Of a stretch of 34,737 nucleotides of DNA, positions 1 to 34,737 are shown one piece after another. This DNA comes from Candidatus Campbellbacteria bacterium CG22_combo_CG10-13_8_21_14_all_36_13 (GTDB taxonomy: Bacteria > Patescibacteriota > Minisyncoccia > Phycocordibacterales > PCTT01), in assembly GCA_002771585.1 (NCBI GenBank), contig PCTT01000044.1, positions 1 through 34,737 of the forward strand. Reading direction: 5' to 3'. A program made the position numbers and the translations under genes. How positions within the stretch are numbered: the stretch's first letter is position 1; each line of letters begins with the position of its first letter. The notes under the pieces are model-generated. The model saw nothing but the letters and a program-made list of their open reading frames with translations, searched no databases and was not told the DNA's origin.

Positions 1-465
1 ATTCCAATCTCTGGAATAGTAACAAAATTTGTAGATTTTGGTATTTCCGCATTAATTCTTGTCGGGCTAATGTTTTATTATCATTTTATTCCAAATCCAA
101 TCACATTACTGCTTTTACCATTGCTTCTTTTGATAACATTTCTTGCCGCGATAGGCGGAGGACTCTTCCTTGCATCAATAAATGTAAAATACCGTGATGT
201 GCGCTACATACTGCCATATTTCATTCAAATGCTTCTTTTTGTTACTCCAGTAATATATCCAGCAAGTATTGCTGGTAAGTGGTCATTCCTTTTGGCAATC
301 AATCCAATGACTGGAGTAATAAAAGCATCGCGTGCTGCACTCTTTGGAACAGAACCAATAAACTGGGCACTTCTTGGAATATCTTTAATAGCTGTGTCCA
401 TACTACTTGTAATCGGAATTATCTTTTTTAAGAAAACTGAAAGATATTTTGCAGACATTGTTTAG
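1..465 (+). CDS. ABC-2 type polysaccharide export permease (Wzm/TagG-like), 5' end outside the window
   Basis: Frame 1 is open from base 1 with no stop before the listed ATG at 70, so the gene is cut by the window edge. The sequence is hydrophobic and multi-TM, ends in TAG at 463-465, and sits next to a Wzt/TagH-type ATPase gene. Confidence 0.85.
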   Translation: MPISGIVTKFVDFGISALILVGLMFYYHFIPNPITLLLLPLLLLITFLAAIGGGLFLASINVKYRDVRYILPYFIQMLLFVTPVIYPASIAGKWSFLLAINPMTGVIKASRAALFGTEPINWALLGISLIAVSILLVIGIIFFKKTERYFADIV

Positions 466-467
466 AT

Positions 468-547
468 AAACATACAAATATACAAATTATGCGAATGATA
501 CTAATGACAACAAATATGAAGGTAAACATACAAATATACGAATAATG
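468..547. repeat. 24-nt direct repeat pair (468-491 and 524-547), each copy ending in ATG
   Basis: AAACATACAAATATACAAATTATG versus AAACATACAAATATACGAATAATG gives 22/24 identity. The ATG of the second copy is the GxxExxY start codon at 545. Confidence 0.8.
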
Positions 548-940
548 AAAATGAGTACAAATAAAAAAATAGGAGAAAAAGTTATAGAGCCCGAGTTATC
601 ATATACGATTACAGGAGTTCTTTTTGCTGTCCATAACGAGTTAGGTCAATACGCCAGAGAAAAACAATATGGTGATTTAGTAGAAAAAAAATTAAAAGAA
701 ATAAAGATACCTTATAAAAGAGAAATTTCCATCTCTGATTCTGGAAATATATTAGATTTTATTATTGACAATAAAATAGTCCTGGAATTAAAAGCATCAA
801 GGATACTCACAAAAGAAAACTATCGACAAATACAAAATTATCTACAACAAACAAATATTAAATTAGGGTTATTAATCAATTTTAGAAGTAAATATTTAAA
901 GCCTGTCCGTATTATTCGCATAGATTCGTATAATTCGTAA
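545..940 (+). CDS. GxxExxY family protein (PD-(D/E)XK nuclease-like fold)
   Basis: The 131-aa product has the family layout: N-terminal helix (ITGVLFAVHNELGQYAREKQYGDLVEKKL), DFIIDNKIVLELKA core and LGLLINF near the C-terminus. It is wedged between the permease and ATPase genes of the exporter. Confidence 0.85.
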   Translation: MKMSTNKKIGEKVIEPELSYTITGVLFAVHNELGQYAREKQYGDLVEKKLKEIKIPYKREISISDSGNILDFIIDNKIVLELKASRILTKENYRQIQNYLQQTNIKLGLLINFRSKYLKPVRIIRIDSYNS

Positions 941-955
941 AATTAGTATATTAGT

Positions 956-2227
956 ATGTCAAACTTCGCAATTGAAATAAAAAATGTAGGTAAAAAATAT
1001 AACATCACTCACCAGCGTGGGGGGTATGTTTCTCTTCGAGATGTTTTAACCAATATTCTCAAAAATCCATTCAAACACGCAAAGTACAAAGCCAAAGAGG
1101 TTCTGGGAAAAGTAGAAAAAGAAGAGTTCTGGGCACTAAAAGATATCAATCTTACAGTTAAAAAAGGAGAAATAATAGGAATTATAGGATCAAATGGCGC
1201 TGGAAAGTCTACACTATTAAAACTCCTTTCAAAGATAACCCCGCCAACTACAGGGGAGATAAATTTAAATGGACGAGTAGCGTCCCTTTTAGAGGTTGGG
1301 ACAGGATTCCACCCAGAGCTTACTGGTCGTGAAAACATCTTCTTAAATGGAGCCATATTAGGTATGACAAAGAAAGAAATTACTGAACGTTTTGATGACA
1401 TAGTAGAGTTTTCTGGAGTGAAACAATTTATAGACACACCAGTAAAGAGGTACTCGTCTGGTATGTATGTACGTCTGGCATTTGCTGTAGCGGCTCATAT
1501 GGAGCCGGACATACTTATAGTAGACGAAGTACTCGCTGTAGGAGATGCAGAGTTTCAAAAAAAATCCCTTGGGAAACTAGATAGTGTTTCAAAAGAAAGT
1601 GGTAGAACAATTTTATTTGTAAGCCACAATATGGGAGCAATCCAAAGACTCTGTAAAAAAACCATACTACTTGAAAAAGGACAAATCAAAATGTTTGGTA
1701 ATACTGAAAGGGTTATTCGTAAATACCTAGAAAACACAAATAATGATGTTAGGGAGAGAAAATTTAATGTTATAAACTCAGACCTAGGTATAACAAATAT
1801 TATTATAAATCAAAATGACCAAAACGATTTTTTTCTGTCGACAGAAAAAATATTTGTTAATGTTAGTGTTTATACAAAAGATATAGACGCAGAAAATTTT
1901 ATTTGTGGTTTCACTTTATTTGATGAAAAAAACCAAAATGTTTTATCCACATACTTCAACGATATGGGTGATTTTATTAAAGTACAAAAATTTAATGGTA
2001 TACATAATTTTATGTGTGAAATACCAGAAAACTTACTAAACGAGGGTGAGTATCGTTTTGTATTTGATGTTGGAATTGCTAATATTAAAAAGACAACAAT
2101 GGAAAACGTACACACATTGAAAATAACAGTAAAAAATATACTGGGTGTTGGTTCTAGGTTTGGGCTTGGCCGTAAATGGCGCGATTCTGCGGTTTTACCT
2201 CTTTTAAGTTGGGAATTAAAAAATTAA
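956..2227 (+). CDS. polysaccharide/O-antigen ABC exporter ATP-binding protein (Wzt/TagH-like) with C-terminal extension
   Basis: It carries Walker A GSNGAGKST, the signature-like YSSGMYVRLAFA, Walker B ILIVDEVLAVGD and H-loop SHN. An extra C-terminal domain of about 170 aa resembles those of Wzt-type ATPases. Confidence 0.9.
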   Translation: MSNFAIEIKNVGKKYNITHQRGGYVSLRDVLTNILKNPFKHAKYKAKEVLGKVEKEEFWALKDINLTVKKGEIIGIIGSNGAGKSTLLKLLSKITPPTTGEINLNGRVASLLEVGTGFHPELTGRENIFLNGAILGMTKKEITERFDDIVEFSGVKQFIDTPVKRYSSGMYVRLAFAVAAHMEPDILIVDEVLAVGDAEFQKKSLGKLDSVSKESGRTILFVSHNMGAIQRLCKKTILLEKGQIKMFGNTERVIRKYLENTNNDVRERKFNVINSDLGITNIIINQNDQNDFFLSTEKIFVNVSVYTKDIDAENFICGFTLFDEKNQNVLSTYFNDMGDFIKVQKFNGIHNFMCEIPENLLNEGEYRFVFDVGIANIKKTTMENVHTLKITVKNILGVGSRFGLGRKWRDSAVLPLLSWELKN

Positions 2228-2239
2228 TAAAATAATAAA

Positions 2240-3028
2240 ATGGAAAAATATTTAAAAATGCAGAAAGAATATTATAATGATGAAAGAATATCATCTGAAC
2301 AAGTAGTTGGAAACTATAAATGGCACGAGAACTTCCCTTACGAAACACAGCTTTTGTATAAAAATGGCGATATGAGAATGCCATTAATTACCAACTCTAA
2401 AGAAAAATATGCTTTAGATTTTGGGTGTGGACCTGGTAGGATGATAAATCGAATGTCAAAATTATTTAAAAGAGTTGATGGAGTTGATATCTCAGAAAAT
2501 CTACTTATTGAGTCAAAACAACAACACCCGGATAGTAATTTTTATATATCTTCAGGAAAGGATACGGGCTCAGCACCAAACGATACATACGATTTCGTAT
2601 ATTCAACAATAGCCATGCAACATATTGCGGTCCACAGCATAAGAATGGATATATTAAAAAGTATTCATAAAATTTTAAAACCTGGTGGTGTCGCTACAAT
2701 ACAAATGGCATTTAACGCGGAATATCCTTATATAATAAAAAGAAAAGATTTCAAAATAAAAGATTTTTATATAAAAATATTTAAAAAACAAAAAATACAT
2801 GCTGCGTGGAGCGAAGATCGAACAAATGCTACATCAACAAATTCTGGGTGTGATGTTGCGATAAACAAAGATGATTTGGAGAAATTAAAGAGCGATTTTA
2901 GCTCAATTTTTAAAAATGTAGATTATTGGTTTTACGATGTAAGCCTTATATACCAAAATTTAAATGGAGAAAGGCACGCTCCTAAGTATTGGCCTACTCA
3001 TTGGATATTTATTCATGGAACAAAATAA
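2240..3028 (+). CDS. class I SAM-dependent methyltransferase
   Basis: It has motif I LDFGCGPGRM, VDGVDISENLL and LKPGG. Confidence 0.8.
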   Translation: MEKYLKMQKEYYNDERISSEQVVGNYKWHENFPYETQLLYKNGDMRMPLITNSKEKYALDFGCGPGRMINRMSKLFKRVDGVDISENLLIESKQQHPDSNFYISSGKDTGSAPNDTYDFVYSTIAMQHIAVHSIRMDILKSIHKILKPGGVATIQMAFNAEYPYIIKRKDFKIKDFYIKIFKKQKIHAAWSEDRTNATSTNSGCDVAINKDDLEKLKSDFSSIFKNVDYWFYDVSLIYQNLNGERHAPKYWPTHWIFIHGTK

Positions 3029-3638
3029 ATTAAAAATCAAGGCGATATTATTTGACCTAGATGGTGTATTAGTAAATATGCCAGACGGACACTATGAAGC
3101 CTTAAATATGGCCCTGTCTCTTTTTGGATCAACAATTAACAGAGACGAGCATGAACATGTTTTCAACGGATTACCAACAAGAAAAAAATTAAAGAAAATG
3201 GAGGCTATGGAAAGATTGCCCATTGGTCTAATAGAATTAATAAACGGAATCAAACAAAAATATACGAAAGAAATAATACCAAAATATTGTGTCCCAGATT
3301 ATTCAAAGATAATATTACTCCAACAACTAAAAAAACGTGGTTTTTTGCTAGGATGTTGCTCAAATTCAATAAAAGAAACCCTTCATATAATGCTAAAAAG
3401 TGCGCAAATTTTTGATTTTTTTGATTTAATAATCGGAAATGATGAGGTAAAAGAACCAAAACCACACCCGGAAATGTATTTATCTGCTTTTAAGATACTT
3501 AATTTAAAACCTGATGAGTGTATTATAGTAGAAGACTCTCCACACGGAATAGAGTCAGCAAAAGCCAGTGGCGCTAAGGTTTTTGAGGTACGTGGTACTG
3601 AGGATGTAAATCTATCTTTATTTAAAGACATTTTATAA
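3015..3638 (+). CDS. HAD-superfamily hydrolase (phosphatase / beta-phosphoglucomutase-like)
   Basis: It has HAD motif I ILFDLDGVLV and a C-terminal VEDSPHGIESAKASG. I start it at the internal ATG 3015 (MEQNKLKIKAILFDLDG) rather than the track ATG at 2964, which lies deep inside the upstream gene. Confidence 0.8.
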   Translation: MEQNKLKIKAILFDLDGVLVNMPDGHYEALNMALSLFGSTINRDEHEHVFNGLPTRKKLKKMEAMERLPIGLIELINGIKQKYTKEIIPKYCVPDYSKIILLQQLKKRGFLLGCCSNSIKETLHIMLKSAQIFDFFDLIIGNDEVKEPKPHPEMYLSAFKILNLKPDECIIVEDSPHGIESAKASGAKVFEVRGTEDVNLSLFKDIL

Positions 3639-3653
3639 AATAAAAAATTTATT

Positions 3654-4400
3654 ATGATAAATATAATTATTCCAATGGCAGGACTCGGATCACGCTTCAA
3701 AGAAGCTGGTTATACATTTCCAAAACCATTAATAGACGTTGGTGGAAAAACAATGATAGAAGTGGTTATAAACAACCTAAGACCAAAAAATGATTACAGG
3801 TTTATTTTTATCTGCCAAAAAGAACATTACGAAAAATATGATTTGTTTAATATTCTAAAAAATGCAACAAACAATAACTTTGAGGTGGTAAAAATAGACG
3901 GAGTTACTGAGGGTGCGGCTTGTACTGTTTTGTGTGGCATAAATTATATAAATAATAATGACCCTTTAATTATTGCGAATTCAGATCAGTTTATAGATAT
4001 TAAAATTGATGATTTCATTGAAGAAGCAAAAAAAAGTAAATCTGATGGAATGATAATGACATTCAAAGCAAGTCATCCAAAATGGAGTTATGTACGCCTA
4101 GATAATAATAAAAAAGTTATTGAAACAGCAGAAAAGGTGGTGATATCAGATAAGGCCACAGTTGGTATATATTATTTCAAAAAAGGTTCTGACTTTGTAA
4201 GTGCCGCTGAGTCAATGATACAGAAAAATATACGACACAATAATGAGTTCTATGTATGTCCTGTATATAATCAGCTAATAATAGAAGATAAGATAATTTA
4301 TATATACAACATTGAACCGGAGCAAATGCATGGACTAGGAACACCTGAGGATTTGGTTGTCTTCCAAAAAAAGATTGGGGATGGAAGTATAGTTATATAA
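3654..4400 (+). CDS. sugar-phosphate nucleotidyltransferase-fold protein
   Basis: The N-terminus IIIPMAGLGSRF...PKPLIDVGGKTMI is typical of NTP-transferase/GT-A fold enzymes in polysaccharide loci. Confidence 0.7.
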   Translation: MINIIIPMAGLGSRFKEAGYTFPKPLIDVGGKTMIEVVINNLRPKNDYRFIFICQKEHYEKYDLFNILKNATNNNFEVVKIDGVTEGAACTVLCGINYINNNDPLIIANSDQFIDIKIDDFIEEAKKSKSDGMIMTFKASHPKWSYVRLDNNKKVIETAEKVVISDKATVGIYYFKKGSDFVSAAESMIQKNIRHNNEFYVCPVYNQLIIEDKIIYIYNIEPEQMHGLGTPEDLVVFQKKIGDGSIVI

Positions 4401-4405
4401 TTCTG

Positions 4406-5260
4406 ATGTATATAATAACTCACAGAGGATTAGACCCTTCAATGCAAGATTTTTTTGTTGAAAGCTCATTAGAAGCACTAGAAAACCATATTGAACGAGG
4501 GTTTGGTTTAGAGTTTGATCTTCAAGCAACAAAGGACAATAAGTTTGTAGTATTCCATGACAATAATCTAAAAAGAATTAGTCAAGGTGAAAATCTTAAA
4601 AAAATATTAGATTATACAGAGAAAGAACTTTGTTTACTTAAAATAAAAAATTGTCATATTGCCTCGTTTACACAAATATTAGATATGATAGAAAAAAATA
4701 CAAACAACAATACAGTTCATTTTGTACATATAAAATATTTTTTACAAAGCCAAAAATACTTGGATATATTACTCGAATATATAAAAAATAGAAACATAAA
4801 TAATATAATATTTTTTGATATAAAAATAGATACCGGGAAATATCTTAAAGGAAAAAACAAAAAAATAAACTTGGCTCCTTCTGTATCTCATAAATACGAT
4901 ATAAAAAGATATGGTAAATTTGTCGGTAATACACTTTTAACAACAGAAGTGGTTTTGAAAAACAAAGCTCTTTTTAATTGGGTTTGGCTTGATGAGTGGG
5001 ATTTATTAGATAAAAATAATGGAACAAAAAAATTATATACTGAGAAGACATTTACAACTTTTCGGGATTTTGGATTCAATATCGCACTAGTAACACCAGA
5101 ACTACACGCATCATCACCTAGTTTATTAGGAAAAGAGGCACATCAAGATGTAAAAACGGCCAAAAAACTTCAAGATAGACTCCAAGAAATTATAACCCTT
5201 GCACCAGACGCAGTTTGCACGGACTATCCAGATTTAATTAAAAATTTAATAACCATTTAG
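4406..5260 (+). CDS. glycerophosphodiester phosphodiesterase (GDPD) family protein
   Basis: The N-terminal ITHRG...LEFDLQATKDNKFVVFHD matches the GDPD HRG / E-x-D / HD pattern. Confidence 0.7.
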   Translation: MYIITHRGLDPSMQDFFVESSLEALENHIERGFGLEFDLQATKDNKFVVFHDNNLKRISQGENLKKILDYTEKELCLLKIKNCHIASFTQILDMIEKNTNNNTVHFVHIKYFLQSQKYLDILLEYIKNRNINNIIFFDIKIDTGKYLKGKNKKINLAPSVSHKYDIKRYGKFVGNTLLTTEVVLKNKALFNWVWLDEWDLLDKNNGTKKLYTEKTFTTFRDFGFNIALVTPELHASSPSLLGKEAHQDVKTAKKLQDRLQEIITLAPDAVCTDYPDLIKNLITI

Positions 5261-6223
5261 ATGTCATTTTTTTTAAACAAAATAGTAAATTTTTTAGAAA
5301 ACAAAAATAAAGTATTTTTTACTTTCCATTTGCGTCCATACCTGTCTTCTTCTGTTAACAAAAATACAGAAAAAAATAACGGTGATGTTGCTATAATAAT
5401 ACAGGGCCCTATCGTATATGAAAAAAACTTCACTCTTGAAACAATAAAAACATACTTAAAAAATTTTCCAGGCTCACATATAGTTCTTTCAACTTGGACA
5501 GGTCAAGATATTAAAGATTTTAAAAAATTAAAAATCGATCTTATTCTTAATGAAAAACCAAAGAATTCTGGTATATCGAATATAAATTACCAAATAGTAT
5601 CTACTTATAACGGAATAATTGAAGCCAAAAAAAATAATGTGACTTATGTTCTTAAAACAAGAACAGACCAAAGAATATACAGTGAAAAAGCACTTGATTA
5701 CTTTAAAGATATATTAAGAATATTTCCACTAGAAACAGGAAAAATTCCTAGAGGTAGAATTATCACCACTGACATTAACACATTTAGATTTAGACCATAT
5801 AGCATAAGCGACATGACCCTTTTTGGTTTTTATGAAGACATGTTTAATTATTGGAATTTAAAAACTGATGAACGAGAGGAAACTAAGTTTAAATATAAAA
5901 ATGTTTTGGAATGGTCAAAACACAGATTATGTGAGGTTTATTTATCCACAAATTATTTGGAAAAAATAGGGAAAAATTTAAACTGGACAATATCAAATAG
6001 TTGGAAAACATATATTGAGTATTTCTGTATAGTAGACAGGTCAACCATAGACTTATTTTGGTTTAAATACGAAAAAAACAAAGAGTATAGGCGAAGAAAA
6101 TATAGTGGTAATTTTATGGACGAAGAGTTTGGTTTTGTCGATTGGTTAAAATTATATAATTCAGAAAATTTTAATAATAAATACGAATACCTTTTAGACA
6201 AACAAATAGATGAAGAAATATAA
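5261..6223 (+). CDS. WavE-like polysaccharide biosynthesis protein (tentative)
   Basis: The 320-aa ORF contains VAIIIQGPIV...NFPGSHIVLSTWTG, which I recall as typical of WavE-family proteins. This is a recollection, not a search result. Confidence 0.5.
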   Translation: MSFFLNKIVNFLENKNKVFFTFHLRPYLSSSVNKNTEKNNGDVAIIIQGPIVYEKNFTLETIKTYLKNFPGSHIVLSTWTGQDIKDFKKLKIDLILNEKPKNSGISNINYQIVSTYNGIIEAKKNNVTYVLKTRTDQRIYSEKALDYFKDILRIFPLETGKIPRGRIITTDINTFRFRPYSISDMTLFGFYEDMFNYWNLKTDEREETKFKYKNVLEWSKHRLCEVYLSTNYLEKIGKNLNWTISNSWKTYIEYFCIVDRSTIDLFWFKYEKNKEYRRRKYSGNFMDEEFGFVDWLKLYNSENFNNKYEYLLDKQIDEEI

Positions 6224-7088
6224 AATGTTAGCCAAAATAAAAAATAAAATACTTAGATTATATATTGGTTTTAAAAAAGAAACACTTGTTGAAAAAAATA
6301 ACAGGGAGGAATTTTTAAATTCTATAAAAAATATTCAAAAACTAGATAGACCTGACTATGGCGGGTGGAATAGCTATATAAAAAGATTACATGTATATAT
6401 TTCCAAAAATGATCCAAGAAGCTTTCTTAGGTGGAAGCCAATAACTGAGAGCATGTTTTCTAGCGCCAGCAAGTGCGAGTTTGATTATTTAATTACAAGC
6501 ATAAATAATGATAAACTATTAAAAGCTATTGAAGAAACATGGGTAGGAAATCCACCAAAATATAAACACTACAAAAAAAGTAGTAGTAACTTTGTACACA
6601 CAGCTTATAATCTTTCACAACTTATAGATCTTTTTAAAATCGATGTAAAAACACTAAACAGCATTGTGGAATTTGGTGCTGGTTATGGCTGTATGGCTAA
6701 ACTAATAAATAACCTAGGGTTTGTTGGCAAATATACAATTTTCGATATACCAGAGTTTCTCGCACTTCAAAAATATTACCTTCATTCATCTAAAATAATG
6801 AGTAATTTTAAATTTATAGACAAAATAGATAAATTAGAGGCTGTAAATCCAGATATACTTATTTCCACATGGTCTTTAAGCGAATCTCCAATCAGTCTTA
6901 GAGATAAATTCTTAAAAAAAATTGGTAAACCTAAATATATACTAATTGCATATCAAGAAAATTTTAACTCAATAGATAATAAAAAATATTTTGAGACCTT
7001 AAAAGGACTTATGTCTGAGTATGAATGGACTAATAAAACCATTTCACATGTTCCTGGAAATTATTATTTGTTAGGAAAAAAAATATGA
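6210..7088 (+). CDS. putative sugar O-methyltransferase-like protein (tentative)
   Basis: It has the Gly-rich motif VEFGAGYGCMAKL followed by IFDIPE. The start could be ATG 6210 or 6225. The TGA stop overlaps the next ATG (ATGA). Confidence 0.5.
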   Translation: MKKYKMLAKIKNKILRLYIGFKKETLVEKNNREEFLNSIKNIQKLDRPDYGGWNSYIKRLHVYISKNDPRSFLRWKPITESMFSSASKCEFDYLITSINNDKLLKAIEETWVGNPPKYKHYKKSSSNFVHTAYNLSQLIDLFKIDVKTLNSIVEFGAGYGCMAKLINNLGFVGKYTIFDIPEFLALQKYYLHSSKIMSNFKFIDKIDKLEAVNPDILISTWSLSESPISLRDKFLKKIGKPKYILIAYQENFNSIDNKKYFETLKGLMSEYEWTNKTISHVPGNYYLLGKKI

Positions 7089-7963
7089 TAATAGTAAAAA
7101 TAATGGGTGGAATAGGAAATCAGATGTTTCAATATGCAACAGGGCGCAGGGTTGCTAAAATCAATAATATTCATCTAAAACTTGATACAAGTAGTTTTGT
7201 AAAAGAAGACAAAGAAACAACACCCAGAATATTCAAGTTAGATCATTTTAATATCGATACTGAAATAGCCACAAAGCAAGATATTAGATATTTTAAGAAA
7301 TTTAAGAAAGTTCACACAAAGATTTTAGGCCGTATATATAACCCGCTTTTTGCAAACGACTCAAAATACATCACAGAAATAGGTTATGGGTTTAATCCAG
7401 GAATATTAAACCTGAAAGATGATATATATTTAGACGGCTATTGGCAAAGTGAAAAATATTTCAAAGATATCAGAGATACACTCATCAAAGAATTTTCACT
7501 AAAAACACCTGGGACTGCTTTTGAGGAACAAGCCCAAATTATAACTAATCATAATGCAATATCTATACATATAAGAAGGGGCGATTATGTATCAAATACT
7601 AGCTTGGCAAAAAATTATGGTGTTTGCGGTTTAGATTATTATATGGAGGCAATAGAATTAGTTACCCAGAAGGTAGAAAATCCGCATTTTTTTATTTTTT
7701 CTGATGATATCAGCTGGGCCAAAGAAAATCTTAAAATCACCTACTCACATTCATATGTATCAAGTGAATATATAAAAGATTATGAAGAGATAATATTGAT
7801 GTCCAAATGCAAATACAACATAATAGCAAACAGCTCATTTTCATGGTGGGGAGCATGGTTAAACAACAATCCAAATAAAATAGTGATTGCACCAAAAAAA
7901 TGGTTTAGGGATGAATCTTGGATTCCAAAGGATATAATCCCAGAAACATGGTTAAGAATATAG
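7085..7963 (+). CDS. alpha-1,2-fucosyltransferase (GT11)
   Basis: It carries the GT11 motifs GGIGNQMFQYA, HIRRGDY and NSSFSWWGAWL. Confidence 0.9.
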   Translation: MIIVKIMGGIGNQMFQYATGRRVAKINNIHLKLDTSSFVKEDKETTPRIFKLDHFNIDTEIATKQDIRYFKKFKKVHTKILGRIYNPLFANDSKYITEIGYGFNPGILNLKDDIYLDGYWQSEKYFKDIRDTLIKEFSLKTPGTAFEEQAQIITNHNAISIHIRRGDYVSNTSLAKNYGVCGLDYYMEAIELVTQKVENPHFFIFSDDISWAKENLKITYSHSYVSSEYIKDYEEIILMSKCKYNIIANSSFSWWGAWLNNNPNKIVIAPKKWFRDESWIPKDIIPETWLRI

Positions 7964-7971
7964 GTTGTTCA

Positions 7972-8063
7972 GAATTATGAATTACGAATTAAGAATTAAG
8001 AATATTAACTTTATAGACTTTCGACTTTATGGACTTTACAGACTTTAAAGACTTTATAGACTC
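7972..8063. repeat. two adjacent short-period tandem arrays upstream of the amidotransferase gene
   Basis: GAATTAN occurs five times with period 7 at 7972-8007. ACTTT recurs seven times at 8008-8063, spaced 9 nt apart except for one 7-nt step. Confidence 0.85.
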
Positions 8064-8069
8064 AAACCT

Positions 8070-9824
8070 ATGTGCGGAATTGCAGGAATAATATATAAAG
8101 AAAAAAATGTTGTCGGAGAAAATGGTGTGCAAGATATGCTCTCTACACTAAACAAACGTGGGCCAGATGAATCTGGCGTATTTTGTGACAAACAATGTGT
8201 GCTTGGTCAGACTAGGCTTTCTATAATAGATATAAATTCAGGACATCAGCCGATGGTAGATGAAGAATTATCTATCACTTTTAATGGAGAAATATACAAC
8301 TTCAAAGAACTTAAAAGAGATCTGGAAGAAAAGGGTCATAAATTTAATACTCAATCAGATACAGAAGTAATCTTAAAAACATATATGGAATATGGCAACA
8401 AAACACCAGAGCACCTAGACGGCATGTTTGCTTTTGCAATCTGGGATAGTGCAAAAGAAGAATTATTTATGGCAAGAGATAGGTTTGGGAAAAAACCACT
8501 TTACTACACATTTGTTGATGGAAACTTTGTTTTTGCATCAGAAATAAAAGCAATCTTCAAAAATGGCTTAATTGAAAAAGATAAAATAAATACATCTGCA
8601 ATTGATGATTATCTTCATTTTGGATACATAGTCCCAGATAAAACAATATATCAAAACATTCATACACTACTCCCTGCTCATTATGGTGTTATAAAAGACG
8701 GATTGATAGAAACGAATAGATATTGGAATCTAGAAAAAAAAGAGTTGGATGTAACATTTGAAGAAGCAAAGGCAAAAATAAAATCCTTATTAGAGAGAGC
8801 GGTAGAAAAAAGAATGTTGGCGTCAGATGTAGAGATTGGTTCCCTACTCTCTGGTGGAGTGGATTCAACACTGGTGAGCTACCTAGCTCAAAAGCACTTA
8901 AGCCAACCACTTAAAACATTTTCTGTTGGATATGAAGGCTACAGAAATGAACTTCCTTTTGCAAGAACCGCTTCAGAAAAAATAGGAACAGACCACCACG
9001 AACTACCGATATCTTATGATGTAATTAATGAATTAGAAAAAATTATCTCATACATGGATGAGCCACACGCGGATTCATCAAACTTCCCACAACACCTTAT
9101 TTCTAAAATGACGGCAGAGCATGTAAAAGTAGTACTTACGGGGGACGGAGCTGATGAACTCTTTATGGGTTATGGTTGGTATCAACAAAAGTGGCATATG
9201 CCACGATGGAGAGTGGATTGGAAAATTTTAAATCCATTCCAAGCACACCAGCGAGCAATCACAATATTTAGAAAATATAGTAGAAATAAGTTAATAAAAA
9301 CTCACAAAAAAATAGATTCTTCATTTATAAAAAAAATCATTGGCAGTCTTAGTGATTCGTTTTATAAAATCAATATATTTGACCTTTCTGTATATCTACC
9401 GGCTCAATTACTTACAAAGATTGATCGTACAAGTATGATGCACGGACTTGAAGCGCGTGCACCCTTCTTAGACACAGAACTAGCGGAGTATGTATATAAT
9501 CTACCCAATGAATTTAAAATCTCTAAAACAGAGAATAAAATTATATTAAAAGAAATTTTAGCTGAGATATTTCCAAAAGAATTTGTATACAGGAAAAAAC
9601 AAGGATTTGGTGCACCTGTTCAAGAGTGGTTGAAAGAAAAGAAAATGATAGATTTAGTGAACAAAACACTAGAGGGTGATAATCCTATGTATAATTTTAT
9701 TGATAAAAAAACCACGCTAACTGTGCGTGATAATTTTTATAAAAATAAACGTAACCATGCACAGAAACTATGGTTGCTTCTTTCGCTCGGGCTGTGGTTT
9801 GAAAAACACTCTGGTACGTATTAA
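8070..9824 (+). CDS. asparagine synthase (glutamine-hydrolysing) family amidotransferase
   Basis: It has the N-terminal MCGIAG (Cys2 Ntn amidotransferase) and the PP-loop LLSGGVDST. The product is 584 aa. Confidence 0.9.
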   Translation: MCGIAGIIYKEKNVVGENGVQDMLSTLNKRGPDESGVFCDKQCVLGQTRLSIIDINSGHQPMVDEELSITFNGEIYNFKELKRDLEEKGHKFNTQSDTEVILKTYMEYGNKTPEHLDGMFAFAIWDSAKEELFMARDRFGKKPLYYTFVDGNFVFASEIKAIFKNGLIEKDKINTSAIDDYLHFGYIVPDKTIYQNIHTLLPAHYGVIKDGLIETNRYWNLEKKELDVTFEEAKAKIKSLLERAVEKRMLASDVEIGSLLSGGVDSTLVSYLAQKHLSQPLKTFSVGYEGYRNELPFARTASEKIGTDHHELPISYDVINELEKIISYMDEPHADSSNFPQHLISKMTAEHVKVVLTGDGADELFMGYGWYQQKWHMPRWRVDWKILNPFQAHQRAITIFRKYSRNKLIKTHKKIDSSFIKKIIGSLSDSFYKINIFDLSVYLPAQLLTKIDRTSMMHGLEARAPFLDTELAEYVYNLPNEFKISKTENKIILKEILAEIFPKEFVYRKKQGFGAPVQEWLKEKKMIDLVNKTLEGDNPMYNFIDKKTTLTVRDNFYKNKRNHAQKLWLLLSLGLWFEKHSGTY

Positions 9825-10522
9825 AAAAGTTTCTTTATTTGTTCGTATTCCTTAATTGCATTGCTATAATCTTCTGGACGACCAACATCAATCCAAAAAC
9901 TATCCTCTTCGTGGACATAGACCTCTTCACCACTCTCTATTGAATCTTTCATAAGTTGATCGAATCCATATGGTGTATTTTTTGAAAGTCCATCAATAAC
10001 GGCGCGGCTATAACAATTCACACCAACAGCCACATGGTAAGTGTGCGTTGGTTTTTCTATAAAATCCTGAAGTTTTCCCTCTTTATCAAAAGATAGTGTT
10101 CCAAACTCTATTTTCAATTCAAGTTTTTTTACTAACACAGACATTCTTCTATTATTATTCATATGCTCAATAAGAAAAACACCGTAATCTAGATCTGTTA
10201 TAGTATCTCCATTAATTGTAAGAAAATGTTCTGGTAGATCTTCTATCAAAGTAAGGGGCCCGATAGTATTTAGTGGTATCTCCTCGTGTGAATAATCAAT
10301 TTTTACACCCCACTTAGAACCATCTCCGGCATATGAAACAATTTGCTCTGATAAATGGTTAACTGCAATAGTTATGTGGTCGAATCCATATTTCTTCAAC
10401 TGTTGAATCAAGATGCTTAATATAGTCTCACCGTCTCTGATTTCAACAAGTGGCTTAGGTATATTGTTAGTATGTGGTTGTAAGCGAGTACCTCTACCAC
10501 CTGCTAATATTACTGCTCTCAT
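9821..10522 (-). CDS. sugar-phosphate nucleotidyltransferase
   Basis: The N-terminus is MRAVILAGGRGTRLQP...PKPLVEI. Its stop overlaps the convergent amidotransferase stop within TTAA at 9821-9824. Confidence 0.85.
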   Translation of the reverse strand: MRAVILAGGRGTRLQPHTNNIPKPLVEIRDGETILSILIQQLKKYGFDHITIAVNHLSEQIVSYAGDGSKWGVKIDYSHEEIPLNTIGPLTLIEDLPEHFLTINGDTITDLDYGVFLIEHMNNNRRMSVLVKKLELKIEFGTLSFDKEGKLQDFIEKPTHTYHVAVGVNCYSRAVIDGLSKNTPYGFDQLMKDSIESGEEVYVHEEDSFWIDVGRPEDYSNAIKEYEQIKKLF

Positions 10523-11517
10523 ATGCTATATATATTAGCCTTAAAGTGTTTTAAATTTTCAGCTTCAGAGTACCATTTAATAGTCTCCTCTATACCTTTT
10601 TCAAATCCAAATGTTGGTGTCCACCCTGTTAACTCCTTCAGTTTATCAGCTGATCCAATTAGCCTCTCAACCTCTGATGAATCTGGTCGCAAACGAACAT
10701 CATCTGTTTCTACATTAATTTTACTACCAGTAATTTCAATTATCTTCTTTACAGTGTCCCCAATCGTAATACCAATACCTGTCGCAATATTTATTTCTTC
10801 TCCTGTTGTAGAATCTTTTTCTGCTATAGCACAATAAGCATCTACAGTGTCTTTTACATAATTAAAATCACGAATAGTATCTGTGCGTCCAAGTTTCATT
10901 GTATCTACGCCAGACAAAATTTGAGTAATAATGGTAGGAATCACAGCCCTAGTAGATTGTCTTGGACCAAATGTGTTAAATGGTCTAACAATTACAACTG
11001 GAACACCAAAGGATCTGAAGAAAGATTCTCCTATATGATCTGCAGAAATTTTTGAAGCACTATATGGTGACTGTGCCTGAAGTGGATGAAGCTCATCCAT
11101 TGGTACATACTTTGCTGTTCCATATACCTCAGAAGTAGATGTAATCAATATACGCTTCACACCTTCTCTGCGAGCAGATTGTAATATATTAAGTGTACCT
11201 TTCGTATTTGTATCAAAAAATGAATCTGGAGCATCATATGAAAAAGGTATAGAAATAAGAGCTGCAAGATGAAAAATAAAATCACACCCTTTAACAGCAT
11301 CATCTACAAATCTTTGATCTCTTACGTCACCAGCAACAATTTCTATCTTCTCTAAAATCTCCTTAGGAAAAGTATCGAGCCAGCCCCAAGAGTTGAAAGA
11401 ATTATAAAATACAAAAGCACGAACAATAGCGCCTTTTTCTAGCAATCTCTCAACCAAATGACTACCTATAAAGCCATCTGCTCCAGTAACCAATACCTTT
11501 TGCCCTTTTAATTCCAT
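10519..11517 (-). CDS. NAD-dependent epimerase/dehydratase (extended SDR)
   Basis: It has VLVTGADGFIGSH, YSASK and RPFNTFGPRQ. I start it at ATG 11517 (MELKGQKVLVTG); the track start at 11619 would run into the divergent gene. Confidence 0.85.
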   Translation of the reverse strand: MELKGQKVLVTGADGFIGSHLVERLLEKGAIVRAFVFYNSFNSWGWLDTFPKEILEKIEIVAGDVRDQRFVDDAVKGCDFIFHLAALISIPFSYDAPDSFFDTNTKGTLNILQSARREGVKRILITSTSEVYGTAKYVPMDELHPLQAQSPYSASKISADHIGESFFRSFGVPVVIVRPFNTFGPRQSTRAVIPTIITQILSGVDTMKLGRTDTIRDFNYVKDTVDAYCAIAEKDSTTGEEINIATGIGITIGDTVKKIIEITGSKINVETDDVRLRPDSSEVERLIGSADKLKELTGWTPTFGFEKGIEETIKWYSEAENLKHFKANIYSI

Positions 11518-11526
11518 AAAAATCTG

Positions 11527-11570
11527 ATTAAATATGTTATATTTTAGCATATAATTTAAAAAACAAGGAA
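11527..11570 (+). promoter_or_regulatory. candidate promoter and RBS for the 11577 operon
   Basis: A perfect TATAAT lies at 11550-11555 and AAGGAA at 11565-11570, 6 nt before the ATG. The -35 region is weak. Confidence 0.3.
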
Positions 11571-11576
11571 ATAACA

Positions 11577-12749
11577 ATGCTTTTAGAATACTTAGGGGCT
11601 TACAAAAACAAGCTTTCAAATAAGATAAATGGTGTAATACACATTAAAACCAGAGAAAATAAAGTTGGTTCTGTTTTACTTTCTTTTATAACTGGCCCAT
11701 TTACACTTACTCCAAAAGAGAGATTCACCGATCCACACACAAATTATTGGGTATGCCCTGAAATAGCGAGACTTTTTCTGGAAAAAGGTTTTGATGTAGA
11801 TATAATAAATTGGGATAATAAAACTTTTTTACCAAAGAAAAAATATGATGTATGTGTAGATCTGCAACACAATATAGAAAGGTTGGAGCCAGTCCTTGGA
11901 GATAAATGCAAAAGAGTAATGTTTATTATTTCATCATACCCAGAATTTCAAAATAATGCAGAGGAAAAAAGATTAAATGATTTATTTCAAAGACGAGGTG
12001 TTAGATTATCATTCGGTAGAAAAGAGGATTATTCAAAAAATGTCCAATTCACAGATTTTATAGGTGGATACGGAAACAAAACCGTACGTAGCTCTTATCC
12101 CGACTTTATTAAAGATAAAATAGTTCCAATTCCTGTTCCTTCAATGGACATATATGACGCTCCTAAAAATAAAGACTATGATAAAGTAAGAAAAAACTTT
12201 CTATGGTTTGGTGGAGGTGGTGCAATATTAAAAGGACTAGATTTGATAGTTGAAGCATTTGCAGATTTACCACAATTAAATCTCTCACTTATAGGACCAG
12301 CTCCATTTGAGGAAGAATTTGCAAAAACATATGAAAAAGAATTGAGTCTTCCAAATATTAAACGCCATAATAGACCAAGAATAAATGAGTCTGGTGTTGC
12401 AATGATAGACGATATACCCTTAGAAGACATAATAAGTGAATCTGCATTTGTTATTGGATTATCGGCATCAGAAGGTGGTGGTGCTGCGACAGTTCAGGCA
12501 ATGCAATTAGGTCTTATACCAATTACCACACCTCAAACAGGTATCAATGAAGAAGCTCCAGGATTTGTAATACATGAACCAACTTTAGCAAATATCAAAA
12601 AACTTATACTAGAGGTGTCAACAATGTATGAGACTGATCTTAAAAAACTTTCTTATGATACGTGGAATTTCGCACACACAAACCACAGCAAGAAAGCTTT
12701 TACTAAAAAATTTAATGAGTTTATTGATCAGATAGTAAACACACAATAA
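11577..12749 (+). CDS. glycosyltransferase (GT4/GT1-like)
   Basis: The C-terminal half (FLWFGGGGAILKGLDLIVEAF...SASEGGGAATVQAMQLGLIPITT) resembles the GT-B sugar-donor domain. Confidence 0.7.
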   Translation: MLLEYLGAYKNKLSNKINGVIHIKTRENKVGSVLLSFITGPFTLTPKERFTDPHTNYWVCPEIARLFLEKGFDVDIINWDNKTFLPKKKYDVCVDLQHNIERLEPVLGDKCKRVMFIISSYPEFQNNAEEKRLNDLFQRRGVRLSFGRKEDYSKNVQFTDFIGGYGNKTVRSSYPDFIKDKIVPIPVPSMDIYDAPKNKDYDKVRKNFLWFGGGGAILKGLDLIVEAFADLPQLNLSLIGPAPFEEEFAKTYEKELSLPNIKRHNRPRINESGVAMIDDIPLEDIISESAFVIGLSASEGGGAATVQAMQLGLIPITTPQTGINEEAPGFVIHEPTLANIKKLILEVSTMYETDLKKLSYDTWNFAHTNHSKKAFTKKFNEFIDQIVNTQ

Positions 12750-13582
12750 TGCAAGAACCTCTTATATCAGTGATAATACCGGCAAGAAATTCGTCGAATA
12801 CCCTTCGAGAAGCGGTTTTGTCTATAGTCAATCAAACATATAAAAACTTAGAAATATTGATTATTGATGACTTTAGCACAGATAACACGCTTGAAGTTGC
12901 AACAAAACTATCGCAACAAGACCCACGGTTAAAAGTGTATTCTTCAGATTTGAATGACGATCAAAGATTTGACAAAAAACTCAACCGTAATATCAATGCA
13001 GGATACTCTGCTCGCAACACTGGATTTAGTCATGTTAATGGAGAGTTTATTACTTTCCAAGATGCTGATGATGTGTCACTACTAAATAGAGTTGAAATTC
13101 AATACACACTACTTAAGAAACATGACGCTACGCATCTATCTCTTGATTGGCAAAAATATGAAGAAAGTCTTATTGGGACAAGTATCGATTTAGAGTTATT
13201 CACTGAAGCTCTAAAAAACTACAAAACACCGAAAGATTTATACTCCATGGCAATTAGGTCAAAAGGTTGTGTTGCAAAAATATCAAAAAAACTTAATTCT
13301 TCAGTTCCATTTAATATAAAAAGAATGCGTGTTATTAATAAACTATTTTTTGGTACACTTGAAAGTTATCCTGGTGCCGGAAATAGTCCTTTGTTTAAAA
13401 AAGAGGTTATAGAAAAAGTACAATTCAGACCCTTAAGCGACAGAATATGGCCTTCTTTTATGGGTCGTGGTGCAGATAGAGATTTTAATTTTCAAGTTGC
13501 AGAGACATTTAAAAATAGCTACGTATTCAGCATTCCTACATATTTATGGAGACAAGAAACTCAAAATAAATTATATAAATAA
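12749..13582 (+). CDS. glycosyltransferase family 2
   Basis: It has ISVIIPARNS, LIIDDFSTDNT and FQDADD. Confidence 0.85.
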   Translation: MQEPLISVIIPARNSSNTLREAVLSIVNQTYKNLEILIIDDFSTDNTLEVATKLSQQDPRLKVYSSDLNDDQRFDKKLNRNINAGYSARNTGFSHVNGEFITFQDADDVSLLNRVEIQYTLLKKHDATHLSLDWQKYEESLIGTSIDLELFTEALKNYKTPKDLYSMAIRSKGCVAKISKKLNSSVPFNIKRMRVINKLFFGTLESYPGAGNSPLFKKEVIEKVQFRPLSDRIWPSFMGRGADRDFNFQVAETFKNSYVFSIPTYLWRQETQNKLYK

Positions 13583-14463
13583 TGAAATTTAGCATAATCA
13601 CACCTGTCTATAACGGCAGTCAATTCATTAGAGAAACTCTGGATAGTGTCATTTATCAAAAGGGAGACTTTGATATTGAATATATTGTTATTGACGGTGA
13701 CTCCTCGGACAATACTGTTGAAATATTAAAAGAATATGAACAAGATATAAATACACGAAAAATTAATCCAAAATGTAACTCTTTAACATTTACTTGGAAG
13801 TCTGAAAAAGATAATGGTATGTACGACGCCATAAATAAAGGCTTTGCAATGGCTACGGGGGATATTTATGCATATATAAATGCTGATGACCTATATGAAG
13901 ACAATTCATTCAATGTGATAAAAAAAAGTCTTGAGACATTCCCCGAAATAGAATGGGTAAAAGGGGTAACGTCATATCTTGAAAATGCCAAATACACAAA
14001 AGGTTCATGCTATATATATAATCAAAGATGGATCTACGAAGGGTACTACGGAACAATCGCTCCTTTTATACAGCAAGACAGTGTATTCTGGTCTAAGGGG
14101 CTTTGGAATAAAATAAAACCAATTGACACAAACCTTCGCCTTGCAGGTGACTACTATATGTGGACATCAATGGCTCAACATAAACCGTTATACTCCCTAG
14201 ATGCAAAGGTGAGCATATTTCGAAAAAGAAGGGGTCAATTAAGTCAAGATATGGATTCCTATAGGATTGAGCAAGAAAGCGTGAGAATTGTGCATGGTAT
14301 AGAAACATACGCCATAAAGTTATTTTTTATATTATCAAGAAAAATACCTTCATTACTCTCCAACCTACTCTATAGACTGTTTTTTATAGAGAAAAATCAA
14401 CACTACATCTCATTCTCAAACAACACACCTATAAAAACTCAAGCAAAATCATATAAACTATAG
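13582..14463 (+). CDS. glycosyltransferase family 2
   Basis: It has FSIITPVYNG, IVIDGDSSDNT and INADD. Confidence 0.85.
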   Translation: MKFSIITPVYNGSQFIRETLDSVIYQKGDFDIEYIVIDGDSSDNTVEILKEYEQDINTRKINPKCNSLTFTWKSEKDNGMYDAINKGFAMATGDIYAYINADDLYEDNSFNVIKKSLETFPEIEWVKGVTSYLENAKYTKGSCYIYNQRWIYEGYYGTIAPFIQQDSVFWSKGLWNKIKPIDTNLRLAGDYYMWTSMAQHKPLYSLDAKVSIFRKRRGQLSQDMDSYRIEQESVRIVHGIETYAIKLFFILSRKIPSLLSNLLYRLFFIEKNQHYISFSNNTPIKTQAKSYKL

Positions 14464-14469
14464 ATAATC

Positions 14470-15234
14470 ATGAAAGAAATATTAAAAAAAATACCCTTCC
14501 TTAAAATTATTGTTGTCTATAGTAAGACCATTAAAAACAAGCAGAACTTCTTACAAAAGACACATCTATTCTTCAATTTTTTGAAAGACTTTTCTCTTTA
14601 CAGCAAGCTAGAGAAAAATATCGAAATTAAAGCAAAAACTGAAGACCTATTCCCTAGAATATACGACAATACAGCAGATACAAAAATAGACCCAATATAT
14701 TACCTACAAAGCACATGGTGCGCGGAAAAGATTTTTAAAGCAAAACCAGTAGAGCACTATGATGTAGGTTCACATTATTTAATGGTTGGAATCATTTCAA
14801 AATTTGTTCCAACTACCATGGTGGACATACGACCCCTCTCAGTAAACCTTGATTCTCTATCTTTCATAAAAGGAGACATAACACACTTACCTTTCGAAAA
14901 CGACAGTATTAATTCCCTATCATCAATCTGTGTAATAGAGCACATTGGACTAGGTAGATACGGAGACCCTCTTGATCAATTCGGCACAGAAAAATCTGCA
15001 AAGGAACTAAGTCGGGTTTTATCTAATGGAGGAAGTTTATATATATCGGTACCAGTAGATTCTAAGAGTAAAGTTTACTTTAACGCGCACAGGGCTTTCA
15101 CTAGAGATTATATATTGGGGTTATTCAAAGATTTGAATTTAATTGAAGAAAGGTATATATATGGAAAGCAGTTTTATAATGAATATAATTCAACAAAAGG
15201 TTTTGGTACTGGATTGTATTATTTTAGAAAATGA
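14470..15234 (+). CDS. SAM-dependent methyltransferase-like protein (DUF268-like)
   Basis: HYDVGSHY...GDITHLPFENDSINSLSSICVIEHIGLGRYGDPLD...GGSLYISVPV resembles DUF268/Methyltransf_11-type proteins. Confidence 0.6.
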   Translation: MKEILKKIPFLKIIVVYSKTIKNKQNFLQKTHLFFNFLKDFSLYSKLEKNIEIKAKTEDLFPRIYDNTADTKIDPIYYLQSTWCAEKIFKAKPVEHYDVGSHYLMVGIISKFVPTTMVDIRPLSVNLDSLSFIKGDITHLPFENDSINSLSSICVIEHIGLGRYGDPLDQFGTEKSAKELSRVLSNGGSLYISVPVDSKSKVYFNAHRAFTRDYILGLFKDLNLIEERYIYGKQFYNEYNSTKGFGTGLYYFRK

Positions 15235-16142
15235 AAAAAATAGTAATACTACAACACGGTGGTGGTGAGCTTACTAATCAGCTTTGGAATTACATAAGTA
15301 TATACGCTTATGGAAAAGAAAAAGGTGTTCCTGTGGTTAACAACTCTTTTTTTGAATACGGAAGCAATTTCTGTACACCCAAATCCCATCTTTCAAATTT
15401 ACTTCTATACAGACCATTTAAAAACCACCTAAAGAGGCGCAACTCTTTTAAAAGACAGCTCTGGAGAAAGTTCTACAAAATATACGTATATGTAGTAAAA
15501 ACTTTCAAAAAGAGCAGTATTGTCTCATCAGTTAACGGAAATAATGCTGTTACATACTTACCTCCTACAAGTACAGATTTTACAGAGCCAGATAAAAAAA
15601 CCCTATATTTTGATGGGTGGCTTTTTAGAAACCCTGTTGGTTTAGAAAAATACAGAGAAGATATTTTGAAATACTTTAGACCTGCAGATGTTGTAATAAA
15701 CAAAGTTGATAAATTTTTACAACCACACCTTGGAAAATACCTGGTTGGTGTGCATATAAGACAAGGAGATTACAAGGTCTTTAAAGGTGGAAAATACTTT
15801 GTAGAACAGAAACGTATACAGGAGATTATTAGTAAATATTTATCATTTTCTGGCAGAACAATAGAAAACACCTTTTTTATATTCACATCAGACGGATCAA
15901 TAGAAAAGGATGTATTTTCTGAATTAAATTATACCGTTTCTAATATGGGCCCTGTAGAAGATTTATTCTTGCTATCAAAAATGAAAGTGGTGCTTGGCTC
16001 TGACTCAAGCTTTGGAGATTTTAGTGCTTGGTACGGAAACATACCACATATAGTATTCCAGAAAGAAGCTATGGACTGGGAATATTACAAAGAGAAGAAT
16101 ATCTTTTTTGAGAATAAATACTCCACAATGGTGCATTATTAA
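15231..16142 (+). CDS. GT11-like glycosyltransferase (fucosyltransferase family)
   Basis: It has HIRQGDY and GSDSSFGDFSAWYG, and its N-terminus matches the GT11 layout. Confidence 0.7.
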   Translation: MKKIVILQHGGGELTNQLWNYISIYAYGKEKGVPVVNNSFFEYGSNFCTPKSHLSNLLLYRPFKNHLKRRNSFKRQLWRKFYKIYVYVVKTFKKSSIVSSVNGNNAVTYLPPTSTDFTEPDKKTLYFDGWLFRNPVGLEKYREDILKYFRPADVVINKVDKFLQPHLGKYLVGVHIRQGDYKVFKGGKYFVEQKRIQEIISKYLSFSGRTIENTFFIFTSDGSIEKDVFSELNYTVSNMGPVEDLFLLSKMKVVLGSDSSFGDFSAWYGNIPHIVFQKEAMDWEYYKEKNIFFENKYSTMVHY

Positions 16143-16151
16143 ACTATAAAT

Positions 16152-17078
16152 CTACTGCTTCTTGGCCCAATCAATATATCTATCAATACCTTCCCAAATT
16201 GAAACCTTTGGAGAAAATCCTAAACCTTCAGCAAAAGAAATATCTGCTGGAAATCTTTGAACTTCCCCTGGGCGAGCTGGTGCATTTACTATCTTTGAAT
16301 CAAACTTTTTTGCAATATACTCAACGATATCTTTCACTTTAGTATTTTTTCCACTAGCAAAGTTTATAACCTGTCCTTTTAATTCTGGATGATTAAGCAC
16401 AAGACTATATCCATCTACAACATCACTAACATGACAATAATCTCTCTCTGCAGCACCGTCACCAAAAATTGTTAGATTTTCGCCACGCATAGCTTTTGCA
16501 ATCATTATTGGGATCAACGCACCAAAACGACCATTTTTCTGTCTTTCTCAGAAGATATTAAACGGCCTTACAATAGTCACATCAGTATCAAACGATTTAA
16601 AATATGAATAACTTATACGATCAATAGCTGCCTTTGATGCGGCATAAGGACTATTTGGTCTTAGTTCTGAATGTTCATTAAGTGTTTCACCCTCTTCCAA
16701 ATCGTGTCCGTCGCCATAAACCTCACATGTAGAGGCTAGTATTAGCCTGTTATTATTTTTCTTTACCGCTTCTAATATATTATATCCACCAAGTATATTT
16801 GCATGGAAAAAAGCGAGTGGATCTTGGAGTGATTCATCTACATTTATTCTACTTGCGAGATGAAAGACGACATCGTGTCCCCTAACACTTTTATCAACTA
16901 TTTCACTATCGGTTATACTGCCCCAGATGACGTTAACGGATTCTTTTATAGGGCTTATGTTTCTTTCTGATATGTTAGAGTATGTATTTAAAATTGAAAC
17001 ATCATGACCTTCTTTTAACATCTTTTCACTTAAATGACTGCCCTTGAAACCACCCCCACCTGTAACTAAAATTCTCAT
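16152..17078 (-). pseudogene. NAD-dependent epimerase/dehydratase interrupted by one in-frame TGA (16548-16550); pseudogene or recoded gene
   Basis: Track ORFs 16548..17078 and 16152..16517 are in the same frame, and the second begins at a TTG that is simply the next Leu codon. The joined product reads ...VTIVRPFNIF[TGA]ERQKNGRFGALIPIMIAK... and carries ILVTGGGGFKGSH and YAASK. Nothing else is disrupted. Confidence 0.75.
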
Positions 17079-17195
17079 ATAATCTTATTTAAAAATTTAC
17101 AATATAAGACAGTATATCATACTAGATATGCCCAAAACATAGAAAATAAGATGAATTAGTGGCGTATTTTGAAGTTTTAATTCATAATAGGTTTT

Positions 17196-19469
17196 ATGCA
17201 AAACACAATCAAAATTGTGTCAAAATTTATCAAAAATAGGTTTATGGAAATCAGTTTATTTCTTGTATTTATTATATCTTTTGCATCAACGCTTTTCTTG
17301 CTAAATTTTGATATAAAAGAGTTAAGTTCTTTCGGACCAACCGCACTAATTTATATAAACGGATTCAAAGAAGGTTTAATAATATCTACTTCTGTATTAT
17401 TTTTTGCATTAATAATACTTTTATTCTTCAAAAAGAACTTTTTAATAATAATAGAAAAGGTAAATTTGTGGTTTAACAAACTAAGCCATGGCAAACAATA
17501 TTTATTTATTCTTATGATTTGTGTTGTCTTCTCTTTTGCAGTTCACGGAGACAGTGTAATCAACGGATATTTTAATATGGATGATTTTGAAATAATTTCA
17601 ATAAACCACTCTCACACGATTGGTGAATCCATACTAATACCACACGGAAATGACCACACAATGCCACTTTTTATGTTAGAAATGAGGGTGCTCGATTATT
17701 TCTTTGGACAAAATGCTCTACCATATAATCTATTTATTTTTTTCTTATTCTCATTAATACCATTTTTTATATACCTAATATTTGAAAGATTAAATTTCAA
17801 TAGGATAAGTTTCTTTATTTTTTTAATATTGTTTAGTGGTGCAACTGGTTGGGCAGACTTAATAGGTGGCTTCAACATTATGTCCACATACATGCAAGCT
17901 ATTTTGTTTTTCACAATCACAATGTGGTCATATTTAGAATGGCATACTACAAAACAAAACAAATTTCTCTTATTTTTTGGCTTATCTATTCTTGGCTCAA
18001 TCACAATAGATCTACCTGGTATATGGGTACTTCCAGTAATTCCAGTCTGGATGTTTGTAGTTCATATAATTAAAGATAACCTTATCCAAATTAAACTTCA
18101 AAATATCATTAGTTTTTTAAAAAACAACAAACCGCCGTTATTAATTTTTATAACTACAATATTGCTTTTTTTAACATTTTTTATATTTACATTTACTGTA
18201 GTGCAGCCAAATACGTTTCTAACTGCCCTTGATGGTGGAGATATAGCAACAAACGATATTCGTGATAGTGGTTGGAAGCCAAGTACCCTATTACATAATT
18301 CAGTTTCAGTATTTTCATCAGGTGTCTCGCTAACATTATTCGCTCCAAATGCTGTAAAAATCCTATCTCACCCGTCACTCGTCGGAAGAGTCCAAAAATA
18401 TTGGAGTTCATTAGAATTTTTAATTCTATTTCTAAATTTATTGTTTCTATTTTTTTTATTCAAAAATTCAGATAATAAGAATAGGAGATTATATATATTT
18501 TTGGCCAGTATATTTATGGTGAGCATATCTATGGTTGTAATAGCGCGCCCAAATCAAGGCATACTTCCAGATTTTGATTATAGATACGCAGGACCAGCTT
18601 TTTTTGCATATATATTATTCATCGCTTTAGCCTCTAATGTATTTTTAGTAAAAAACAAAGAAAAAACGCTCAAAATACTATTACCTGTAATTATAATAAT
18701 ATTTTCCATACAACAAGCATTCAGTTTCCAGGCTGTTAGAATAAGAGAAGAAGCAAAGCTAAGAAAATCAGCTATAGTTCAATTTGAAAAAACCCTACTA
18801 CCGGAACTAGAGAAATTGAGTGAAAATAATAAAGACATAGTTATACCAAACCTATCAGGAGCACATATTTTTAATCTAATGTCAGGATATACACTTGCAG
18901 ATTACCTGCTCTTCTTCAACAAAGGTATTGATATCAATCTGATACAAAACAAATACATGCAACCAGATGTCAAAACTGGAATAGTAGAAACTGTTTCCAG
19001 TATACGGGATCAATCAAGTATTGTATTTAAAGAGGCTATAAATAACTCGTCATTTATAAACAAATATTACACATCACAAATTCTGATGAGATTTGCTACA
19101 TCTGAACAAAAAAGCCCGGATTTAAAATCTGTTTTAGCAAACGAATACGGGGATATCGTTATACATAAAAACAATTTTGATCCTGAAAAATTAAACGTTC
19201 TTGGATTTTATTTAACCACAGACGACGTACCGGGCAACTTAGAACTTTCTATTTCATTTAAAAATGAATTTAACAAAAAAGACGAGTCGCAAAATATAAG
19301 AATAGACGACTTCACTCCACATATATTAGAAAATAATAAACGCATTTATTATATAGAGACAAACCTATTACAAATCCACACGTACTCACTTTCAGCTTTA
19401 ATATCAAACCTTAGACTTCATGTACCTGAAACAAAAAATGCCTCCGTTGAGGCATTGTATTTCAAGTAG
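17196..19469 (+). CDS. large polytopic membrane protein, possible GT-C glycosyltransferase or polymerase
   Basis: The 757-aa product has many hydrophobic segments across the first 500 aa or so and a C-terminal soluble domain of about 250 aa. An acidic first loop (NMDDFEII) is the only functional hint. Confidence 0.6.
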   Translation: MQNTIKIVSKFIKNRFMEISLFLVFIISFASTLFLLNFDIKELSSFGPTALIYINGFKEGLIISTSVLFFALIILLFFKKNFLIIIEKVNLWFNKLSHGKQYLFILMICVVFSFAVHGDSVINGYFNMDDFEIISINHSHTIGESILIPHGNDHTMPLFMLEMRVLDYFFGQNALPYNLFIFFLFSLIPFFIYLIFERLNFNRISFFIFLILFSGATGWADLIGGFNIMSTYMQAILFFTITMWSYLEWHTTKQNKFLLFFGLSILGSITIDLPGIWVLPVIPVWMFVVHIIKDNLIQIKLQNIISFLKNNKPPLLIFITTILLFLTFFIFTFTVVQPNTFLTALDGGDIATNDIRDSGWKPSTLLHNSVSVFSSGVSLTLFAPNAVKILSHPSLVGRVQKYWSSLEFLILFLNLLFLFFLFKNSDNKNRRLYIFLASIFMVSISMVVIARPNQGILPDFDYRYAGPAFFAYILFIALASNVFLVKNKEKTLKILLPVIIIIFSIQQAFSFQAVRIREEAKLRKSAIVQFEKTLLPELEKLSENNKDIVIPNLSGAHIFNLMSGYTLADYLLFFNKGIDINLIQNKYMQPDVKTGIVETVSSIRDQSSIVFKEAINNSSFINKYYTSQILMRFATSEQKSPDLKSVLANEYGDIVIHKNNFDPEKLNVLGFYLTTDDVPGNLELSISFKNEFNKKDESQNIRIDDFTPHILENNKRIYYIETNLLQIHTYSLSALISNLRLHVPETKNASVEALYFK

Positions 19470-20402
19470 TTAAGATCGCTCGAGCCAATCAAACTTATTT
19501 AAATACTCTTTGACACAAATTTCCCAATCACGAGTTAGATGTGGAGCAATTTTTTTTAACCTAATGTTTTGTAATATTTCGGAACGCGGGCGTGGAGCAA
19601 AAAAATCTTTTTCTACAAATGAAGAATCTACCTCAATAACCTCAACCTCATCTTTTATACCCAAATCAATCATCATTGCAACTGCTACTTCATAACGATT
19701 ACATTTACCATCGCATGCACCATGATATATGCCATAATATTCATTGTCTACGAGAAAATGCAGCGACTTAGCTAAATCATAAGTATAGCAAGGTGTTCCA
19801 AACTTATCGTTAACAACATGTAATTGTTTTGAGCCATTATTTATTTGTTCAACTATCTTTTTTACAAACTTCTTATCTTTCTTGGGCCCACCACCAATCA
19901 TCCAGCCAGCCCTTACAACGATAGACTTAGTTGCTTTCTTTGCTTCAAGCTCTCCTTCATACTTAGACCTACCATAAACACTAAGTGGATTTGGCTTATC
20001 TTCTTCTCTGTACGATTCTTGTTCCCCGTCAAATATTCCAGCAGTTGAGATATACACAACAGGTATATTTGCAGAGTTTGCATATTTAACCACATGAGTA
20101 ACACCATTTCTGTTTGTGGCATAAGTTTCTTCCGAATTTAGCTCGCAATACTCCATATCTGTTTTAGCGGCTAGGTGTATTATGTAATCAGGCTTTATAT
20201 TTTCAAGATATTCTGCAACAGCATTTGCACTAGAAACGTCCAAATATTCAAGCCAATCCTCATTTAAATCAATGTCCGACGCATAGACTTTACATATATC
20301 CTTAAACTCAGAATATACAGCCTCTCCAAGCATCCCACCACAACCAGTAATTACTATTTTATCCTCTTTGTTTATCATTGTGTATTGATTATAACACTCC
20401 AA
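19470..20402 (-). CDS. SDR-family sugar nucleotide reductase (RmlD / dTDP-4-dehydrorhamnose reductase-like)
   Basis: It has IVITGCGGMLGEAV and YGRSK and is about 300 aa. The start may be ATG 20402 or 20378. Confidence 0.75.
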   Translation of the reverse strand: MECYNQYTMINKEDKIVITGCGGMLGEAVYSEFKDICKVYASDIDLNEDWLEYLDVSSANAVAEYLENIKPDYIIHLAAKTDMEYCELNSEETYATNRNGVTHVVKYANSANIPVVYISTAGIFDGEQESYREEDKPNPLSVYGRSKYEGELEAKKATKSIVVRAGWMIGGGPKKDKKFVKKIVEQINNGSKQLHVVNDKFGTPCYTYDLAKSLHFLVDNEYYGIYHGACDGKCNRYEVAVAMMIDLGIKDEVEVIEVDSSFVEKDFFAPRPRSEILQNIRLKKIAPHLTRDWEICVKEYLNKFDWLERS

Positions 20403-21096
20403 ACCTGTATTTAAACATATCTTTTATTGTATGCACTATAACACTCGGTTTTGAGCCGCTTGCCAACCCCTGTTCCCTTATATAATGCGTAACGGGAAAA
20501 TGACTCACCACAAAGCCTCCTTTTTTGGCCTTCAAAATCATTTCTGCATCGATAAATGCGCTGTTACTTTTTATAATAATAGTATCAAGTACATTTCTTT
20601 TATAAATTTTCATAGAACAATTAATGTCTTTTGTATAAGTTAAAAAAAGAATTGTAATCAGTGTATTAAAACAAAAAGATTGAAACTTCCTAGAAAATGA
20701 AACTGCCTTTTTTGTTACATACCCACTAATAATGTCAGCATTATCAAGCAAGTGTAGGTTTGGAATAAATTCAAATACATCATACTGATGGTCTCCATCT
20801 GTATACATAACATAATCATATTTACTCTCCAAAAAACCAGTTTTTAGTGCACCACCATATCCTCTATTTTTTATATGATGGATTACACGCGTATATGAAT
20901 AATGTTTAGCCAGATCATCAGCTACTTCACCGGTCCTGTCTGGGCTACCGTCTTCCACAATAATGATTTCAAAAATATCGGTAATGCTTGAAAGTAGTTC
21001 GTGTACTTTCGGTATCAAAACTGGTAAATTTTTTTCATCATAATATGCGGGGCAAAAGAAAGAAACGCTAGATAATTTTTTTATTGGTTTATTCAT
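20389..21096 (-). CDS. GT2 polyprenol-phosphate glycosyltransferase (DPM1/ArnC-like)
   Basis: It has IIIVEDGSPDRTGEV, NRGYGGALKTGF and TDGDHQY. A strong SD sequence (AAGGGAGGAAAATAATG) precedes the start. Confidence 0.85.
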   Translation of the reverse strand: MNKPIKKLSSVSFFCPAYYDEKNLPVLIPKVHELLSSITDIFEIIIVEDGSPDRTGEVADDLAKHYSYTRVIHHIKNRGYGGALKTGFLESKYDYVMYTDGDHQYDVFEFIPNLHLLDNADIISGYVTKKAVSFSRKFQSFCFNTLITILFLTYTKDINCSMKIYKRNVLDTIIIKSNSAFIDAEMILKAKKGGFVVSHFPVTHYIREQGLASGSKPSVIVHTIKDMFKYRFGVL

Positions 21097-21809
21097 TATT
21101 TTCCTCCCTTAAGCCAAAAACCAATAATTTTTCTTATTATTATAAAACCATGTCTATAACTAATCTTTTTACCGGCATCTTTATCTCTAGGATCGTAAGA
21201 AACAGGAACCTCTCTCACCTCATAACCATCTCGAAGTAATGAACAAAGAAAAAGCATCTCTGAATCAAAGCCTCCAGCCTTAAAATTTCCAAATGTTTTT
21301 CTAGGAAATAGCTTGTATCCCATCAAAGTATCTGTGAGAGAGCTTCCGTATAAAATATTTATAAGTTTTGTTATTGAAAGAGAACCAAGTCTTGGTATAA
21401 GCTTACTCTTGTGTGTATCCAAACCAAGCTCTCTTGAACCCATAACAGCAACCTTATCCTCAATGGAGACATCATCCAGCGCTTCAAGCAATAAAGGGAT
21501 TTCCTCTGGAGAACATTCTAAATCAGCATCCTGTATGATTGCAAAATCTCCAAGAGCCACATCAAGTCCAGCCCTTACAGCACCACCCTTACCAGAATTT
21601 TTTTCTTGATTTAGTACAGTTGCAACAGACTTGAAATTATTTAAAACTTCCTTGGTTCCATCGCTAGATCCATCGTTTACAACAATTATTTCAACATCCC
21701 AATTAACAAAAGGAACTGATAGTAGGCGTTCAACCACAGACCCCACTGTTTTTTCCTCATTAAAGGCTGGGACAATTATTGATAATTTTTTCTTATTTAT
21801 AACAAACAT
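21096..21809 (-). CDS. GT2 polyprenol-phosphate glycosyltransferase (DPM1-like)
   Basis: It has LSIIVPAFNEE, IIVVNDGSSDGT, NSGKGGAVRAG and IIQDADLE. It is a 237-aa paralogue of 33760..34473. Confidence 0.85.
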   Translation of the reverse strand: MFVINKKKLSIIVPAFNEEKTVGSVVERLLSVPFVNWDVEIIVVNDGSSDGTKEVLNNFKSVATVLNQEKNSGKGGAVRAGLDVALGDFAIIQDADLECSPEEIPLLLEALDDVSIEDKVAVMGSRELGLDTHKSKLIPRLGSLSITKLINILYGSSLTDTLMGYKLFPRKTFGNFKAGGFDSEMLFLCSLLRDGYEVREVPVSYDPRDKDAGKKISYRHGFIIIRKIIGFWLKGGK

Positions 21810-21811
21810 AA

Positions 21812-22276
21812 TTAAACTTCTATCTTTTGATTAAATATTATGAAACGATACACCAACAGGCTCCAGACTGCAATAAAACCAGCTGAAATAACTTGAGCAA
21901 TTACAGGTGTCAAATGTATATACTCAACCATTACAAAAACCATTACTCCATTTGCAATAATATTTACAAATGCAATAATCACATACTGTAATATCTGTAT
22001 CGATATTTCATCTTTAGACTTATCTTGAAATGTTATATATTTTTGTGCCAAAAAACTAACAACAACGGCAATCACAAATGCTAGTGTTGACGAAGCTATA
22101 TACCACCAATTAAAATATGTTTCAAAAATATATAATAACCCAACATTGGTTGTAAATGATAATCCGCCAGCAAAAAGATACCGTATCAATAAAAATACTC
22201 TTCCTCTGTCTAGGTGATATGATTGGCTACGTATTATATGAACCGCTCTGTTTATTTTATCTTTTACAACCGGCAT
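21812..22276 (-). CDS. GtrA family membrane protein
   Basis: The 154-aa product has four hydrophobic segments and RYLFAGGLSFTTNVGLLYIF. It lies next to DPM1-like GT2 genes, as is typical for GtrA. Confidence 0.8.
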   Translation of the reverse strand: MPVVKDKINRAVHIIRSQSYHLDRGRVFLLIRYLFAGGLSFTTNVGLLYIFETYFNWWYIASSTLAFVIAVVVSFLAQKYITFQDKSKDEISIQILQYVIIAFVNIIANGVMVFVMVEYIHLTPVIAQVISAGFIAVWSLLVYRFIIFNQKIEV

Positions 22277-23398
22277 TTATTCTAAAAAATTAAGTATCTT
22301 TTCTCCATATTTATTCCAAGTATAACCCAAAACATCCTTTCGAGCTTGTTCTGCTTTGAGTATTGCTACTTCTTTGTTAACAAGGGTTGATAATATGGCA
22401 TCCGTCATATCCTTAGGATCATCTGTTCGAATTAAAATAGCGTTGTCTTTGTTTAAAACCTCACGTATGGACGGTAAATCAGACGCTATTACTGGAACAC
22501 CAGATGCCATGTATTCAAACATTTTTATTGGTGATGTATATAGAACAGATTCTTCACTGTCTTTTGTATTAGGTAAGAGCAATACATTAGCCGAACTCAT
22601 ATATGAAGATATTTCTTTTTTAGAAACATGACCTATAAATAATATGTTTTTAAGGTCTTTTATTTTTTCTTTATAAATCTCAATGTCTTCTTCATTCCCG
22701 CCAACTATAACAAAAAGAATATCAGTATTATTTTTTAGAATACGTGCAGATTCCACAACAACATCAATTCCCTTCCATTTATAAAGATGACCAACATACA
22801 TTGCGATATTCTTTTTATCGTCTGTTGTTAACTTTTCCCTTATGCTTTTATCAAAATCATCAAAATCTTCAACATCAACACCGTTATGTATGACTGTGGT
22901 TTTTTTAAACCCTGCATTAAATAATGCGTCTTGTGTGCCTTTAGAATTACAAATAATAGGTGTATTTTTTGAAATCAATTTTGAGAACAATCCCTTTAGA
23001 TATGACCAATTATGTGCGTTGTATACAACACTCTTTCCTCTTAGACGGAAAAGAAATACGGTAAATAAATCCCGTGTAATTATTGTGGTGTTTTTATCAA
23101 CTTTCCTCATTAATAAATAAAAAGAAAACAAGAGAGTTTGTAAATAAAAAACAATAGAGCCTATATGTTTACTAAATCTTACAACATCAAAGCATGGTAT
23201 TTCTATTATGTTGAAATTCTCTTCTAGCCCATAATACTCAAAAGCTGTTTCCTTTATCTCGTTTTTTCTATAAGGAATCCACAATTCTACATCCACACCA
23301 GACCTGGCCAAAACTTCACATGTTTTAGTGATTTGAAAGCCGTGGGCTTTTCTTGTAGGTATTCTAGTGTTAACTATGTATATGATTTTCATTTTCAT
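22277..23398 (-). CDS. glycosyltransferase family 4
   Basis: The GT-B C-terminal motif is EESVLYTSPIKMFEYMASGVPVIAS. Confidence 0.85.
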   Translation of the reverse strand: MKMKIIYIVNTRIPTRKAHGFQITKTCEVLARSGVDVELWIPYRKNEIKETAFEYYGLEENFNIIEIPCFDVVRFSKHIGSIVFYLQTLLFSFYLLMRKVDKNTTIITRDLFTVFLFRLRGKSVVYNAHNWSYLKGLFSKLISKNTPIICNSKGTQDALFNAGFKKTTVIHNGVDVEDFDDFDKSIREKLTTDDKKNIAMYVGHLYKWKGIDVVVESARILKNNTDILFVIVGGNEEDIEIYKEKIKDLKNILFIGHVSKKEISSYMSSANVLLLPNTKDSEESVLYTSPIKMFEYMASGVPVIASDLPSIREVLNKDNAILIRTDDPKDMTDAILSTLVNKEVAILKAEQARKDVLGYTWNKYGEKILNFLE

Positions 23399-24761
23399 CT
23401 TTATTGGTAGATTCTATAAACCCTATCAAAGGATACAAAGCCACTGATAGGATAATTGGGTTAACTGGCATTCTAAACCTACTGTTTACAGTAAGACCGT
23501 TTGAGGGTGTGGTTACAACAAAGTAAAGCACTGTCACGAGAGCAAATACGACAGGAGCTGTCATCTTCTTCTTATGCCAAAGTAAATATATACCAAACAA
23601 AAACATGAGTGTTACAATACCCCAGAATATTCTCATCAAAAGTACTAATACAAAGGGTGATTTGACGTGAACCCAAACAGTTTTTAAGAATTCTTTTGGT
23701 GTATCCATCAACAAAGTTATAGCTGGTTTTGAAAGCGATTCTTTTGGCGTAAACCCAGCATATTGCAACACAGACAACATGCCGTCATGTGTAAAAAAAG
23801 TAAAAACATTTATAGCAGACACTTTTAGTAAAGATAAGGGGTATTTTTTTAAAACATCAAATGCTTCTTTGTTAAATTCTGGCGCCGTGTGAACAGTCAA
23901 TTTACTTACATCAATATTTCTATCACTTATAAATAACTTTCTTGCTTCATTAAAGCTAACACCGTTCTCTATAGACAACACAGACGGTACAAGCGTTACG
24001 TATAAATTGAGACTTGGCATAATAGTCATCCCGGGCACACCAAATACTTTATAGTTTCTATACAACCATGGTGATAAAACTACAACAAAAATACTAAGGA
24101 ATAACCCTATGTGTAAAAATGTTTTTTTCAACCCAATTCTTTTTCTAAAAAACCACCACATAACAGGTATTAAAAATATGGGATAAAATTGCACAACCGT
24201 TTTTATTAAAGATGATGCTCCTAATATAATAGAGAAAATTATTAGATACTTGATATTTAAGTTCTCTATATATTCCATAAATACAAGACAAGCAAGTAAA
24301 AATAAGAAAATAAAAAGAGTCTCTGTAAAAAATATAAAAGAAAAGAATACAAAGTTGGGTTCTATCGCAATAAAAAATCCTACAAATTTTGATATTTTGT
24401 CAGAATCTATTATTTTTTTAGACAACCTTAAAGCTAGTATCGGTATAAACGCACCTATAATTATTTGCATAACAACAGCAAAAATATAGCCATTAAACAA
24501 AAACAAAGAGAGTGCCAAGAAAAGTGGGTAAAGTGGAACATGTATTGGACTTGGTGATAACCCGTCTATAGAAAAACCATTACCATGGTATAGGTTCTGA
24601 CTAACTTCATAATACCAATCAGATCCATATATGGTTTTATCAAAATCACCATTATTTGCATCTAAATTAATATAAAAAAGAAAAATCCTTACAACAAGAG
24701 CGACGGCAAAAATTATTATCTCTAATTTATGTGTTTTTATAAAGTTTTTTATTTCGTTCAT
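23370..24761 (-). CDS. GT-C fold membrane glycosyltransferase (ArnT/PMT-like, GT39/GT83-type)
   Basis: The 463-aa polytopic protein has an acidic first loop (DANNGDFD). It is encoded with DPM1-like GT2 and GtrA genes, which would supply a lipid-linked donor. Confidence 0.7.
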
Positions 24762-25372
24762 TTTTCTAAAATAAAAAAGTGATGATAATTTGATTGAAAT
24801 GGCACGTAATCATTCTTAACAACGAAGTGTTTACTTAGGATCTCTTTGATCTTTTGTACAGAATAATCTTTTTTACCAATTTCCCAATAATGCTCACCAT
24901 TAAATGTGTGTACAGGATGATAAGGTATCTTACAAGCAAACCTTATTTCTTTTAAAAAAGGAACCTTTACAGAAAACTTAATCATTGGGCCAAAATGAGG
25001 GAGACTTATTATTACATATTTTTTTGAAACTCTTTTCATTTCGGATAATGCTGTCTCAAAGCTTTCAAATGGTATGTGCTCGAGCACTTCAAAGGCACAA
25101 GCAATATCAAATGAATTATCTTCAAATGGAAGCTGTAAAACGCTACCAACAACATCAGGATTGAGGTCTTCTGCTATATCTACACTTGTATATTGTGTAT
25201 CAGTATTTGTTTTTAAATAATTACCCAGGACGTTATCGCCAACACCAATCTCTAAAACATTGCCTGGTTTTAGTTTCAAAAGCTCATCAACTTGGTGAAA
25301 ATAACTACTCCATCTTTCTGGATATCCGTATGTTTGAAAATCATAATGTTTTTTATCTACTTGTTTTTCCAT
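24758..25372 (-). CDS. class I SAM-dependent methyltransferase
   Basis: It has VLEIGVGDN and [13 protein letters not shown] (Methyltransf_11-like). The TGA stop overlaps the next ATG. Confidence 0.8.
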
Positions 25373-25374
25373 GT

Positions 25375-26427
25375 CTATTTTTTATAACTAAGAATATCAA
25401 CAATATTTTTTATTAAAATACTTACATTAAATTTTGCTTTTGTTGTATTAATCAAAAATTGTCTAATATCATTAACATTATCCTGTTTCATGAAATTAAT
25501 AATTTTATTTGCCAACTCAGTCGAATCACCAAATTTAAAATGAAGTAAGTCAGAATACTCACCAAAATATTCTACAAAAGCTTCATTGCTAGTAAAAGGA
25601 ACCACTCCACAAGCCATTGCTTCTATCACAACTTTATCTACACCGCCTGTTGGTAATGGGTTGATAGTAATATCTGCACGACAATACTTTTCTTTTATTT
25701 TGTGATTTGGAAAACTTCCATCAAAACTAATTTCATCTTCTAAAGAGTATTTATTAATTAATTCTTTTGTCTGATCCAAATAAATATAATCTGGTTTTGT
25801 TATTGGATCTCCTATAAAAGATACTTCGAATAAAATGCCTTTTTCTTTGAGAATACGACAAGCTTCTACAATATATTTTGCGCCTTTAATCTCACTTATT
25901 CTACCAACAACTAAAATCTTCAGTCTTTCTTTTAATGGCTCTCTATGATCACAAGCCAGACTTCCTACATCTATGCCGTGACCCATTACATGTAGTTTAT
26001 TAGTTTTGATCTTAAAACTCGCGCCTGAAGCAGAAAAAATAACATGAACCAATTTCTCAGCAATCCTTAAAGAGGTCGTGACTGATTTGTGCGTATACCA
26101 AAGTGAAATTCTTTTACCCATAATGCGCCAAAAAATTCCACCCAAAATTACATAAACCTGATTCATGTGGACAAAAACAGAATCGTAATCATTACGAAAT
26201 TTAAATATATATTTATAAAAACGATATATATATTCTAGTCTTGAAACACCCTCTTCTTTACCAAGAGAATATACTTGTACATTTTTAGGAAGATCACACT
26301 CGCCTTTTTCCAAACAAATCACTGTGAGCTTTTCTGTATGTTTTGCAAATTCTTCAACCCAGCGATGAAAAAACCCGAGTATTGGATCATTTCTATCCAT
26401 CTTCTGTGTGATAATCAAAAGTCTCAT
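25375..26427 (-). CDS. glycosyltransferase family 4
   Basis: It has the MRLLIITQ N-terminus and [18 protein letters not shown]. Confidence 0.85.
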
Positions 26428-27644
26428 TATTTCTTTACTAAATCATTCCACCCGTCAACAATATCTTTGTAATATTGCTCTTTTGTGGATACTTGCTCAA
26501 GAACCCGAGTATAGCACCTGAAACCCATTCCATGCACACCTACGTCATTAGACAAAAGACGGCTTAAGTATTCCTCAATACAGTCAGCGCGACCTATTTG
26601 GCAAACCATTGCATGCTGTGCGTGCACAAGAAGACCGCCAGAGCCAGCAATTCCTACGTCTGTTGTAACTATCGCCAATCTATTCAAAGACGCTTCTATC
26701 AAAGACATTCCATATCCCTCATAAAGCGATGTGTTTAAGAAAATATCAGAGCCTTTGTAGTATGAGTTTAAGTCATCCTGCCAACCTTCGAAAATGACGT
26801 TAGCTGATAGCTTATAGCTTTTAGCTTTTAGTTCGAGCGCTCTGCGCTCACGACCGTCTCCAACAATTACAAGGCCGGTTTTAGGATAATTTTTTACAAC
26901 TTTGGCAAATGCTTTGATTGCGACATCAACTGCTTTTTCTTTTTCTAATCTTGAGGCAATAAGAACTATTTTTTCAAATTGTGGATATTTTGCTCGCAAA
27001 TCAAAATTCGCTGGAGTATTTTCTATTACGTCTGCGTCAACAAAAATTGGTAAGATCTTTGGTTCTGTTTTTAGTTTGTATACACTGCCGTAAATAGAAT
27101 CTTTAATTCTTTTGCTCACAACCCTTATACCGTCTGCATATGGTATTACTCTCCTTGATATACGAAGACGACTTTTGTTTAAAAAACCTTTCTTAAAATA
27201 TGGACTAAGAAAATCTGTATGAATTTGTACCTGAAGCGGTATTTTAAAAGCTTTTGATAGTTTACTACCCACCAAACCACATTCAAAAGGGTCCTGACAA
27301 GTAATAACAAAGGCATTAGGAGTTAGCTTATAGCTTTTAGAGCCCAAAATACGATGACCAAGTTTTATAGCATCATGTATGTATAGCCAGCGACTGAAAG
27401 AATTTGTCGGATACAAAAAAACATTTTCTGAAACCTGAAACCTCGCACCTGAAACCTTGTGTTTTCTCGTAGAGAAAACAATTACATGTAATTCATTAAG
27501 TAGACCAGCATATCCAATAGCACGAGCTCTTACAGCACTTCCTTCTTCAAAAATCTTCCTATCTGTAGAAATCATCAGGACGCGAAGGCCCTGCTTAGTC
27601 TGTGCATCTACACTATCTTCTTTTGTTATATTTTGTTGGAACAT
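26427..27644 (-). CDS. glycosyltransferase family 4
   Basis: It has GDGRERRALE and YEGYGMSLIEASLNRLAIVTTDVG. It is a paralogue of 32087..33244. Confidence 0.85.
   Translation of the reverse strand: MFQQNITKEDSVDAQTKQGLRVLMISTDRKIFEEGSAVRARAIGYAGLLNELHVIVFSTRKHKVSGARFQVSENVFLYPTNSFSRWLYIHDAIKLGHRILGSKSYKLTPNAFVITCQDPFECGLVGSKLSKAFKIPLQVQIHTDFLSPYFKKGFLNKSRLRISRRVIPYADGIRVVSKRIKDSIYGSVYKLKTEPKILPIFVDADVIENTPANFDLRAKYPQFEKIVLIASRLEKEKAVDVAIKAFAKVVKNYPKTGLVIVGDGRERRALELKAKSYKLSANVIFEGWQDDLNSYYKGSDIFLNTSLYEGYGMSLIEASLNRLAIVTTDVGIAGSGGLLVHAQHAMVCQIGRADCIEEYLSRLLSNDVGVHGMGFRCYTRVLEQVSTKEQYYKDIVDGWNDLVKK
26801..26835. repeat. heptamer-periodic tract inside the GT4 CDS
   Basis: The tract reads TAGCTGA TAGCTTA TAGCTTT TAGCTTT TAGTTCG and encodes LKAKSYKLSAN on the minus strand. 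A related tract, TAGGAGT TAGCTTA TAGCTTT TAGAGCC, lies at 27317-27344 in the same gene. Confidence 0.7.
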
Positions 27645-27693
27645 GTTATGTTTATAAATTTTGAATTTAAAATTTTGAATTTCGATTCAATGT
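27645..27693 (-). repeat. AT-rich upstream module, copy A (abuts the start of GT4 26427..27644)
   Basis: The gene-sense read is ACATTGAATCGAAATTCAAAATTTTAAATTCAAAATTTATAAACATAAC followed by ATG. It shares TCGAAATTCAAAA...TTTAAATTCAAAATT with copy C. Confidence 0.75.
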
Positions 27694-28059
27694 TTAATTT
27701 TTTAATGTTGAAACAATCTTACCAAAAATAAGGGTGAGCTCCTGACACTCTTTCCAAAGTGCTCTAGTCTCGTTTCCATTACCTGAAATAGCCGTATTCA
27801 ACATCCTGAGCCAATGCTTGGTCTCCTGGGCTTCCTTTTTACAAATATGTATCTTATTCCTAAAATCCTTCTTTGAACTCGCCCCATTAGCTTCCATATA
27901 GTTAGCTCCTATACTTGTAGCGCTTCTAATTAATTGATTGATTATTGGTTTATTGATTGAATCCTGTTTTAAACCTTTGCAAAAGATAATAACATTTTCG
28001 CCAAACTTTGCAGTTCTTTCTTCTAGATCATAATTCTTTTTGTTTTCTAATTCATTCAT
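27694..28059 (-). CDS. four-helix-bundle protein (23S rRNA intervening-sequence protein family, TIGR02436-like)
   Basis: It has SIGANYMEANGASSKKDF...KIHICKKEAQETKHWL. The first ATG is at 28059; the track start at 28074 is a TTG inside the repeat arm. Confidence 0.85.
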   Translation of the reverse strand: MNELENKKNYDLEERTAKFGENVIIFCKGLKQDSINKPIINQLIRSATSIGANYMEANGASSKKDFRNKIHICKKEAQETKHWLRMLNTAISGNGNETRALWKECQELTLIFGKIVSTLKN

Positions 28060-28180
28060 CCCGTTTAGAGGCAAGTCGTGATCATAGCAACACCCTTGAT
28101 TATTTTTTTATAAATTTTGTTTCGGCTTGTCTCCATTACATTATTTCTATTTTAATCGTGACCCCGACCTCTAACGGGAT
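28058..28180. repeat. inverted-repeat hairpin element, type A (arms 28058-28082 and 28155-28180, 72-nt loop)
   Basis: ATCCCGTTTAGAGG pairs with CCTCTAACGGGAT with one bulged T, and TCGTGAT pairs with ATCGTGA as a second helix with two G.U pairs on the plus strand. The four-helix-bundle ATG overlaps the arm end. Confidence 0.85.
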
Positions 28181-28182
28181 TC

Positions 28183-28225
28183 ATTTGAAATTGATTAAAA
28201 ATTCGAAATTCGAAATTTAAAATTC
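28183..28225 (+). repeat. AT-rich module, copy D (inverted relative to copies A-C)
   Basis: The plus-strand read ATTTGAAATTGATTAAAAATTCGAAATTCGAAATTTAAAATTC resembles the gene-sense read of copy B (ACATTTAAAATTGATTCGAAATTCAAAATTCAAAATTTAAAATT). Confidence 0.6.
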
Positions 28226-28237
28226 TGTTGATATTGC

Positions 28238-28267
28238 TTGACATTTCCCCATCTATTTTGTTATACT
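28238..28267 (+). promoter_or_regulatory. near-consensus sigma70-type promoter on the plus strand
   Basis: TTGACA lies at 28238-28243, followed by an 18-nt spacer and TATACT at 28262-28267. No plus-strand gene lies downstream. Confidence 0.35.
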
Positions 28268-28290
28268 TCTAAACATCACGAACAGAAAGA

Positions 28291-28827
28291 TCACCCTGAT
28301 GAGGTTTTGTCCTCATTGGGGCCTTTCTTTTTTTGGACCTTGTTTCTAATATCTGCGACAAACCTTGTATACGATATAAAATCTTTCCGTTTCAAGAGTC
28401 CAGAATATTTTTTGTGATTAGGTGCCATAAATGCACGCAATTTGTTGTTTTCTAAAAGAAATTCAATAAGACAATGAAAATCACCATCACCTGTCACAAT
28501 GAGTGCCCTATCAAAATCAGAAAAATGAATCATTGTATGTAAGACAAGCTCAGCATCAACATTTCCCTTTACTTTCCCATCTGGTAATTCTAGCGTTGGT
28601 TTAAATATACAAATGTATCCTGCCTCTTGAAGGTATTTATATAACCTTTCGTTTCCTTTTACATATCCAATAAAGAGAAATGCTTTTCTTATATCATATT
28701 TATCTCTGAGATAAACTCTAAACCGAACAAAATCAAGTTCCCATTTTTGATCAAGTACCCCAAGATTTAAATTCTGGCTATCTATGAATGCATAATTATT
28801 TTCCTTTTTTTCTTTATTTTTCTGCAT
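28291..28827 (-). CDS. NYN-domain protein (LabA/DUF88-like, PIN-like RNase fold)
   Basis: It has NYAFIDSQNLNLG, GNVDAELVLH and LIVTGDGDFHCLIEFL. The stop is TGA. Confidence 0.8.
   Translation of the reverse strand: MQKNKEKKENNYAFIDSQNLNLGVLDQKWELDFVRFRVYLRDKYDIRKAFLFIGYVKGNERLYKYLQEAGYICIFKPTLELPDGKVKGNVDAELVLHTMIHFSDFDRALIVTGDGDFHCLIEFLLENNKLRAFMAPNHKKYSGLLKRKDFISYTRFVADIRNKVQKKKGPNEDKTSSG
28294..28334 (+). terminator. hairpin plus U-tract, terminator-like on the plus strand
   Basis: CCCTGATGAGG (28294-28304) and CCTCATTGGGG (28311-28321) form an 11-bp stem with two G.U pairs on the plus strand only. CCTTTCTTTTTTT follows. The element lies inside the last codons of the NYN ORF. Confidence 0.35.
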
Positions 28828-28872
28828 TTGTATTTAATTGAATCTTTGTGTTCTAATAAAAATTTTATAAAC

Positions 28873-28956
28873 AAAAGGGGACAAGGGTTTACGGTACATT
28901 TACGGACTTCCTCAGTACCAACCTTTATCGGGGAGTCCTCCCCCTCACCCCCTTTT
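28873..28956 (-). ncRNA. candidate structured RNA element (long helix enclosing a 54-nt GC-rich interior), 5' of the NYN gene
   Basis: On the minus strand AAAAGGGGGUGAGGG pairs with CCCUUGUCCCCUUUU over 15 bp including 3 G.U pairs; those three become A.C mismatches on the plus strand. Inner complementarities are GGACU/AGUCC and GGUAC/GUACC. A U-rich tract follows the helix. Confidence 0.35.
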
Positions 28957-29014
28957 ATTTACAAAATAATATATTCATATTTTTGTTTTGCCTTCTAAAT
29001 TATAGTTCATAGTC

Positions 29015-29072
29015 ATTGAAAATTATGTAATTGAAAATTGATTGAAAATTGTAAATTGTAAATTGAAAATTC
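29015..29072. repeat. heptamer tandem array (ATTGAAA/ATTGTAA units)
   Basis: The array reads ATTGAAA ATTATGTA ATTGAAA ATTG ATTGAAA ATTGTAA ATTGTAA ATTGAAA and lies directly 3' of the GT4 stop. Confidence 0.85.
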
Positions 29073-29074
29073 GT

Positions 29075-34473: not shown

Positions 34474-34737
34474 ACTTTAAAAAAATTTTCTTATACTCTG
34501 CCACGTCATTTCTAAGTGCCACAAAGCTCGTGCTATCAAAATACACAACGCTCCACCCGGGCTCCACAGCGATCATCTGTATGAAATTTTGCCCCCATGG
34601 CGTCTGATCAGTGGTACCAAATATAACATATTGTATGTCATATCGCTTCACCATTTCTCTCCACACATCAGGACTTTCTTGCATAGGTTTATACACCTTT
34701 TCAAAAAACTCCGCTGGATATGCTTCTGGTCTATTAT
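34457..34737 (-). CDS. hypothetical protein, C-terminal part (5' end outside the window)
   Basis: The frame stays open upstream of the listed GTG at 34696 through to the window edge (...NRPEAYPAEFFEKVYKPMQESPDVW...). I recognised no motif. Confidence 0.6.
   Translation of the reverse strand, partial: NRPEAYPAEFFEKVYKPMQESPDVWREMVKRYDIQYVIFGTTDQTPWGQNFIQMIAVEPGWSVVYFDSTSFVALRNDVAEYKKIFLKYGFKI

What the first reader, a model, noticed from the sequence alone, without database searches (positions are those of the whole stretch)
16545..16553. In-frame TGA at the invariant glycine of the SDR N-x-[FY]-G-P/E-R-Q motif in an otherwise intact epimerase
The 308-codon epimerase reading frame (16152-17078) has a single interruption: RPFNIF[TGA]ERQ. 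Two paralogues in this window read RPFNTFGPRQ (10519..11517) and RPYSVIGPRER (31003..31974) at the aligned position, so the TGA replaces a conserved Gly. The second in-frame TGA in the window (30521-30523) also replaces an invariant Gly. UGA=Gly is the known reassignment of translation table 25 (SR1/Absconditabacteria and Gracilibacteria). The window nevertheless argues against wholesale reassignment. I counted 37 gene ends: 21 TAA, 10 TAG and 6 TGA. Four of the TGA ends are ATGA start/stop overlaps, and no other gene contains an internal TGA. If TGA were read through, those six genes would gain only 1, 3, 3, 3, 10 and 10 codons before a TAA or TAG, so the window cannot decide. The options are two independent GGA-to-TGA pseudogenisations, low-level Gly suppression, or a lineage with rare UGA-Gly use.
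Basis: partly seen in the sequence, partly recalled or inferred. Interest (0 to 1): 0.6.

Follow-up and report, generated by a model that had tools for sequence, protein, structure and literature searches.

The report
Nonsense-mutated sugar epimerase gene
A sugar-modifying enzyme gene in a tiny groundwater bacterium carries a stop codon where a conserved glycine should be, and this is an ordinary recent knock-out mutation, not a changed genetic code.

Summary
The minus-strand gene 16152-17078 is a 308-codon NAD-dependent epimerase/dehydratase with one in-frame TGA at codon 177 (16548-16550). All 32 aligned homologues and paralogues have Gly there, and the nearest genomic orthologue reads GGA. 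A contig from an independent groundwater sample carries the same TGA.

- The genome (657 kb, 89% complete, Patescibacteria-like) encodes RF2 with an SPF motif.
- No tRNA(UCA) was found in it, nor in a 97%-complete genome of the same genus.
- Four relatives each carry both RF1 and RF2.
- TGA ends 65 of 638 called genes, 15 of them in NTGA start/stop overlaps.
- Only four genes carry an internal TGA. Three are at Gly and one is at an invariant Trp, so no single reassignment fits them all.
- Two other genes are interrupted by TAA.

The second TGA in the window (30521-30523, GIY-YIG) is polymorphic with GGA across samples. GC-to-AT mutation pressure makes GGA the commonest source of new TGA codons in this genome.

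Verdict: a recent GGA-to-TGA nonsense allele in a variable glycan-synthesis island. Low interest.

The parts
16152..17078 (-). NAD-dependent epimerase/dehydratase (extended SDR) reading frame, 308 codons, interrupted once
   Evidence: Translation. Pfam PF01370 over residues 3-239 and PF16363 over 4-299. 86% identical to the nearest full-length homologue P0001.
16548..16550 (-). In-frame TGA at codon 177, in place of a conserved Gly (orthologue codons GGA and GGC)
   Evidence: G in 32 of 32 aligned sequences. The same letters stand in an independent contig from run X6.
30305..30583 (-). Small GIY-YIG (UPF0213-type) gene, 92 codons, interrupted once
   Evidence: Pfam PF01541 over residues 5-74, E 4.5e-16. 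PDB homologues 1zg2 and 1ywl.
30521..30523 (-). In-frame TGA at codon 21 (Gly of the YxG motif), polymorphic with GGA
   Evidence: At 30523 the plus strand reads C instead of A (GGA on the coding strand) in X1 (depth 8.98 of 8.98) and X4 (2.5 of 2.5). X3 (depth 3.8) keeps TGA.
10519..11517 (-). Intact paralogue (GDP-mannose-dehydratase-like SDR), RPFNTFGPRQ; ends in TGA inside an ATGA overlap
31003..31974 (-). Intact paralogue (SDR epimerase), RPYSVIGPRER; ends in TGA
19470..20402 (-). RmlD-type SDR reductase, a further member of the same glycan-synthesis island
   Evidence: Pfam RmlD_sub_bind, E 1.8e-56.
7085..7088 (+). ATGA start/stop overlap, one of four in the window (the others are 10519-10522, 15231-15234 and 24758-24761): TGA used as a terminator

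Best explanation
The TGA is a plain nonsense mutation. A single G-to-T change turned the GGA (Gly177) codon of an epimerase/dehydratase gene into a stop. The organism reads the standard bacterial code, and RF2 terminates at UGA. The allele therefore yields a 176-residue fragment that keeps the Rossmann fold and the catalytic Tyr-x3-Lys but lacks the C-terminal substrate-binding part, so the gene is inactive or nearly so. The gene sits in a large, patchily distributed surface-glycan island with three other SDR paralogues, so its loss is tolerable. The mutation is recent, because the frame after the stop is still open and as conserved as the part before it. That the stop replaces Gly is what AT-biased mutation predicts: in this genome GGA is the commonest codon one GC-to-AT step from TGA. 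Shown: the stop, the ancestral Gly, RF2, the lack of tRNA(UCA) in the sequence held, TGA used as a terminator, other nonsense-interrupted genes, and the GGA/TGA polymorphism at the second site. Inferred: loss of function, recency and the mutational cause.
For: 1. Termination machinery. One RF-domain gene is found in G000. It carries SPF and scores 343.7 bits on prfB against 222-226 on prfA. Four relatives (two of the same genus, G001 and G002, plus G015 and G019) each have one PAT-type and one SPF-type factor.

2. No decoder. None of 39 tRNAs in G000 has a TCA anticodon; the Gly tRNAs are TCC, CCC and GCC, and Trp is CCA. In G001 (97% complete), 36 of 37 Rfam tRNA matches were named by ARAGORN and none is TCA. 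The 37th has a CUG anticodon loop.

3. TGA terminates genes. It ends 65 of 638 called genes, and 15 of those sit in 4-nt NTGA overlaps with the next called start. Off-frame TGA is abundant inside genes, 3,210 and 7,851 occurrences over 179,099 codons, while only 4 validated genes hold one in frame.

4. The four internal TGAs do not share one meaning.
- Epimerase: Gly in 32 of 32 aligned sequences.
- GIY-YIG: Gly in 2 of 2 PDB homologues.
- AAA_25 ATPase, G000:C19:8412-8414: Gly in 19 of 23, Lys 2, Asp 1, Asn 1.
- Small membrane protein, G000:C47:25148-25150: Trp in 4 of 4.

5. TAA interruptions exist too. A pyrD-like gene (G000:C40:7399-7401) has its DHO_dh domain, residues 52-345, spanning the stop at 83. 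A large serine recombinase (G000:C8:1799-1801) is a weaker case.

6. Expected spectrum from this genome's codon usage. P(Gly | new TGA) is 0.22 under uniform mutation, 0.60 if only GC-to-AT changes occur (Trp 0.25), and 0.94 if only G>T/C>A changes occur. The observed 3 Gly and 1 Trp fits the GC-to-AT model. MutY and Fpg were not found over their cut-offs in the 89%-complete assembly.

7. Orthologue codons are GGA and GGC.

8. At the second site both alleles, GGA and TGA, occur across samples.

9. Accessory context. Same-genus genomes hold only paralogues about 35% identical. The window is a glycosyltransferase/epimerase island.

10. Published criteria. Shulgina and Eddy 2021 (PMC8629427, passages read) treat RF2 present together with no tRNA(UCA)Gly as evidence that UGA is a stop, and warn that in-frame stops in pseudogenes arise non-randomly from particular codons.
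Against: Three of four internal TGAs fall at Gly; under uniform mutation (p = 0.22) three or more of four has probability of about 0.04. TGA-interrupted genes (4) outnumber TAA (2) and TAG (0). The expected shares are about 0.21-0.25, 0.48-0.53 and 0.26-0.28, which gives P of roughly 0.02-0.035. Detection was not symmetrical, however: the uniform pair scan gave 2 TGA, 2 TAA and 0 TAG. The region after the stop shows no decay: 89% identity to P0001 against 84% before it. That fits a recent mutation but equally fits continued full-length translation. The differences seen among contigs are mostly transitions, not G>T (table 1), so a G>T-dominated spectrum is not shown. G000 is 89% complete, and RF1 and several tRNAs are missing from it, so absence of tRNA(UCA) there is not proof; G001 covers that gap only by kinship. 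No raw reads, RNA or peptides were available.
Confidence: 0.88

Rival explanations
1. Leaky UGA. The organism keeps RF2, but UGA is read through at a useful rate by a near-cognate or unassembled tRNA. TGA-interrupted genes would then still give some full-length protein, and such alleles would persist.
For: TGA interruptions (4) outnumber TAA (2) and TAG (0) against expectation. The epimerase frame after the stop is undecayed. The split AAA_25 fragment P0125 is on record from 8 contigs and 3 member sequences, so that allele is not a one-off. For the TGG-to-TGA case, read-through by tRNA-Trp would restore the wild-type residue (the mechanism is recalled general knowledge).
Against: No suppressor tRNA was found in G000 or G001. 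No structure stands out downstream of the epimerase stop (z +0.95). Near-cognate read-through would place something other than Gly at a position where all 32 aligned sequences have Gly. The counts are small and detection was biased towards TGA. The GGA allele coexists at the second site.
Confidence: 0.07
2. The lineage uses UGA as a rare glycine codon (a table-25-like or transitional code).
For: Three internal TGAs align with conserved Gly. Table 25 exists in other Candidate Phyla Radiation lineages (PMC8629427). GGA and TGA would be synonymous, which could explain the polymorphism at 30523.
Against: RF2 with SPF is present here and in 4 of 4 relatives checked. No tRNA(UCA) was found. 65 genes end in TGA, 15 in NTGA overlaps. 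One internal TGA is at an invariant Trp. Among all matches listed across 40 relatives, only one match outside the window's own gene carried a stop, and that is the gene's own terminator. About 0.002% of codons are in-frame TGA, against 6.9% Gly codons.
Confidence: 0.01
3. The TGA is a sequencing or assembly error, or a minor variant that the assembler picked; the population's gene is intact.
For: Depths are low, about 2-9 per contig. At the other site the possible source run X1 reads GGA while the window reads TGA. G-to-T is a familiar library-damage artefact (recalled).
Against: An independent sample's contig (X6, depth 4.1) has the identical sequence over 16100-16918. No alternative letter was reported at 16548-16550 in any of the 4 runs laid. 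No full-length protein 90% or more identical exists among 5.8 billion clusters; the best is 86%.
Confidence: 0.04

Closest known systems
Nonsense-mutation pseudogenes in variable surface-polysaccharide loci of bacteria
   Same: A single-base stop in one of several redundant sugar-nucleotide enzymes inside a glycosyltransferase-rich, patchily distributed island. The frame is otherwise intact.
   Different: Nothing essential differs. The host is a reduced-genome Patescibacteria-like groundwater organism, and the allele is known only from metagenome contigs.
Translation table 25 (UGA=Gly) of Absconditabacteria and Gracilibacteria
   Same: TGA stands where homologues have Gly in three genes. The organism belongs to the same broad radiation. 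The genome is small and AT-rich (35.9% GC).
   Different: RF2 is retained, no tRNA-Gly(UCA) was found, TGA ends about 10% of genes, in-frame TGAs occur in 4 genes only, and one of them is at Trp.
dTDP-glucose 4,6-dehydratase / LegB-type extended SDR enzymes
   Same: The best NCBIfam matches are TIGR04180 (LegB, 201.6 bits) and TIGR01181 (RfbB, 200.2 bits). The protein has GxxGxxG and YxxxK and the full-length fold.
   Different: Both scores lie far below the curated cut-offs (475 and 365.1), so the substrate is not assigned. The gene is interrupted.

Membership tests
Translation table 25 lineage (UGA = Gly) | Loss of release factor 2 (prfB) | tested here: not met
   An RF2 gene with an SPF motif lies on G000:C40, scoring 343.7 bits on prfB against 222-226 on prfA. 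An RF2 is also present in G001, G002, G015 and G019.
Translation table 25 lineage (UGA = Gly) | A tRNA-Gly with anticodon UCA | tested here: not met
   0 of 39 tRNAs in G000 (89% complete). 0 of 36 ARAGORN tRNAs, plus one weak match with a CUG loop, in same-genus G001 (97% complete). Absence from an incomplete assembly is not proof.
Translation table 25 lineage (UGA = Gly) | Many in-frame UGA codons at conserved Gly columns across the proteome | tested here: not met
   Four validated genes out of about 640 carry an internal TGA: three at Gly and one at Trp. Codetta itself was not run.
Translation table 25 lineage (UGA = Gly) | UGA not used as a terminator | tested here: not met
   65 of 638 called genes end in TGA, 15 in NTGA overlaps with the next start. 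Four ATGA overlaps lie in the window.
Extended SDR NAD-dependent epimerase/dehydratase (Pfam PF01370) | N-terminal Rossmann GxxGxxG, catalytic YxxxK, full-length domain match | tested here: met
   TGGGGFKGSH at residues 6-15. Y145 and K149 are invariant in A1. PF01370 profile 1-238 of 240, E 5.7e-60.
Extended SDR NAD-dependent epimerase/dehydratase (Pfam PF01370) | Uninterrupted reading frame (a functional gene) | tested here: not met
   One TGA at codon 177. Under table 11 the products would be 176 aa plus, at best, a 121-aa re-initiation fragment.
Selenoprotein gene (UGA = Sec) | tRNA-Sec, a SECIS hairpin just after the UGA, and Cys in homologues | tested here: not met
   ARAGORN found no tRNA with a TCA anticodon. 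The downstream fold is no better than shuffles (z +0.95). Homologues have Gly, not Cys. selA, selB and selD were not searched.

The most novel reading that the evidence does not exclude
AT-biased mutation in this RF2-bearing Patescibacteria lineage keeps producing GGA-to-UGA alleles, and UGA is leaky enough for them to linger (4 TGA against 2 TAA and 0 TAG interruptions). If so, the population shows the raw material and tolerance that could have preceded the UGA=Gly reassignment in other Candidate Phyla Radiation lineages (Gracilibacteria and Absconditabacteria).
Probability: 0.05. Interest if true: 0.55.

Novelty: already known. Interest (0 to 1): 0.12.

Why it matters
It matters mainly as a caution. 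In small AT-rich genomes, in-frame TGAs that replace conserved glycines can look like table-25 recoding, yet they arise naturally because GGA is the commonest codon one GC-to-AT step from TGA. Checking RF2, the tRNA set, terminator usage and the residues aligned to all internal stops settles the matter; here one internal stop is at Trp and two are TAA. For annotation, this MAG should be translated with table 11. The epimerase, the GIY-YIG gene and four other genes should be flagged as interrupted (pseudogenes or strain alleles).

Tried and rejected
- A sliding 40-codon codon-usage score could not separate true split genes from antisense frames: the off-frame 95th percentile (16.7 bits) was close to the in-frame median (18.0 bits). 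I dropped it for a scan of called-gene pairs plus Pfam.
- A scan for short upstream fragments cut off by a stop (62 candidates: 43 TAA, 11 TAG, 8 TGA) gave only non-coding-looking leaders. I judged this by eye, and it did not recover the GIY-YIG case because that gene was not in my gene call.
- Three further TAA or TAG junctions (L094-L096) proved to be separate genes or gene ends.
- Of the pairs, only those with a gap of 3 or more codons went to Pfam: 16 of 32 TAA, 3 of 7 TAG and 1 of 3 TGA. The window's own TAA pair (2964-4400) was checked as two separate genes, and the epimerase. The C22 12226-13014 TGA pair looked like an antisense frame and was not tested. Pairs with an ATG within 2 codons of the stop were taken as separate genes without testing.
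- The AAA_25 query found no usable PDB homologue, and two relatives gave conflicting residues, S and G, until the large protein search settled on G in 19 of 23.
- Laying contigs: run X1 barely covers 16100-16586 (depth 0.22), and X3 and X4 cover it only partly, so they say nothing about the epimerase site.
- The apparent internal TGA in a G015 epimerase match is that gene's own terminator.
- An N-terminal extension of RF2 through an upstream TGA, seen in the TGA-sense call, is non-coding leader with a terminator-like hairpin and not a programmed frameshift.
- The search of earlier findings returned nothing for this genome.
- HGT from a table-25 donor was considered. The nearest homologues (86%, then 75% and below) are full-length proteins; the few that carry source names are named Patescibacteria, Niyogibacteria or Pacebacteria, and the three genomic loci come from Saccharibacteria and Niyogibacteria MAGs. 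Nothing pointed to a table-25 source, but their genetic codes were not checked.

Full report
**Observation.** The window is contig C35 of a 656,729-bp, 47-contig assembly. It is 35.9% GC, 89% complete and 0.27% contaminated. The feature lies on the minus strand. Window 16152-17078 translates to a 308-codon frame ending in TAA, with one internal stop at codon 177...VTIVRPFNIF*ERQKNGRF.... The codon is TGA, which is plus-strand TCA at 16548-16550. Read through, the protein is a full-length extended-SDR epimerase/dehydratase. Pfam PF01370 matches residues 3-239 (profile 1-238 of 240, E 5.7e-60) and PF16363 matches residues 4-299. The best NCBIfam matches are LegB-type and dTDP-glucose 4,6-dehydratase models, both far below their cut-offs. 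In an alignment with 30 database homologues (64-86% identical) and the two window paralogues, all 32 have Gly at the column of the stop. The two closest genomic orthologues read GGA and GGC there, so one G-to-T change explains the TGA. It is codon 21 of a 92-codon GIY-YIG/UPF0213 gene and aligns with the Gly of WYTG/FYGG in two solved homologues.

**Is the allele real?** Only Logan contigs were available, not raw reads. Sixteen groundwater or aquifer runs hold the stretch or part of it, and four were laid. An 865-nt contig of run X6, from a different sample, covers 16100-16918 without a single difference, so it carries the epimerase TGA. No alternative letter was reported at that codon, but X1, X3 and X4 hardly cover it. 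At the second site, plus-strand 30523 reads C instead of A, which is GGA on the coding strand. This holds in X1 (depth 8.98 of 8.98; a possible source sample) and in X4 (2.5 of 2.5), while X3 (depth 3.8) keeps TGA. Both alleles therefore exist in the population.

- *Release factors.* G000 has one release-factor gene. It carries the SPF tripeptide and scores 343.7 bits on the prfB model against 222-226 on the prfA models. It has no upstream frameshift segment; the leader is non-coding. RF1 was not found in this 89%-complete assembly. Two same-genus genomes and two same-order genomes each have one PAT-type and one SPF-type factor.
- *tRNAs.* ARAGORN finds 39 tRNAs and a tmRNA in G000, none with a TCA anticodon. 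The Gly tRNAs are TCC, CCC and GCC, and Trp is CCA. In the 97%-complete congener G001, 37 Rfam tRNA matches resolve to 36 named tRNAs and none is TCA. The remaining weak match has a CUG anticodon loop.
- *TGA as terminator.* A simple codon-usage gene call gives 638 genes ending in TAA 410, TAG 163 and TGA 65. Fifteen of the 65 TGA ends are 4-nt NTGA overlaps with the next called start. TGA is frequent off-frame inside genes, with 3,210 and 7,851 occurrences over 179,099 codons.

**Other interrupted genes in the genome.** I scanned same-frame neighbouring gene calls with no stop between them and found 32 TAA, 7 TAG and 3 TGA pairs. I sent those with a gap of 3 or more codons to Pfam, read through with X: 16 TAA, 3 TAG and 1 TGA. 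I also called genes with each stop in turn read as sense. Six genes turned out to be validated or likely interrupted.

| Gene | Place | Stop | Residue in homologues |
|---|---|---|---|
| Epimerase | window 16548-16550 | TGA | Gly, 32 of 32 |
| GIY-YIG | window 30521-30523 | TGA | Gly, 2 of 2 PDB homologues |
| AAA_25 ATPase | G000:C19:8412-8414 | TGA | Gly 19 of 23; Lys 2, Asp 1, Asn 1 |
| 135-aa membrane protein | G000:C47:25148-25150 | TGA | Trp, 4 of 4 |
| pyrD-like dehydrogenase | G000:C40:7399-7401 | TAA | Gly 6 of 7; Ser in the closest relative |
| Large serine recombinase | G000:C8:1799-1801 | TAA | not determined |

For the AAA_25 gene, the domain match (residues 59-242) spans the stop at 149. 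Its 248-aa C-terminal fragment is on record from 8 contigs. For the pyrD-like gene, the DHO_dh match (residues 52-345) spans the stop at 83. The recombinase is the weakest case: the zinc-ribbon match ends at the stop, although PDB alignments run across it. No TAG case was found. The TGA at an invariant Trp means no single reassignment makes all four TGA genes whole. UGA=Gly would put Gly at that Trp, and UGA=Trp would put Trp at a conserved Gly. Together with the TAA cases, this points to ordinary nonsense mutations.

**Why glycine?** From this genome's codon usage (173,803 codons), new stops under uniform mutation split into TAA 0.48, TAG 0.28 and TGA 0.25, and a new TGA comes from GGA with probability 0.22. 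If only GC-to-AT changes occur, TGA comes from GGA 0.60, TGG 0.25, CGA 0.11 and TGC 0.04. If only G>T/C>A changes occur, GGA accounts for 0.94. The observed 3 Gly and 1 Trp fits the GC-to-AT model well. MutY and Fpg were not found over their cut-offs in the assembly, which fits weak repair of oxidised guanine but does not prove it. Two points count against this account. The differences among laid contigs are mostly transitions. And TGA cases (4) outnumber TAA (2) and TAG (0), with P of roughly 0.02-0.035, although the unbiased pair scan gave 2, 2 and 0.

**Context and age.** The window is a surface-glycan island. It holds about a dozen glycosyltransferases, two nucleotidyltransferases, methyltransferases, an asparagine-synthase-like amidotransferase, an RmlD-type reductase, three SDR epimerase/dehydratases and ABC-transporter parts. 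Small selfish-looking genes (PD-(D/E)XK, 23S-rRNA-IVP, NYN, GIY-YIG) are interspersed. True orthologues of the epimerase (61-64% identity) occur in 2 of 40 relatives. The two same-genus genomes hold only paralogues about 35% identical. The part after the stop is as conserved as the part before it, 89% against 84% identity to P0001, and the same pattern appears among intact homologues. The mutation is therefore recent. No structure stands out downstream of either stop (z +0.95 and -1.66), which argues against a SECIS-like element.

**Comparison with what is known.** UGA=Gly (table 25) is established for Absconditabacteria and Gracilibacteria. In the passages of Shulgina and Eddy 2021 that I read (PMC8629427), genomes labelled Gracilibacteria that lack tRNA(UCA)Gly and keep RF2 are taken to use UGA as stop. 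The same paper says that in-frame stops in pseudogenes arise non-randomly from particular codons and mislead code inference. This case is of that kind. The other papers were seen only as listings and abstract starts.

**Verdict.** The recoding readings are rejected and the pseudogene (nonsense allele) reading is supported, with confidence 0.88. Residual possibilities are leaky UGA read-through (0.07), an assembly or minor-variant artefact (0.04) and true UGA=Gly (0.01). Interest is low (0.12). The finding is useful as a caution for genetic-code calls in AT-rich reduced genomes.

Noticed in passing
G000:C40:6607-7647 (minus strand; stop at 7399-7401), outside the window: A pyrD-like dihydroorotate dehydrogenase gene is interrupted by an in-frame TAA at codon 83. 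Six of 7 relatives have Gly there and the closest has Ser. The gene is absent from both same-genus genomes.
   Followed up: yes
G000:C47:24956-25363 (minus strand; stop at 25148-25150), outside the window: A 135-codon membrane protein of no Pfam family has an in-frame TGA where all 4 homologues have Trp (a TGG-to-TGA change). One homologue lies on a 127,623-bp contig, the same length as G001:C2.
   Followed up: yes
G000:C19:7968-9191 (stop at 8412-8414) and G000:C8:1244-2809 (stop at 1799-1801), outside the window: Two mobile-element-type genes are also interrupted: an AAA_25 ATPase by TGA and a large serine recombinase by TAA. The recombinase sits beside tRNA-Lys, tRNA-Cys and tRNA-Leu genes that are duplicated on C23.
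   Followed up: partly
G000 whole assembly: No RF1 (prfA) gene was found although TAG ends 163 of 638 called genes. Both same-genus genomes have RF1, so it probably lies in the missing 11%.
   Followed up: partly
G000:C47:32675-32749 and G001 (locus L074 1500-1574): A tRNA-Ile with a TAT (UAU) anticodon is present in both genomes, next to tRNA-Ile(GAT). This is an uncommon way to read AUA.
   Followed up: no
window 29029-29071 (intergenic, 28828-29074): A low-complexity run of TTGAAAATTG-like units draws summed contig depths of 117-776, against roughly 2-30 in the neighbouring bins, and many loose ends in all four runs. The motif is therefore shared by many contigs in these communities. Similar motifs show up as odd open leaders upstream of several genes.
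   Followed up: no
window 27500-28150: A cluster of linked differences among contigs of the four runs lies around the 23S-rRNA-IVP-family gene (27694-28074). It is a strain-variable patch inside the glycan island.
   Followed up: no
window 30584-31002: A 420-bp gap between the GIY-YIG gene and the next epimerase holds GC-rich palindromic stretches and AT-rich direct repeats (cgaaatccgaaat...). No ORF lies in it, and it was not analysed.
   Followed up: no
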